A DNA stretch of 64,000 nucleotides from Escherichia coli. Its GTDB lineage: Bacteria; Pseudomonadota; Gammaproteobacteria; Enterobacterales; Enterobacteriaceae. The notes beneath the pieces are model-generated. The model saw nothing but the letters and a program-made list of their open reading frames with translations. It searched no databases and had not been told where the DNA came from. The stretch lies in the NCBI RefSeq assembly GCF_029227855.1, contig NZ_CP074356.1. One strand, written 5' to 3'. Shown one piece after another: positions 1 to 64,000 of the stretch (positions are counted from its first letter, which is position 1; each line of letters begins with the position of its first letter). A program made the translations under genes and the position numbers.

Positions 1-1224
1 GCCGACGACCTTACCGGACGTGAGAAGCATGAAGTTGCTCTGAACCGTCCGCCAAAAGTGACGAAAACCTATGAGCTGAAAGCCAATGGTGAGGTGAAGT
101 TTACGGTTCCTTACGGTGGTCTGATTTATATCAAGGGCAACAGCCCACAGAATGAGTCAGCCGAATTCACCTTTACTGGTGTGGTGAAAGCGCCGTTCTA
201 TAAAGATGGCGCATGGAAAAACGCTCTGAACTCCCCTGCGCCGTTGGGCGAGCTGGAATCAGACGCTTTCGTCTACACCACGCCGAAGAAGAACCTTGAG
301 GCCAGCAATTTCACTGGTGGCGTAGCAGAATTCGCTAAAGATCTGGATACCTTTGCCAGCTCGATGAATGACTTCTACGGACGTGATGGCGAAAACGGTA
401 ACCACCGGATGTTTACCTATAAAAACTTGACGGGCCACAAGCATCGTTTCGCCAACGATGTGCAGATCTCCATCGGTGATGCGCACTCTGGTTATCCGGT
501 AATGAACAGCAGCTTCTCGACGAACAGCACCACGCTGCCGACGACGCCGCTGAACGACTGGTTGATCTGGCACGAAGTAGGGCACAACGCTGCAGAAACG
601 CCGCTGACTGTACCGGGCGCGACCGAAGTGGCGAACAACGTGCTGGCGCTGTACATGCAGGATCGCTATCTCGGCAAGATGAACCGTGTCGCTGACGATA
701 TTACCGTCGCGCCGGAATATCTGAACGAGAGCAACGGTCAGGCATGGGCGCGCGGCGGTGCGGGTGACCGTCTGCTGATGTACGCGCAGCTGAAAGAGTG
801 GGCAGAGAAAAACTTTGATATCAAACAGTGGTATCCAGAAGGTGACCTGCCTAAGTTCTACAGCGATCGTGAAGGGATGAAAGGCTGGAACCTGTTCCAG
901 TTGATGCACCGTAAAGCACGCGGCGATGATGTTGGCGAAACCAAGTTTGGCGAAAGAAATTACTGTGCCGAATCCAACGGTAACGCTGCCGACAAGCTGA
1001 TGCTGTGTGCATCCTGGGTCGCTCAGACGGATCTTTCGGAGTTCTTTAAGAAATGGAATCCGGGCGCGAATGCTTACCAGTTGCCGGGAGCGAGCGAGAT
1101 GAACTTCGAGGGCGGTGTGAGCCAGTCGGCGTACAACACGCTGGCGTCGCTTGATCTGCCGAAACCGCAGCAAGGGCCGGAAACCATTAACAAGGTTACC
1201 GAGTATAAGATGTCTGCCGAGTAA
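1..1224 (+). CDS. sslE: SslE/YghJ secreted lipoprotein metalloprotease, C-terminal part (5' end lies outside the window)
   Basis: Reading frame is open from base 1 to the stop at 1224; HEVGH zinc-protease motif present (WLIWHEVGHNAAE); sits immediately upstream of pppA-yghG-gsp as in the E. coli yghJ locus. Confidence 0.85.
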   Translation, partial: ADDLTGREKHEVALNRPPKVTKTYELKANGEVKFTVPYGGLIYIKGNSPQNESAEFTFTGVVKAPFYKDGAWKNALNSPAPLGELESDAFVYTTPKKNLEASNFTGGVAEFAKDLDTFASSMNDFYGRDGENGNHRMFTYKNLTGHKHRFANDVQISIGDAHSGYPVMNSSFSTNSTTLPTTPLNDWLIWHEVGHNAAETPLTVPGATEVANNVLALYMQDRYLGKMNRVADDITVAPEYLNESNGQAWARGGAGDRLLMYAQLKEWAEKNFDIKQWYPEGDLPKFYSDREGMKGWNLFQLMHRKARGDDVGETKFGERNYCAESNGNAADKLMLCASWVAQTDLSEFFKKWNPGANAYQLPGASEMNFEGGVSQSAYNTLASLDLPKPQQGPETINKVTEYKMSAE

Positions 1225-1227
1225 GCC

Positions 1228-1335
1228 TGTATGCCGGATAAGGCGTTCACGCCGCATCCGGCATGAAATAAGGCGCACCGGGTTGCGCCAGCTTATCGGG
1301 TCTGGAGGAAAGCCGTATGGCATACACTTGCAGGC
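1228..1335. repeat. REP/BIME palindromic units between sslE and pppA
   Basis: Motifs gccggataaggcgttcacgccgcatccggca and related imperfect palindromes typical of E. coli REP elements. Confidence 0.6.
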
Positions 1336-1371
1336 CCGCATCCGGCAAGTTACAACAAACAACCTTTAACC

Positions 1372-2181
1372 ATGCTTTTTGATGTTTTTCAGCAATACCC
1401 CGCGGCGATGCCCATACTGGCAACCGTCGGAGGATTGATCATCGGCAGTTTTTTGAATGTGGTGATTTGGCGTTACCCCATCATGCTACGCCAACAAATG
1501 GCGGAGTTTCACGGTGAAATGTCGAGTGCGCAGTCAAAAATAAGCCTTGCGCTGCCGCGTTCGCACTGTCCGCATTGCCAGCAGACTATCCGCGTTCGTG
1601 ACAATATTCCGCTGCTCTCCTGGTTGATGCTCAAAGGGCGCTGCCGCGACTGTCAGGCGAAAATCAGCAAGCGTTATCCGCTGGTCGAGTTATTGACAGC
1701 ACTCGCTTTTTTGCTGGCGAGTCTGGTCTGGCCGGAAAGTGGATGGGCGCTGGCGGTGATGATATTATCCGCCTGGCTGATTGCCGCGAGCATCATCGAC
1801 CTCGATCACCAATGGCTGCCCGATGTTTTTACTCAGGGCGTATTGTGGACCGGGCTGATTGCGGCATGGGCGCAACAGAGTCCGTTAACACTACAAGACG
1901 CAGTTACCGGCGTACTGGTGGGATTTATCACTTTTTACTCTCTGCGCTGGATAGCCGGAATAGTTCTGCGTAAAGAAGCATTAGGCATGGGCGATGTATT
2001 ATTGTTCGCTGCGTTAGGTAGTTGGGTGGGGCCGTTGTCGCTACCCAATGTTGCTTTAATCGCCTCATGCTGCGGCCTGATATATGCCGTTATTACAAAA
2101 AGAGGATCAACCACACTGCCTTTTGGACCGTGTTTAAGTCTGGGCGGTATAGCAACACTTTATCTACAGGCATTGTTTTAA
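1372..2181 (+). CDS. pppA: prepilin peptidase (GspO-type) of the T2SS
   Basis: 269 aa polytopic membrane protein with a CxxC...CxxC cytoplasmic cysteine cluster (HCPHCQ...CRDCQ) and D-box region; position between yghJ and yghG. Confidence 0.85.
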
Positions 2182-2246
2182 TGATAACCACGTCATTATC
2201 GAAGTGACATTTTTACTCTTATTAATAACCTTAGAGATTATTTACC

Positions 2247-2657
2247 ATGTCGATAAAACAAATGCCAGGGAGGGTATTAATATCGCTATTGTTGAGCGTT
2301 ACAGGATTATTAAGTGGCTGTGCCAGCCATAATGAAAATGCCAGTTTACTGGCGAAAAAACAGGCGCAAAATATCAGCCAAAACCTGCCGATTAAATCTG
2401 CGGGATATACCTTAGTGCTGGCGCAAAGTAGTGGCACGACGGTAAAAATGACCATTATCAGCGAAGCGGGTGCTCAGACCACGCAGACGCCAGACGCCTT
2501 TTTAACCAGCTATCAACGACAAATGTGCGCTGACCCGACGGTGAAATTAATGATTACCGAGGGAATTAATTACAGCATAACGATTAATGATACACGTACA
2601 GGTAACCAGTATCAGCGGAAACTGGATCGTACCACCTGTGGAATAGTCAAAGCATAA
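2247..2657 (+). CDS. yghG: T2SS pilotin lipoprotein for the GspD secretin (YghG/AspS-like)
   Basis: 136 aa with lipoprotein signal peptide and lipobox (LLSGC); conserved position upstream of gspC. Confidence 0.8.
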   Translation: MSIKQMPGRVLISLLLSVTGLLSGCASHNENASLLAKKQAQNISQNLPIKSAGYTLVLAQSSGTTVKMTIISEAGAQTTQTPDAFLTSYQRQMCADPTVKLMITEGINYSITINDTRTGNQYQRKLDRTTCGIVKA

Positions 2658-2674
2658 CGTCGGGTAGATATAAA

Positions 2675-3634
2675 TTGGCGCGGGTTGTTTTTCGTGACGC
2701 ACGAATTTATCTCATTCAATGGCTGACAAAAATTCGTCACACTCTTAACCAGAGACAATCTCTTAATACAGACAAAGAGCATCTGCGAAAAATTGTACGC
2801 GCGATGTTCTGGCTGATGCTGCTTATTATTTCTGCAAAAGTGGCGCATTCACTCTGGCGCTATTTCTCCTTTTCTGCGGAATATACGGCGGTTTCCCCAT
2901 CGGCGAATAAACCGCCCCGTGCAGATGCAAAAACGTTCAATAAAAATGACGTGCAATTAATCAGCCAGCAAAACTGGTTTGGCAAATATCAGCCTGTCGC
3001 CGTGCCGGTAAAACAACCTGAACCTGCGCCTGTGGCAGAAACACGTCTTAATGTGGTGCTGCGCGGGATCGCCTTTGGTGCCAGACCTGGCGCGGTTATT
3101 GAAGAAGGCGGCAAACAGCAGGTCTATTTGCAGGGGGAACGGCTTGGTTCTCACAACGCGGTGATTGAGGAAATCAATCGCGACCATGTGATGCTGCGCT
3201 ATCAGGGAAAAATAGAGCGCCTGAGCCTGGCTGAAGAGGAGCGTCCCACCGTTGCCGTGACCAACAAAAAAGCTGTCAGTGACGAAGCAAAGCAAGCCGT
3301 TGCTGAACCTGCTGTCAGTGCGCCAGTTGAGATCCCGACTGCCGTGCGTCAGGCACTGGCGAAAGATCCGCAGAAAATTTTTAACTATATCCAGCTTACG
3401 CCTGTGCGTAAGGAGGGGATTGTCGGTTATGCAGTGAAGCCGGGGGCAGATCGTTCTCTGTTCGATGTCAGCGGTTTCAGGGAAGGCGATATCGCCATTG
3501 CGCTAAATCAGCAGGATTTCACTGATCCACGAGCAATGATTGCTCTGATGCGGCAGTTACCTTCAATGGATTCCATTCAACTTACGGTTTTACGCAAGGG
3601 TGCGCGCCACGACATTTCCATCGCGCTGCGCTAA
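2675..3634 (+). CDS. gspC: T2SS inner-membrane protein GspC (start codon uncertain)
   Basis: Single N-terminal transmembrane segment, linker and C-terminal PDZ-like region; first gene of the gspC-M block. Confidence 0.8.
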   Translation: MARVVFRDARIYLIQWLTKIRHTLNQRQSLNTDKEHLRKIVRAMFWLMLLIISAKVAHSLWRYFSFSAEYTAVSPSANKPPRADAKTFNKNDVQLISQQNWFGKYQPVAVPVKQPEPAPVAETRLNVVLRGIAFGARPGAVIEEGGKQQVYLQGERLGSHNAVIEEINRDHVMLRYQGKIERLSLAEEERPTVAVTNKKAVSDEAKQAVAEPAVSAPVEIPTAVRQALAKDPQKIFNYIQLTPVRKEGIVGYAVKPGADRSLFDVSGFREGDIAIALNQQDFTDPRAMIALMRQLPSMDSIQLTVLRKGARHDISIALR

Positions 3635-3663
3635 CCGCATTTAATCCAGGAGAATCATTCATC

Positions 3664-5724
3664 GTGTTTTGGCGTGATATTACGTTGTCGGTCTGGCGTA
3701 AGAAGACAACTGGCCTCAAAACAAAAAAGCGTTTACTGCCGCTGGTGCTGGCAGCGGCATTATGCAGTTCACCGGTCTGGGCGGAAGAAGCCACTTTCAC
3801 CGCTAATTTTAAAGATACCGACCTGAAATCGTTCATCGAAACCGTCGGCGCTAACCTTAATAAAACCATCATTATGGGGCCGGGCGTACAGGGGAAAGTG
3901 AGTATTCGTACCATGACCCCGCTCAATGAACGCCAGTATTACCAGCTATTCCTTAACCTGCTGGAAGCACAGGGGTATGCCGTCGTACCGATGGAAAACG
4001 ACGTGCTGAAGGTGGTGAAATCCAGCGCCGCGAAAGTCGAGCCACTGCCACTGGTCGGTGAAGGCAGCGACAACTACGCGGGCGATGAAATGGTCACCAA
4101 AGTAGTGCCGGTACGTAATGTGTCGGTCCGCGAACTGGCACCGATTTTGCGCCAGATGATCGACAGCGCAGGCTCAGGCAACGTTGTTAATTACGATCCC
4201 TCCAACGTAATTATGCTCACCGGACGCGCCTCCGTCGTAGAGCGCCTGACGGAAGTGATCCAGCGTGTGGATCATGCGGGAAATCGCACTGAAGAGGTGA
4301 TCCCGCTGGATAACGCCTCGGCTTCGGAAATCGCCCGCGTGCTGGAAAGCCTGACCAAAAACAGCGGCGAGAACCAGCCAGCAACGCTGAAATCTCAAAT
4401 TGTCGCTGATGAACGCACCAACAGTGTGATTGTCAGTGGTGACCCCGCCACGCGGGACAAAATGCGCCGCCTGATCCGTCGGCTGGACTCAGAAATGGAA
4501 CGCAGCGGCAACAGCCAGGTGTTCTATCTCAAATACAGCAAAGCCGAAGATCTGGTCGATGTACTGAAGCAGGTCAGTGGCACGCTCACGGCGGCTAAAG
4601 AAGAGGCGGAAGGCACGGTCGGTAGCGGGCGTGAGGTTGTCTCCATCGCCGCCAGCAAACACAGTAATGCCCTGATTGTTACTGCGCCGCAGGACATCAT
4701 GCAGTCGCTGCAAAGCGTGATTGAACAACTGGATATTCGCCGTGCTCAGGTGCATGTCGAGGCGTTGATCGTGGAAGTTGCTGAAGGCAGCAATATCAAC
4801 TTCGGCGTGCAGTGGGCGTCGAAAGATGCCGGATTAATGCAGTTTGCTAACGGTACGCAGATCCCTATCGGTACGCTGGGCGCAGCCATTTCTCAGGCAA
4901 AACCGCAGAAAGGCTCCACGGTGATCAGCGAAAACGGTGCCACCACCATTAACCCGGATACCAACGGCGATCTCTCCACGCTCGCTCAGCTTCTTTCCGG
5001 CTTTAGCGGTACGGCGGTTGGCGTGGTGAAAGGCGACTGGATGGCGCTGGTACAGGCGGTCAAAAACGACTCCAGCTCGAACGTGCTCTCCACGCCGAGC
5101 ATCACTACGCTGGACAACCAGGAAGCCTTCTTCATGGTGGGCCAGGACGTTCCGGTATTAACTGGATCTACCGTTGGCTCCAATAACAGCAATCCTTTCA
5201 ACACGGTAGAAAGGAAAAAAGTCGGCATCATGCTGAAAGTTACGCCGCAGATTAACGAAGGTAACGCGGTACAGATGGTGATTGAGCAGGAAGTGTCGAA
5301 GGTGGAAGGACAGACCAGCCTCGACGTGGTGTTTGGTGAGCGCAAACTGAAAACCACCGTGCTGGCTAACGATGGTGAGCTAATTGTGCTTGGCGGTCTG
5401 ATGGACGACCAGGCGGGAGAAAGCGTGGCGAAAGTGCCGCTGCTTGGCGATATCCCATTGATTGGTAACCTGTTTAAATCGACGGCGGATAAAAAAGAAA
5501 AACGTAACCTGATGGTGTTTATCCGTCCGACCATTCTGCGTGACGGTATGGCGGCAGACGGCGTGTCGCAGCGCAAATATAACTATATGCGCGCCGAACA
5601 GATCTATCGCGATGAGCAAGGCTTAAGCCTGATGCCGCACACCGCGCAGCCGGTACTGCCAGCGCAAAATCAGGCCTTACCGCCGGAAGTACGTGCGTTC
5701 CTTAATGCCGGGAGAACGCGTTAA
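3664..5724 (+). CDS. gspD: T2SS outer-membrane secretin GspD
   Basis: 686 aa with signal peptide, N domains and C-terminal secretin domain ([15 protein letters not shown] motif); apparent GTG start. Confidence 0.9.
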
Positions 5725-7217
5725 TGGTGCCTGTAGCACAGGAAACCACCGCTAACACCGTGCGTCTGCCCTACAGTTTCAGCCGTCGGTTTAGCCTGGT
5801 GGCATGGTGCGAAGCGTCGCTGGAGATCCTCCATGTTCATCCGTTGTCGCTCTCTGTTTTGCAGGAGCTGCAGCGGGGGCTGAACGCGCCCTTTACGCTG
5901 CGGCAAATCGACGAAGCCGAATTTGAACAGCGGCTGAATGCGGTTTGGCAGCGTGACTCTTCCGAGGCTCGCCAGCTGATGGAAGATCTCGGTTCTGCCG
6001 AGGACTTTTTTACCCTCGCAGAAGAACTGCCGGAAACGGAAGATCTGCTGGAAAGTGACGACGATGCGCCGAGCATCAAACTGATCAACGCCATGCTGGC
6101 AGAGGCGATTAAAGAAGGCGCTTCGGATATCCACATCGAGACGTTTGAAAAGAGTCTGGTGATCCGTTTTCGTGTTGACGGCACATTACATGAAATGCTG
6201 CGTCCGGGGCGCAAACTGGCCTCGCTGCTGGTATCGCGTATTAAGGTGATGGCACGGCTGGATATCGCCGAAAAGCGCGTACCGCAGGATGGCCGTATTG
6301 CGCTGCTGCTGGGCGGTCGGGCGATTGACGTGCGTGTCTCCACCATGCCATCCGCCTGGGGCGAGCGCGTGGTGCTGCGACTGCTGGACAAAAACCAGGC
6401 CCGCCTGACGCTGGAGCGTCTGGGTTTAAGTCACGAACTGACCGCGCAGTTGCGCCAGCTACTGCACAAACCGCACGGCATCTTTCTGGTGACGGGGCCG
6501 ACGGGTTCCGGCAAAAGCACCACGCTGTACGCCGGATTGCAGGAGCTGAACAACCATTCGCGTAACATTCTCACGGTTGAAGATCCCATCGAATACATGA
6601 TTGAAGGGATCGGTCAGACACAGGTTAACACCCGCGTCGGCATGACCTTTGCCCGTGGCCTGCGCGCGATTTTGCGTCAGGACCCGGATGTGGTGATGGT
6701 CGGTGAAATCCGCGATACCGAAACCGCAGAAATCGCCGTTCAGGCGTCGCTCACTGGGCACCTGGTCCTTTCCACGCTGCATACCAACACGGCGGTGGGG
6801 GCGATTACGCGTTTGCAGGATATGGGCGTGGAGCCTTTCCTGCTCTCTTCCAGTCTGACGGGTGTGATGGCGCAGCGACTGGTCCGCACGTTGTGCCCCG
6901 ACTGCCGTCAGGCCGCGCCTGCTACTGACGAAGAAAAACGCCTGCTGAGGATTACCGACGCGCGTACTGTCACGCTGTACCATCCGCAGGGCTGCCCCGC
7001 CTGTAATCACAAAGGTTTTCGCGGACGTACTGCCATCCATGAGTTGATCGTGGTGGACGCCACATTGCGTGATCTGATCCACCGTCAGGCCGGGGAACTG
7101 GAGCTGGAACGTTATGTCCGACAACACTCTGCGGGTATCCGCAGCAACGGCATTGAGAAAGTGCTCGCCGGAGAAACCTCTCTCGATGAAGTTCTGCGGG
7201 TAACCATGGAGGCGTAA
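5724..7217 (+). CDS. gspE: T2SS ATPase GspE
   Basis: Walker [10 protein letters not shown], Asp and His boxes, tetracysteine motif (CPDC...CPAC); translationally coupled to gspD. Confidence 0.9.
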
Positions 7218-8440
7218 TGGCACTGTTTTACTATCAGGCGCTGGAGCGTAATGGTCGCAAAACCAGAGGTATGATTGAGGCGGATTCCGCGCGTCATGCC
7301 CGCCAGTTGTTGCGCGGTAAAGAGCTTATCCCCGTGCACATTGAAGCACGGATGAATGCTTCGACAGGGGGAATGTTGCAGCGTCGGCGGCACGCACATC
7401 GTCGCGTGGCGGCGGCAGATCTGGCGCTGTTCACGCGCCAACTGGCAACGCTGGTACAGGCAGCAATGCCGCTGGAAACCTGTTTACAGGCGGTCAGTGA
7501 GCAAAGTGAAAAACTGCATGTAAAAAGCCTCGGAATGGCGCTGCGCAGCCGGATTCAGGAAGGCTATACCCTGTCGGACAGCCTGCGCGAACATCCCCGC
7601 GTCTTTGACTCCCTGTTTTGTTCGATGGTCGCTGCCGGAGAAAAATCCGGCCATCTCGACGTGGTGCTTAATCGCCTGGCGGATTACACCGAACAGCGGC
7701 AGCGTCTGAAATCACGCCTGCTGCAGGCCATGCTCTACCCGCTGGTACTGCTGGTGGTGGCAACGGGCGTGGTCACTATTTTGCTGACGGCAGTAGTGCC
7801 GAAAATTATCGAACAGTTTGATCATCTCGGACACGCGCTGCCTGCCTCCACCCGCACGCTCATCGCCATGAGCGACACGTTACAGACCAGCGGCGTTTAC
7901 TGGCTGGCGGGATTGCTGGGGCTTCTGGTGCTGGGGCAACGGCTACTCAAAAATCCTGCCATGCGCCTGCGCTGGGACAAAACCGTGCTGCGCCTGCCTG
8001 TGACGGGGCGTGTTGCGCGCGGGCTGAATACGGCGCGTTTTTCCCGCACCTTAAGCATCCTCACCGCCAGCAGTGTTCCGCTGCTGGAAGGCATTCAGAC
8101 CGCCGCCGCCGTGTCGGCAAATCGTTATGTCGAGCAACAACTGCTGCTGGCGGCAGATCGCGTCCGCGAAGGAAGCAGCCTGCGCGCCGCGCTGGCGGAT
8201 CTGCGCCTGTTCCCGCCGATGATGCTGTACATGATCGCCTCCGGCGAACAGAGCGGCGAACTGGAAACCATGCTTGAGCAGGCCGCAGTCAACCAGGAAC
8301 GGGAATTTGATACCCAGGTGGGGCTGGCGTTGGGGCTGTTTGAACCGGCGCTGGTGGTGATGATGGCGGGCGTGGTGCTGTTTATCGTCATCGCCATCCT
8401 CGAGCCGATGCTGCAACTGAACAATATGGTTGGAATGTAA
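7217..8440 (+). CDS. gspF: T2SS inner-membrane platform protein GspF
   Basis: 407 aa polytopic protein with the duplicated GspF/PilC architecture; overlaps the gspE stop. Confidence 0.9.
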   Translation: MALFYYQALERNGRKTRGMIEADSARHARQLLRGKELIPVHIEARMNASTGGMLQRRRHAHRRVAAADLALFTRQLATLVQAAMPLETCLQAVSEQSEKLHVKSLGMALRSRIQEGYTLSDSLREHPRVFDSLFCSMVAAGEKSGHLDVVLNRLADYTEQRQRLKSRLLQAMLYPLVLLVVATGVVTILLTAVVPKIIEQFDHLGHALPASTRTLIAMSDTLQTSGVYWLAGLLGLLVLGQRLLKNPAMRLRWDKTVLRLPVTGRVARGLNTARFSRTLSILTASSVPLLEGIQTAAAVSANRYVEQQLLLAADRVREGSSLRAALADLRLFPPMMLYMIASGEQSGELETMLEQAAVNQEREFDTQVGLALGLFEPALVVMMAGVVLFIVIAILEPMLQLNNMVGM

Positions 8441-8456
8441 TTTACGGAGTTATCAC

Positions 8457-8912
8457 ATGAATTCGTTATCCCGCACACAAAAACCACGGGCAGGTTTTAC
8501 CCTGCTGGAAGTGATGGTGGTGATTGTTATTCTTGGCGTCCTGGCAAGTCTGGTGGTGCCTAACCTGCTGGGCAACAAAGAGAAAGCCGATCGGCAAAAA
8601 GCCATCAGCGATATCGTGGCGCTGGAGAATGCGCTGGATATGTACCGACTGGATAACGGGCGTTATCCGACCACCGAGCAGGGGCTTGAGGCGCTGATCC
8701 AGCAGCCAGCCAATATGGCGGACGCCCGCAACTACCGTACCGGTGGATACATCAAACGGCTGCCAAAAGATCCGTGGGGCAATGATTATCAGTATCTCAG
8801 CCCGGGTGAAAAAGGGCTGTTTGATGTTTACACCCTGGGGGCAGATGGTCAGGAAAACGGGGAGGGCGCTGGCGCAGATATCGGTAACTGGAATTTGCAG
8901 GAGTTTCAGTAA
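8457..8912 (+). CDS. gspG: T2SS major pseudopilin GspG
   Basis: Prepilin leader ending in G followed by FTLLEVMVV; start placed at the internal Met of the 8430 ORF. Confidence 0.9.
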   Translation: MNSLSRTQKPRAGFTLLEVMVVIVILGVLASLVVPNLLGNKEKADRQKAISDIVALENALDMYRLDNGRYPTTEQGLEALIQQPANMADARNYRTGGYIKRLPKDPWGNDYQYLSPGEKGLFDVYTLGADGQENGEGAGADIGNWNLQEFQ

Positions 8913-8915
8913 TCA

Positions 8916-9479
8916 GTGCCTGAACGCGGATTCACACTTCTGGAAATCATGCTGGTGATTTTCCTTATCGGCCTAGCCAGTGCGGGCGTGGTACAGACAT
9001 TTGCAACCGATTCTGAATCGCCCGCGAAAAAAGCGGCACAGGATTTTCTGACTCGCTTTGCGCAGTTTAAGGACAGGGCCGTAATCGAAGGGCAAACACT
9101 CGGTGTGCTGATCGACCCGCCTGGCTATCAGTTTATGCAGCGTCGTCAGGGGCAGTGGTTGCCCGTTTCTGCGACCCGGTTATCGGCACAGGTTACGGTG
9201 CCAAAACAGGTGCAGATGCTGTTACAACCCGGCAGTGATATCTGGCAGAAGGAGTATGCGCTGGAGCTGCAGCGTCGTCGCCTGACGCTGCACGATATTG
9301 AACTGGAGCTGCAAAAAGAGGCGAAAAAGAAGACGCCGCAGATCCGTTTTTCGCCTTTTGAACCCGCCACGCCGTTTACGCTGCGCTTCTTCTCGGCGGC
9401 GCAAAACGCATGTTGGGCGGTAAAACTGGCACACGATGGCGCGTTATCCCTCAGTCAATGTAATGAGAGGATGCCATGA
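8916..9479 (+). CDS. gspH: T2SS minor pseudopilin GspH
   Basis: Prepilin-type N-terminus (GFTLLEIMLV). Confidence 0.85.
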   Translation: MPERGFTLLEIMLVIFLIGLASAGVVQTFATDSESPAKKAAQDFLTRFAQFKDRAVIEGQTLGVLIDPPGYQFMQRRQGQWLPVSATRLSAQVTVPKQVQMLLQPGSDIWQKEYALELQRRRLTLHDIELELQKEAKKKTPQIRFSPFEPATPFTLRFFSAAQNACWAVKLAHDGALSLSQCNERMP

Positions 9480-9847
9480 AGCGCGGATTTACCTTGCTGG
9501 AAGTGATGCTCGCACTGGCGATTTTTGCGCTGGCTGCCACGGCGGTGTTACAGATTGCCAGCGGTGCGCTGAGTAATCAGCACGTTCTTGAGGAGAAAAC
9601 GGTAGCAGGCTGGGTGGCTGAAAACCAGATTGCGCTGCTCTATCTGATGACCCGCGAGCAGCGGGCGGTCAGCCATCAGGGCGAGAGCGATATGGCAGGA
9701 AGCCGCTGGTACTGGCGAACCACACCGCTGAGTACAGGCAACGCGCTGCTCCAGGCCGTGGATATTGACGTCAGCCGTCACGAAGACTTTTCGTCGGTGA
9801 TTCAGTCACGACGCGCCTGGTTTAGCGCCGTGGGAGGCCAACTGTGA
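9476..9847 (+). CDS. gspI: T2SS minor pseudopilin GspI
   Basis: Prepilin-type N-terminus (GFTLLEVMLALAIF); overlapping start/stop with neighbours. Confidence 0.85.
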   Translation: MKRGFTLLEVMLALAIFALAATAVLQIASGALSNQHVLEEKTVAGWVAENQIALLYLMTREQRAVSHQGESDMAGSRWYWRTTPLSTGNALLQAVDIDVSRHEDFSSVIQSRRAWFSAVGGQL

Positions 9848-10449
9848 GAAGGACTCGCGCTGGTTTCACGTTACTGGAAATGCTGGTGGCGATAGCCATT
9901 TTTGCCTCGCTGGCACTGATGGCGCAGCAGGTGACTAACGGCGTCACACGCGTGAATAGCGCCGTCGCCGGACACGATCAAAAACTAAACCTCATGCAGC
10001 AAACGATGAGTTTTCTGACCCACGATCTGACACAAATGATGCCGCGTCCGGTAAGAGGCGATCAGGGCCAGCGTGAACCAGCGTTACTGGCAGGCCCTGG
10101 CGTGCTGGCGTCTGAGAGTGAAGGGATGCGCTTTGTGCGTGGCGGCGTGGTTAACCCGTTGATGCGTCTGCCACGCAGTAATCTGCTCACCGTCGGTTAC
10201 CGCATTCATGACGGCTATCTCGAACGGTTAGCCTGGCCGCTGACCGATGCCGCAGGCAGCGTGAAGCCGACAATGCAAAAGTTGATTCCGGCGGATTCGC
10301 TCCGCTTGCAGTTCTACGACGGCACGCGCTGGCAGGAGAACTGGTCGTCAGTACAGGCGATCCCTGTGGCGGTGCGCATGACCCTGCATTCGCCGCAATG
10401 GGGCGAGATTGAACGCATCTGGTTGTTACGCGGGCCGCAATTATCATGA
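9844..10449 (+). CDS. gspJ: T2SS minor pseudopilin GspJ
   Basis: Prepilin-type N-terminus (GFTLLEMLVAIAIF). Confidence 0.85.
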   Translation: MRRTRAGFTLLEMLVAIAIFASLALMAQQVTNGVTRVNSAVAGHDQKLNLMQQTMSFLTHDLTQMMPRPVRGDQGQREPALLAGPGVLASESEGMRFVRGGVVNPLMRLPRSNLLTVGYRIHDGYLERLAWPLTDAAGSVKPTMQKLIPADSLRLQFYDGTRWQENWSSVQAIPVAVRMTLHSPQWGEIERIWLLRGPQLS

Positions 10450-11423
10450 TCACCTCACCACCAAAACGCGGAATGGCACTGGTCGTGGTGCTGGTATTGC
10501 TGGCGGTTATGATGCTGGTGACCATCACGCTTTCCGGGCGAATGCAGCAACAACTTGGGCGAACGCGCAGCCAGCAGGAGTACCAGCAGGCGCTGTGGTA
10601 CAGCGCCAGTGCGGAAAGCCTGGCGTTGAGCGCACTCAGTCTGAGCCTGAAAAATGAAAAGCGCGTGCATCTGGCGCAGCCGTGGGCTTCCGGCCCTCGT
10701 TTTTTCCCACTGCCGCAGGGGCAAATCGCCGTCACTCTGCGTGACGCACAGGCCTGCTTTAACCTGAATGCCCTCGCTCAGCCGACGACGGCGTCGCGTC
10801 CGCTCGCGGTACAACAACTGATTGCCCTGATCTCGCGCCTTGATGTACCTGCTTATCGGGCCGAACTGATAGCCGAAAGCCTGTGGGAGTTTATTGACGA
10901 AGACCGCAGCGTGCAGACGCGTCTGGGTCGTGAAGACAGCGAGTATCTCGCCCGCTCGGTGCCGTTCTACGCCGCTAATCAACCGCTGGCGGATATCAGC
11001 GAGATGCGCGTGGTGCAGGGAATGGACGCCGGGCTTTATCAAAAACTGAAACCGTTGGTCTGTGCGCTGCCGATGGCCCGCCAGCAAATCAACATCAATA
11101 CCCTGGACGTCGCGCAAAGTGTGATTCTTGAGGCGCTGTTTGACCCGTGGTTAAGCCCTGTTCAGGCGCGGGCATTATTACAACAACGTCCGGCGAAGGG
11201 CTGGGAAGATGTCGATCAGTTTCTTGCTCAGCCGCTACTTGCAGACGTCGATGAGCGTACTAAAAAACAGCTAAAAACCGTCCTGAGCGTGGACAGCAAT
11301 TACTTCTGGCTGCGTTCAGATATCACCGTGAATGAGATTGAACTGACGATGAACTCGTTAATTGTTCGCATGGGCCCACAACACTTTTCTGTTCTCTGGC
11401 ATCAGACAGGAGAAAGTGAGTGA
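10446..11423 (+). CDS. gspK: T2SS minor pseudopilin GspK
   Basis: 325 aa with N-terminal hydrophobic segment; position after gspJ. Confidence 0.85.
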   Translation: MITSPPKRGMALVVVLVLLAVMMLVTITLSGRMQQQLGRTRSQQEYQQALWYSASAESLALSALSLSLKNEKRVHLAQPWASGPRFFPLPQGQIAVTLRDAQACFNLNALAQPTTASRPLAVQQLIALISRLDVPAYRAELIAESLWEFIDEDRSVQTRLGREDSEYLARSVPFYAANQPLADISEMRVVQGMDAGLYQKLKPLVCALPMARQQININTLDVAQSVILEALFDPWLSPVQARALLQQRPAKGWEDVDQFLAQPLLADVDERTKKQLKTVLSVDSNYFWLRSDITVNEIELTMNSLIVRMGPQHFSVLWHQTGESE

Positions 11424-20372: not shown

Positions 20373-21062
20373 TTACAGGTTAAATTCAGGGAGACATATG
20401 TTTTTTTCATCATGTCTATATTTGTCTATGGCAAGTGATATATCCTTGTAATATAAGGTGTGATTATTCCTCCCAAAGTAAATGGCCTCATCGCAATATT
20501 CTTTTAATAAGTTAAGACTATGAGAGACTATCAAAAAATTTGATTTTTCATGTTTTTCCCTAAATAAGGAAAAACATTTCTCTTTAAATCTGGCGTCTCC
20601 CACAGCCATAACTTCATCAACAAGATAATAATCAAAATCAAATGCCATGCTGAGTCCAAATCCTAACCGAGAACGCATGCCAGAAGAATATGTTTTTATT
20701 GGCATGTCAAAGTATTTCCCCAGTTCGGAAAATTCCTCTACAAATGAAACCTTATCTTGCAGCTCATCTTTTTTAGCATAAAGTCTTGCAACAAATTTAA
20801 CATTTTCACGCCCTGTCAGACTGCCTTGAAAACCACCAGCTAAACCTACTGGCCATGAAATGGTTTGATCAGTAAGTATTCTCCCCTTATCTGGTCGATC
20901 TATACCACCTATTATTCGAAGCAATGTTGATTTACCTGCACCATTGCGTCCAACTAAAGCAACACTTTTTCCTGTGGGTAATTCAATATTTAAATCTTTA
21001 AAAACATAATGTCTTCCTTTAGGTGTACGATATGATTTGGTGAGATTCTCAATACGTATCAT
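20373..21062 (-). CDS. kpsT: capsule polysaccharide export ABC transporter ATP-binding protein KpsT
   Basis: Walker A GRNGAGKST, ABC signature YSSGMRSRL, Walker B DYYLVDE; start placed at MIRIENLTK, overlapping the kpsM stop (ATGA). Confidence 0.9.
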   Translation of the reverse strand: MIRIENLTKSYRTPKGRHYVFKDLNIELPTGKSVALVGRNGAGKSTLLRIIGGIDRPDKGRILTDQTISWPVGLAGGFQGSLTGRENVKFVARLYAKKDELQDKVSFVEEFSELGKYFDMPIKTYSSGMRSRLGFGLSMAFDFDYYLVDEVMAVGDARFKEKCFSLFREKHEKSNFLIVSHSLNLLKEYCDEAIYFGRNNHTLYYKDISLAIDKYRHDEKNICLPEFNL

Positions 21063-21838
21063 GAGGTTAACATAGCCTCCTCTTTGAAACGGTAAAGGCA
21101 AAGTCCTACGAAAAACACTACTAAAGAAAAAAATGCAAGATAATTAATACTAACACCTTCACTTATATATCCCGGTACAACAGATTGGCGACTTAACTCC
21201 ACAACATGTACTAAAGGATTCCATAATAAATATCCCCAGTATATTTTAGGGATAGAATGGAGAGGAAACATTACGCAAGATATGAAATAAAGAGGTTTAA
21301 TCATTATGGGCAAAAATTTTTCCGTTTCTGGGAAAGTTTTACCTAACACCATGAAAATTAAACCTATACCAAGAGAAAATATAATAAGTAATCCCCAAGT
21401 TGCAGCGAGTATAATGATGTTTAAAAATGAAAATTCTTCTCCAAGTAGACCTACAATTGACATGAGGATTATGTAAACACCACTATATATTAATGCTTCA
21501 AGAAGGGTTCGTGAAATTATGGTGTCAATAGGCTTTATAGGCCTGTAATTAAATAAGCCCTGATTAGAGTTTATTGCTCCAATAGAGCGGACAGCAATAT
21601 TACTAAAAAGAAAATAAGGGATAAGTCCGTTTAGAAGAAACACTGGGAACGATATATCTGGCATAGTTCTATGCATAATATATCCAAATATACCAATCAA
21701 GATTATCAAATGTGCTGTTGGCTCAAGGAGTGCCCATAAATACCCCAGACGATATTTACCAAAACGAGTCTTAATTTCACGAAGAAATAAAGCTTTTACT
21801 GCTGCTATTTGAACTTCAAAACCACTTCTTCTAGCCAT
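21059..21838 (-). CDS. kpsM: capsule polysaccharide export ABC transporter permease KpsM
   Basis: Start at internal Met (MARRSGFEVQ...), giving about 259 aa with six hydrophobic segments and the characteristic C-terminus ...EEAMLTS. Confidence 0.9.
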   Translation of the reverse strand: MARRSGFEVQIAAVKALFLREIKTRFGKYRLGYLWALLEPTAHLIILIGIFGYIMHRTMPDISFPVFLLNGLIPYFLFSNIAVRSIGAINSNQGLFNYRPIKPIDTIISRTLLEALIYSGVYIILMSIVGLLGEEFSFLNIIILAATWGLLIIFSLGIGLIFMVLGKTFPETEKFLPIMIKPLYFISCVMFPLHSIPKIYWGYLLWNPLVHVVELSRQSVVPGYISEGVSINYLAFFSLVVFFVGLCLYRFKEEAMLTS

Positions 21839-21865
21839 TTGAGATATAACCTTAATATATTTTGG

Positions 21866-21877
21866 TACGCTACCGCC
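21866..21877 (-). promoter_or_regulatory. ops (RfaH-loading) element in the kpsM leader
   Basis: Minus-strand sequence GGCGGTAGCGTA about 30 nt upstream of the kpsM ATG; matches the GGCGGTAGnnT ops core found in JUMPstart leaders. Confidence 0.6.
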
Positions 21878-22247
21878 CTTGGCTCTAGCTACCAGCATGC
21901 TCGGGCGTACCATATGAGACAAACCAGAATGGACAGATAAATATTTCGTCTGGTATTAGTTTGTCTTTTCTTTACGAAAATACTTATAGATTGGACAATG
22001 AAAAATTTGGTTTAAGGCAGTCCAACCTATGTAATGTTATTGAAACATCCTGCTAATAATCTTAAATTTAATGTTTCATTAAGTTCTATCAATTTAAACA
22101 CATTGATTTGCGAATTCTATCATTTAGACTTACAGATAACTCCAGTGTTTAATATGTAAACATGCCTCATAAATTGCAAGGTAGATTGCAGGTTGCTAAT
22201 CTTTTGTTACTTATATAAAATCTGTTTTGTTTATTTTATATCAAATT

Positions 22248-23480
22248 TTATTTATTGTTCAATGCAGAATTGGTTTCTAATGTAATAGTGTCGCAGTGTA
22301 ACTGTGACTCCCCATAATAAACCCCATTAACCTGCGTCTTCACCAATAAATACCCCCGAAACTTCTTAAACAGTTTCATATCCGGTTTAAAATCGGCCTG
22401 CCAGAACTGGTGCAAATGCCCTTGATACGTCAAGCCTTTGATGTCGTACAGGGCATTGCCCATCACTTTGAGTGGTTTGTTATGAATCAGCGCAGAGATC
22501 CCCGCCGTACTGTTAATCGTCACTACCGCTTTTGCATGGCGTAATAATTCCGGCATCGGGAGATCGTGCACATAAATGACTCGCTCATCTAAGCCATATT
22601 CCTTACTCAATCGCTTAATTAATGGTCGATAGAGTCTGTGACCACGATCCATCGGATGATGTTTGATCACCAAATAACTTTCTTTCGGCGCTTTACGTGA
22701 AAATGAGTACATGACTTCATTAATATAGTCACGCACATCGTTATAATTACTGTGGTTACGAATCTGGCTATCGTTATATACCTGCAAAACGGCAAGATAA
22801 TAACGCTGGTCCAGCTCGTTCATTAACCTCGGTAATACCTTACGCTGTGTTACCTTGTAAAGTTGCTTGCGCCAGTATGCACGAACCCAGCAACGAGCCT
22901 CATACCAGGGGGAAAACGATTTATGGTGGCGGTAGCGAGGGAACTCATGGCGGTAATGCCAGCCCATCAGGTAATACCACATCGCATGACCTATACGTTT
23001 CATCGTTGAAGGTTTAAAGTTCTCAACGTGCGGCGTAGGCATATCTGGTAACTTACGATAAAAATCCGGATCGCGCGGTAGCGATGAATATGCGTTTACT
23101 CCGCCTTCTTCAACGGTAATAAATTGCGGGCGTAAATATCCTTCCTCAAATGCCAGAAAGCGGATCCCTTTCGACTTTGCCCAACGTTTTGCTTCTTTGT
23201 GCAATGGGCGGCAGTCACCAAAGCAGAGGATGGTATCAAAGTCATATTGCCGGTGGAGATCCCGTAACCATCCGGGGAACTCTTTCGGCGTTTGGTAGTA
23301 AGCCAGGTATTGTCGATGGCGGCAGTAAAAACGATCCCCACCGTTGAATACAACATTCACAGCGTTACGTCCTAATGACTCTAACCATTCGGCGACGTCA
23401 TTGAAAAAAGGTCCCATCGGCCCCTGCAATAGCAGATATTTTTTACCGGATAATAAAACGGTTAGAGCATTACCTTGCAT
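22248..23480 (-). CDS. kpsS: capsule biosynthesis protein KpsS (beta-Kdo transferase that starts the glycolipid linker)
   Basis: 410 aa ORF following kpsC, with conserved KpsS-type motifs (TINSTAGISALIHNKPL). Confidence 0.9.
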   Translation of the reverse strand: MQGNALTVLLSGKKYLLLQGPMGPFFNDVAEWLESLGRNAVNVVFNGGDRFYCRHRQYLAYYQTPKEFPGWLRDLHRQYDFDTILCFGDCRPLHKEAKRWAKSKGIRFLAFEEGYLRPQFITVEEGGVNAYSSLPRDPDFYRKLPDMPTPHVENFKPSTMKRIGHAMWYYLMGWHYRHEFPRYRHHKSFSPWYEARCWVRAYWRKQLYKVTQRKVLPRLMNELDQRYYLAVLQVYNDSQIRNHSNYNDVRDYINEVMYSFSRKAPKESYLVIKHHPMDRGHRLYRPLIKRLSKEYGLDERVIYVHDLPMPELLRHAKAVVTINSTAGISALIHNKPLKVMGNALYDIKGLTYQGHLHQFWQADFKPDMKLFKKFRGYLLVKTQVNGVYYGESQLHCDTITLETNSALNNK

Positions 23481-23514
23481 AAATAATTTCCGTAATAGTC
23501 AACTATGAAATTGT

Positions 23515-25542
23515 TTAGCCAAATCTGACCTTGCAGAACATAATTAATTTGCGGTAATAACGTATTACTCGCCCCGCTTTTTTTCTGGTAATAAACAACG
23601 GCTTGCGCGGCGTCTGGATCAAATATTCCGCCGCCTCTTCAACCGTAATAGGTTGTAGCCGTGTTGGGTGGATATAGGTTGGATAAACAATCAACGCCTG
23701 ATAGATCAAATCTGCTAACGTTAATTTTTGCTCGCGGCGCGGGCAGTGATGTTCATCAACGGTTAAACCCCAACCGGCATAGAAGGGCAGGCCGTAACAA
23801 TGAACTTGCTTGCCATGTAATAACGCTTCAAACCCGGACAATGATGTCATGGTGTGCACTTCATCTGCGCGCTGAATGCATTGAATAATATCTGCGTCCA
23901 GTGCCTGATAATCAGCGAGTTCAGCAATTAGTTCTGCCGGAATGTCGCCCTTGCGATTCCCCACCAGTACATCCGGGTGCGGTTTATAAACAATGTAGGC
24001 GTGCGGATTACGCTCGCGTACTGTGCGTAATAACTCAAGGTTGCTCTTAATCGAGACAGTGCCTGTTTTAATAGAGGCATCGTCCTCTACCTGACCCGGC
24101 ACCAGGATAACTTTTTTATCTTTGGCTTCGGCTGGTAGAGAGAAATTGGCTCCCAGGTTGTACTTACTCAGTTTGCTTTCAACCAGTCGCTGGCGTAATT
24201 TTTCAGCTCGCATCTGCTGCGCCAGCGTTAACTGGCTGTGATTAAGCAGGACTTCCAGGTCGCTGGGGCGCGTGGCGTCATAGTAGATCCCGCGTTTATC
24301 CAGTACCAACGATAGCGGCGGCAGCAGGTCAGAGCCAAGTCCGGATGAACGCAGAAAACCATCTTCCATTCGCCATAACGGCAGTGATTTTTGTTGCGCT
24401 TCGGCTAGCCATTGCTGTTCTCCCTTTACACCCCATACCACGCAAGCCGTCGCCGCAGTACAGCGGCGTGAATAACTCAGTCTGTTTGTTGCGGTACGCA
24501 AGAAAGGTTTCAGGATTGCCGACTTCCACAGCGTTAAGCCTGGCGACCATAAATAGCCATTACGCTGTTGCTGATGGTTGCGCTGTAATTGCAGCCATTG
24601 CAGTACGGTAAACAGATCGCTTGCGGCCCCCGTGAGCGGGTCGATATAGCGACAGTAACGCAGGTATGCAGCGGCAAAAAGTTCTTCCAGCGTGGCAGAA
24701 CCGCGTCGGGCAGATAACAAAGCGGACTGCGGATGGCGATCGTCGGTTAAGCCCCAGCCTGCATACCAGGGCTGGCCGAAACATGTTACTGGTTTTCCTG
24801 CCAGCAAGGCTTCAAAGCCGTATTGGGATGTCACGACGTAAACCCGGGAAACGTGTCGCAACAGCGACTGCGGGCTGACATTCTCGGCAATCAAACGTAC
24901 TCGTTGCGTGGCGCGCAGATCAGCGAAATAACCTGTTTTCTTTCCTTCCAGGACATCCGGATGCACCTTCACCCAAATTTCGGCTTGAGGATTTTCCGCC
25001 ATCGCGGCTTCCAGCATGGCAGCAAACTCATGCGGGCCAGCATTGCCATACGTCACTGACATATCATTAAATGTCTGATCGACAACCAGAACGATGTCTG
25101 AACGTTCTGACTCATCAGCCACAAACGCAGGTGCCAGGTTATATTTCGACAAATCCCCGGTCACGATGGTGTGCATCGCTTCTCTGGCCAGGCTTATCAG
25201 AGCTGTATTTCCGGCTTTATCCTGTACCAGTTTCTCCAGTGCTGAAGGCTTGCTGGCATCGTAGTAAATGCCACAATCATCCACCACCAGAGAAAGCGGC
25301 GGCTCGCCATTGACGCCAAGATCCAGCGAACGCACAAATCCATCTTCCAGACGAATGACGGGTTTTCCCGCTGCTTTGGCGATGGCGACTGGTTTCGCCG
25401 CGCTGGGACGATGTCCCCACACGGCGATAGCATCAACTTCTTGTGGAACAGGGCGCAGCAGAGAAAGTTTCTGGCACGGTTGCGCCAGAAATTTCTCCAG
25501 ATGCGGAATACGCCAGATACCGGACGAGAAAATGCCAATCAT
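23515..25542 (-). CDS. kpsC: capsule biosynthesis protein KpsC (dual-module beta-Kdo transferase)
   Basis: 675 aa with two repeated modules each containing EDGF[VL]RS...GFEALL...FYAGWGLT; overlaps kpsU stop. Confidence 0.9.
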
Positions 25543-26279
25543 GCGTTTTCAGCCAGTTCCTGTGCCATCAGGGCGCGCACTTTTTCCAGGCATGCTGGGG
25601 TGTCGACGCCCGGACCGGTTGCGGCAACCTCAAATGTGCGGATGTTGATCCCCGCGCTCATCAACCGCAGCTGCTCCAGTGATTCTGCCTGCTCCGGCAT
25701 GGACTCCGGTAACTGGCTGTAGTTTTGCAGCACATCACGACGATAAGCATAAATACCGACGTGTTTCAGGTAGCGCGCTTTTTCAGCATTACGCGGATAC
25801 GGAATCGGCGAACGGCTGAAATAAAGTGCATCCTGGCGGGTATTCACAACCACTTTTACCGTGCTTGGCTCGGCCGCTTCTTCGGCAGAAATCGCGTGGC
25901 ATAGCGTTGCCACTGGCAACGCGGGATCGTCACGCATTCCTTGTAGCAGCGTTTCTACATCCCGCGGGCGAATCATTGGTTCATCGCCCTGCAAGTTAAT
26001 GTAGATATCTGCTTCCACCGTATGCATTACCTCGACCAGCCGATCGGTGCCGGATTCATGATCGTTGCGCGTCATGATGGCTTTCCCGCCAAATGCCTGC
26101 ACGGCCTTTTCAACACGCGGGTCGTCTGTTGCCACCCAAACTTCCGCAACGCCCGCCACCTGTAACGCACGCTCGTAAACATGCTGGATCATCGGTTTAC
26201 CAACAATATCGAGCAGTGGCTTACCCGGCAGACGCGATGAGCCATAACGAGCCGGGATGACAATAACAGCTTTGCTCAT
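25539..26279 (-). CDS. kpsU: CMP-Kdo synthetase KpsU
   Basis: 246 aa; N-terminal [22 protein letters not shown] nucleotide-binding motif of KdsB-family cytidylyltransferases. Confidence 0.9.
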
Positions 26280-26288
26280 TTCAACTCC

Positions 26289-27968
26289 TTACAAAGACAG
26301 AATCACTTTTGCACCCACCGCCAGCTGATAGAGGATGGTGGAAATACCACGGGTAACTTCAATATTTTTCGATTCATATTTCGGTAGAACCATAATCTCA
26401 TCGCCCGGCTTGAGTGAATCCACGTCTTCTGCGTTGACGGCTGCACCGTTCTGACGAATGACGATAATTCTGGCGTTACCCGATTTCTGCGTCAGGCCAC
26501 CACATTTCTCGATGTAATCCTCGGTGGTCATACCCTTCTGCCAGCTCACCGCGTTCGGGAACAGCACTTCGCCATGAACCATAACCAGCGATGTTTTCTC
26601 CGGAATATTGATGACGTCGCCATCTTCAAGCAGAACAGAATCAATATTGGATTCGTTGAGGATCACTTCACCTTTCGGAACCACGGTGCGTGCTTTCGCC
26701 ACAAAGCGGCTGATCAGTTGTGCTTCCTGCATTCGCAGGCTGGCTTCTTCTTTGGTGGATGACTGGGCAGAAAGTGAGGCTTCCTCCAGTTTTTGCAGCG
26801 AGAGATTCAGCATCTCTTTCTGACGCTGAGCTACTGATGGGCGATAAAGCTGAACCGCGTTCATCTGCGACATGCTGTTCGGGCGGACTTTTTCCAGAAC
26901 CGCACGCATAGTGGAACCATAAGGCAGTACCATGGCATGTTCACCGGAGTGCGCGCCTTCAACCCGCACCTGAATGGTGCCGGCATAGCGGTCAGTGCTC
27001 ACGATTAAGGTATCGCCATTTTGCAACATACGGCCTGGTGCAGAACTGATCGGATAGTATTCGCTGCGTTTTTGCAGCCCCTGTTTACGCATAATCGTAA
27101 TGTGAGTCGCGCCAGGCTTAGGGCGCGCCCAGCTCAACGCTTCCGTTACGGGAATGCTGCTTTCGCGGAACTCAAAGTCGTAGCTGTTAAAGACATCGCC
27201 CTGAACGCTGAAAGTATGCTGACGCGGCCCGACGATGATGGTGTCACCATCGGCGAACTGCGAAAGCCCCAGTTTGCCGTTCAGCAGGAAGTCGTACAGG
27301 TTGACGTTGGAGCGCACGCGGTTACCGCGCTTGACCACAATATCAACGTAACTTCCGCGCTCTGGATCAACGCCGCCAGCCTTGATCAGATAATTGAGTA
27401 ACGAATCAGACGTCACACCGCCATACAGACCAGGATTACGCACAAATCCGGTCACGTACACTTTTACTGGCTGCGCCTGTAATAAGGAGGCGTAGACGTT
27501 GACGTTGGACTGGTACACTTCCTTCACTTTTGATGTAACCAGAGTGTTCAACTGACTATTGCTAACCCCGGCAACTTTCACCGGACCAACGTTTGGCAGA
27601 AAAATATTACCTTTGGGATCAATCTGTAATGCACCATCAAAGGTGAACGCACCCCACAAGCGAACCTGAATGCTATCACCCGGATTCAGAATATAGTCAG
27701 GGTTGAATCCTACCGTCGCACCGCTATCCGCGCTGGTGCCGTTGAAAAGTTGAGCACCAAACATACGGCTCATTACCACCGGCGGTGCGGGGGGTGGAGT
27801 ATTGTCGAAGCCGCTCATGTTTTGCGTATCCGACTGTTGCCCGTTCAGAATACCGGTAAGCGGCGCGGCTCCTGTCAGGTTTGGGTCAGCGTTAATATCA
27901 ATGGCCGCGCTGGCCTGCGCCGCGTGACAGGCGGCAATCAGTAAAATTGATTTAAATAATTTCATCAC
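26289..27968 (-). CDS. kpsD: capsule export periplasmic/outer-membrane protein KpsD
   Basis: 559 aa with signal peptide (MMKLFKSILLIAACHAAQA); conserved position between kpsE and kpsU. Confidence 0.9.
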   Translation of the reverse strand: MMKLFKSILLIAACHAAQASAAIDINADPNLTGAAPLTGILNGQQSDTQNMSGFDNTPPPAPPVVMSRMFGAQLFNGTSADSGATVGFNPDYILNPGDSIQVRLWGAFTFDGALQIDPKGNIFLPNVGPVKVAGVSNSQLNTLVTSKVKEVYQSNVNVYASLLQAQPVKVYVTGFVRNPGLYGGVTSDSLLNYLIKAGGVDPERGSYVDIVVKRGNRVRSNVNLYDFLLNGKLGLSQFADGDTIIVGPRQHTFSVQGDVFNSYDFEFRESSIPVTEALSWARPKPGATHITIMRKQGLQKRSEYYPISSAPGRMLQNGDTLIVSTDRYAGTIQVRVEGAHSGEHAMVLPYGSTMRAVLEKVRPNSMSQMNAVQLYRPSVAQRQKEMLNLSLQKLEEASLSAQSSTKEEASLRMQEAQLISRFVAKARTVVPKGEVILNESNIDSVLLEDGDVINIPEKTSLVMVHGEVLFPNAVSWQKGMTTEDYIEKCGGLTQKSGNARIIVIRQNGAAVNAEDVDSLKPGDEIMVLPKYESKNIEVTRGISTILYQLAVGAKVILSL

Positions 27969-27988
27969 AAACTCATTCAGCGACAGCG

Positions 27989-29137
27989 TTAGTCTCGGTG
28001 ATCTTCAATAACAGCCAGCAACAGTTTCAGGGTGCCGAACAGCAGGCAGCACACCAGTAACCAGCAGGCGATCAAATAAGGGATATTTGGAAAAGACGAT
28101 TCCTGCGGCAACTGTGGCGAACTGATCACTGACAGCACCTTGAGCTTACGAGCCGCTTCTACACGGGTCTTTTCAATGGAGGTCAGGGTCAGTTTGTACA
28201 GCTCGGTGTTGAACTCTACTTTTGATTTGATTTCTTCAAAATCCACCGCCATACGGTTTAGCTTGTCACCCTGCGGCGCTGTGATTTTGCTTTTTTCTTC
28301 GTCAATTTGTGCCTGCAATGACTGAATCGCATTACGCGCACTCACAACTTGCGGGGCGTCCTCACGCAGATACGTCAGCAAGTTCCGCAGGTCCGCTTCC
28401 ATCTGGATCTTCTGGCCCATCAGCGTATTCACTAACGTGCTCGCCGCCTGTGCCTGTGCCTGTGGATCCAGAACGTTGTTGTTGTCTTGATAAGAGAGCA
28501 ATTCCGCTTTGCTGGCGTCCAGACGCTGGCGTGCCTTTTCCATCTCCGTTTCTGCAAAGGCAAGCTGGTCACGCGCGATGCGATGTGACATCTCATTGAT
28601 AAAGCGCTCTGACTCTTTCAGCACGGTTTGGTTAAACTTAAGCGCAAATTCCGGGCTAAAGCCCTGCGTCTGAATATTCAGTAATCCGGTTTTATCGTCA
28701 TACGAGACGTTGATACGGTCCTTGTAGTACTTCAGGAAGCCTTCTGCGGTTTCATCCTTGCTAAGATGATTAAGAAAATCGAGCCCGCTGTGGCTAAACG
28801 CTTCACGAAAATTTAGTTGCTTATCCAGCGCCGCCAGCATATCCGGCGAGTTGATGTACTCTTTCAGATACAACGCATCTTCTGCGGAACTGGGGTTAGA
28901 GGCACCCAGAAGCAGACCAAAATTCAGGCTGCCGCTGTTTAAATCATCCGAGCGTTTAATGGCGACTTTCGACTCGCTCATATAGCGAGGCTGGCTGAAG
29001 ATAGCCAGATAGATCAGCAGCACCGCCATCGGTGCCAGAATGATGATTTTCGCCAGGTGTTTTTGGATATCTGCCAGTGAGATGGCAGACAGACGAGCAC
29101 GCATCCAGGATACGGCAGACTTCACTTTTATCAACAT
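27989..29137 (-). CDS. kpsE: capsule export inner-membrane co-polymerase-like protein KpsE
   Basis: 382 aa with N- and C-terminal membrane segments flanking a coiled-coil-rich periplasmic domain. Confidence 0.9.
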   Translation of the reverse strand: MLIKVKSAVSWMRARLSAISLADIQKHLAKIIILAPMAVLLIYLAIFSQPRYMSESKVAIKRSDDLNSGSLNFGLLLGASNPSSAEDALYLKEYINSPDMLAALDKQLNFREAFSHSGLDFLNHLSKDETAEGFLKYYKDRINVSYDDKTGLLNIQTQGFSPEFALKFNQTVLKESERFINEMSHRIARDQLAFAETEMEKARQRLDASKAELLSYQDNNNVLDPQAQAQAASTLVNTLMGQKIQMEADLRNLLTYLREDAPQVVSARNAIQSLQAQIDEEKSKITAPQGDKLNRMAVDFEEIKSKVEFNTELYKLTLTSIEKTRVEAARKLKVLSVISSPQLPQESSFPNIPYLIACWLLVCCLLFGTLKLLLAVIEDHRD

Positions 29138-29208
29138 GTAACGATTATCAAAGTTTCAGTGGGGCGCAAACTCAATGAGAGACTAACCTCTCGCACCCCG
29201 TTGCTTAA

Positions 29209-30192
29209 TTAGTCGAAAATGCGCACAAGGCCAGTGACTTTATTTGCCTTGTTGGTCACCAATAACGTTGAGACGCGGTGCTTTTGCATTTTTTCTTCCG
29301 CTTCAATGATCATGGTGTCTTCCGGTAGCGTCAGCGGTTCACGTGTCATCATCTGCGCAGCCGTGGCGGATGTCAGAGAATCCTCTTTTTCCATAAAGCG
29401 ACGCAGGTCACCGTCGGTGATAATGCCCGCTAGCCCACCTTCTGCGTCTTCTACCATCACCATTCCCTGGCATCCGCTGGTGATACGTTGAATCACGGTT
29501 TTAAATGACGCATCCAGCTGTACCGCAGGAACATCATGCTGCATGACATCAGCAACGCGGGTCAGCAGGCGACGACCTAATGAACCGCCCGGGTGATAGC
29601 GCGCAAAATCATTCGGCATAAATTTGCGTTGGTGGATCATGGCAATCGCCAGCGCATCGCCGATCGCCATCGTCAGCGTGGTAGACGTTGTTGGTGCAAG
29701 ATTATTCGGGCAGGTTTCATTCGCCATGTGGAGTTCCAGCACGGCATCAGCATTTTTCGCCAGCGTGGAATTTCCATTATTGGTAATGGCGATAATTCGG
29801 TTGCCGAAATTTTTCAGTGAAGGAACTAGCTTGAGGATTTCATCCGTTTCACCGCTGGCAGAAATAAGGATCAGAAGATCGTAAGGCGTAATCATGCCCA
29901 GATCGCCATGGAAAGCTTCTGCAGGATGAATAAAGAAACTAGGCGTACCCGTAGAGGCCAGCGTCGCTGACATTTTACGACCGACATGCCCTGATTTACC
30001 CATTCCCGAAAGAATAACGTGACCTTTACAGTTCATTATCAAATTAAGGACACGCTGGTACTGCCCGGAATCCAGTTGTTTAGACAAGTTTTGTAATGCT
30101 GCGCCTTGTTCTGCCAGAGTCTGGCGAACAGAGGTAATTAGATATGGATCGATAGTACTGCTCTGGTCATCAGGTAAATGTCTTTCAGACAT
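29209..30192 (-). CDS. kpsF: arabinose-5-phosphate isomerase KpsF (start at internal Met; the ORF track extends 12 codons further)
   Basis: SIS domain (GMGKSGHVGRKMSATLASTG) plus tandem CBS domains; 327 aa from MSERHLP. Confidence 0.9.
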   Translation of the reverse strand: MSERHLPDDQSSTIDPYLITSVRQTLAEQGAALQNLSKQLDSGQYQRVLNLIMNCKGHVILSGMGKSGHVGRKMSATLASTGTPSFFIHPAEAFHGDLGMITPYDLLILISASGETDEILKLVPSLKNFGNRIIAITNNGNSTLAKNADAVLELHMANETCPNNLAPTTSTTLTMAIGDALAIAMIHQRKFMPNDFARYHPGGSLGRRLLTRVADVMQHDVPAVQLDASFKTVIQRITSGCQGMVMVEDAEGGLAGIITDGDLRRFMEKEDSLTSATAAQMMTREPLTLPEDTMIIEAEEKMQKHRVSTLLVTNKANKVTGLVRIFD

Positions 30193-30400
30193 ATCAGCTC
30201 CTTTGCACGGAAATAATGCCACAGTCACAACAAACCCGAACCCACTATAATTTATTTATGCTAAATCAATGGGTTGTAACAAAATTTTTAATGAATATAA
30301 AACCATGGTCAGTCCATGCTTATATGCAGGACTTATCACCTTCTTATTAAGTCGCAATGTCTCATGGAGGTGCGAAGATGCTGCAATATTACAGGCGAGA
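30193..30400 (-). promoter_or_regulatory. kps region 1 promoter/leader region with an IHF-consensus match
   Basis: AT-rich sequence upstream of kpsF; AATCAATGGGTTG at 30264-30276 fits WATCAANNNNTTR. Sequence motif only. Confidence 0.35.
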
Positions 30401-31002
30401 AGGGGAACCAAATTTTGCCCACCTATTTAACACACCCCTACATTATGAACAAGGAATTTAGGATTTTTATCATTTATTAAAATGTTTCCTACTTGACTAT
30501 TAAGACCAAAAACAATTTATCAATTGATTATTTCCTTGTAAAAAAAGAACGTATGACTATGTTATTAATAAATAAAACACGCAAATAATGGTGATGTTGT
30601 TTTGTGATTAACTATTTAAGTGCGGCATAATAAACAGGTTGATAATTTCTATGTAAAGAAGAGGAAAATAATAAAATTTTAGCGGTGACTATTGAATGAT
30701 GTGATAGTTGTGGTGTTGATTATTTCTGGTAATGAATGCGGAATTAAATCTGGCCGGATTGTATTTTTGCTATATCTATTTTTCAGGAGATTATTATTAA
30801 ATAGAAAAATAACAATGGTGATTATCTCCGGTTGAGCTGGAGTCACGTATGCCAGCGAGTGCTTTCTTCCGGGCCTTCCTTCACTTCAGAGAAAGAGCCT
30901 ATGGAAAAGAGGCAATCATCAGGCTTTTTTTGAGTCATATGCGCCGATAATCAACTGTCTTGAACGTAAAAATTATGGAGCAACATGATGCTACGATTCA
31001 TT

Positions 31003-31233
<231 letters not shown>

Positions 31234-31339
31234 TTATGTGAACTGAACTGTGTTTTGTTAGCGGGGGATGTTTATTGATGATTCGGGAGTGTTTAAGACC
31301 TGATGGCGTTATGCTCCCAAGTTTATTTTATATAAAGAT

Positions 31340-31372
31340 CCAAAAGCAAAAACCCGCCTTGTGAGCGGGTTC
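31340..31372 (-). terminator. rho-independent terminator downstream of pheV
   Basis: Stem aacccgc / gcgggtt with 7 nt loop; the minus strand reads the hairpin followed by a T run. Confidence 0.6.
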
Positions 31373-31383
31373 TTAAGAATTAG

Positions 31384-31459
31384 TGGTGCCCGGACTCGGA
31401 ATCGAACCAAGGACACGGGGATTTTCAATCCCCTGCTCTACCGACTGAGCTATCCGGGC
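31384..31459 (-). tRNA. pheV: tRNA-Phe (GAA)
   Basis: Reverse complement is GCCCGGATAGCTCAGTCGGTAGAGCAGGGGATTGAAAATCCCCGTGTCCTTGGTTCGATTCCGAGTCCGGGCACCA: 76 nt with cloverleaf, GAA anticodon and encoded CCA. Confidence 0.95.
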
Positions 31460-31564
31460 AACGGGGCGCATTAAACCTGATTCGCCTCGTCTCGTCAATC
31501 AAATTTCTTCAATTTACTGCAGACTGCACAATCTATCATCACTTTGCCGCTATTGCACGCATTG

Positions 31565-32293
31565 TCAGGCAAACCAGGCGGTCCAGGCGGCGGAAAGCGG
31601 CATTGCCAGAAGGAGTGCTGGAAGCATGTTGACCACCGGGAACATTTTAATGCCACAGATGCGTAATCCGGTTGCCAGCAGCAATAAACCGCCTACGGCG
31701 CTGAAGTCTGCCATCATCGACGGTGTGGTCAGCGGTAATATCAGCGCGGCAGCCCACGCCAGCGTTAACTGGATGATCAGTAATGGGATACTAATCACCG
31801 ATACCGCAATACCCAGCGAGCAGGCGAAGATCATCGCCGTAAAGAAATCAAGAAATGACTTGGCGATTAAAATACTCGGATCGCCGGTCATCCCTTCGTT
31901 CATTGCCCCGAAGATCCCGGTGCCGCTGGCGCAAAACAGGACAATAATCGCGACATAATTCTGAATAAAAGATTCATGCGCTGGCTTCTTACGTGAGTGG
32001 CGAAACAGATTTTGTGCTTTGGTGACCGCGGTATTGACGCCTTTTTCCAGCAGACAAATTTCGCCGATTAATGCACCGAGTAAGGTTGCTAAAACCATCG
32101 CCGGAAGGTTGGCGCATTTCACCACCAGTAAAATACCAATCCCCAGCGATGCCAGACCAAAAATTGATGTCATGGAGACGCGGATACGTTCCGGTAAGCG
32201 TTGGCTAAGCAGTGCACCGAGCACGCCACCCAGTAATACTGCACTTGCGTTGATAAAAGGACCGATGACCACAAGAGTTCCTGTTAGCTGCAT
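31565..32293 (-). CDS. yqgA: DUF554-family inner-membrane protein YqgA (start uncertain)
   Basis: Polytopic hydrophobic protein; conserved pheV-adjacent position. Confidence 0.85.
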
Positions 32294-32669
32294 TGTCTGA
32301 TTTTCTTATTATGAACTTTTGCCGCCGTCGATGGCTTGTTTGTTCGCAAAGTCCTGGCTTGCACGCTTTAGCGAAAGGTGCCATGATTGCGCGAATTTTC
32401 TCCTCTCTGTACGGAGTTTGCCCGATGCACGCCATCTCCTTACATTCTCTCGCTTATCGCCGTTTCGCGCGAAACGTTTCCCTTTCTATGTTACTACTCA
32501 TGCGGTGAAGTTAACGCACGCTCACTGCAGGACAACAGTAAAATCAGAGCGTTTCTGCTTTTACTGATGTCTGGCGGTCGGAGCTGGTGACCAGTTTGAC
32601 CCATATCTCATGGGGCAGGGTTTTCCACCTTGTCCGGTATTCTTACTTCCCCGAAACGGGTTTGCGCTT

Positions 32670-34805
32670 ATGAAATCAATGAATATTGCCGCCAGTAGTG
32701 AACTGGTATCCCGACTTTCTACTCATCGCCGCGTGGTGGCGTTGGGAGATACTGATTTTACGGACGTCGCGGCAGTCGTCATTACCGCTGCGGATAGTCG
32801 CAGTGGCATTCTTACGTTGCTTAAGCGCACCGGTTTTCATCTACCGGTGTTTTTGTATTCCGAACATGTTGTTGAATTACCTGCGGGCGTTACGGCGGTA
32901 ATCAACGGCAACGAGCAGCAGTGGCTGGAGCTGGAATCCGCAGCCTGTCAGTATGAAGAGAATTTGCTGCCACCGTTTTATGACACGCTGACGCAGTACG
33001 TTGAGATGGGCAACAGCACCTTTGCTTGCCCTGGACATCAACATGGTGCGTTCTTTAAAAAGCATCCTGCCGGACGCCATTTTTACGATTTCTTTGGTGA
33101 GAACATCTTTCGCGCCGATATGTGTAACGCTGACGTAAAATTGGGCGATCTGCTTATTCATGAAGGATCGGCGAAAGATGCGCAGAAATTCGCAGCCAAA
33201 GTCTTTCATGCCGATAAAACCTATTTTGTCCTGAACGGCACATCGGCAGCGAATAAAGTGGTGACGAATGCGCTGTTAACGCGTGGCGATCTGGTGCTCT
33301 TCGACCGTAACAACCATAAGTCGAATCATCACGGCGCGCTGATTCAGGCGGGGGCGACGCCGGTCTATCTGGAAGCTTCACGTAACCCGTTTGGTTTCAT
33401 TGGCGGTATTGATGCGCACTGTTTTAATGAAGAGTATCTGCGCCAGCAAATTCGCGACGTTGCGCCAGAAAAAGCTGAGTTGCCGCGCCCGTTTCGCCTG
33501 GCGATTATTCAGCTGGGAACCTATGACGGCACTGTCTATAACGCCCGCCAGGTGATCGATACCGTTGGGCATCTGTGTGATTACATTCTGTTTGATTCCG
33601 CGTGGGTCGGTTACGAACAATTTATACCGATGATGGCGGATAGCTCGCCGCTGCTGTTAGAACTTAACGAAAACGATCCGGGGATTTTTGTGACCCAGTC
33701 GGTGCACAAACAGCAGGCGGGATTCTCACAGACGTCGCAGATCCATAAAAAAGATAACCATATCCGCGGACAGGCGCGTTTTTGCCCGCATAAGCGGTTG
33801 AATAATGCCTTTATGCTCCATGCTTCTACCAGCCCGTTCTATCCGCTGTTTGCTGCACTGGACGTTAACGCCAAAATTCATGAAGGGGAGAGTGGGCGTC
33901 GGCTGTGGGCGGAGTGTGTTGAGATAGGGATTGAAGCGCGCAAGGCTATTCTTGCGCACTGTAAGCTGTTCCGCCCGTTTATCCCGCCCGTTGTTGATGG
34001 CAAATTGTGGCAGGATTATCCGACATCAGTGTTAGCCAGTGACCGTCGTTTTTTCAGTTTTGAGCCGGGGGCGAAGTGGCACGGCTTTGAAGGATATGCC
34101 GCGGATCAGTATTTTGTTGATCCGTGCAAGCTGTTACTCACTACACCAGGTATTAATGCCGAAACTGGCGAATATAGCGACTTTGGCGTTCCGGCGACGA
34201 TTCTGGCGCACTATCTGCGTGAGAACGGCATTGTGCCGGAGAAGTGCGATCTCAACTCCATTCTGTTCTTATTAACTCCGGCGGAAAGCCACGAGAAGCT
34301 GGCGCAACTGGTGGCGATGCTGGCGCAGTTTGAACAGCATATTGAGGATGACTCGCCGCTGGCTGAGGTGTTGCCGAGCGTTTATAACAAATATCCGGTG
34401 CGCTATCGCGACTACACCCTGCGCCAGTTGTGTCAGGAGATGCACGATCTGTATGTCAGTTTCGACGTCAAAGACCTACAAAAAGCGATGTTCCGCCAGC
34501 AGAGTTTCCCGTCAGTGGTGATGAACCCCCAGGATGCGCATAGCGCTTATATTCGCGGTGAAGTGGAGTTGGTGCGGATTCGTGATGCCGAAGGGCGAAT
34601 TGCGGCAGAAGGGGCGTTGCCTTATCCACCAGGCGTGCTTTGCGTGGTACCCGGAGAAGTCTGGGGTGGGGCGGTTCAACGTTATTTCCTTGCGCTGGAA
34701 GAAGGGGTGAATTTGTTGCCGGGATTTTCGCCGGAGCTGCAAGGTGTCTATAGCGAAACCGATGCAGATGGCATGAAACGATTGTACGGTTATGTGTTGA
34801 AGTAA
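32670..34805 (+). CDS. speC: constitutive ornithine decarboxylase SpeC
   Basis: Start at MKSMNIAAS within the 32610 ORF; large PLP-dependent fold-I decarboxylase with SVHKQQ lysine motif. Confidence 0.9.
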   Translation: MKSMNIAASSELVSRLSTHRRVVALGDTDFTDVAAVVITAADSRSGILTLLKRTGFHLPVFLYSEHVVELPAGVTAVINGNEQQWLELESAACQYEENLLPPFYDTLTQYVEMGNSTFACPGHQHGAFFKKHPAGRHFYDFFGENIFRADMCNADVKLGDLLIHEGSAKDAQKFAAKVFHADKTYFVLNGTSAANKVVTNALLTRGDLVLFDRNNHKSNHHGALIQAGATPVYLEASRNPFGFIGGIDAHCFNEEYLRQQIRDVAPEKAELPRPFRLAIIQLGTYDGTVYNARQVIDTVGHLCDYILFDSAWVGYEQFIPMMADSSPLLLELNENDPGIFVTQSVHKQQAGFSQTSQIHKKDNHIRGQARFCPHKRLNNAFMLHASTSPFYPLFAALDVNAKIHEGESGRRLWAECVEIGIEARKAILAHCKLFRPFIPPVVDGKLWQDYPTSVLASDRRFFSFEPGAKWHGFEGYAADQYFVDPCKLLLTTPGINAETGEYSDFGVPATILAHYLRENGIVPEKCDLNSILFLLTPAESHEKLAQLVAMLAQFEQHIEDDSPLAEVLPSVYNKYPVRYRDYTLRQLCQEMHDLYVSFDVKDLQKAMFRQQSFPSVVMNPQDAHSAYIRGEVELVRIRDAEGRIAAEGALPYPPGVLCVVPGEVWGGAVQRYFLALEEGVNLLPGFSPELQGVYSETDADGMKRLYGYVLK

Positions 34806-34807
34806 GA

Positions 34808-34845
34808 AAAAAACGGGTCACCTTCTGGCGACCCGTTTTTCTTTG
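34808..34845. terminator. bidirectional rho-independent terminator between convergent speC and nupG
   Basis: aaaaaaacgggtcacc ttct ggcgacccgttttt: GC-rich stem flanked by an A run and a T run. Confidence 0.65.
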
Positions 34846-34850
34846 CGTAA

Positions 34851-36107
34851 TTAGTGGCTCACCGTCTGTGTGCCTGTCGGGACACGAACGTGTTTATATT
34901 TGAACATCGCCATGAACGCGAAGGCCAGAACCACGGAGTAACCAGCGAAAATCAACCATACGGTCTGCCAGTCGGTAATGCCGTTTTGGGTGTACATCTC
35001 AACAACTTTACCGCTCACGATGCCGCCAAGGATACAGCCGAAGCCGTTAGTCATCATCAGGAACATCCCCTGCGCACTGGCGCGAATTGCCGGGCTAACT
35101 TCTTTTTCGACAAACACCGAACCAGAGATGTTGAAGAAGTCGAATGCGCAACCGTAAACGATCATCGACAGTACCAGCAGTACAGTACCGAACGGAGTCG
35201 GGTCGCCGTAAGCAAACAGCGCAAAACGCAGGATCCACGCCACAATACTGATCATCATTACGTTCTTAATACCGTAGCGGCTTAAGAAGAACGGGATAGT
35301 CAGAATGAACAGGGTTTCAGAGATCTGCGAAATCGACATGATGATTGACGCATGCTGCACAATAAAGCTGCTGGCAAACATCGGATCTTTGTCGAAGCTG
35401 TGCAGGAAGGTATTACCGAACATGTTGGTAATCTGCAGTTCCGCGCCCAGCAGCATTGAGAAGATGAAGAAGATTGCCATACGCTTGTTTTTAAACAGCG
35501 CGAATGCATCGAGGCCCAGCAGGGTTGTCCAGCTCTGATTCGCTTGCTGTTTAGCAACCGGAATATGCGGCAGAGTCAGGGTAAACAGAACCAGAATGGC
35601 GGAAAGTGCTGCGCCAATATACAGCTGCATGTGGCTTAATTCGAAGCCAGACAGGCTCACCACCCACATTGCCATGATAAAGCCGATGGTGCCCCAGATA
35701 CGGATTGGCGGGAAGTCAGTAACGATATCCATCCCGGCATTTTGCAGGCGATAGTAAGAGATGGTGTTGATTAACCCAAGCGTTGGCATATAAGCAAACG
35801 AGTTAATCAATATCACAAGGAACATCGCCTCCGGCGTCGTGACCTGTGCCGCCATGAACAGCGTGATAGCGCCAATGGTGTGGCAAATGGCATATACCCA
35901 TTTCGCACTTAACCATTTGTCGGCCACAATCCCCAGCAGCGCAGGCATAAATACCGCGGCGATACCCAGTGAGCTATAAACTGCGCCGATAGAAGCACCG
36001 TCAAACTTCAGGGTAACAAACATATAGGAGCCGAGGGTCGTCAGCCAACTTCCCCACAGACAGAACTGCAGAAAAGAGAGGATTTTCAGCTGCAGCTTAA
36101 GATTCAT
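34851..36107 (-). CDS. nupG: nucleoside:H+ symporter NupG
   Basis: Start at MNLKLQLKIL; 12-helix MFS-type transporter. Confidence 0.9.
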   Translation of the reverse strand: MNLKLQLKILSFLQFCLWGSWLTTLGSYMFVTLKFDGASIGAVYSSLGIAAVFMPALLGIVADKWLSAKWVYAICHTIGAITLFMAAQVTTPEAMFLVILINSFAYMPTLGLINTISYYRLQNAGMDIVTDFPPIRIWGTIGFIMAMWVVSLSGFELSHMQLYIGAALSAILVLFTLTLPHIPVAKQQANQSWTTLLGLDAFALFKNKRMAIFFIFSMLLGAELQITNMFGNTFLHSFDKDPMFASSFIVQHASIIMSISQISETLFILTIPFFLSRYGIKNVMMISIVAWILRFALFAYGDPTPFGTVLLVLSMIVYGCAFDFFNISGSVFVEKEVSPAIRASAQGMFLMMTNGFGCILGGIVSGKVVEMYTQNGITDWQTVWLIFAGYSVVLAFAFMAMFKYKHVRVPTGTQTVSH

Positions 36108-36308
36108 GTTAATTTCCTCACATCGTGATGCGGATGAGTGTTTGAAAAAGCACATTTGACCGTGCGAGATGATGGGATTCTATCAACTTCGCGGACTGTT
36201 TTTTTGTTACCTGCGGCAAATAATTGCAAACATTCCCAATTTGCAAAACGAAATTGTGATGCGGATAACATTTTTGCCCCTGAGCATCGTCAGGGGCGGT
36301 TAGTGGAA

Positions 36309-37415
<1,107 letters not shown>

Positions 37416-37452
37416 TTATGCAAGTTGCCGGAGGCGTGCTCCGGCACTGTTT

Positions 37453-37731
<279 letters not shown>

Positions 37732-37755
37732 TCATCCTCTTTATCGACTCACGCG

Positions 37756-38808
37756 CTAAACCGGCGCGCCAGTGCGTAACTGCTGTAACAAACGCTCCAC
37801 GGGAGCCGCCAGGCCAACTGACGGCGGTTGCGCTAAGTTATACCAGAGCGCATTGCCTTCATCCATGCAGCCGGTGAATGACGACACGGGAAGCCACATA
37901 GGCACAATATCTAAGTGGAAATGGCTGAAGGTATGCCGAAACGCGGTCAGCTGCGTCAGGTTATCGGCAGAAATCTGTCGTTGCGCCAGCCACTGCCGCA
38001 AACTTTCTTCATCGGCAAACTGCGGGAAACAGTATAAACCGCCCCACAATCCGCTCGGCGGACGCTGCGCCAGCAATACTTCATCTTCGTGCTGTAACAG
38101 CAAAAAGTAGCCGGTGCGCTCTGGCAGCGTCTGTTTCGGTTTTTTGCCCGGATAAAGCGACCAGCTATTGTTGGCGGCGGCAATACATCCGTTTTGTAGC
38201 GGACAGAGCGAACATTTCGGCTTAGAGCGCGTACAAATCATCGCGCCCAAATCCATCATCGCCTGATTAAACCGTTCCACGCCAACCGCGGGCGTCACCT
38301 GCTCGCTCAAACTCCATAGTTTATTCTCGACCTCTTTTTTCCCAGGCCAGCCGCTTACAGCATAGCAGCGCGCCAGCACCCGTTTGACGTTACCGTCGAG
38401 AATCGGAAAGTGCTTACCCAGAGAAAGCGAGAGAATCGCGCCTGCGGTGGAACGCCCGACGCCCGGTAACGCCGCGACTTCTTCAAAGGTTTCCGGGAAT
38501 TTACCACTGTGTAAGGTGGCCACTTGCTGTGCCGCTTTATGCAGATTGCGCGCGCGGGCGTAATAGCCAAGCCCGGTCCACAAGTGGAGAACTTCGTCGA
38601 GCGGCGCATTGGCGAGATCGGTCACCGTCGGGAAGCGCGCCATAAAGCGTTCAAAATAGGGGATAACGGTCGCAACCTGAGTTTGTTGCAACATCACTTC
38701 TGAGAGCCATACTTTGTAGGGCGTCTTGTCAATTTGCCAGGGCAGAGTTTTTCGCCCGTATTTATCGTACCAGTCCAGAACCTGGGCTGAAAATTGCGAC
38801 GCTTGCAT
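37756..38808 (-). CDS. mutY: adenine DNA glycosylase MutY
   Basis: Start at [14 protein letters not shown]; helix-hairpin-helix [10 protein letters not shown] and [4Fe-4S] cysteine cluster (C-x6-C-x2-C-x5-C). Confidence 0.9.
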
Positions 38809-38968
38809 GGTCACCGAATTCACTGTTGTTGGGGGCAAGATTGCAGCACAGCGACGGCAGGGTGTAAACCGGAACTTTCCGCAGCCACGGCCTTATCATG
38901 CTTGCATCCGGCAACTAACTTTGGATAATGCCCGTTTTCAGAACACTTTCACAAGCGACTAAATCTTT

Positions 38969-39688
38969 ATGAAAAACGACGTCATCTCACCGGAATTTGA
39001 TGAAAACGGCCGCCCACTGCGCCGTATCCGTAGTTTTGTGCGCCGCCAGGGGCGACTGACCAAAGGCCAGGAACATGCGCTGGAAAACTACTGGCCGGTG
39101 ATGGGCGTTGAGTTCAGCGAAGATATGCTGGATTTCCCTGCGCTTTTTGGCCGTGAAGCGCCGGTGACGCTTGAGATTGGTTTCGGCATGGGGGCGTCGC
39201 TGGTGGCAATGGCTAAAGATCGCCCCGAGCAGGACTTCCTCGGCATTGAAGTGCATTCACCGGGTGTTGGTGCGTGCCTGGCTTCTGCGCATGAAGAGGG
39301 CTTAAGCAACCTGCGCGTGATGTGTCACGATGCGCTTGAAGTGCTGCATAAAATGATTCCTGACAATTCATTGCGCATGGTGCAGCTCTTTTTCCCTGAC
39401 CCGTGGCACAAAGCGCGCCATAATAAACGCCGTATCGTTCAGGTGCCGTTTGCCGAACTGGTAAAAAGCAAACTGCAACTGGGGGGCGTATTCCATATGG
39501 CGACCGACTGGGAACCTTATGCGGAACATATGCTTGAAGTGATGTCTTCTATTGACGGGTATAAAAACCTGTCAAAGAGCAATGATTACGTACCGCGTCC
39601 GGCATCACGTCCGGTGACGAAATTTGAACAACGTGGTCATCGTCTTGGTCACGGAGTATGGGACTTAATGTTCGAGAGGGTGAAATAA
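38969..39688 (+). CDS. trmB: tRNA (guanine46-N7)-methyltransferase TrmB
   Basis: 239 aa SAM-dependent methyltransferase (LEIGFGMG). Confidence 0.9.
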
Positions 39689-40014
39689 TGGCAAAGAACC
39701 GTAGCCGTCGTCTGCGTAAAAAAATGCACATCGACGAATTCCAGGAATTAGGATTTTCGGTGGCATGGCGATTCCCGGAAGGTACATCGGAAGAACAGAT
39801 TGATAAAACCGTTGATGACTTTATTAACGAGGTTATCGAACCGAACAAACTGGCCTTTGACGGCAGCGGTTATCTGGCCTGGGAAGGTCTGATCTGCATG
39901 CAGGAAATCGGCAAATGCACCGAAGAACATCAGGCGATTGTGCGTAAGTGGCTGGAAGAGCGCAAACTGGGCGAGGTACGCACCAGCGAACTTTTCGACG
40001 TTTGGTGGGACTAA
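39688..40014 (+). CDS. yggL: DUF469 protein YggL
   Basis: Start at [12 protein letters not shown] overlapping the trmB stop (TAATG). Confidence 0.85.
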   Translation: MAKNRSRRLRKKMHIDEFQELGFSVAWRFPEGTSEEQIDKTVDDFINEVIEPNKLAFDGSGYLAWEGLICMQEIGKCTEEHQAIVRKWLEERKLGEVRTSELFDVWWD

Positions 40015-40039
40015 GAAAGCATACGGGCGATGACAAATG

Positions 40040-40135
<96 letters not shown>

Positions 40136-40197
40136 TGTACTTTGTTATCAATCTGGGGCCAGCAAATGCTGGCCTGATTTGTTCTTGAGGGAAGACT

Positions 40198-40917
40198 ATG
40201 ATGCGCAAAATGCTGCTGGCGGCAGCACTTTCAGTGACGGCAATGACCGCTCACGCCGACTACCAGTGCAGCGTCACGCCGCGTGACGATGTGATTGTCA
40301 GCCCGCAAACCGTGCAGGTGAAGGGCGAAAACGGCAATCTGGTGATCACGCCAGACGGCAACGTGATGTATAACGGTAAGCAATATTCCCTGAACGCCGC
40401 CCAGCGCGAGCAGGCGAAGGATTATCAGGCTGAACTGCGTAGCACCCTGCCGTGGATTGATGAAGGCGCGAAAAGCCGCGTCGAGAAAGCCCGTATTGCG
40501 CTGGATAAAATTATCGTTCAGGAGATGGGCGAAAGCAGCAAAATGCGCAGCCGTCTGACCAAACTTGATGCGCAGCTGAAAGAGCAGATGAACCGCATTA
40601 TCGAAACGCGCAGCGATGGCCTGACGTTTCACTATAAAGCCATTGATCAGGTTCGCGCCGAAGGCCAGCAATTAGTGAATCAGGCAATGGGCGGAATTTT
40701 ACAGGACAGCATTAATGAAATGGGCGCGAAAGCGGTGCTGAAAAGCGGTGGTAACCCATTACAGAATGTGCTGGGAAGCCTGGGCGGTCTGCAATCCTCA
40801 ATCCAAACCGAATGGAAAAAGCAGGAAAAAGATTTCCAGCAGTTTGGCAAAGATGTTTGTAGCCGCGTTGTGACTCTGGAAGATAGTCGCAAAGCCCTGG
40901 TCGGGAATTTAAAATAA
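40198..40917 (+). CDS. yggN: DUF2884 periplasmic protein YggN
   Basis: 239 aa with signal peptide; conserved position. Confidence 0.85.
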   Translation: MMRKMLLAAALSVTAMTAHADYQCSVTPRDDVIVSPQTVQVKGENGNLVITPDGNVMYNGKQYSLNAAQREQAKDYQAELRSTLPWIDEGAKSRVEKARIALDKIIVQEMGESSKMRSRLTKLDAQLKEQMNRIIETRSDGLTFHYKAIDQVRAEGQQLVNQAMGGILQDSINEMGAKAVLKSGGNPLQNVLGSLGGLQSSIQTEWKKQEKDFQQFGKDVCSRVVTLEDSRKALVGNLK

Positions 40918-40932
40918 TCCTCTATTTTAAGA

Positions 40933-40957
40933 CGGCATAATACTTTTTTATGCCGTT
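40933..40957 (+). terminator. hairpin downstream of yggN (probable terminator)
   Basis: acggcataa / ttatgccgt stem with T-rich loop and tail. Confidence 0.5.
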
Positions 40958-40959
40958 TA

Positions 40960-41670
40960 ATTGTGCACAGAAAACCCCCAGCTAGGCTGGGGGTTCCGGA
41001 AAGCTTTCAGCTTTGAGCCAGTTATTAAAACCCCTTTTGATTTGTTAAAACACTTTGCGGTCTGGCAACTGCAAGTGTCAAACAAGAAATCAAAAGGGGG
41101 TCCCAATGGGGAACGAAAAGAGCTTAGCGCACACCCGATGGAACTGTAAATATCACATAGTTTTTGCGCCAAAATACCGAAGACAGGTGTTCTACAGAGA
41201 GAAGCGTAGAGCAATAGGCAGTATTTTGAGAAAGCTGTGTGAGTGGAAAAGCGTACGGATTCTGGAAGCTGAATGCTGTGCAGATCATATCCATATGCTT
41301 GTGGAGATCCCGCCCAAAATGAGCGTATCCGGGTTTATGGGATATCTGAAAGGGAAAAGCAGTCTGATGCTTTACGAGCAGTTTGGTGATTTGAAATTCA
41401 AATACAGGAACAGGGAGTTCTGGTGCAGAGGGTACTACGTCGATACAGTGGGTAAGAACACGGCGAAGATACAGGATTACATAAAGCACCAGCTTGAAGA
41501 GGATAAAATGGGAGAGCAGTTATCGATTCCCTATCCGGGCAGCCCGTTTACGGGCCGTAAGTAACGAAGTTGGATGCAAATGTCAGATCGTGTGCGCCTG
41601 TTAGGGCGCGGCTGGTAAGAGAGCCTTATAGGCGCATTTGAAAAACCTCCGGCTATGCCGGAGGATATTT
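40960..41670 (+). mobile_element. IS200 insertion sequence (IS200/IS605 family); ends approximate
   Basis: Left-end perfect palindrome aaacccccagc ta gctgggggtt and second RBS-sequestering stem-loop (ccccttttgatt...aatcaaaagggg) upstream of tnpA; total size about 0.7 kb fits IS200. Confidence 0.7.
41106..41564 (+). CDS. tnpA: IS200 transposase TnpA (Y1 HUH transposase)
   Basis: 152 aa; HUH motif HIHML and catalytic Tyr region (FWCRGYYVDTVG). Confidence 0.85.
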   Translation: MGNEKSLAHTRWNCKYHIVFAPKYRRQVFYREKRRAIGSILRKLCEWKSVRILEAECCADHIHMLVEIPPKMSVSGFMGYLKGKSSLMLYEQFGDLKFKYRNREFWCRGYYVDTVGKNTAKIQDYIKHQLEEDKMGEQLSIPYPGSPFTGRK

Positions 41671-41803
41671 ATTCTTCGTTTTGTTACCTGCCTCTAACTT
41701 TGTAGATCTCCAAAATATATTCACGTTGTAAATTGTTTAACGTCAAATTTCCCATACAAAGCTAAGGGATAATGCGTAGCGTTCACGTAACTGGAGGAAT
41801 GAA

Positions 41804-42850
41804 ATGGAGTTTTTCAAAAAGACGGCACTTGCCGCACTGGTTATGGGTTTTAGTGGTGCAGCATTGGCATTACCCAATATCACCATTTTAGCAACCGGCG
41901 GGACCATTGCCGGTGGTGGTGACTCCGCAACCAAATCTAACTACACAGCGGGTAAAGTTGGCGTAGAAAATCTGGTTAATGCGGTGCCGCAACTGAAGGA
42001 CATTGCGAACGTTAAAGGCGAGCAGGTAGTGAATATCGGCTCCCAGGACATGAACGATAATGTCTGGCTGACACTGGCGAAAAAAATTAACACCGACTGC
42101 GATAAAACCGACGGCTTCGTCATTACCCACGGTACCGACACGATGGAAGAAACCGCTTACTTCCTCGACCTGACGGTGAAATGCGACAAACCGGTGGTGA
42201 TGGTCGGCGCAATGCGCCCGTCCACGTCCATGAGCGCAGACGGTCCATTCAACCTGTATAACGCGGTAGTGACCGCAGCTGATAAAGCCTCTGCTAATCG
42301 TGGCGTGCTGGTGGTGATGAACGACACCGTACTGGACGGTCGCGATGTCACCAAAACCAACACCACCGACGTAGCGACCTTCAAGTCTGTTAACTACGGT
42401 CCTCTGGGTTACATTCACAACGGTAAGATTGACTACCAACGTACCCCGGCACGTAAGCATACCAGCGACACGCCGTTCGATGTCTCTAAGCTGAATGAAC
42501 TGCCGAAAGTCGGCATTGTTTATAACTACGCTAACGCATCCGATCTTCCGGCTAAAGCACTGGTAGATGCGGGCTATGATGGCATTGTTAGCGCTGGTGT
42601 GGGTAACGGCAACCTGTATAAAACCGTATTTGACACTCTGGCGACCGCCGCGAAAAACGGCACTGCAGTCGTGCGTTCTTCCCGCGTACCGACGGGCGCT
42701 ACCACTCAGGATGCTGAAGTGGATGATGCGAAATACGGCTTCGTCGCCTCTGGCACGCTGAACCCGCAAAAAGCGCGCGTTCTGCTGCAGCTTGCTCTGA
42801 CGCAAACCAAAGATCCGCAGCAGATCCAGCAGATCTTCAATCAGTACTAA
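41804..42850 (+). CDS. ansB: periplasmic L-asparaginase II
   Basis: 348 aa with signal peptide and asparaginase signature TGGTIAG; second signature GIVITHGTDTMEETA. Confidence 0.9.
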   Translation: MEFFKKTALAALVMGFSGAALALPNITILATGGTIAGGGDSATKSNYTAGKVGVENLVNAVPQLKDIANVKGEQVVNIGSQDMNDNVWLTLAKKINTDCDKTDGFVITHGTDTMEETAYFLDLTVKCDKPVVMVGAMRPSTSMSADGPFNLYNAVVTAADKASANRGVLVVMNDTVLDGRDVTKTNTTDVATFKSVNYGPLGYIHNGKIDYQRTPARKHTSDTPFDVSKLNELPKVGIVYNYANASDLPAKALVDAGYDGIVSAGVGNGNLYKTVFDTLATAAKNGTAVVRSSRVPTGATTQDAEVDDAKYGFVASGTLNPQKARVLLQLALTQTKDPQQIQQIFNQY

Positions 42851-42965
42851 TCACCTCGCCCCGGTATCGTGCCGGGGCTTTTCACTTCAGACTTACGTCC
42901 ATTGCCAATTTTCATTATCCTGATGATAATCACCGGGATAAATTATTCCTCGTGAGGGTTTTCGG

Positions 42966-43973
42966 GTGAAAAAGCAATGGATTGTTGGCACGGCGCTGCT
43001 TATGTTGATGACTGGTAATGTCTGGGCAGATGGCGAACCGCCAACTGAAAATATTTTAAAAGATCAATTCAAAAAGCAGTATCACGGCATTCTCAAGCTT
43101 GATGCCATCACCTTAAAAAATCTTGATGCTAAGGGTAATCAGGCCACCTGGTCAGCGGAAGGCGATGTCTCTTCCAGTGACGATCTCTATACCTGGGTCG
43201 GTCAGTTGGCAGATTACGAACTGCTCGAACAGACCTGGACGAAAGATAAACCGGTAAAATTCTCGGCGATGTTAACCAGTAAAGGAACGCCCGCGTCTGG
43301 CTGGTCGGTGAACTTTTACTCTTTTCAGGCGGTAGCCAGCGATCGTGGGCGGGTGGTCGACGATATCAAAACGAATAATAAATATCTGATCGTGAATAGC
43401 GAAGATTTCAATTATCGCTTTAGTCAGCTTGAGTCTGCGTTGAATAACCAGAAGAACTCGATTCCTGCGCTGGAAAAGGAAGTGAAAGCGCTTGATAAGC
43501 AAATGGTGGCGGCGCAGAAAGCAGCGGATGCATATTGGGGAAAAGATGCAAACGGTAAGCAAATGACCCGCGAAGACGCCTTTAAAAAAATTCACCAACA
43601 GCGTGATGAGTTTAATAAACAGAACGATAGCGAGGCTTTCGCGGTTAAATATGACAAAGAGGTTTATCAACCGGCGATTGTGGCATGTCATAAACAGAGT
43701 GCAGAGTGTTATGAAGTGCCAATTCAGCAGAAGCGAGATTTCGATATCAACGAACAACGGCGACAGACTTTTCTGCAATCACAAAAACTTAGCCGTAAAT
43801 TGCAGGATGACTGGATAACGCTCGAAAAAGGGCAATATCCGTTAACGATGAAAGTTTCAGAAATAAACAGTAAAAAAGTCGCGATTTTGATGAAAATTGA
43901 TGATATCAACCAGGCTAATGAACGCTGGAAAAAAGATACCGAACAATTGCGGCGCAATGGAGTGATTAAGTAA
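42966..43973 (+). CDS. yggM: DUF1202 family protein YggM
   Basis: 335 aa with signal peptide; conserved neighbour of ansB. Confidence 0.8.
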   Translation: MKKQWIVGTALLMLMTGNVWADGEPPTENILKDQFKKQYHGILKLDAITLKNLDAKGNQATWSAEGDVSSSDDLYTWVGQLADYELLEQTWTKDKPVKFSAMLTSKGTPASGWSVNFYSFQAVASDRGRVVDDIKTNNKYLIVNSEDFNYRFSQLESALNNQKNSIPALEKEVKALDKQMVAAQKAADAYWGKDANGKQMTREDAFKKIHQQRDEFNKQNDSEAFAVKYDKEVYQPAIVACHKQSAECYEVPIQQKRDFDINEQRRQTFLQSQKLSRKLQDDWITLEKGQYPLTMKVSEINSKKVAILMKIDDINQANERWKKDTEQLRRNGVIK

Positions 43974-44028
43974 CTCATGTTAAGTACCTTTGCCGGATAA
44001 TATAAAAAGTTATCCGGCAAATTATTTT

Positions 44029-45330
44029 TTACATTAGCCCTAGTAGCTGTGGAATGAACAAGGATATTTGCGGGATGTAAGTGATCATCATCAACGCGAT
44101 TAACAATGCGGCATAAAATGGCAGCAATGGTTTGATCAAATGTTGAATCTTCACACCTGAAATAGAACAACCAACAAATAGCGCACTACCCACCGGCGGT
44201 GTTAACAGCCCAATACAAAGGTTGGCCACCATCATAATACCGAAATGTACCGGATCCATTCCCAGCTCTTGTGCAATCGGCAAGAAGATTGGTGTGAAGA
44301 TTAGTACAGCCGGTGTCATGTCCATAAAGATGCCGACAATTAATAAGACGATATTAATCAGCAGCAATATGATCAGTGGGTTATCAGAAATCCCCATCAA
44401 CGCGTCGCTGATCATATAAGGAATATCAGCATTGGTCATTGACCAGGACATGCCCACGGAAAAACCGATCAACAGTAATACAATCGAAGTGGTAACAACC
44501 GATTCCAGAATCAGTTTGGGTAAATCGCGCCATTTTACTTCCCGGTAAATCAGCACCGAGAGAATAAATGTGTAGACAACGGCAATCGCAGACGCTTCAG
44601 TTGCGGTAAAAATGCCGCCCAGAATGCCGCCCATTACAATGAACACCAGAAGCAAACTTGGTAAGGCATCCAGAAACGCTTTACAGGCCTGAGCAAAGGT
44701 TGCTCTTTCTGAAAGTGGGTAGCCACGGCGTTTAGCAATAATGCCGCAGACTATCATTACCGCAAGACCCATTAAGATCCCTGGCAAATATCCCGCCATA
44801 AATAGCGATGCTACAGAAACGCCGCCAGCTGTCAGGGAAAACACAATTAACACGTTTGAGGGCGGTATCAGTAATCCAGTAATACAGGATGAGACGTTTA
44901 CAGCGGTAGAAAATGCCGGATCATAACCTTGTTTGGTCTGAATGGGATTCAGTGTGCCACCAACGGCAGCAGCTGCCGCAACGGCTGAACCAGAAATGGA
45001 ACCAAACATCATATTCGCCAGGACGTTCACATGACCAAGTGAACTAGGAACCCGACCAACCATTACCTGGGCGAGGTTAATCAAACGTATCGCAATACCG
45101 CCGCTGTTCATCAGCGTTCCGGCAAAGATGAAAAAGGGGATTGCCAATAGGGCAAAGTTATCCAGTCCATTAGCCAGTCGCTGCGAAACAGTGATTGCCG
45201 CGATATCCCAGGGAAACATCAACAGCATTGAAGCTACAGTGGCAATACCGATTGAGAACGAAATGGGCACACCAATAAAGACCAGCACAAAAAAACAGCC
45301 AAATAGTGTAAGCGCAATATAACTATCCAT
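44029..45330 (-). CDS. TRAP transporter large permease (DctM family)
   Basis: 433 aa, about 12 hydrophobic segments; stop/start overlap with the small permease gene. Confidence 0.8.
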   Translation of the reverse strand: MDSYIALTLFGCFFVLVFIGVPISFSIGIATVASMLLMFPWDIAAITVSQRLANGLDNFALLAIPFFIFAGTLMNSGGIAIRLINLAQVMVGRVPSSLGHVNVLANMMFGSISGSAVAAAAAVGGTLNPIQTKQGYDPAFSTAVNVSSCITGLLIPPSNVLIVFSLTAGGVSVASLFMAGYLPGILMGLAVMIVCGIIAKRRGYPLSERATFAQACKAFLDALPSLLLVFIVMGGILGGIFTATEASAIAVVYTFILSVLIYREVKWRDLPKLILESVVTTSIVLLLIGFSVGMSWSMTNADIPYMISDALMGISDNPLIILLLINIVLLIVGIFMDMTPAVLIFTPIFLPIAQELGMDPVHFGIMMVANLCIGLLTPPVGSALFVGCSISGVKIQHLIKPLLPFYAALLIALMMITYIPQISLFIPQLLGLM

Positions 45331-45842
45331 TAACTGGCCTCCTGCGCAGGTTGTTTCAGTTGTTGAATGCTTTGATTAATAAAACACAAGGCATAAAACA
45401 TCATCACCACTCCACTTAATGGCAGAATGATATATACGTATCCCATCGGTATTTGCATCGCGGCAGATACTTGTGATGTTGCCAGCGTTTTATCAATTAA
45501 TTTCAGGCCACCAGTCACAATGACCGAACCGGCAAAACCTAAAATGAGAATGTTAATGACTATACTAAGAAGTAATTGCTTGCGCTTATTCAGGGCGAGA
45601 GCAAATAAATCGATAGAGAGATGTCTCTGCGCGCCGACGGTATATGCAGCACCTAATAATCCTACCCAGATCATCAAAAAGCGTGCCAGCTCATCGGTTA
45701 ATGTACTTGGCTGGTTAAGTACGTAGCGGCTAAATACTTGCCAGACTACGCATACAACCAGAGCAAGCATTACGGCGACAGAAAACGCGGCAATGACGCG
45801 GTCTACCGCAAGTTTCAGGCGGTTAAATATCATTGTAAGCAT
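45330..45842 (-). CDS. TRAP transporter small permease (DctQ family)
   Basis: 170 aa with four hydrophobic segments, immediately upstream of the large permease. Confidence 0.75.
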   Translation of the reverse strand: MLTMIFNRLKLAVDRVIAAFSVAVMLALVVCVVWQVFSRYVLNQPSTLTDELARFLMIWVGLLGAAYTVGAQRHLSIDLFALALNKRKQLLLSIVINILILGFAGSVIVTGGLKLIDKTLATSQVSAAMQIPMGYVYIILPLSGVVMMFYALCFINQSIQQLKQPAQEAS

Positions 45843-45877
45843 CCTGGAAAATCAGGGCCAGAGACTGGCCCGAAATA

Positions 45878-46864
45878 TTATTGAGCAGCGTTGTCGAATT
45901 TCTCTAACAAAGCAGCTTGTTTTGGATCTTTTTTGAAGTCGTCAAACAGAGGTTGAACTGCGGCACGGAATGGGGCTTTATCAACCTTAACGATTTCACC
46001 ACCCATAGCTTTCGCTTGAGCACGTGTGTCAGCGTCAATTTTTTCCCACAATTTTTGTTGATAAGCTTCGGATTTCTTCGCCGCTGTTTCGAGGATTTGT
46101 TGCTGTTCTGGGGTTAATTTATTCCATGTTTTGGTGGAGATAACCAAAAAGTCAGGAATTGAGGCATGTTCATCTTCAGAAAAGACTTTGGCAATTTCGA
46201 TATGTCGAGTCTGCACCCAGGAAGGCACGTTATTTTCTGCGCCATCTACTACACCTTGCTGCATCGCAGTATAAACTTCGCCAAATGAAATTGGAGTGGG
46301 TGAGCCACCCATCAGTTCAATCATTTTGATGGTGGTCGGGCTTGGCTGAACACGAATTTTCAGCCCTTTAAGATCTTCTGGCTTAGTAATCGGTTTTTTC
46401 GCATAGAAACTGCGTGTACCCGCTACATAAGCTGATAAAGCAAAAAAGCCTTTATCTTTTGTTGAATCCATAATTTCTTTACCAACTTCACCAAAAACCA
46501 CTTTGTTGAAGTGCGCCTGATCTTTAAATAAGAACGGCAAATTATAGATAGCATAAATATTATCAAAAGACTCCAGATCACTGGCGGAACCTTTGGTCAT
46601 ATCCAGTGCACCATTTTGCAACAACTCCATAGTTTCTCGCGCATTACCCATCTGGCTGCTGGGGTAAATACGGATCACCATATTACCTTTTGACAGCTGT
46701 TTTACTTCTTTCGCCAGCTTTTCAAAACTCTGATGTACAACATGACTTCTTTCCAGGTTGTGTGCTAACTTTAACGTCACTTTTTCTGCGGCGTTTACGC
46801 CAGTGCTAACCAGAGCCAGCAAGGATGCGCAGACTAATGAGCGGGTAAATGACCTCATTTTCAT
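45878..46864 (-). CDS. TRAP transporter periplasmic solute-binding protein (DctP family)
   Basis: 328 aa with signal peptide (ALVSTGVNAAEK) and DctP-like architecture; first gene of a three-gene operon. Confidence 0.8.
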   Translation of the reverse strand: MKMRSFTRSLVCASLLALVSTGVNAAEKVTLKLAHNLERSHVVHQSFEKLAKEVKQLSKGNMVIRIYPSSQMGNARETMELLQNGALDMTKGSASDLESFDNIYAIYNLPFLFKDQAHFNKVVFGEVGKEIMDSTKDKGFFALSAYVAGTRSFYAKKPITKPEDLKGLKIRVQPSPTTIKMIELMGGSPTPISFGEVYTAMQQGVVDGAENNVPSWVQTRHIEIAKVFSEDEHASIPDFLVISTKTWNKLTPEQQQILETAAKKSEAYQQKLWEKIDADTRAQAKAMGGEIVKVDKAPFRAAVQPLFDDFKKDPKQAALLEKFDNAAQ

Positions 46865-47074
46865 AAAAAAACTCCCTGTTGAAGAATGGAAATTGGTTGA
46901 TATCTAATTGTGCTTATCAGTGCTTTGTGCGACAAATTGGTTAACCTGTCTGACAACTTGTCTATGTTTATCACAACTTGAAATAAAGTCAGAAATTAAA
47001 TATTAATTTTGTGCGCCAGGTTGTACATGTTTATAATCAATAAATGATGAGTAAATATTCAGTAAATATATATA

Positions 47075-47095
47075 ATAAATATCGTCGATATTTAT
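47075..47095. promoter_or_regulatory. perfect 10 bp inverted repeat (candidate operator) upstream of the TRAP operon
   Basis: ataaatatcg t cgatatttat, flanked by direct repeats attcagtaa, in the AT-rich region about 210 bp upstream of the binding-protein gene. Confidence 0.3.
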
Positions 47096-47150
47096 TCAGT
47101 AAGAAATATATTTTTGCCGAAGTTAATTAACGGGGGGGTTAAAAGAAGTG

Positions 47151-47176
47151 ATTAATGCGCCCGCAGGCGCATTAAT
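47151..47176 (-). terminator. hairpin immediately downstream of hemW (probable terminator)
   Basis: Perfect 11 bp stem attaatgcgcc / ggcgcattaat with 4 nt loop, 3 nt after the hemW stop. Confidence 0.5.
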
Positions 47177-47178
47177 GA

Positions 47179-48315
47179 TTACTCAGCGAGGAATAATTCA
47201 AGAAGTGAGTTTAAGAATAATTTACCATGCTTGGTTATCTGCCAGTAATCCGCACATTCTGTGAGATAACCTTGAGCGATAGCCTCGTCTAACTGAGAGC
47301 GAATAACTTCTTCAGAAAGGCCAGTATATTGGCTAAACTCCACGCGCGGCGCGGCCTCAAGCAGACGGAAGCGATTCATAAAGAACTCAAACGGTTTATC
47401 TGCAGCTTCGACATCACGCTGGCTTTCCAGATATCTTCCCTGCATAAAACCACGCGGATGACGCGTTTTGGTGGTACGCAGAATGCGACCATCCGGGAAG
47501 GTGACTTTGCCGTGCGCGCCGCAGCCAATACCAATGTAGTCGCCAAATCGCCAGTAGTTGAGATTGTGCTGGCACTGATAACCTGGTTTGGCGTAAGCGG
47601 ATGTTTCATACTGCTGATAGCCCGCTGCGGTTAATAACTGATGCCCCTGTTCGAATATATCCCACAACGCATCGTCGTCCGGCAGCACCGGCGGGCGAGA
47701 GCCAAACAGCGTATTAGGTTCGATGGTCAGTTGATACCAGGAAAGATGCGGCGGATTCAGTTCAATAGCCTGGCGCAGATCGCCTAGCGCCTCTTCCAGT
47801 GATTGATCCGGCAGCCCATGCATCAAATCAAGGTTAAAGCTACGTAACCCTAAACCGCTCGCCAGCTTTGCCGCTCGTTTCGCTTCTTGCGGGCCATGAA
47901 TGCGCCCAAGTCGTTTCAGCTTTTCTTCGCTAAAACTCTGCACACCAATAGAGATGCGGTTCACACCAGCACGCTGATAATCGACAAAGCGATCGGCTTC
48001 AACCGTACCAGGGTTCGCTTCCATAGTAATTTCTGCATCCGCTGCCAGCGGCAAACGCGCACGCACGCCGTCCAGCAGCGTTTGCATCGCCGGGCCGGAA
48101 AGCAGGCTCGGCGTACCACCGCCAATAAAGATTGTCTGCACTTCACGGCCCTGAGCGTAAGCCACGTCGTTGTCCAGATCGTTAAGCAGATGCTGAACAT
48201 AATCGTCGTGCGGCACTTCTCCTTTCAACGCGTGAGAGTTGAAATCGCAGTACGGGCATTTCTGCACGCACCACGGGATGTGAATGTAGAGACTCAGCGG
48301 CGGTAATTTAACCAT
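47179..48315 (-). CDS. hemW: radical SAM heme chaperone HemW (YggW)
   Basis: CxxxCxxC motif (CVQKCPYC) and HemN-like C-terminal domain. Confidence 0.9.
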
Positions 48316-48901
48316 TACGTAAAGCGTCCAGCAGCAGTTTCAACGCCTGACCACGGTGGGAAATGGCGCTTTTTTCTTCGCGGGTCAGTTCGGCAGCGGT
48401 TTTCCCTTCGGAAGGAACGAAGAAAATTGGATCATAACCAAAGCCACCAGTGCCCGCTGGTTCACGAGTAATCACGCCCGGCCAGCTACCGTGGCACACC
48501 AGCGGAGTGGGATCTTCCGCGTGACGCAGATATACCAGCACGCAGTGGAAACGCGCCTGACGTTGGTCGTCCGGTACGTCTTTCATTGTTTCCAGCAGTT
48601 TTTGCAGATTCTTTTGATCGGTCGCGTCTTCACCGGAATAACGCGCGGAGTAAATCCCCGGTGCACCGCCAAGTACATCTACCGCCAGACCGGAGTCGTC
48701 GGCAATTGCCGGTAAACCGGTCACTTTTGCCGCATGGCGCGCTTTCAGAATCGCGTTTTCGATAAAGGTCAGGCCAGTTTCTTCAGCGGAATCTACACCG
48801 AGGTCTGTTTGGGCCACGATATCAAGACCGAAGTCGCTAAGCAGCGACGCCAGCTCACGCACTTTACCGGCATTGCCGGTTGCGAGGACAACTTTTTGCA
48901 T
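48308..48901 (-). CDS. rdgB: dITP/XTP pyrophosphatase RdgB
   Basis: 197 aa Ham1-family protein ([16 protein letters not shown]). Confidence 0.9.
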
Positions 48902-48908
48902 AGGATAC

Positions 48909-49199
48909 CTAATTAATTAACGCCGCGATTTCTGGCGGGATTTGTTGCGGATTAATGATTTTAATTTGTTTGTGGCGGCCAAGTTCGCCTTTTTCAATCA
49001 CCACCTGGCTTTTGGCAACCCGGAATTGCTTACCGAGAAACTTCACCAGATGGCTGTTGGCCTGGCCGTCAACCGGCGGCGCGGTAATGGCGACTTTTAC
49101 CTCGTCGCCATGTAAACCGACAATAGAATCACGGCTGGCTTTCGGCTGAATATAGAGCCGTAAAACCAGACCGCCATCATTCACTGTTACGGCACTCAT
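48909..49199 (-). CDS. yggU: DUF167 protein YggU
   Basis: About 96 aa from [16 protein letters not shown]; conserved yggS-yggT-yggU block. Confidence 0.85.
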
Positions 49200-49762
49200 A
49201 ACGCCATCCACAGCCCCGGCAGCAGCATATTTCCGGTCGCCTGCAAGACTTCTGCGACACCCATATTGATGACATACAGCAGCAGAACGAGGATCATCGG
49301 CGAGAAATCAATCCCACCCATTGCCGGTAGCAGGCGGCGAATCGGGCGCAGCAGCGGATCGGCCAGCTGAATCAGCACGTATTCAATCGGGCTACGCCCC
49401 TGGCTTACCCAGCTCATAATCGCCATCACCAGCAGGACCCAGAAAATCAGCAGGCCGATGGTTTTCAGCAGAATCAGTAAACCGGCAATCCAGATGATTG
49501 GCAGGAAGGTCACCACTTTAAACAGCACGATGGCTTTGATGAAACTGAGAATGTACGCAACCAGCAGTGAGGCGCTATCAATGGGACCCATAGCCGGAAT
49601 AACGCGGCGCAGTGGCCCGATAATTGGCTGCGTTACCTTCACTACAAACTGTGAGAAGGGGTTGTAAAAATCACAATGAGCCCACTGCATCCAGATGCGT
49701 AATAACAGCACCATGGTATACAGCTCAATGACCGTTGAAAGCAGGAAAGTCAACGTATTCAT
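49196..49762 (-). CDS. yggT: YggT-family inner-membrane protein
   Basis: 188 aa, duplicated YGGT hydrophobic repeats. Confidence 0.85.
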
Positions 49763-49779
49763 GGCGTTCCTTTAATTCC

Positions 49780-50484
49780 TTATTTTTTAGAGTAATCACG
49801 CGCACCAAAAATTGCAGTGCCGATACGAACCATCGTGCTACCTGCCGCAATGGCGGCTTCCATATCGTCCGACATTCCCAGAGAGAGCGTGTCGATATGC
49901 GGGTAGCGCGTTTTCAGTCCGGCAAATGCTACAGCCATTTGGCGTGCAACTTCAAACTGCCTTACATATTCTGACTCAGGCGCAGGGATTGCCATCAGCC
50001 CGCGCAGACGTAAACGCGGTAGTTCAGCGACCGCAGCTGCCAGCTCGTCCAGCTCAGCCAGTTGAATCCCGGACTTACTGTTTTCGTCACTAATATTAAT
50101 TTGAATCAGTACGTTAAGAGGGGGAAGTTCTGCCGGGCGCTGATCGTTGAGGCGGGTAGCAATGCGCAAACGGTCGATGGTATGACACCAGTCGAAATGC
50201 TCTGCCACCAGGCGGCTTTTATTAGACTGCAACGGGCCAATAAAATGCCATTCTAATCCTGTTACGCCCAGTTCCTGAAAGTGGCGAATTTTATCTACCC
50301 CTTCCTGAACGTAGTTTTCACCAAATTGACGCTGCCCGGCATCAATGGCTTCTGCGATGGCGCTCGCAGGTTTTGTTTTACTGACTGCAAGCAGCGTAAT
50401 TTCTTCTGGAGAACGGCCGCAACGCGTTGCAGCCGCTGAGATTTTGTCCCGGACCTGTGCCAGGTTATGCGCAATATCGTTCAT
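49780..50484 (-). CDS. yggS: PLP homeostasis protein YggS
   Basis: 234 aa with TIM-barrel PLP-binding signature (LLAVSKTKP). Confidence 0.9.
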   Translation of the reverse strand: MNDIAHNLAQVRDKISAAATRCGRSPEEITLLAVSKTKPASAIAEAIDAGQRQFGENYVQEGVDKIRHFQELGVTGLEWHFIGPLQSNKSRLVAEHFDWCHTIDRLRIATRLNDQRPAELPPLNVLIQINISDENSKSGIQLAELDELAAAVAELPRLRLRGLMAIPAPESEYVRQFEVARQMAVAFAGLKTRYPHIDTLSLGMSDDMEAAIAAGSTMVRIGTAIFGARDYSKK

Positions 50485-50501
50485 TTTCCGAGGATCTTAG
50501 T

Positions 50502-51482
50502 ATGAATATGGAAGAAATTGTGGCCCTTAGTGTAAAGCATAACGTCTCGGATCTACACCTGTGCAGCGCCTGGCCCGCACGATGGCGTATTCGCGGGCGA
50601 ATGGAAGCTGCGCCGTTTGATGCGCCGGACGTCGAAGAGCTACTGCGGGAGTGGCTGGATGACGATCAGCGGACAATATTGCTGGAGAATGGTCAGCTGG
50701 ATTTTGCTGTGTCGCTGGCGGAAAACCAGCGATTGCGCGGCAGTGCGTTCGCGCAACGGCAAGGTATTTCTCTGGCATTACGGTTGTTACCTTCGCACTG
50801 TCCACAGCTCGAACAGCTTGGTGCGCCACCGGTATTGCCGGAATTACTCAAGAGCGAGAATGGCCTGATTCTGGTGACGGGGGCGACGGGGAGCGGCAAA
50901 TCTACCACGCTGGCGGCGATGGTTGGCTATCTCAATCAACATGCCGATGCGCATATTCTGACGCTGGAAGATCCTGTTGAATATCTCTATGCCAGCCAGC
51001 GATGTTTGATCCAGCAGCGGGAAATTGGTTTGCACTGTATGACGTTCGCATCGGGATTGCGTGCCGCATTGCGGGAAGATCCCGATGTGATATTGCTCGG
51101 AGAGCTGCGTGACAGCGAGACAATCCGTCTGGCACTGACGGCGGCAGAAACCGGGCATTTGGTGCTGGCAACATTACATACGCGTGGTGCGGCGCAGGCA
51201 GTTGAGCGGCTGGTGGATTCATTTCCGGCGCAGGAAAAAGATCCCGTACGTAATCAACTGGCGGGGAGTTTACGGGCAGTGTTGTCACAAAAGCTGGAAG
51301 TGGATAAACAGGAAGGACGCGTGGCGCTGTTTGAATTACTGATTAACACTCCCGCGGTGGGGAATTTGATTCGCGAAGGGAAAACCCACCAGTTACCGCA
51401 TGTTATTCAAACCGGGCAGCAGGTGGGGATGTTAACGTTTCAGCAGAGTTATCAGCAGCGGGTGGGGGAAGGGCGTTTGTGA
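50502..51482 (+). CDS. yggR: PilT-like type IV pilus retraction ATPase homologue YggR
   Basis: Start at MNMEEIVAL within the 50427 ORF; Walker A GATGSGKST. Confidence 0.85.
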   Translation: MNMEEIVALSVKHNVSDLHLCSAWPARWRIRGRMEAAPFDAPDVEELLREWLDDDQRTILLENGQLDFAVSLAENQRLRGSAFAQRQGISLALRLLPSHCPQLEQLGAPPVLPELLKSENGLILVTGATGSGKSTTLAAMVGYLNQHADAHILTLEDPVEYLYASQRCLIQQREIGLHCMTFASGLRAALREDPDVILLGELRDSETIRLALTAAETGHLVLATLHTRGAAQAVERLVDSFPAQEKDPVRNQLAGSLRAVLSQKLEVDKQEGRVALFELLINTPAVGNLIREGKTHQLPHVIQTGQQVGMLTFQQSYQQRVGEGRL

Positions 51483-51502
51483 GGCTAAAGTGATTGATTA
51501 TT

Positions 51503-51575
51503 TTAGTAAATATGCCTGATGCGCTACGCTTATCAGGCCTACAAACGTAGTCATTCACGCCGCATCCGGCAATAA
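51503..51575. repeat. REP/BIME element between yggR and ruvX
   Basis: gcctgatgcgctacgcttatcaggcctac and cacgccgcatccggcaa motifs. Confidence 0.55.
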
Positions 51576-51596
51576 GGAGCGATGACGTAAATCGCC

Positions 51597-52013
51597 TTAA
51601 TATCCCTGCTCGAAATAACTTTCGAGAATGATAACCGCAGAGGCAGAGTCAACTTTGCCTTTGTTGAGCGCCCGATAGCCGCCCTGTTCAAACAGACCGG
51701 AACGGGCTTCCACAGTGCTAAGACGCTCGTCATGGAGCTTTACTTCAACACCGAAACGACCATGAATACGGTTGGCAAATTTACGCGCTCTGGCGGTTAA
51801 CGGCTGTTCGGTGCCGTCCATATTCAGCGGCAAACCGACGATGATTTCGTCCGGCTGCCACTCTTTCAGTAAACGCTCGATAATGTTCCAGTCCGGCGTA
51901 CCGTCCTGCGCTTTAATTGCAGGCAAAGGACGAGCGGTGCCGGTAATGCGTTGGCCGACCGCTACGCCAATGCTTTTGGTGCCGAAGTCGAAGGCGAGTA
52001 AGGTTCCACTCAT
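51597..52013 (-). CDS. ruvX: Holliday-junction resolvase-like / pre-16S rRNA nuclease RuvX (YqgF)
   Basis: 138 aa from [20 protein letters not shown]. Confidence 0.9.
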
Positions 52014-52576
52014 CAGGCGTGTCCTGCCACACCAGGCATGGTGAGAATATCCACACCAATCAGTTTTGCCGCCTCGCGCCAGCGGTCGGCAATCGGTGTT
52101 TTGAACAGAATATTCAGATCCGCCGGGGCCGTTAGCCACGCGTTGTCGAGAATCTCTTGTTCAAGTTGGCCTTTCTCCCAGGAGGCATAACCCAGAGCCA
52201 CCAATACGTCAGACGGTTGTTTATCGGTGCCGAGCGTTTCCAGCACATCGCGGGAAGTGGTCATCACCGTGTTGTCTGAAATGCGAATGCTGGAAGCAAA
52301 ATTGGAGGGCGGAGTATGCAAAATAAACCCGCGATCTTCAGCCAGCGGACCGCCGAGCATAACCGGTTTATCCAGACGGATTGATTCATCACGCGGCTCC
52401 GGCGTGATCTTCAGCTTTTCCAGAATCCCTTCAATTTTGAGATTTTCCAGCGGCTTGTTGACGATGATCCCCATTGCACCATTGGTATTATGTTCGCAAA
52501 TGTAGACCACGGAACGACGGAAAATCGGATCCTGGAGAGCAGGCATGGCAATAAGAAAGTGATGCTGTAAATTCAT
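52013..52576 (-). CDS. yqgE: UPF0301 protein YqgE
   Basis: 187 aa from [12 protein letters not shown]; overlaps ruvX start. Confidence 0.85.
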
Positions 52577-52684
52577 TGTCAGAGGTTCTGTTTCCTGGTT
52601 CAAAAAAGCAACAGCGCCCAGTATGCGTGGAAAGAAGGGCGCTGTCACTCAGAGTCTCAACGAGATCCTTCTCGCTAAGGTGGG

Positions 52685-53635
52685 TTACTGCTGCTGTAAA
52701 CGTGCTTCGATGGCATCCATTAACATTCCGGTGATCGACACCGGAAACTCTGCTTCAATCTCACGAATACAGGTTGGGCTGGTGACGTTAATTTCAGTCA
52801 GACGGTCGCCGATGATATCCAGACCAACAAAAATCAGCCCTTTTTCTTTCAGCGTCGGCCCGATCTGACGGGCGATTTTCCAGTCACTTTCCGTCAGCGG
52901 ACGAGGTTCACCGCGACCACCGGCAGCCAGATTGCCACGGGTTTCGCCCCCCTGCGGAATACGCGCCAGGCAATATGGCACCGGCTCGCCATCCACTACC
53001 AGCACGCGTTTGTCGCCATCTTTAATGGCTGGCAGGTAATTTTGCGCCATGCAGTAGCGAGTGCCATGCTCAGTCAGGGTTTCGGCAATCACGCCGAGGT
53101 TTGGATCGCCTTCTTTCACGCGGAAAATCGACGCGCCGCCCATACCGTCCAGTGGCTTAAGAATGATGTCGCTGTGTTTCTCCCAGAACGCTTTTAGCTG
53201 CGCTTTATTGCGCGTAACCAGCGTTTCTGGCGTTAAGTCAGAGAACCAGGCAGTAAACAATTTCTCGTTACAGTCGCGCAGGCTCTGCGGCTTGTTAACG
53301 ATCAGCGTCCCTTTCTCTTCGGCACGTTCCAGAATATAGGTCGCGTAGATAAACTCGGTATCAAACGGCGGGTCTTTACGCATCAGGATCACATCGAGAT
53401 CGGCCAGCGGCAGATCCTGTTCACCGACGAACGAAAACCACTCTTCGTAGTTCTGCTTCACGTTCAGCGTGCGGGTATGGGCGCGGGCTTCGCCATTGAT
53501 CAGATACAGATCGCCCATCTCCATATAGTGAAGTTCGTAACCACGACGCTGTGCTTCCAGCAACATAGCGAAACTGGAATCTTTCTTGATGTTGATGCTT
53601 GCGATGGGGTCCATCACGATGCCGAGCTTGATCAT
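52685..53635 (-). CDS. gshB: glutathione synthetase
   Basis: 316 aa ATP-grasp enzyme (MIKLGIVMDPIASINIKKDSSFAML). Confidence 0.9.
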   Translation of the reverse strand: MIKLGIVMDPIASINIKKDSSFAMLLEAQRRGYELHYMEMGDLYLINGEARAHTRTLNVKQNYEEWFSFVGEQDLPLADLDVILMRKDPPFDTEFIYATYILERAEEKGTLIVNKPQSLRDCNEKLFTAWFSDLTPETLVTRNKAQLKAFWEKHSDIILKPLDGMGGASIFRVKEGDPNLGVIAETLTEHGTRYCMAQNYLPAIKDGDKRVLVVDGEPVPYCLARIPQGGETRGNLAAGGRGEPRPLTESDWKIARQIGPTLKEKGLIFVGLDIIGDRLTEINVTSPTCIREIEAEFPVSITGMLMDAIEARLQQQ

Positions 53636-53647
53636 TATTCTTCTCCG

Positions 53648-54379
53648 TTAGCCCAAATCGCCAAATCGTACTTGTAGCGCGGTAATGGCGGTGAGCGCAG
53701 TTGTCTCTGTACGCAAAACGCGAGGTCCCAACAGGATATCAGTAAATTGATAGCGGGCAGTCATGGCAATTTCATCTGCCGATAAACCGCCTTCCGGGCC
53801 AATCAGCAGGCGGACGCGTTCAACCGGTAACGGCAACGTATTGATGCTGTTACTGGCGCGCGGGTGAAGATTCAGTTTCAGTCCTTCATCCTGCTCTGCA
53901 CACCAGGCTTCCAGATCCATCGCTGGACGGATTTCCGGCACCCGGTTACGACCACACTGCTCACAGGCAGCAATTGCAATCTTCTGCCACTGCTGGAGCT
54001 TCTTGTTCAGACGTTCACTATCCAGTTTAACGCCGCAGCGCTCAGAAAAAAGTGGCGTAATGAGGCTTACACCGAGTTCGATCGATTTCTGGATAGTAAA
54101 TTCCATTTTTTCACCACGCGACATCACCTGACCAAGGTGAATATGCAGCGGAGATTCGCGATCGTCGATCTGGCCTTCCAACACCTTCACTTCCACGCTT
54201 TTTTTGCTGGCGCTGGTAATTTCGGCGTCAAAGACCTGGTTGCTGCCGTCAAACAATTGCAACGCCTGCCCCGGCCCCATGCGCAGTACGCGCCCGATAT
54301 GGTTGGCAGCATCTTCGCAAAGCGCGATGTGAGAATGGCTGGTCAGTGGTTCAGGATGATAAATGCGGGGGATACGCAT
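53648..54379 (-). CDS. rsmE: 16S rRNA (uracil1498-N3)-methyltransferase RsmE
   Basis: Start at MRIPRIYHP within the 54406 ORF. Confidence 0.9.
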
Positions 54380-54458
54380 AGTTAAAAATCCGCGTCGTCT
54401 CCCCACGCGGTTGTACGCGTGGGGTAGGGGTTAACAAAAAGAATCCCGCTAGTGTAGG

Positions 54459-55169
54459 TTAGCTCTTTCGCGCCTGGCAAGCGCGTTGCACATACGGGTT
54501 ATGATTGCCCTGCACCTTCGCGATGCGTTCATCGCGCTCGCACTCCCAGTCGGTAACCGGATACATCTTGTTCCATGCGTTGAACAGCTGCGTTTGCTGG
54601 CGAGAGAGTGTCAGGTTGTATTGGTCGCGCATATAGAAGTAGGTGCGCGCAATGGCACCGCGTGCACGCGCTGGTGGTTCGGCAGCTTTTTCTTTGAAAT
54701 CGACCTTCATGGCGCATTGACCGTACTGGCCTTCGCCGCCATTCCACTGGCTGTACATAAAGTTGCCGCGATCGCCATTCACCTCGCCGACTGACGGTTG
54801 CAGGTTATGCATATCGCTTTCCATCTTGCGATAGACCGGATCTTTAGCACAGTTTTTACGTCCACCGTCCTGCCAGCACTGGCGCTGGTGACCGAATTGC
54901 CAGGCGGGAACGACGTGTTCCCACTCTACGCGGCTGGCGCGGTTTTCATTTTTGCGCACCTGATAGCTGCACGATTGCAGATCGACAACGCCTTTTTTGC
55001 CCTGCCAGTTAATTTTACATCCGCAATAAAACGTACCGGGCGCGTCAGCGTGGACTTTTACCGCCGCGGCTTTCGCCTGAGAAAAACTATTGATACCTTC
55101 GGCCAACGCCGGGCCGGAAAATGCTGCGCTCAGTACCACCGCAGCAATAGACAAATAACGGTACATCAC
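54459..55169 (-). CDS. endA: periplasmic endonuclease I
   Basis: 235 aa with signal peptide and conserved cysteines. Confidence 0.9.
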
Positions 55170-55260
55170 TTACTCCGTGTTAAAACGAGCCAGCAACGTA
55201 GCGAAAGTTGTTTTGGTATGCAATCAGCCAGATCAGGAAAGTTCCTGATAGTTCAGATGG

Positions 55261-55758
55261 TTATTTTGCGACCAGTTGTTCGCCGCAGTGAACACAGCGA
55301 TAGACGGCTTCGCCACGAACTACGCGATTATGGCGGCGTACGGTAAGCTGATGCTCCTGGCACTTGCAGCGGTAGGGGAAGGTGTTGCGACGCACGGATT
55401 GCAGTTCAAATTGATGCGTACGACGGGCGGGAACGCCCAGCACGCTTTCCATCATCCACTTCCACTCTTTGCCATGTGGCGCTACGCGGCCGAAATGTTT
55501 CCATACCAGCAAATGTGCCAGTTCGTGCGGCACCACTTCTTCAATAAAGGCTTCACTGTTTTCCAACAGCAAAACGGGATTGAGGCGAATTTCATAGCTT
55601 TCCAGCCAGGCTGTTCCGGCGGAGGTTCCGCGCTGGGTATAAGAGAGTTTTGGCTCCGGGTAGTTACGCCCTAGCTTCAGGTTGGCCTGGGCGAGTTTTT
55701 CCCGCAGGCGACGCATAACGGCCTGTTGGATGGCGATAGGGAGACGGGATGTTTTCAT
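55261..55758 (-). CDS. sprT: SprT-family zinc metalloprotein
   Basis: HELAH zinc-binding motif and C-terminal CxxC...CxxC zinc ribbon. Confidence 0.9.

Positions 55759-64000: not shown

Follow-up and report, generated by a model that had tools for sequence, protein, structure and literature searches.

A K126 group 2 capsule locus of Escherichia coli with the atypical kpsS–kpsM layout

The capsule locus in the window, as we call the whole 64,000-nucleotide stretch of Escherichia coli DNA analysed here, is by its sequence very probably an intact group 2 (2A) ABC-transporter locus of type K126 with the atypical G2 layout. It was presumably formed by cassette replacement, may be subject to cassette swapping and would be expressed from a spacer promoter, by read-through or by both, with RfaH. 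The layout is real but already known: atypical group 2 was described in 2026 (Gladstone et al.), and the architecture is also in the kTYPr paper and in a preprint on KL112 in ST131. An earlier note on this DNA had named reference group 2 loci with the same kpsS–kpsM adjacency and orientation as what would speak against its reading; such loci exist (K126, atypical G2, KL112), so the layout is non-textbook yet already catalogued.

Gene coordinates were taken from ORF calls in the window and from the RefSeq annotation of an identical genome. The whole locus is bounded by gspM (12600–13136) and the pheV tRNA-Phe gene (31384–31459), the usual gsp operon–pheV site. On the minus strand, kpsFEDUCS (30192–22248) is followed by a 409-bp spacer, kpsM, kpsT and three serotype genes, that is, by region 3 and then region 2, the order that defines the atypical G2 architecture. 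All six region 1 ORFs are intact, kpsF and kpsU included. The earlier note had placed kpsM and kpsT about 410 bp after kpsS on the same strand, which the ORF coordinates and the RefSeq annotation confirm (21839–22247). Its description of the block as all co-directional holds for kpsMT and three region 2 genes and fails for the acetyltransferase gene. The features are as follows.

12600–13136, plus strand: gspM (yghD), chromosomal anchor on one side (NCBIfam NF007274, 408 bits)
13142–13650, plus strand: conserved distal end of atypical loci, about 0.5 kb, unannotated, containing a 34-codon ORF
14102–14683, plus strand: hexapeptide-repeat acetyltransferase, K126_12 (NCBIfam acetyltransferase matches; md5 identical to K126_12), on the strand opposite to the remainder of the locus
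14772–15800, minus strand: galE, UDP-glucose 4-epimerase, K126_11 (TIGR01179, 438 bits; md5 identical)
15812–18214, minus strand: 800-aa multidomain glycosyltransferase, K126_10 (md5 identical to K126_10)
18221–20179, minus strand: 652-aa GT4 glycosyltransferase, K126_9 (md5 identical; weak GT4 matches in NCBIfam)
20373–21062, minus strand: kpsT, ABC transporter ATPase (ABC ATPase matches, RefSeq annotation)
21059–21838, minus strand: kpsM, ABC transporter permease, divergent allele WP_032152072.1 (NF050053 KpsM)
21866–21902, minus strand: JUMPstart with ops (Rfam JUMPstart), putative RfaH loading site
21839–22247, minus strand: kpsS–kpsM spacer, 409 bp
22114–22122, minus strand: candidate extended −10 element TGaTAGAAT (motif match in the spacer)
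22248–23480, minus strand: kpsS, 410 aa, canonical KpsS plus a 21-aa C-terminal extension
23515–25542, minus strand: kpsC (RefSeq annotation)
25539–26279, minus strand: kpsU (RefSeq annotation)
26289–27965, minus strand: kpsD (RefSeq annotation)
27989–29137, minus strand: kpsE (RefSeq annotation)
29209–30192, minus strand: kpsF (RefSeq annotation)
30193–31402, upstream of kpsF: PR1 promoter region, conserved relative to Nissle
31384–31459, minus strand: tRNA-Phe (pheV), anchor on the other side (ARAGORN)

The assignment to K126 rests on the four K-specific proteins (652, 800, 342 and 193 aa), which are md5-identical to K126_9 to K126_12 (kTYPr supplement, PMC13171606); the locus combines the K126-specific gene set with intact essential genes kpsEDCSMT. 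The kTYPr catalogue classes K126 as G2A (Nat Microbiol 2026, PMC13171606). Compared by K-specific proteins and span, the locus showed no detected difference from the K126 reference (NZ_CP074356.1:782101–798192), which spans 16,092 bp against 16,091 bp here. Numbering of the K-specific genes as 9–12 places kpsMT at positions 7–8, and with the span this suggests that the reference order would likewise be kpsFEDUCS-MT-region 2. K126_10 comprises Capsule_synth, TPR and GT29-like domains (kTYPr supplement, PMC13171606) and is labelled a GT29 family protein by RefSeq. The start of kpsT overlaps the stop of kpsM by 4 nt, and the exact KpsM protein WP_032152072.1 occurs on at least 1000 Escherichia contigs.

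The ops element, which the earlier note had placed about 30 nt upstream of kpsM, is indeed there: GGCGGTAGCGT lies at 21867–21877 on the minus strand, 28 nt before the ATG, and aligns with the canonical K5 element. Its core, GGCGGTAG, is on the non-template strand within the leader, as in RfaH-dependent operons. The surrounding Rfam JUMPstart match (21866–21902, minus strand) covers the full model, scores 32.8 bits (E = 3e-4; gathering score 35) and is the sole credible match in an Rfam scan of 12500–23500; two other weak matches in that interval, to eukaryotic families, were judged to be chance. A single copy of ops/JUMPstart stands directly 5′ of kpsM in nine of nine loci examined. A second ops-like match, at 36317–36327, falls within a predicted ORF (36309–37391) among conserved core genes on the far side of pheV, and chance would account for it.

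As the canonical comparator we used the K5 locus of Nissle 1917 (L002), ordered gspM - kpsMT(+) - kfiABCD(+) - kpsSCUDEF(−). In the textbook arrangement, regions 1 and 3 are convergent around region 2, and PR3 lies 741 bp upstream of kpsM. The departure from this arrangement that the earlier note had described is borne out by the comparison, with kpsMT following kpsS on one strand and similarity to the canonical leader absent. The two loci share the chromosomal site from gspM to pheV, the gene set kpsFEDUCS plus kpsMT, the position of JUMPstart/ops 28 nt before kpsM, and region 1 at 97.5% nucleotide identity (window 22314–31402). They differ in the orientation of the kpsMT and region 2 block, which is opposite in the K126 locus, and in kpsMT itself, which is about 71% identical as DNA and 75% (KpsM) and 76% (KpsT) identical as protein. 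KpsS, 98% identical in amino acids to Nissle KpsS, is 21 aa longer in the K126 locus (extension codons in 22251–22313). The K126 locus lacks the ~1-kb kpsM leader that carries PR3 and has the conserved distal segment in its stead. The absence of the usual distant PR3 leader, suspected in the earlier note, is clear in that Nissle L002:1286–2278 has no similarity anywhere in the window; homology to the canonical kpsM leader is limited to the last ~56 nt of the spacer. The convergent layout marks the textbook arrangement and not the 2A lineage as the 2026 catalogues use it.

For the transcription of kpsMT and region 2 we propose the following. RNA polymerase would arrive at kpsM from a spacer promoter, by un-terminated read-through from PR1, or by both; JUMPstart/ops, just before kpsM, would then load RfaH, and RfaH would, as at canonical loci, carry transcription across kpsMT and on through region 2, which is AT-rich. 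The PR3 promoter is no longer there, nor is its long leader, the target of H-NS/SlyA binding. The spacer has 31% GC and 15% C, and no terminator-like hairpin was found between kpsS and kpsM. Terminator scans recognised none in this spacer or in the canonical kpsS–kfiD spacer, so terminator absence does not discriminate. Scans for promoter consensus sequences, run on the spacer and on the DNA downstream of canonical kpsS, gave no more matches than expected from shuffled sequence, and folding of the spacer RNA (z = −2.4) gave no interpretable structure. The spacer contains one extended −10 motif, the candidate TGaTAGAAT, where by our own estimate about 0.1 would be expected by chance, and this motif is conserved in the L007-type locus (spacer 83% identical). 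Upstream of kpsF, PR1 is conserved together with the DNA around it.

The whole locus could alternatively be one PR1-driven operon, with kpsMT and region 2 transcribed wholly by read-through from kpsS and without a promoter of their own; we consider this possible but unlikely. Group 3 loci are generally regarded as single transcription units, and here all eight kps genes lie on one strand with three genes of region 2, across a C-poor, hairpin-free spacer that in L009-type loci is only 155 bp long. Other RfaH-dependent operons, on the other hand, carry JUMPstart in the leader shortly after their own promoter, and the conserved extended −10 candidate in the K126 spacer, together with a perfect TATAAT 117 nt upstream of kpsM in KL112, also speaks against a single operon. 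So does the ~380-nt stretch of transcript ahead of ops, which is not translated and on which Rho could act; Rho-dependent termination there may be compatible with the missing intrinsic terminator. In KL112, kpsMT RNA is below region 1 RNA, as read-through would have it, but the same holds in the canonical arrangement (both 10.64898/2025.12.15.689991), so the KL112 level does not discriminate. We keep a spacer promoter, PR1 read-through or both, followed by RfaH loading at ops, as the preferred account.

The earlier note had read the region 3 plus region 2 block as inverted with respect to region 1. Its orientation is indeed opposite to that in K5, but it is not the canonical block turned round. 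A recent simple inversion of the canonical PR3-kpsMT-region 2 block in an ordinary group 2 locus would explain the orientation of the block and the inverted alignment of its kpsMT to Nissle kpsMT, and KL112 has been termed an ‘inversion event’ in the ST131 preprint (10.64898/2025.12.15.689991). We nevertheless regard this reading as very unlikely, and largely refuted. The divergent kpsMT allele sits beside a nearly identical region 1; after an inversion the ~1-kb PR3 leader should adjoin kpsS, whereas the homologous stretch is the 56 nt upstream of kpsM; a repeat search of 12900–23600 found no inverted repeats or IS elements flanking the block, whose ends are at 13142 and 22313, so that the marks of an IS- or repeat-mediated inversion are missing; and three deeply divergent kpsMT allele families (65–69% amino acid identity to one another) have the same layout.

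Mapping of the breakpoints by alignment to K5, as the earlier note had proposed, put one junction at the stop codon of kpsS and the other 5 nt beyond gspM. On the kpsS side, DNA homology to Nissle ends exactly at the canonical kpsS stop codon (window 22314 = Nissle L002:12025); on the gspM side, the DNA is 95.7% identical to Nissle up to 13141. Both are the usual conserved/variable junctions. Because of these positions, the contrast between kpsMT and region 1, the absence of a canonical leader match and the lack of repeats or IS elements, we favour replacement over inversion: a cassette would have replaced everything between the kpsS stop codon and gspM, bringing a divergent kpsMT allele with its own short leader, plus region 2, all running opposite to the canonical orientation. 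No close kpsMT donor was found among 100,044 species-representative genomes, in which the best non-Escherichia match was 79% (Kluyvera), and of about 30 group-2-like loci in other species none has kpsS upstream of kpsM.

It is highly improbable that this is a group 3 locus or a K15-like hybrid of groups 2 and 3. KpsM and KpsS score below their NCBIfam cut-offs (175 bits against 300 for NF050053, and 399 against 600, respectively), and the position of kpsMT away from the locus edge looks superficially like group 3; loci of that group (K10/K54/K96 type, kpsDMTE - region 2 - kpsCS) also have largely co-directional transporter and biosynthesis genes and make an ABC-transporter-dependent capsule. 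However, the K126 locus does not have this gene order, its region 1 contains kpsF and kpsU, which group 3 loci lack, and both region 1 and KpsS are of the 2A lineage by their near-identity to K5. Its kpsMT transporter genes are preceded by JUMPstart/ops, as in group 2, and kTYPr places K126 in G2A (PMC13171606).

We give virtually no chance to an assembly misjoin across the AT-rich, low-complexity spacer at 21900–22250, which the unusual layout might suggest and the earlier note had allowed for: kpsM, spacer and kpsS form a single unbroken alignment at 93–100% identity in 36 complete genomes, each assembled independently and together covering several countries and hosts, a recurrence that refutes misassembly, and the analogous KL112 junction was verified by long reads (10.64898/2025.12.15.689991). 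Over the three kpsMT allele families, the co-directional kpsS–kpsM junction occurs in 36, 32 and 31 complete E. coli genomes.

In three loci whose region 2 genes differ from one another, the spacer and kpsM are 99.8–100% identical and kpsT is 87–88% identical; at least three region 2 sets have the identical spacer and kpsM in common. In this sub-lineage region 2 appears to be bounded by kpsT and the conserved ~0.5-kb distal segment, which could serve as homology arms for serotype cassette swapping. Four further atypical loci (L003, L004, L005 and L007), two of which lie in different genomic contexts, carry the distal segment at ~90% identity; canonical Nissle K5 lacks it. It occurs in 52 of 5426 complete genomes and is annotated in none. 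Within it lies the 34-codon ORF (13546–13650, plus strand), MVRVLWWIIGLLIIVVIFAVLVVRSRMQDMDDDY. Homology of the segment stops at the stop codon of this ORF, in which substitutions are mostly synonymous or conservative. The 34-aa product matched no Pfam or NCBIfam family and was not among the called proteins in a collection of 15 billion proteins. This conserved distal segment, bounding atypical loci and carrying an unannotated ORF, is a small addition of the present analysis.

Classic group 2 capsules show 37 °C/20 °C thermoregulation. A broader proposal is that loss of PR3 and its leader, with the co-directional fusion, would rewire capsule regulation, giving a ~16-kb single operon fed mostly by PR1 read-through, with RfaH rescue at ops and altered temperature control, and that the 34-codon ORF would encode a membrane peptide and be a genuine accessory gene of the sub-lineage; taken as a whole, we find this decidedly unlikely.

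The ‘atypical G2’ architecture has been described for nine loci, including KL110, KL112 and KL144, which are found in <3.5% of bloodstream isolates, across phylogroups and without IS elements, and an atypical KL144 isolate is K+ (Gladstone et al., Nat Microbiol 2026, PMC13171598; EC-K-typing database). In ST131, KL112 has been confirmed by long reads, with kpsMT expressed by RNA-seq (Potterill et al., bioRxiv 10.64898/2025.12.15.689991). In our KL112 example (ST131 clade C MNCRE44, locus L006), co-directional kpsS-kpsM-kpsT, a kpsS longer at its 3′ end, an absent PR3 leader and divergent kpsMT recur as in K126. KL112 differs in its kpsMT allele family (KpsM 67% and KpsT 69% amino acid identity to the window), in a 376-bp spacer unrelated to that of K126 except for JUMPstart, in the loss of the gsp operon and distal segment next to IS1, and in its region 2. 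The preprint says that ops is lost from KL112 (10.64898/2025.12.15.689991), whereas we found GGCGGTAGCAT ~30 nt upstream of kpsM in L006. The ops element is kept in every atypical locus examined, KL112 included, which is a small addition to those descriptions.

With the architecture catalogued since 2026, the K126 observation does not amount to a new kind of system. The invasiveness and phage sensitivity of E. coli are driven by capsule type, as is the design of vaccines, and atypical loci will be mis-extracted by typing tools built on kpsF...kpsM boundaries.

The earlier note had read the co-directional order kpsS-kpsM-kpsT as an inversion of the region 3 plus region 2 block (kpsMT and the serotype-specific genes) relative to region 1 (kpsFEDUCS). 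The layout itself is confirmed, and its interpretation is partly supported. ORF coordinates bear out the positions of kpsS, kpsM and kpsT and their spacing of about 410 bp, all eight kps genes in the window are intact, and kpsM and kpsT overlap by 4 nt, matching canonical loci. Co-directionality extends to the kps genes and three region 2 genes, but not to the acetyltransferase.

Features of the E. coli chromosomal kps capsule locus (12600-31459), between gspM/yghD and pheV
12600-13136, plus: gspM/yghD
14102-14683, plus: acetyltransferase
14772-15800, minus: galE
15812-18214, minus: 800-aa multidomain transferase
18221-20179, minus: GT4 glycosyltransferase
20373-21062, minus: kpsT
21059-21838, minus: kpsM
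409 bp: kpsS-kpsM spacer
22248-23480, minus: kpsS
23515-25542, minus: kpsC
25539-26279, minus: kpsU
26289-27965, minus: kpsD
27989-29137, minus: kpsE
29209-30192, minus: kpsF
31384-31459, minus: tRNA-Phe pheV

We compared the window by BLASTN with the canonical K5 locus of Nissle 1917 (L002), which runs gspM(+), 1057 bp, kpsM(+), kpsT(+), kfiABCD(+), and then kpsS(-) through kpsF(-). Homology across gspL/M extends to 13141, 5 nt beyond the gspM stop, and region 1 is 97.5% identical over 22314-31402, starting precisely with the final sense codon of kpsS as it stands in K5. Identity is just 71% in kpsMT (20481-21894), which aligns in inverted orientation, and the canonical ~1-kb kpsM leader (L002:1286-2278) has no match anywhere in the window. 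The region 3 promoter PR3, 741 bp upstream of canonical kpsM, therefore falls within the missing stretch, as the earlier note had suspected. At the protein level, KpsM, KpsT and KpsS are 75%, 76% and 98% identical to K5, and, its canonical stop codon having been replaced, KpsS runs on for a further 21 aa. Neither inverted repeats nor IS elements flank the kpsMT plus region 2 block. Given the divergent kpsMT, the missing leader and the lack of flanking repeats or IS elements, the block, although topologically inverted relative to K5, is not a flipped canonical block; from sequence comparison, all that lies between the two standard conserved/variable junctions is best described as another cassette, which brings a kpsMT allele and a short leader of its own. 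The earlier interpretation thus stands for the non-textbook layout, the loss of PR3 and the retention of ops, and gives way on the inversion. The KpsS C-terminal extension differs by atypical family (21 aa at 22251-22313 (-) in the window; 11 or 19 aa in L006, the KL112 locus of ST131 strain MNCRE44, and L008) because homology to canonical loci ends at the canonical stop codon, and is probably a junction by-product.

Misassembly of the kpsS-kpsM junction is excluded, as kpsM-spacer-kpsS aligns unbroken in 36 of 5426 complete E. coli genomes; 20300-23600 is 100% identical in the complete genomes JNEC-KY178, MRSN346647 and MLI106K1. Three co-directional junction families were found among complete genomes.

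Co-directional kpsS-kpsM junction families
K126-type kpsM allele: 36 genomes, spacer 409-415 bp
KL112 type: 32 genomes, spacer 376 bp
Third type, with Stealth/TagF-like region 2 genes: 31 genomes, spacer 155 bp

Together they account for ~99 genomes (~1.8% of complete genomes, and 5-6% of those with group 2 kpsS), and their KpsM alleles share 65-69% of amino acids, as distant from one another as from canonical KpsM. Other Enterobacterales, sampled through representative genomes (Kluyvera, Phytobacter, Rahnella, Chimaeribacter and others), yielded ~30 group-2-like loci, of which none had kpsS upstream of kpsM; wherever kpsS was visible it was convergent; a search of such genomes for a close donor of the K126-type kpsMT allele returned matches of at most 79% identity. 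For the genomes sampled, the co-directional layout is a derived condition held by a minority of loci in Escherichia.

All four K-specific proteins have md5 sums identical to those of K126_9, _10, _11 and _12 in the kTYPr supplement (PMC13171606), which classes K126 as group 2A with reference NZ_CP074356.1:782101-798192 (16,092 bp; kpsF through the acetyltransferase spans 16,091 bp in the window); the numbering 9-12 places kpsMT at positions 7-8. Architecture of this type has been described in three publications, the kTYPr paper being one of them. Gladstone et al. (PMC13171598) name nine K loci with region 2 beyond regions 1 and 3 “atypical G2”, found in <3.5% of bloodstream isolates and in phylogroups A, B2, D and F, without insertion sequences, one such isolate (KL144, n=1) being K+ by serology. 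For KL112 in ST131, a 2026 preprint (10.64898/2025.12.15.689991) reports kpsMT oriented as region 1, a longer kpsS and loss of PR3, with the layout confirmed by long reads and kpsMT still expressed by RNA-seq. Reference group 2 loci that share the kpsS-kpsM adjacency are thus published, which the earlier note had itself listed as grounds for refutation, and both the architecture and K-type K126 are already catalogued as of 2026.

The ops element GGCGGTAGCGT, which the earlier note had placed ~30 nt upstream of kpsM, was located at 21867-21877 (-), 28 nt ahead of the ATG, a spacing also reported in canonical loci (PMC8960920). The Rfam JUMPstart model matches end to end at 21866-21902 (32.8 bits, E = 3e-4, slightly below the gathering score of 35), and JUMPstart/ops lies at the canonical distance in 9/9 loci examined. 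The ST131 preprint states that ops is lost in KL112 (10.64898/2025.12.15.689991); on the contrary, L006 (NZ_CP010876.1) carries GGCGGTAGCAT at 9739-9749 (-), ~30 nt upstream of kpsM, and this core aligns with the K5 (canonical JUMPstart) and K126 elements, indicating that KL112 of ST131 keeps the ops core. A second match in the window, to GGCGGTAGNNT at 36317-36327 (+), falls inside a predicted ORF (36309-37391, -) in the conserved core-gene region past pheV and is probably meaningless, ~0.3 chance matches being expected in the window.

For the transcription of kpsMT and region 2, we think that read-through from PR1, the region 1 promoter, and a local promoter both contribute; RfaH loading at ops would then let transcription continue across kpsMT and into the AT-rich region 2 to its end. 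In RfaH-dependent operons JUMPstart normally lies in the leader right after the operon's own promoter, which favours a candidate promoter in the kpsS-kpsM spacer. The sole extended -10 motif there, TGaTAGAAT (22122-22114, -), is kept in the L007-type spacer (83% identical), and KL112 has a perfect TATAAT 117 nt upstream of kpsM, but promoter-like matches in the spacer are overall no commoner than in shuffles. Upstream of kpsF, PR1 and the sequence around it are conserved. Read-through is favoured by the strand shared by region 1, kpsMT and three region 2 genes, by a spacer that in the window lacks a terminator-like hairpin and gives RNA poor in C (15% C), and by the 155-bp spacer of one junction family. 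However, the region downstream of canonical kpsS likewise lacks a recognisable terminator, and we consider a pure single operon, transcribed by PR1 read-through alone, unlikely.

Within the K126-type family, three region 2 cassettes (K126; an acyltransferase/GT29/GT2 set; a 1070-aa GT29 plus TPR set) occur in loci whose spacer and kpsM are 99.8-100% identical, whereas kpsT in these loci is just 87-88% identical, so serotype swapping seems to break within kpsT. All three cassettes encode a GT29-family (ulosonic-acid transferase-like) protein.

GT29-family proteins of loci with K126-type kpsM
15812-18214: the window
8437-9972: L003, an atypical locus
7551-10763: L004, an atypical locus

These shared proteins are consistent with kpsMT alleles following the chemistry of the polymer, which may be a Kdo-containing one.

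Several atypical loci occupy unusual sites or vary in content. On the 187-kb plasmid NZ_CP137739.1 of pig strain HNSQ2209 (L005), which has IncHI-type transfer genes, positions 1-23000 form a chromosomal-looking segment (nupG-speC-yqgA-pheV-integrase-...-kps) bounded by IS1 and IS5 and carrying an atypical group 2 kps locus; in the literature consulted, group 3B loci alone are plasmid-borne, and this is either real mobilisation or an assembly problem. In YZ22MPE6 (L007, NZ_CP139339.1, 2700-20100), a locus elsewhere on the chromosome, adjoining yeh fimbrial genes, runs kpsFEDUCS-MT followed by genes for a HAD-family protein of 1165 aa and an acyltransferase; its flanking IS1 and IS3 and its retained distal segment suggest that IS elements relocated the unit as a whole. 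The three records of strain ST2747 (NZ_CP007392.1, NZ_CP007393.1 and NZ_CP007394.1) place kpsM at differing distances from the distal segment (~0.45, 3.3 and 5.8 kb), suggesting that kpsT and region 2 have undergone deletion among isolates or variants.

The distal segment (13142-13650, just beyond gspM) is absent from canonical K5 and ~90% conserved in other atypical loci, one on an IncHI-type plasmid and one elsewhere on the chromosome among them; of 5426 complete genomes, 52 carry it and none has it annotated. Its homology ends exactly at the stop of a 34-codon ORF (13546-13650, +; MVRVLWWIIGLLIIVVIFAVLVVRSRMQDMDDDY), whose product has one hydrophobic helix and an acidic tail, whose differences between loci are largely synonymous or conservative, and which matched no protein family in family searches. 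The ORF possibly represents a genuine gene for a small membrane protein; alternatively, the segment may simply be a recombination arm. The residual value of the locus lies in its transcription mechanism, in this conserved segment with its small ORF, and in the correction concerning ops in KL112.

Follow-up and report, generated by a model that had tools for sequence, protein, structure and literature searches.

The JUMPstart/ops element is the standard site at which the anti-termination factor RfaH boards RNA polymerase, and its presence before kpsM is textbook knowledge. In canonical group 2 capsule clusters of Escherichia coli, region 1 is convergent with kpsMT and region 2, whose promoter PR3 is characterised by H-NS/SlyA footprints and by being on at 37 °C and off at 20 °C. 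PR3, with its −10 element, lies 741 bp upstream of kpsM, and ops is 28 bp distant from kpsM (PMC8960920). Mutagenesis identified ops positions 3–8 and T11 as those that matter most, and a G12C substitution abolished the U11 pause in vitro while RfaH recruitment remained (PMC5995543). RfaH has been seen at the canonical kps ops by ChIP in strain CFT073, where the RfaH-bound ops sites described all reside in operon leader regions, and AT-rich DNA is the type on which RfaH counter-silencing operates (PMC9765446).

Capsule loci in which kpsMT run in the same direction as region 1 are also on record. The Kaptive E. coli database lists such co-directional 'atypical K-loci', among them KL112 of E. 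coli ST131 clade C, which was reported to have lost ops and to have no PR3, with kpsMT still expressed, below the level of region 1, by RNA-seq (preprint 10.64898/2025.12.15.689991). The locus described here presents an ordinary, well-understood element in this atypical, already known architecture.

Architecture of the locus

The window, by which we mean the whole 64-kb stretch of DNA analysed, carries an E. coli pheV-linked group 2 capsule (kps) locus on its minus strand and is 100% identical to strain MRSN346647. Following the tRNA-Phe gene (31459–31387), the region upstream of kpsF (30193–30800) holds the canonical PR1 promoter region, the position of PR1 being taken from PMC8960920 and from the introduction of the KL112-related preprint. 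The region 1 genes kpsF-E-D-U-C-S occupy 30192–22248, with kpsF at 29209–30192 and kpsS at 22248–23480 (stop codon 22250–22248). A non-coding spacer of 409 nt (22247–21839) separates kpsS from a divergent kpsM allele of 259 codons (21059–21838), the first gene 3′ of ops, which is followed by the ABC transporter ATPase gene kpsT (20373–21062). Region 2 (14772–20179), co-directional with kpsMT, encodes a GT4-family glycosyltransferase (18221–20179), a protein with Capsule_synth, GT29-like and TPR domains (15812–18214) and GalE (14772–15800), so that all genes from kpsF to galE point the same way on the minus strand. A hexapeptide acyltransferase gene on the plus strand (14102–14683) is convergent with them, and yghD and an intact gsp operon lie beyond it.

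The 15812–18214 product is an 800-residue protein that combines a KpsS-like Capsule_synth domain with TPR and GT29 (sialyltransferase-family) domains; despite the latter, the locus has no sialic acid synthesis genes. Related multidomain proteins of differing length fill region 2 of sister K-loci. When YZ22MPE6 was considered as a possible KL112 locus, its region 2 protein proved to have a HAD domain only and no KpsS-like domain.

Gene content and the pheV/yghD site are those of a group 2 cluster, and regions 1 and 3 are not convergent. With kpsMT co-directional after kpsS and region 2 outside, we therefore class the locus as an atypical group 2 locus. A prior sequence-only reading of this DNA had described it as rearranged, which is borne out by the shared orientation of kpsS and kpsM and by the loss of PR3 described below. 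The window resembles KL112 in that kpsMT are oriented as region 1, region 2 lies outside, kpsMT are highly divergent and canonical PR3 is absent. It is not KL112, because its kpsM measures 780 rather than 777 bp, its gsp operon is intact and its region 2 is different; moreover, KL112 was reported with IS1, without adjacent gsp and with ops lost, whereas in the window yghD is intact alongside gsp and ops is present.

Identification of a JUMPstart/ops element

The ops element GGCGGTAGCGTA is found at 21877–21866 on the minus strand, which is the sense strand of kpsM, and is 12 nt long. Positions 1–11, the 11-mer GGCGGTAGCGT at 21877–21867, are identical to the consensus GGCGGTAGCGTG, and position 12 is an A, as it also is in the canonical E. 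coli kps ops GGCGGTAGCATA. Eleven of 12 positions agree with the ops definition GGCGGTAGnnTG on the non-template (sense) strand, and the RfaH-contacting core bases (positions 3–8) and T11 are all intact. The bare 8-mer GGCGGTAG occurs five times in the 64-kb window (1.3 expected); only the copy in the kpsM leader is embedded in a full-length JUMPstart match.

This JUMPstart element (21902–21866, minus strand; stem CUGGU/GCCAA followed by ops) aligns over positions 1–38 of the Rfam model RF01707 and is the single match to that model in the entire window. Its score of 32.8 bits (E = 5e-4 in a 17-kb search and 1.9e-3 over the whole 64 kb) falls below the RF01707 gathering score of 35 bits, because an A at 21879 (G to A) turns the outer stem pair into a C·A mismatch. 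The homologue in the YZ22MPE6 lineage, which has diverged to 83% identity and carries a G at the position equivalent to 21879, scores 41.4 bits, and the canonical element 53.6 bits. In the stem-loop directly 5′ of ops (cUGGu...gCCAg) four of five pairs form in the window. The outer pair is likewise unpaired in 9 of 29 natural kpsM leaders, in which the inner four pairs are 90–100% paired, 90% of all stem cells are paired and compensatory changes occur at two pairs. The element aligns column for column with the canonical kpsM JUMPstart, and the same stem-position A and A12 recur in natural kpsM leaders elsewhere, the validated canonical leader being one of them. Membership in the JUMPstart family is supported by this homology despite the sub-threshold score.

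Between ops position 12 (21866) and the A of the kpsM ATG (21838) there are 27 nt. We measured 28 nt in the canonical K2 locus and 21–36 nt (median 28) in 26 kpsM loci of other Enterobacterales, so the distance to kpsM is, as had been claimed from the sequence, the expected one. All 27 positions of this interval (21865–21839, minus strand) are identical in the diverged YZ22MPE6-type locus. It contains a weak and distant Shine-Dalgarno-like AAGG (21853–21850), 11 nt from the kpsM ATG. As a whole, ops sits in a non-coding spacer without a conserved ORF, ahead of 7.2 kb of co-directional genes, as a leader element would.

Elsewhere in the window, an ops-like GGCGGTAGCGAG lies antisense within kpsS (22928–22939, plus strand) and is kept in every kpsS examined, including those of canonical loci. 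It has no JUMPstart context, ends in AG instead of TG, and is probably a coincidence of coding constraint. Rfam matches unrelated to the ops leader were obtained on the plus strand for naRNA4 (40095–40140; 42.6 bits, below its gathering score) and STnc490 (40973–41096; 144.6 bits), the latter of which adjoins an IS4 copy in the K2 comparison locus.

Conservation of the leader

Of 32 species-level kpsM loci from other Enterobacterales, 26 have JUMPstart/ops 5′ of kpsM, and the bases GGGCGGTAGC-T are invariant across the 29 aligned kpsM leaders. None of the 32 loci has a co-directional kpsS within 4 kb upstream of kpsM. Within E. coli, the complete spacer and kpsMT module is 99.8–100% identical in 34 complete genomes (33 chromosomes and one plasmid record) and precedes at least three different region 2 sets. 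A second lineage, represented by YZ22MPE6 and 19KM1831, carries the spacer at 83% identity.

Comparing the window type with the YZ22MPE6 type, we found the spacer 83.1% identical and kpsM third codon positions 81.9% identical, which puts the spacer as a whole at the neutral rate of change. By contrast with this 82% neutral background, JUMPstart itself is identical at 36 of 37 positions and the stretch from JUMPstart through the ATG at 63 of 64, for which a binomial estimate (one change or fewer in 64 sites at 18% divergence) gives about 4e-5. Sequence comparison therefore gives evident purifying selection from JUMPstart to the ATG, and no clear sign of it in the remainder of the spacer. The 12-mer at 21866–21877 picked out by the sequence-only reading is confirmed by these alignments, with its full-length RF01707 match and its homology to the 26 leaders of other genera.

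Relationship to the canonical leader

We compared the canonical 1.17-kb yghD–kpsM region with the whole window by blastn. Matches were confined to the 3′ end of yghD (to 13141) and to a segment running from JUMPstart (~21894) into kpsM at 73% identity. The canonical PR3, located next to yghD in the canonical locus, and the 741-nt untranslated leader are absent beside yghD and everywhere else in the window. Upstream of JUMPstart, the spacer is homologous neither to PR3 nor to another known promoter, and its likeness to canonical or other-species kpsM leaders is limited to approximately its last 60–85 nt. The question of how much of the canonical leader is retained, which the sequence-only reading had left to comparison, can be answered: almost none, apart from about 60 nt from JUMPstart to the ATG of a Phytobacter/Kluyvera-like subtype. 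A PR3 remnant beside yghD, perhaps driving the reversed acyltransferase gene, was considered and ruled out, as canonical homology stops at 13141.

Region 1, including the PR1 region and the 30193–30800 interval, is collinear with and 97.5% identical to the canonical K2 locus from 31406 down to 22307. Canonical homology ends there, about 19 codons before the kpsS stop, and a locus-specific kpsS tail lies beyond. The break resembles the usual region 1/region 2 junction in its position, KpsS tails being hypervariable among K types just here; with tails after ...VNGVYYG so variable, the KpsS C-terminus is uninformative as a sign of a donor in which kpsS preceded kpsM. Since canonical homology ends at 22307 and at 13141, the foreign block comprises 22306–13142, and this stretch of about 9 kb (13.2–22.3 kb) has 23–38% GC throughout.

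Within the block, kpsM shares 67% nucleotide and 74.5% amino acid identity with canonical K2 kpsM. The closest KpsM relatives are those of Kluyvera and Phytobacter, at 77–79% amino acid identity, and these and related kpsM leaders have the same JUMPstart subtype, GAGCATGCTGGTAGCTAnAGCCAGGGGCGGTAGCGTG. Their kpsM follows unrelated genes, and upstream of about −85 their leaders are unrelated to the window. Only the last ~20–25 nt (21903 to ~21925) of the distal spacer, an AT-rich segment of 345 nt (21903–22247, minus strand), align with kpsM leaders of other genera. Megablast and blastn searches of 5,426 E. coli genomes, plasmids, one metagenome DNA scan and the 32 species-level kpsM loci yielded no distal spacer homologue beyond E. 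coli co-directional K-loci; its donor is unsampled.

At the other end of the block, a non-coding right flank of ~510 nt beside yghD (13142 to ~13650–13676) is 84–90% shared by all co-directional K-loci examined and absent from canonical loci, and constitutes a conserved feature of the co-directional family in its own right. At its inner edge, a plus-strand TTGACA-18-TATAGT (13647–13676; 11 of 12 matches) faces the acyltransferase gene and is the strongest promoter-like site in the parts scanned (13000–15000 and 14600–31400).

Overall, the window shares with the canonical group 2 region 3 leader (K1/K5/K2) a JUMPstart/ops just 5′ of kpsM at near-equal spacing, with kpsMT and an AT-rich region 2 next, in a locus that has region 1 and the pheV ... 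yghD/gsp site. It differs in retaining no PR3 or pre-JUMPstart leader sequence, in its diverged kpsM and in a JUMPstart loop that is 2 nt shorter; and whereas the canonical leader adjoins yghD in convergent orientation, that of the window lies downstream of kpsS in the same orientation. With the ops-dependent RfaH leaders gathered in RF01707, those of rfa (waa), rfb, hly, tra and cps, it has in common a full-length model alignment, an intact ops core and a position in front of an AT-rich polysaccharide operon that is long and was acquired horizontally. It differs from them in a score just under the threshold and in that its ops may be reached by transcripts begun ~8.5 kb upstream at PR1, not only as part of a primary 5′ leader.

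The AT-rich spacer and the transcription unit

The 21960–22247 segment had been noted as strongly AT-rich. At 26.4% GC it is so, and the canonical PR3 region is similar (27–35%); however, low GC is common to the whole imported block (34% in kpsM, 35% in kpsT and 30% in each of the next two genes) and is therefore not a local promoter signature. A consensus scan of 900 nt returned seven promoter-like sites (three on the sense strand), versus 3.7 expected from shuffled sequence, an excess of about twofold, and such matches abound across the AT-rich block.

The best sigma-70 promoter candidate is predicted at 22262–22235 on the minus strand, with a −35 hexamer TTGAAC (22262–22257), a 16-nt spacer and an extended −10 element TGaTATAAA (22243–22235); it was also picked up in the overlapping register TTGAAC-18-TAAAAT. 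This candidate spans the kpsS stop codon and is retained in the YZ22MPE6 type; scored with a crude position-weight matrix, it comes fourth among the promoter-like sites of 7.6 kb of AT-rich sense strand. A second candidate, 22092–22065, ranks eighth by the same measure and is not conserved in the YZ22MPE6 type. The proposal that 21960–22247 is itself a functional H-NS-bound, thermoregulated region 3 promoter was not established, given neutral divergence, hexamers at only about twice the shuffled level and no terminator between kpsS and ops; the best candidate lies at or outside the upper edge of that interval.

In other genera, where kpsM comes after unrelated genes such as nadR or a MacB-like ABC transporter gene, the AT-rich gap upstream of it measures ~350–1,670 nt, most often 350–710 nt. 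These gaps presumably hold a promoter of their own, and the 409-nt spacer could therefore be the native promoter and leader of the donor.

Other features of the spacer were examined and set aside. A 16-codon ORF read by eye is frameshifted in the YZ22MPE6 type, the remaining ORFs are short AT-rich noise, and no small conserved ORF was found in the spacer. An inverted repeat, GACAAAC...GTTTGTC (21913–21965), upstream of JUMPstart folds at −12.6 kcal/mol with a non-significant z of −1.7 and without covariation; the fold of the whole spacer is weak (z = −2.4), and no Rfam family matched the distal spacer.

No terminator-like site was predicted in the 409 nt between kpsS and ops. An 11-bp hairpin with a T-run (21986–22030), considered as a kpsS terminator, has a loop of 23 nt and does not stay intact in the YZ22MPE6 type. 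From ops to 14695 there are only intragenic terminator-like sites at chance level, and just after galE, 7.2 kb downstream of ops, a hairpin with a T-run (14695–14666, minus strand) likely ends the ops-controlled transcription unit, to judge from its sequence. The DNA downstream of ops is AT-rich throughout, the kpsM–kpsT–region 2 unit of 7.2 kb having roughly 31% GC. Between galE and the acyltransferase gene, two back-to-back terminator-like hairpins with T-runs (14666–14750), one per strand, mark the end of both convergent transcription units.

Discussion

Our analysis of the sequence suggests that the last 64 nt of the 409-nt kpsS–kpsM spacer are a working JUMPstart/ops leader, and that this leader came with a foreign, divergent kpsMT cassette of non-E. 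coli enterobacterial type and not from the E. coli PR3 leader; we give these two propositions jointly a probability of roughly 0.8. RNA polymerase arriving from upstream would transcribe ops, and the non-template GGCGGTAG hairpin and U11 pause would lead to RfaH loading, as experiments on the canonical homologue indicate. Going by established RfaH biology, the RfaH-modified polymerase should resist Rho termination and H-NS/StpA-induced pausing, and could run through kpsM, kpsT and region 2 to the terminator after galE. RfaH probably also aids ribosome recruitment and translation initiation at the kpsM start, which is weakly equipped with a Shine-Dalgarno sequence.

Two features count against a working ops: A12 in place of the pause-favouring G, and the RF01707 score of 32.8 bits against a threshold of 35. 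Together with the mismatched outer stem pair, they would fit a non-functional relic that was carried along with kpsM, with expression independent of RfaH. KL112 was reported without ops and yet with kpsMT expressed (10.64898/2025.12.15.689991), so expression without ops may be possible in co-directional architectures. We nonetheless consider a relic very improbable. A sequence freed from function would have to have kept 63 of 64 positions over an 82% neutral background, the core positions 3–8 and T11 are intact, and the same stem A and A12 are found in other natural leaders, the validated canonical one among them.

How polymerases reach this leader is less clear-cut. With canonical PR3 replaced, they must come from a promoter in the spacer (at best 22262–22235), from PR1 by read-through across kpsS, or from both, and these sources are not mutually exclusive. 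The spacer (~21903–22262) may hold an autonomous PR3-like promoter, H-NS-silenced at low temperature, from which kpsMT and region 2 are chiefly driven and which places ops in a leader of ~350–390 nt. If region 3 keeps independent control, a replacement for PR3 is needed, and the conserved −35/extended −10 candidate at 22262–22235, ranked fourth, could provide it, with the eighth-ranked site at 22092–22065 in reserve; the low GC shared with the canonical PR3 region and the presumed promoters in the kpsM gaps of other genera point the same way. Yet the spacer diverges at the neutral rate and has no homology to PR3 or any other known promoter, promoter-like sites (seven versus 3.7 expected) are common throughout the block, and of the two candidates one is not conserved while the other has a −35 half that is also kpsS coding sequence and could be conserved for that reason. 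We put this arrangement at a little short of an even chance. As there is no terminator between kpsS and ops, read-through from an intact PR1 is an equally viable source of transcription. In its strict form, kpsF to galE would be one PR1-driven operon of ~15.7 kb without a significant promoter in the spacer, and RfaH would be loaded mid-operon at the boundary from normal GC to AT-rich DNA. The co-directional run of genes agrees with this, as do the intact PR1 and region 1 (97.5% identical to canonical), the neutral evolution of the spacer and the lack of any intrinsic terminator-like site in it, its sole hairpin with a T-run being the long-looped, unconserved one at 21986–22030. KL112 RNA-seq, in which kpsMT were expressed below region 1 level and the authors report no PR3 (10.64898/2025.12.15.689991), is a further point in its favour. 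It has, on the other hand, to accommodate 409 nt of untranslated, H-NS-prone sequence before ops, where Rho or H-NS could stop an unprotected polymerase; the RfaH-bound ops sites of CFT073 all lie in operon leaders (PMC9765446), and relatives of the kpsMT cassette evidently have a promoter of their own. The strict form thus seems to us a tenable but doubtful account. Its extension to this family of co-directional K-loci, in which the cluster became a single ~15.7-kb PR1-driven operon with RfaH acting mid-operon at the GC-to-AT boundary, no independent region 3 promoter, and thermoregulation through PR1 and RfaH counter-silencing, we hold to be unlikely, if still worth entertaining.

In extraintestinal pathogenic E. 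coli, RfaH and ops decide if the serotype-specific capsule genes are switched on at all. If the leader described here works as proposed, atypical co-directional K-loci should also be RfaH-dependent and fall within reach of RfaH as an anti-virulence target. The presence of ops in the window tempers the recent claim that co-directional rearrangements lose it, which would not hold generally, and the locus offers a clean natural test case for an ops fed by an upstream operon versus one served by its own promoter. The leader reveals no new mechanism. What is new is modest, namely that ops appears to have been retained under selection in the co-directional family, that it probably arrived with a foreign kpsMT cassette, and that the family has its own conserved right flank.

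Related capsule loci

Further loci of note were encountered among those compared. KK05-19 and DG341-1 have another atypical order, which reads yghD, a canonical JUMPstart/ops (position 4931 in the KK05-19 locus), three region 2 genes and kpsMT, the last running towards kpsS. The ops of these loci has remained part of the PR3 leader, ~770 nt ahead of the first of the region 2 genes, and none lies immediately 5′ of kpsM. The plasmid record NZ_CP137739.1 of strain HNSQ2209 (187 kb, annotated as an IncHI-type plasmid), contains the same co-directional kps locus with the chromosomal flank pheV–yqgA–speC, bounded by IS5 and IS1, and represents either a mobilised capsule island or an assembly artefact. 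In ECONIH5, also considered as a possible KL112 locus, an IS-riddled island has a kpsMT allele unique among complete genomes, with its own JUMPstart/ops 27 nt upstream; kpsC and kpsS fragments of this island lie on the opposite strand, adjoining a truncated mug gene and an integrase gene.

Follow-up and report, generated by a model that had tools for sequence, protein, structure and literature searches.

The window (the whole 64,000-nt stretch of Escherichia coli DNA that was analyzed) carries a complete copy of the insertion sequence IS200C (711 bp) between the yggN and ansB genes, and its boundaries were determined by alignment with the K-12 yggN-ansB spacer (Table 1). The first-pass annotation had described a complete IS200 at this place, and the left hairpin, the RBS-sequestering stem-loop and the tnpA gene on which it relied were all found within the element. 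Its placement between yggN and ansB was confirmed by the Pfam DUF2884 and Asparaginase domains of the flanking genes. The range given there (40960-41803) covers the IS together with the 130-nt ansB promoter and leader; the distance from the IS to the ansB start, estimated at 130-150 bp, was 130 nt when measured from the IS200C end to the ATG.

Table 1. Features of the yggN-ansB region, in window coordinates
Feature	Position	Strand	Basis and description
yggN (DUF2884)	40198-40917	+	ORF; Pfam PF11101, E = 1.5e-20; annotation
yggN intrinsic-terminator-like hairpin and tail TTTAATT	40930-40962	+	hairpin 40930-40958; IS200C insertion target
IS200C	40963-41673	+	K-12 alignment; ends GTGCACAGAA...ATATTTATT; other copies 98-99% identical
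Left-end subterminal hairpin	40973-40995	+	folding; AACCCCCAGC-TAG-GCTGGGGGTT
Rfam RF01405 STnc490 (IS200 left end / tnpA 5'UTR RNA)	40973-41096	+	full-length model match
5'UTR stem-loop	41031-41099	+	minimum-free-energy and centroid structures, z = -4.3
tnpA	41106-41564	+	152 aa; Y1 HUH transposase; WP_000526135.1
Right-end hairpin and tail	41646-41673	+	hairpin 41646-41664, then the 9-nt ATATTTATT
CRP-type 22-mer (TGTTA-N6-TCTAA core)	41679-41700	+	read from sequence; identical in K-12
FNR-type site TTGTTTAACGTCAA	41733-41746	+	8/10 vs consensus TTGATnnnnATCAA; identical in K-12
ansB -10 element GATAAT	41768-41773	+	inferred from the spacing to the FNR-like site; start near 41781
ansB, L-asparaginase II	41804-42850	+	ORF; two Pfam Asparaginase domains; annotation

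The empty spacer of K-12 reads ...TTATGCCGTTTAATT/CTTCGTTTTG..., where the slash marks the junction, and the corresponding junctions of the window read ...GCCGTTTAATT/GTGCACAGAA...GGATATTTATT/CTTCG..., that is, a simple insertion at GCCGTTTAATT/CTTCG. The junctions were read by eye and confirmed with a script; the left flank was misplaced in the MAFFT alignment of the window with K-12. Because ATT is common to both ends, the junction is ambiguous by 3 nt and the position 40960-41670 is equally possible. The start GTGCACAGAA and the end ATATTTATT were identical in six E. coli copies of IS200C (that of the window and five others), the flanks of which were unrelated. The right end was always ...TATT, whereas the left flank ended variably (aatt, gatt, tatt, tctt and tgtt). 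IS200C therefore inserts without a target-site duplication, and by this comparison the ATT shared by the two junctions was rejected as a 3-bp duplication of the target. A deletion in K-12, instead of an insertion in the window, was also rejected, given that the site is empty in 5420 of 5425 genomes and that the additional DNA is bounded by exact IS ends.

At the same place in five genomes, between yggN and ansB, RefSeq gives the label 'IS200/IS605-like element IS200C family transposase'. When 5426 complete E. coli genomes were searched by megablast, the internal ~730 bp recurred at many genomic places as IS200C copies with 98-99% identity. No second IS200 copy was found within the 64-kb window, where the left-end hairpin sequence occurs once. 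Terminal inverted repeats are absent (GTGCACAGAA and ATATTTATT are not inverted repeats of each other), and subterminal hairpins are present at both ends. The 711 bp hold a single ORF with a family match, namely tnpA, without tnpB. The element is thus an ordinary, intact and already known IS200C of the IS200 group in the IS200/IS605 family.

The left-end hairpin (-11.7 kcal/mol as ssDNA) corresponds to nt 12-34 of IS200, and the 5'UTR stem-loop, which in the predicted fold pairs into the Shine-Dalgarno sequence AAGGGGGT at 41094-41101, corresponds to nt 69-138. The match to STnc490 reached 144.6 bits (E = 6.7e-31) against a gathering score of 56. The TnpA protein matched Pfam PF01797 (Y1_Tnp, E = 3.8e-38) over 119 of the 121 model positions; an HUH motif in the form HIH (residues 61-63) and the catalytic Tyr125 were read from its sequence. 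WP_000526135.1 is the product annotated in the carrier genomes and in the other IS200C copies compared. The right-end hairpin (-10 kcal/mol as ssDNA) is terminator-like on both strands.

The published map of IS200 contains a terminator at nt 12-34, a stem-loop at nt 69-138, a weak promoter and the antisense RNA art200, and the TnpA variant Y125F is catalytically dead (PMC4513863). By analogy with IS200, where it is a bidirectional terminator, the left-end hairpin is presumed to have a role in TnpA binding as well. IS200C would be kept quiet by this terminator, by a weak tnpA promoter, by the 5'UTR stem-loop that hides the RBS and by an antisense/Hfq-binding RNA, as found for IS200 of Salmonella, from which the silencing is carried over here on the basis of near-identical structures. 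Separately, the STnc490 model was found to match the tnpA-sense strand with the left-end terminator hairpin included, whereas art200 is antisense to the tnpA 5'UTR (PMC4513863). No minus-strand STnc490 match over 40973-41096 was reported by the Rfam search, and the strand and extent of the Rfam model do not appear to correspond to those of the published art200.

Carrier genomes and the number of insertions

By megablast, the stretch 40860-41810 was found whole in only 5 of the 5426 complete E. coli genomes, namely MRSN346647, MLI106K1, JNEC-KY178, F5446 and GN06156. The junctions and the orientation of the IS were identical in all five. In the first three, the flanks were 100% identical to those of the window, and the empty site was found in genomes whose 4-kb flanks are 99.9% identical to the window; together with its rarity, this suggests that the copy is recent.

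The other two carriers have different backgrounds. The flanks of F5446 were ~2% divergent from those of the window, with SNPs at distances of 76 bp (left side) and 83 bp (right side) from the IS; among the matches listed, all 10 genomes whose 3-kb flanks are 100% identical to F5446 had the empty site. The flanks of GN06156 were divergent by 1.2%, with 6 SNPs within the 711-bp IS, and its nearest relatives among the matches listed (99.5-99.6% identity) were all without IS200C. Three backgrounds, each with empty-site closest relatives, point to at least three independent insertions, and the simplest reading of these comparisons is that IS200C has entered at one nucleotide, in the same orientation, at least three times.

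A single ancient insertion, which was kept by descent or spread by homologous recombination, would also give the same junctions and orientation in the five carriers, and the divergence of the IS in GN06156 (6/711) is of the same order as that of its flanks. Under descent, however, almost every one of the 5420 other genomes would have to have lost the IS, and the empty sites of the ten listed genomes with F5446-identical flanks do not fit. The IS of F5446 differs from that of the window at 1 of 711 positions beside flanks that differ by ~2%, and SNPs this close to the IS on both sides leave almost no room for an imported tract, so that a single event appears improbable. The ORF and both ends of the element are intact, and the three apparently separate events imply that it is active in nature. 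At ansB, IS200C is a rare strain polymorphism that may serve as a lineage marker.

Several other features of the surroundings were observed. The trmB-ansB region collects structure-targeting insertion sequences: IS1397 (IS3 family) was found in the same trmB-ansB stretch of E. coli WGS1363 (NZ_CP141204.1) and, given its preference for REP/BIME sequences, it may lie in a REP between yggL and yggN. A REP-like palindrome is located between these two genes in the window (40092-40140), with a sub-threshold match to Rfam naRNA4 (42.6 bits vs a gathering score of 59.5); the 46-aa 'hypothetical protein' annotated across it in some RefSeq records is probably spurious. Farther away, a low-GC block on the - strand (14772-27968; GC 0.34 at 16-24 kb) was recognized as a group-2-type (kps-like) capsule cluster. 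It encodes an epimerase, an 800-aa fusion of Capsule_synth with a GT29 sialyltransferase-like part, a GT1 enzyme, an ABC transporter pair, two Capsule_synth proteins, a CMP-sugar cytidylyltransferase and a Poly_export protein. The cluster suggests a strain background of the extraintestinal-pathogenic type.

Sequences at the left junctions of IS200-clade elements

All six E. coli copies begin at GTGCACAGAA after a flank that ends in TT. An obvious terminator was found directly 5' of four of them (those of yggN and corA, that of blaCMY-2 and one near rclA); the other two copies lie inside genes, where the hairpins are weak. The terminator hairpin of yggN (-8.9 kcal/mol as ssDNA, z = -5.2) is unbroken in the empty site of K-12.

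A cross-species scan with the 23-nt left-end hairpin, in which each species was represented by one genome, returned 120 stretches from Y. pestis (IS1541), Vibrio, Brenneria, Dickeya, Edwardsiella and several metagenome-assembled genomes (MAGs). Nearly every left flank in these stretches consisted of a GC hairpin followed by a T-run. The flanks were scored by a terminator test with ViennaRNA (MFE <= -8 kcal/mol in the last 40 nt, >= 5 T in the last 8 nt, and the last G/C pair within 12 nt). The test was passed by 113 of 124 unique IS200-clade left junctions and by 29 of 3000 random positions from the same loci. The junctions came from E. coli, Y. pestis, Vibrio, Brenneria and several MAGs, with a few genomes weighing heavily in the sample (~55 sites in Y. 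pestis, followed by Vibrio ruber and one Bacillota MAG). A first hairpin detector had been dropped, since A-T pairs extended the stems into the T-run and just 64 of the 124 junctions were positive. The median MFE was -18.0 kcal/mol at the IS junctions and -6.3 kcal/mol at the random positions. Among the 113 passing junctions, 96 had their last paired G/C at a distance of 6-9 nt from the IS start, and the flank ended in TT at 109 of the 124. When copies of IS1541 were arranged head to tail in tandem (L073, L074, L076 and L120; Yersinia pestis NCTC5923), the second copy adjoined the right-end hairpin and tail of the preceding copy, an arrangement that fits the right end as a target mimic.

Terminator-like sequences have been reported as enriched upstream of IS200/IS605 elements in a preprint (10.1101/2025.07.22.666184), so the association with terminators is known at least in part. 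The GC skew of the + strand was +0.024; given this positive value, the top strand of the IS lies on the lagging-strand template, in line with the expectation for the family (PMC6006769).

Based on these junctions, elements of the IS200 clade would insert, as seen on the tnpA strand, directly on the 3' side of a GC-rich hairpin and its short T-rich tail, the last two bases of which are TT. The target in the window would be the yggN terminator, with ansB simply the next gene. On single-stranded DNA, an intrinsic terminator would resemble the element's own right end (a hairpin followed by ATATTTATT) and could serve as a target for that reason. By analogy with the guide-target pairing of the family (PMC6006769), the conserved [A/C]GAA beside the left-end hairpin may pair with a TNTT target. 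We lean toward regarding IS200-clade elements as terminator-homing transposons, in which TnpA would take a GC hairpin with a 6-9 nt T-rich tail as a stand-in for the right end; the mimicry itself we infer from the likeness of the sequences.

If true, terminator homing would explain the hits at the same nucleotide of the yggN terminator in three E. coli lineages, the tandem IS1541 copies and the enrichment reported in the preprint. Such insertions would be well tolerated because the element lands past the transcription unit and a terminator-like end is rebuilt facing the next gene. If the mimicry were confirmed biochemically, target choice in the IS200 group would follow a simple rule, which would also help to explain the wide spread of the group with little harm.

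As a separate observation from the scan, the exact 23-nt hairpin AACCCCCAGCTAGGCTGGGGGTT (loci L008-L127) was present in MAGs assigned to Bacillota, Peptococcaceae, Mailhella/Desulfovibrio, Oxalobacter, Elusimicrobiaceae and Saccharibacteria, and also in Vibrio and many Enterobacterales. Contamination of some of the MAG bins would be one explanation; the other is a very wide spread of this IS clade, its hairpin remaining invariant.

The ansB promoter and the effect of the insertion

The first-pass annotation had also placed the insertion close to the expected CRP/FNR-dependent promoter of ansB. With a transcription start inferred at ~41781, the end of IS200C lies at ~-108, 5 bp upstream of the CRP-like 22-mer, and both candidate regulatory sites are intact. 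From the IS to the ATG, the 130-nt sequence departs from that of K-12 at one base (A at 41759, G in K-12). The CRP-like 22-mer spans -102 to -81 (center ~-91.5) and is located 50 bp upstream of the FNR-like site, center to center. The FNR-like site TTGTTTAACGTCAA is located 21 bp upstream of GATAAT, and its center at ~-41.5 is that expected for class II. Jennings and Beacham are said to have placed, in 1993, CRP at -91.5 and FNR at -41.5 in the ansB promoter; the candidate sites of the window, which match the consensus sequences, are taken here to be those at -91.5/-41.5. The FNR consensus TTGATnnnnATCAA and the class II position rule were taken from the literature (PMC3688515). The sequence that separates the FNR-like site from the -10 element is naturally polymorphic, with A at 41759 (~-22) instead of the G of K-12 and, in F5446, G at 41756 (~-25).

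The DNA that abuts the promoter is now the right end of the IS (a hairpin and an AT-rich tail), and the yggN terminator hairpin with its T-rich tail has been displaced; next to the junction, 5 of 9 nt match the displaced sequence. The yggN terminator is kept upstream of IS200C. In the empty site it lies at ~-140 to -112 relative to the ansB start, so ansB was already insulated from yggN and the IS hairpins are redundant in this respect. With the CRP site, the FNR site, the -10 element and the leader all intact, the effect on ansB would be expected to be nil or small.

An alteration of ansB regulation by IS200C could take the form of a block to read-through, a disturbance of CRP/FNR co-activation or transcription from tnpA into ansB. 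Such an effect is suggested by the IS end just 5 bp from the CRP-like 22-mer, by the terminator-like hairpins at both ends of IS200C and by the co-orientation of tnpA and ansB. It is nevertheless unlikely, because the recognizable promoter elements are all identical to those of K-12, the retained terminator stood between yggN and ansB even without the IS, and the weak transcript of tnpA should end at the right-end hairpin and its T-rich tail. Moreover, the target preference accounts for the site, and selection on ansB is not needed. A scan of 40800-41900, which also misses the activator-dependent ansB promoter, revealed no outward sigma-70-like promoter; by this weak test, a new outward or hybrid promoter at the right junction was rejected as well. 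A modest shift in CRP-dependent co-activation may occur, since CRP bends DNA and the sequence more than 5 bp from the 22-mer has changed.

A main role for this copy in supplying a trans-acting regulatory RNA (a 5' tnpA fragment or art200) is very improbable: nothing links such a role to the yggN-ansB location, to our knowledge IS200-derived RNAs have no known targets in E. coli, and the carrier chromosomes match the query at 8-24 places per record, mostly other IS200C copies, so that with several other copies per chromosome the one near ansB would add little RNA. In its favor are the full-length, high-scoring STnc490 structure and the regulation of host genes by IS200-derived RNAs of Salmonella, as described in two reports (PMC5435999; 10.1101/2024.06.26.600842).

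The position of IS200C is best explained by the target preference of the element rather than by a link to ansB. We hold it to be very likely that the window carries a recent, intact IS200C whose site was set by this preference and whose effect on ansB is nil or small; from the sequence of the promoter region, the insertion is probably neutral for ansB. An IS200 copy found 'next to a promoter' is thus best read first as one lying 'after the terminator of the upstream gene', and not as a sign of selection on the downstream gene.

Comparison with known systems

IS1397 and ISKpn1, which belong to the IS3 family and use a DDE transposase, insert into the BIME/REP extragenic hairpins. They share with IS200C the choice of structured intergenic targets at gene ends, a choice that entails low damage to the host in both cases, but they differ in transposase family and mechanism, and their targets are REP sequences and not terminators. 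The target of IS608 is the fixed tetranucleotide TTAC, whereas the flank of IS200C is TT after a T-rich run and a hairpin; unlike IS608 and ISDra2, IS200C has no tnpB. IS608 and ISDra2 share with IS200C the single-strand 'peel and paste' transposition, with a Y1 HUH TnpA that binds subterminal hairpins, the insertion 3' of a short target that is like the right-end cleavage site, and the bias toward the lagging-strand template (PMC6006769).

IS200 of Salmonella enterica has the same left terminator hairpin (nt 12-34), the same stem-loop sequestering the SD sequence (nt 69-138), a single 152-aa Y1 transposase with Tyr125 and a right-end hairpin, and it likewise lacks terminal inverted repeats and a target duplication; it differs from the E. 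coli variant IS200C in length (707 bp vs 711 bp; PMC4513863). IS1541 of Yersinia pestis has the identical 23-nt left-end hairpin and the same right-end hairpin and tail as IS200C, and at dozens of sites its flank is a hairpin with a T-run ending in TT. It differs in its first 10 nt (GTGCCCAGAA vs GTGCACAGAA in IS200C), in its much higher copy number in Yersinia and in its tandem copies there, of which there are none in the window.

Follow-up and report, generated by a model that had tools for sequence, protein, structure and literature searches.

Hexuronates, supplied by mucus glucuronides and dietary pectin, are gut carbon sources that Escherichia coli can use. In K-12 they enter through ExuT, an MFS hexuronate:H+ symporter and, to our knowledge, the only carrier that K-12 biology recognises for their uptake. 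We know of a single TRAP transporter in K-12, YiaMNO, which handles 2,3-diketo-L-gulonate. Binding proteins for hexuronates make up a DctP cluster of the Enzyme Function Initiative, with members from beta- and alpha-proteobacteria and one Firmicute: Apre_1383 (4N91), Bpro_3107 (4MHF/4MIJ), Bamb_6123 (4N15/4N17), 4X8R, 4N8Y, 4OVR and 4XFE. Structure 4N15 also served as the template for STM3169, the binding protein of STM3169-STM3171, an enterobacterial DctP/Q/M operon of Salmonella Typhimurium that lacks catabolic neighbors. The Kd of STM3169 for D-glucuronate is 0.17-0.25 μM, and the protein contacts this ligand through N35, Q36, E74, R150, R170, N210 and D237 (Herman et al. 2020, PMC7660916).

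Here we describe a DctP/DctQ/DctM operon found next to hemW in a 64,000-nucleotide stretch of E. coli DNA (NZ_CP074356.1), which we call the window and which matches strain MRSN346647 at 100% identity. We consider it likely that the operon encodes a high-affinity hexuronate TRAP transporter of the ExuR regulon, ancestral at hemW and lost from K-12 and most E. coli. We read directly the genes present, their homology and synteny, the divergence of their sequences, the conservation of motifs, and a matrix scan that cross-identifies ExuR-regulon promoters; from these we infer the identity and affinity of the ligand, repression by ExuR, the role of CRP and the start of transcription. If this reading is right, about one quarter of sequenced E. 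coli, among them pandemic ST131 and O103/O111 Shiga-toxin producers, have a second, binding-protein-dependent route for hexuronates under the same repressor, one that could matter when these sugars are scarce. An operon annotated generically ("TRAP transporter substrate-binding protein") would also gain a specific, testable function and a regulator. Our literature search found no experimental work on the hemW-adjacent TRAP locus or its binding protein.

An intact TRAP operon between yggM and hemW

Lying between yggM and hemW on the minus strand, the operon spans 44029-46864, and its three open reading frames are intact. The first gene, dctP (45878-46864), encodes a periplasmic solute-binding protein of 328 residues (Pfam DctP, PF03480, 9e-85). 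Its N-terminus, MKMRSFTRSLVCASLLALVSTGVNA followed by AEK, looks by eye like a signal sequence ending in VNA. The small membrane subunit is encoded by dctQ (45330-45833 with the RefSeq start; the longest reading frame begins at 45842), which yields 167 residues (DctQ, PF04290, 1.5e-30), and the large one by dctM (44029-45330), with 433 residues (DctM, PF06808, 3.8e-120) and about 12-13 hydrophobic segments in a hydropathy profile. All three Pfam matches are full-length, that of DctM covering positions 1-413 of the 413-position profile. NCBIfam models of TRAP subfamilies match all three proteins as well; DctP scores 286 bits against TIGR00787 (cut-off 175) and DctM 467 bits against TIGR00786 (cut-off 268).

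The genes are contiguous, and the dctQ stop codon overlaps the dctM start (TAATG), an arrangement that indicates translational coupling. The operon contains no ABC ATPase gene, consistent with ATP-independent uptake that depends on a binding protein and is driven by an ion gradient. By these sequence features it is an intact DctP-type TRAP transporter (TC 2.A.56), as the preliminary description had proposed. That description also reported neither a regulator nor a catabolic gene beside the operon, and this holds in the window's strain; the operon of E. coli has no hexuronate catabolic genes as neighbors.

Three hairpins were read from a scan for terminator-like structures. One, GC-rich and followed by a T-run (45855-45871, minus strand), lies between dctP and dctQ and is likely a partial terminator or a stabiliser that would give an excess of binding protein. 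Another has a 13-bp stem (43989-44021, also read in the sequence), separates the convergent yggM and dctM, and is probably a bidirectional terminator. The third (47151-47176, minus strand) is the hemW terminator, kept in E. coli alleles, Leclercia and Salmonella, and the TRAP promoter region reaches no farther upstream than this hairpin.

Origin of the operon at the hemW locus

Among 5426 complete E. coli genomes, 1461 (27%) carry the operon, including ST131 and O103/O111 STEC. All three reading frames are intact and full-length in these 1461 genomes, whose alleles differ by 2-3%, and 28 further genomes keep only partial remnants. In a K-12-like genome yggM adjoins hemW across a 154-bp gap of REP-like sequence; in strain AVS0096 the gap is 64 bp. 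K-12 has no TRAP genes at this site, as the preliminary description had stated, and the finding that would have overturned that description, the three genes here in K-12 and in most E. coli, did not appear.

This patchy distribution invites the reading that the operon is a recent horizontal island that was inserted into the yggM-hemW interval in certain lineages of E. coli. Two further observations are in keeping with it. GC content is 0.42-0.46 in the operon versus 0.52-0.55 in the flanks, bearing out the lower GC noted at the outset. In addition, the last 240 nt of hemW, beside the operon, are only 82-91% identical among E. coli alleles, compared with 95-98% for the rest of the gene, which fits a recombinational swap of presence and absence alleles.

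However, the order rdgB-hemW-dctPQM recurs in Citrobacter (5), Kluyvera (6), Klebsiella (8), Pseudocitrobacter, Pluralibacter, Phytobacter, Leclercia and some Salmonella. In total, the operon adjoins hemW in more than 25 species and at least eight enterobacterial genera, counts from a cross-species scan with exact peptide patterns that could miss carriers. Most of the Klebsiella, Citrobacter and Kluyvera genomes examined have it. Compared with E. coli, the TRAP genes of other genera are 72-82% identical in DNA sequence, much like the flanking genes (77-83%), and TRAP GC is below that of the flanks in every genus compared. No integrase, tRNA, att site or direct-repeat junction was found at the operon boundaries. 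Thus, the usual marks of a horizontally acquired island (foreign signal, mobility genes or an integration site, absence from the locus in relatives) are missing here, and REP-type sequence in the K-12 site and partial remnants in some strains also speak against gain. We regard a recent insertion as very improbable, and the word "inserted" in the preliminary description did not stand.

Shared synteny, flank-like divergence and a GC deficit common to all genera instead point to loss in K-12. On this comparative evidence, the operon is ancestral at the Enterobacteriaceae hemW locus and was lost by deletion on the branches that gave rise to K-12 and to the majority of E. coli; K-12 carries the deletion, and the polarity is one of loss rather than gain. 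The ancestral allele may still have re-spread within E. coli by recombination, a process distinct from insertion of foreign DNA. More generally, a gene "missing from K-12" can reflect a deletion in K-12 and not an island.

A predicted ExuR operator upstream of dctP

The promoter region has a common order in about 40 species: a TGTGA half-site, box 1, a 12-nt gap, box 2 and box 3. The boxes are also present in species whose operon lies away from hemW. In the window, where all of these elements are on the minus strand, box 1 (AAGTTGTCAGACAGGTT on the transcribed strand; 46943-46959) starts 95 nt upstream of the dctP ATG. The second operator position, box 2 (AATTTGTCGCACAAAGC; 46922-46938), lies 21 bp downstream from box 1. 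About 40 species share its placement and sequence; the E. coli copy is degenerate and has TGTCGCACA where the others have TGTCATACA. Alignments place box 3 (AGATATCAACCAATTT; 46890-46905), an AGAT(A/G)T..ACCAATT element, 26-41 nt upstream of the ATG, and it resembles the uxaC-proximal site of K-12, ACACCAATTT. A ribosome-binding site, AGGGAG (46872-46877), follows 7 nt upstream of the ATG, and its GGAG is kept in all orthologues.

To score these elements, we built a matrix from boxes 1 and 2 of the TRAP promoters of other species, leaving E. coli out, and scanned 237 kb (474k positions) with it. The highest scores went to the region upstream of K-12 uxaB (21.7), box 1 of the window (18.8) and the K-12 exuT operator (17.8), over a background of at most 13. 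Box 2 of E. coli scored 4.2, and a DgoR operator reached only 10.7. The uxuA, uxuR and lgo promoters were not matched by the matrix; the ExuR and UxuR motifs are known to differ. We predict that 46943-46959 is an ExuR-type operator through which ExuR represses the operon. A published exuR-mutant study in Klebsiella measured only exuT and uxaC.

A CRP-like site (46958-46979) lies just upstream of box 1 in alignments of orthologous promoters. Its TGTGA half-site is kept in nearly all of them, and most right half-sites are poor. The K-12 exuT promoter has a similar layout, with TTTGTGATGGCTCTCA followed by an ExuR box. CRP probably activates the operon through the TGTGA site. A generic sigma-70 scan returned no minus-strand promoter in the hemW-dctP spacer, and a good -10 hexamer is not evident in the E. 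coli promoter.

An UxuR/ExuR matrix made from eight K-12 sites was set aside as main evidence because the choice of sites was circular and its matches were not conserved. The eight sites had been picked by their match to a consensus, AAATTGGTATACCAATTT. This matrix gave moderate scores of 11.8 and 11.75 in the E. coli promoter and low ones in other genera, and it found 18 matches of 10 or more elsewhere in the window.

In E. coli, box 2 and the putative -10 region depart from the cross-genus consensus, most strains of the species have lost the operon, and 28 genomes hold nothing but fragments of it; together these could describe a decaying, poorly expressed relic heading for loss. We find this highly unlikely given how much is preserved. 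The three genes are intact and full-length in the 1461 carrier genomes, box 1, box 3, the ribosome-binding site and the TGTGA site have all been kept, and protein identity between E. coli and other genera (85-95%) is well above DNA identity (72-82%), a difference that indicates purifying selection on the TRAP genes.

The preliminary description had proposed a different operator, a 10-bp inverted repeat at 47075-47095 flanked by direct repeats. The repeat is real and slightly longer, with perfect 11-bp arms around a single central nucleotide (AATAAATATCG-T-CGATATTTATT; 47074-47096), and TATTCAGTAA flanks it as a direct repeat at 47056 and 47093. Arms of this length occurred in 4 of 2000 dinucleotide-preserving shuffles of the 314-bp spacer (P about 0.002), and the "97%-divergent" allele of E. 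coli strain M8 carries the repeat unchanged. It might serve as a working operator for an additional, Escherichia-specific regulator, a proposal compatible with control by ExuR. However, Citrobacter, Salmonella, Klebsiella, Leclercia and Buttiauxella all lack the repeat, and Escherichia sp. MOD1-EC7003 has two uncompensated substitutions that break its symmetry. The surrounding spacer is AT-rich and variable, and at about 210-230 bp upstream of the ATG the repeat is 120-150 bp farther from dctP than the conserved boxes and outside the conserved control region; no consensus that we could name matches it. An operator role is accordingly doubtful, and we rejected the repeat as the operator of the operon. 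The earlier view that the regulator is encoded elsewhere was right: the window's strain carries exuR, along with exuT and uxaCA, and the exuR gene is about 185 kb away.

Binding pocket and predicted substrate

DctP is at most about 46-50% identical to any characterised relative, and about 45-50% to the Enzyme Function Initiative cluster. Its best matches in the PDB include 4OVR, 4N15, 4MHF, 4X8R, 4N91, 4N8Y and 4XFE; the top nine have E-values of 1e-58 to 1e-68, which settle its fold and family. Glucuronate is the ligand in 4N91 (Apre_1383) and 4X8R, galacturonate in 4N8Y, and both in 4MHF (Bpro_3107). Structures 4OVR, 4N17 and 4XFE presumably contain hexuronates as well. The Enzyme Function Initiative cluster shares with DctP the residues that hold the uronate, two arginines and one asparagine.

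By alignment, the pocket of DctP is formed by N36, L37, A75, R151, R171, N211 and D238. Five of the seven residues that contact the ligand in STM3169 are conserved (N36, R151, R171, N211 and D238). R171, the arginine predicted to pair with the carboxylate, corresponds to R170 in the STM3169 alignment, and no orthologue has another residue there. The preliminary description would have been weakened by a loss of the ligand-coordinating residues, but this arginine and most other contacts are present. The two remaining positions differ, with Q36 replaced by L37 and E74 by A75. The glutamine is also missing from 4MHF, which binds both uronates and has a small hydrophobic residue there; position 75 is glutamate in all aligned PDB relatives and alanine in DctP.

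Further evidence comes from genomes in which the transporter sits among catabolic genes. Aeromonas molluscorum, A. rivuli and Pantoea sp. IMH have a 60%-identical orthologue within ygjV-uxaA-uxaB-uxaC <> dctPQM-exuR, where it fills the slot that exuT takes in the K-12 exu locus. These three orthologues keep L37 and have a non-acidic residue at position 75. At 60% identity, specificity could have drifted between them and the E. coli protein.

The closest solved relatives, the orthologues embedded in uxaCBA-exuR clusters and the ExuR-type operators together make a hexuronate substrate deducible, where the preliminary description had held that the substrate was not. Judged from sequence, D-galacturonate and/or D-glucuronate are the most likely substrates.

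The architecture and ExuR control might nevertheless hold for a different sugar acid, such as a keto-deoxy or unsaturated uronate, an aldonate, or a hexuronate derivative liberated from glycans of the host or of plants. Two positions that form hydrogen bonds with glucuronate in STM3169 and Apre_1383 have hydrophobic or small residues instead, L37 for glutamine and A75 (proline in Aeromonas) for glutamate, and both replacements are invariant across the orthologous group. Moreover, the ligands of related TRAP binding proteins include KDG (7BBR) and aldonates. Against this, the closest structural relatives all bind hexuronates (4OVR and 4XFE presumably), the dual-specificity 4MHF likewise lacks the glutamine, and an orthologue replaces exuT in exu clusters. 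We think a substrate other than free D-galacturonate or D-glucuronate rather unlikely.

We give a similarly low probability to the idea that L37 and A75 create a specificity new among TRAP binding proteins, for instance for galacturonate strictly, or for a uronate, modified or unsaturated, that derives from the mucus of the host or from pectin in the diet, with presence and absence maintained by niche-dependent selection. The operon would then have been kept in ST131 and O103/O111 STEC and lost in K-12-like lineages, and the polymorphic 3' end of hemW would mark old junction alleles.

In the favored reading, a hexuronate transporter of the ExuR regulon, periplasmic DctP would capture D-galacturonate and/or D-glucuronate at high affinity, with R171 holding the carboxylate and R151, N211, D238 and N36, as in the family, also contacting the ligand. 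Loaded DctP would hand the substrate to the DctQ/DctM membrane unit for import driven by an ion gradient, and the imported sugar would enter the UxaC/UxaBA/UxuAB pathway, encoded elsewhere in the genome. Transcription would start from a promoter within 46,920-46,980 and be repressed by ExuR, a GntR/FadR-family protein, at two TGT-N3-ACA operators 21 bp apart, the first strong and the second decayed in E. coli. The conserved TGTGA site just upstream would probably mediate activation by CRP, and the hairpin after dctP would probably leave more binding protein relative to the membrane subunits.

Relation to other enterobacterial transporters

ExuT and the TRAP operon have the same predicted substrates and the same predicted repressor, and the exuT promoter is similarly laid out, with a TGTGA CRP-type site and then an AGTTGT..GACA operator. 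However, ExuT belongs to an unrelated family with a different mechanism, a single-component carrier that works without a binding protein. The window's strain has both systems, and the TRAP system is expected to have much the higher affinity of the two.

DctP shares N35, R150, R170, N210 and D237 (STM3169 numbering) and its best PDB relatives with STM3169, from which it differs by L37 and A75 in place of Q36 and E74. The two proteins are paralogues at 46% identity, and this value and the residue numbering rule out that the hemW-adjacent operon is the orthologue of STM3169. By locus numbering (ansB is STM3106), we take STM3169 to lie away from hemW in LT2. The representative genome of LT2's species is not among the carriers in the exact-peptide scan, which could miss it; this is consistent with that placement. 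The E. coli counterpart of STM3169 is instead a TRAP system on an island between ygiQ and ftsP that occurs in B2 strains (JJ1886, for example). Genes for a FadR/GntR regulator and three dehydrogenases share this island, which the window's strain lacks. Two easily confused E. coli TRAP systems are thereby separated: the ygiQ-ftsP island, and not the operon at hemW, is orthologous to the virulence-associated STM3169 of Salmonella.

YiaMNO, also a TRAP transporter, is likewise encoded by three genes laid out in this way, at a different locus and with a different predicted substrate. It is only distantly related, as the hemW-adjacent proteins score 294 bits against the NCBIfam YiaN equivalog (cut-off 800) and 38 bits against that of YiaM (cut-off 260).

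Gene content of the operon

The window is E. coli DNA, 100% identical to strain MRSN346647, and carries three intact minus-strand genes at 44029-46864: dctP (45878-46864), dctQ (45330-45833) and dctM (44029-45330). Their products match the Pfam profiles DctP (9e-85), DctQ (1.5e-30) and DctM (3.8e-120, over the entire profile length) and also pass the NCBIfam TRAP subfamily cut-offs, confirming a preliminary description of a complete TRAP operon between yggM and hemW. The RefSeq annotation of these genes is generic only. The dctQ and dctM reading frames overlap at the stop-start sequence TAATG, and dctP and dctQ are separated by a GC-rich hairpin with a T-run. One hairpin closes the operon against the convergent yggM (43989-44021), and another is the hemW terminator (47151-47176). 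The locus has every feature of a DctP-type TRAP transporter that can be judged from sequence.

Distribution and evolutionary polarity

Of 5426 complete E. coli genomes, 1461 carry the whole operon, in every case on the chromosome and at the yggM-hemW site. One group of alleles, with at least 98.7% identity, takes in the ST131 strains JJ1886 and EC958; another allele (approximately 97.8%) is found in O103 and O111:H8 STEC and in mouse isolates. Another 28 genomes hold fragments only. Three partial operons (hits H9, H89 and H90, from E. coli 50EVA, 06-00048 and BS-04) include one that keeps 75% of the sequence, and the others consist of approximately 200-330 bp annotated as "TRAP transporter small permease." Such remnants indicate that the operon is still decaying in some lineages.

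As first stated for K-12, yggM and hemW are neighbors in strains that lack the operon. In a K-12-like genome (locus L002, 3073-3226), only 154 bp separate them, with several GCCGGATG/CATCCGGC REP-type palindromes. The empty site of AVS0096 (locus L003, 3073-3136) is 64 bp long and has one such palindrome. These differing empty sites suggest more than one deletion, or remodeling afterwards.

The preliminary description regarded the operon as an insertion, and we examined its placement in other genera. Binding-protein homologues with 84-93% identity are found across the Enterobacteriaceae. We collected 44 loci from encoding-contig look-ups and one scan of species-representative genomes and searched them with the window proteins by tblastn. 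The order rdgB-hemW-dctP-dctQ-dctM-(yggM/ansB)-yggN is present in Citrobacter (five species), Kluyvera (six) and Klebsiella (eight), and likewise in Pseudocitrobacter, Pluralibacter, Phytobacter, Leclercia, one further enterobacterium, some Salmonella enterica and Escherichia sp. MOD1-EC7003. Other sites are occupied by the operon in Buttiauxella, Edwardsiella, Mangrovibacter and Enterobacillus.

Between E. coli and other genera, the TRAP genes have diverged about as far as their flanks: DNA identity is 77-82% for dctP, 74-80% for dctM and 71-79% for dctQ, and 77-82% for hemW, 79-83% for rdgB and 77-83% for yggN. The operon is indeed less GC-rich than its surroundings (0.42-0.46 versus 0.52-0.55), as first noted, but the GC content of the TRAP genes is 5-12 points lower than that of their flanks in all genera compared. 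The operon boundaries in E. coli show neither mobility genes nor repeat junctions. Given the hemW-adjacent order in many genera, the flank-like divergence, the shared GC deficit and these plain boundaries, insertion is not borne out. The polarity is better reversed: the simplest history is an ancestral operon beside hemW that was deleted in the lineages leading to K-12 and most E. coli.

Three contigs from public genome bins labeled Collinsella sp., Bacillota bacterium and Alicyclobacillaceae bacterium (loci L016, L017 and L057) contain hemW-dctPQM sequence 99-100% identical to that of E. coli. They almost certainly come from E. coli and were placed in these metagenome-assembled genomes by faulty binning.

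Substrate of the transporter

The substrate was at first considered not deducible, a view that the relatives of the binding protein and the genes around its orthologues do not support. The solved structures that the binding protein matches best are 4OVR, 4N15/4N17, 4LN5, 4MHF/4MIJ, 4X8R, 4N91, 4N8Y and 4XFE, with E-values from 1e-58 to 1e-68; sialic-acid and C4-dicarboxylate binders match much more weakly (approximately 1e-40 and below). The ligand is D-glucuronate in 4N91 and both D-glucuronate and D-galacturonate in 4MHF (PMC7660916). The ligand of 4N8Y is galacturonate, and that of 4X8R is glucuronate (PMC11668362). The Salmonella binding protein STM3169, modeled on 4N15, binds D-glucuronate with a Kd of 0.17-0.25 μM (PMC7660916).

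Of the seven ligand residues of STM3169, the window protein keeps five (N36, R151, R171, N211 and D238) and has two replaced (Q36 by L37 and E74 by A75). In the 4MHF protein, which has dual specificity, the L37 position is likewise occupied by a residue that is small and hydrophobic. A 60%-identical orthologue in Aeromonas molluscorum, A. rivuli and Pantoea sp. IMH shares L37 and is non-acidic at position 75.

In these three genomes, the orthologue sits in the order ygjV-uxaA-uxaB-uxaC <> dctP-dctQ-dctM-exuR, compared with ygjV-uxaA-uxaC <> exuT-exuR at the exu locus of K-12. By this comparison, the TRAP system stands in the place of ExuT, the K-12 MFS hexuronate carrier, beside the enzymes of the galacturonate branch and their repressor. 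We regard this gene context as the decisive evidence on substrate and conclude that the transporter is predicted to carry a hexuronate. The uxaB and uxaA neighbors somewhat favor D-galacturonate, and D-glucuronate is also possible. Most of the features expected of a hexuronate-specific TRAP system appear to be present, but not all, as two pocket residues differ. By analogy, we propose that the hemW-adjacent system would work in the same way as known uronate TRAP transporters and would be a high-affinity counterpart of ExuT.

We also considered whether the hemW-adjacent protein is itself the STM3169 orthologue and rejected this. JJ1886 and other B2 strains have another TRAP island, located between ygiQ and ftsP (locus L015 of JJ1886, 15890-23363), in which dctPQM is accompanied by genes for a FadR/GntR regulator, a mannitol-dehydrogenase-family protein, a Zn-ADH and an Ldh-family oxidoreductase. 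The binding protein encoded there has exactly the ligand residues and numbering reported for STM3169 (N35, Q36, E74, R150 and others), identifying it as the orthologue, and shares only 46% identity with the window protein. The window strain lacks this island; its ygiQ and ftsP are adjacent (locus L013).

Promoter architecture and predicted regulation by ExuR

Aligning 150 nt upstream of dctP from approximately 40 species revealed a fixed order of elements: TGTGA, box 1 (AGATGTCnGACAAC), exactly 12 nt, box 2 (ATGTCATACAG), box 3 (AGAT(A/G)T..ACCAATT), a GGAG ribosome-binding site and ATG. This architecture is kept even where the operon lies away from hemW. On the minus strand of the window, boxes 1, 2 and 3 correspond to 46943-46959, 46922-46938 and 46890-46905. 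Boxes 1 and 2, 21 bp apart from center to center, share a TGT-N3-ACA core, which is typical of GntR/FadR-family operators.

From 46 distinct sites, boxes 1 and 2 of non-E. coli species only, we built a symmetrized 17-nt matrix and scanned 474,000 positions of E. coli DNA, comprising the window and eight other loci. The K-12 uxaB upstream region ranked first (AAGATGTCAGACAACTT, score 21.7), box 1 of the window second (AAGTTGTCAGACAGGTT, 18.8) and the K-12 exuT operator region third (AAGTTGTATGACAAGTT, 17.8), over a background of 13 or below. Both exuT and uxaB are classical ExuR-repressed operons (PMC8612250). The matrix found no match at the uxuA, uxuR or lgoR/lgoD promoters, and the DgoR operator scored 10.7. 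At the exu locus of the window strain, the exuT site is the top match in 45 kb, and exuR is present, approximately 185 kb from the TRAP operon. The uxaC-dctP spacers of Aeromonas and Pantoea contain AAGATGTAGGACATTAA (score 11.2) 79 nt before the ATG, together with TTTGTGATGGTTCTCA, which is near-identical to the TTTGTGATGGCTCTCA preceding the K-12 exuT operator. Because of the matrix ranking, the ExuR-type rather than UxuR, lgo or DgoR matches, the presence of exuR and the Aeromonas/Pantoea spacers, we predict that the operon belongs to the ExuR regulon. It is probably also activated by CRP. A concrete, testable function and regulator are thereby proposed for a widespread accessory operon found in E. 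coli lineages of clinical importance. Our literature search found no paper on the yggM-hemW TRAP operon; comparative genomics of the hexuronate regulon (Suvorova et al. 2011) may already list it.

The fourth-ranked site, CAGATGTCATACAGGTT (14.4), is the best match outside known promoter regions. It lies inside uxaC, approximately 150 nt past its start (locus L004, 4582-4598; the same site at L061, 13164), and could be an auxiliary ExuR operator or a chance match.

In E. coli, box 2 has decayed to TGTCGCACA (score 4.2). The spacer between boxes 1 and 2 now reads GGTTAACCAATTT, identical to 13 nt of one K-12 uxuA-region site; this may be chance or an extra UxuR input. A promoter scan upstream of dctP in E. 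coli yielded no convincing -10 hexamer or nameable transcription start. Klebsiella-type promoters have GATAAT 29 nt past the center of the TGTGA site, a spacing that would be compatible with a class II CRP promoter in which box 2 covers the start site.

An inverted repeat at 47075-47095 with 10-bp arms had been put forward as a candidate operator. The repeat is real and slightly longer, with 11-bp arms at 47074-47096 that were reached in only 4 of 2000 dinucleotide-preserving shuffles, and the direct repeat TATTCAGTAA accompanies it at 47056 and 47093. The divergent allele of E. coli M8 has the repeat unchanged, and in Escherichia sp. MOD1-EC7003 it shows two substitutions that are not compensated. 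Its proposed role did not hold: it lies in an AT-rich, variable stretch of the spacer that is upstream of every conserved element, and no equivalent is present in Citrobacter, Salmonella, Klebsiella, Leclercia or Buttiauxella. The repeat may bind something in Escherichia, but by this comparison it is not the conserved control element.

Other features of the region

A UxuR/ExuR-type matrix derived from K-12 operators picks out GATTTGTTAAAACACTTT (41039-41056, score 18.1) and AAATTGTTTAGCCAAATC (23508-23525, score 17.1) in the window, with scores equal to those of genuine K-12 sites. The first lies directly upstream of an IS200 transposase gene. This IS200C-type tnpA (Y1 transposase, Pfam 5e-38) occupies 41055-41564 (RefSeq CDS approximately 41106-41564), between yggN and ansB, and is lacking at this position in the K-12-like genome and in AVS0096.

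The last approximately 240 nt of hemW, adjoining the operon (47179-47420), are 82-91% identical among E. coli alleles, compared with 95-98% over the rest of the gene. Nearly all differences are synonymous and leave the protein sequence unchanged, and GC3 is 0.44 in the TRAP-positive window allele versus 0.57 in K-12. This pattern suggests that the presence/absence junction marks a haplotype boundary that is old or recombining.
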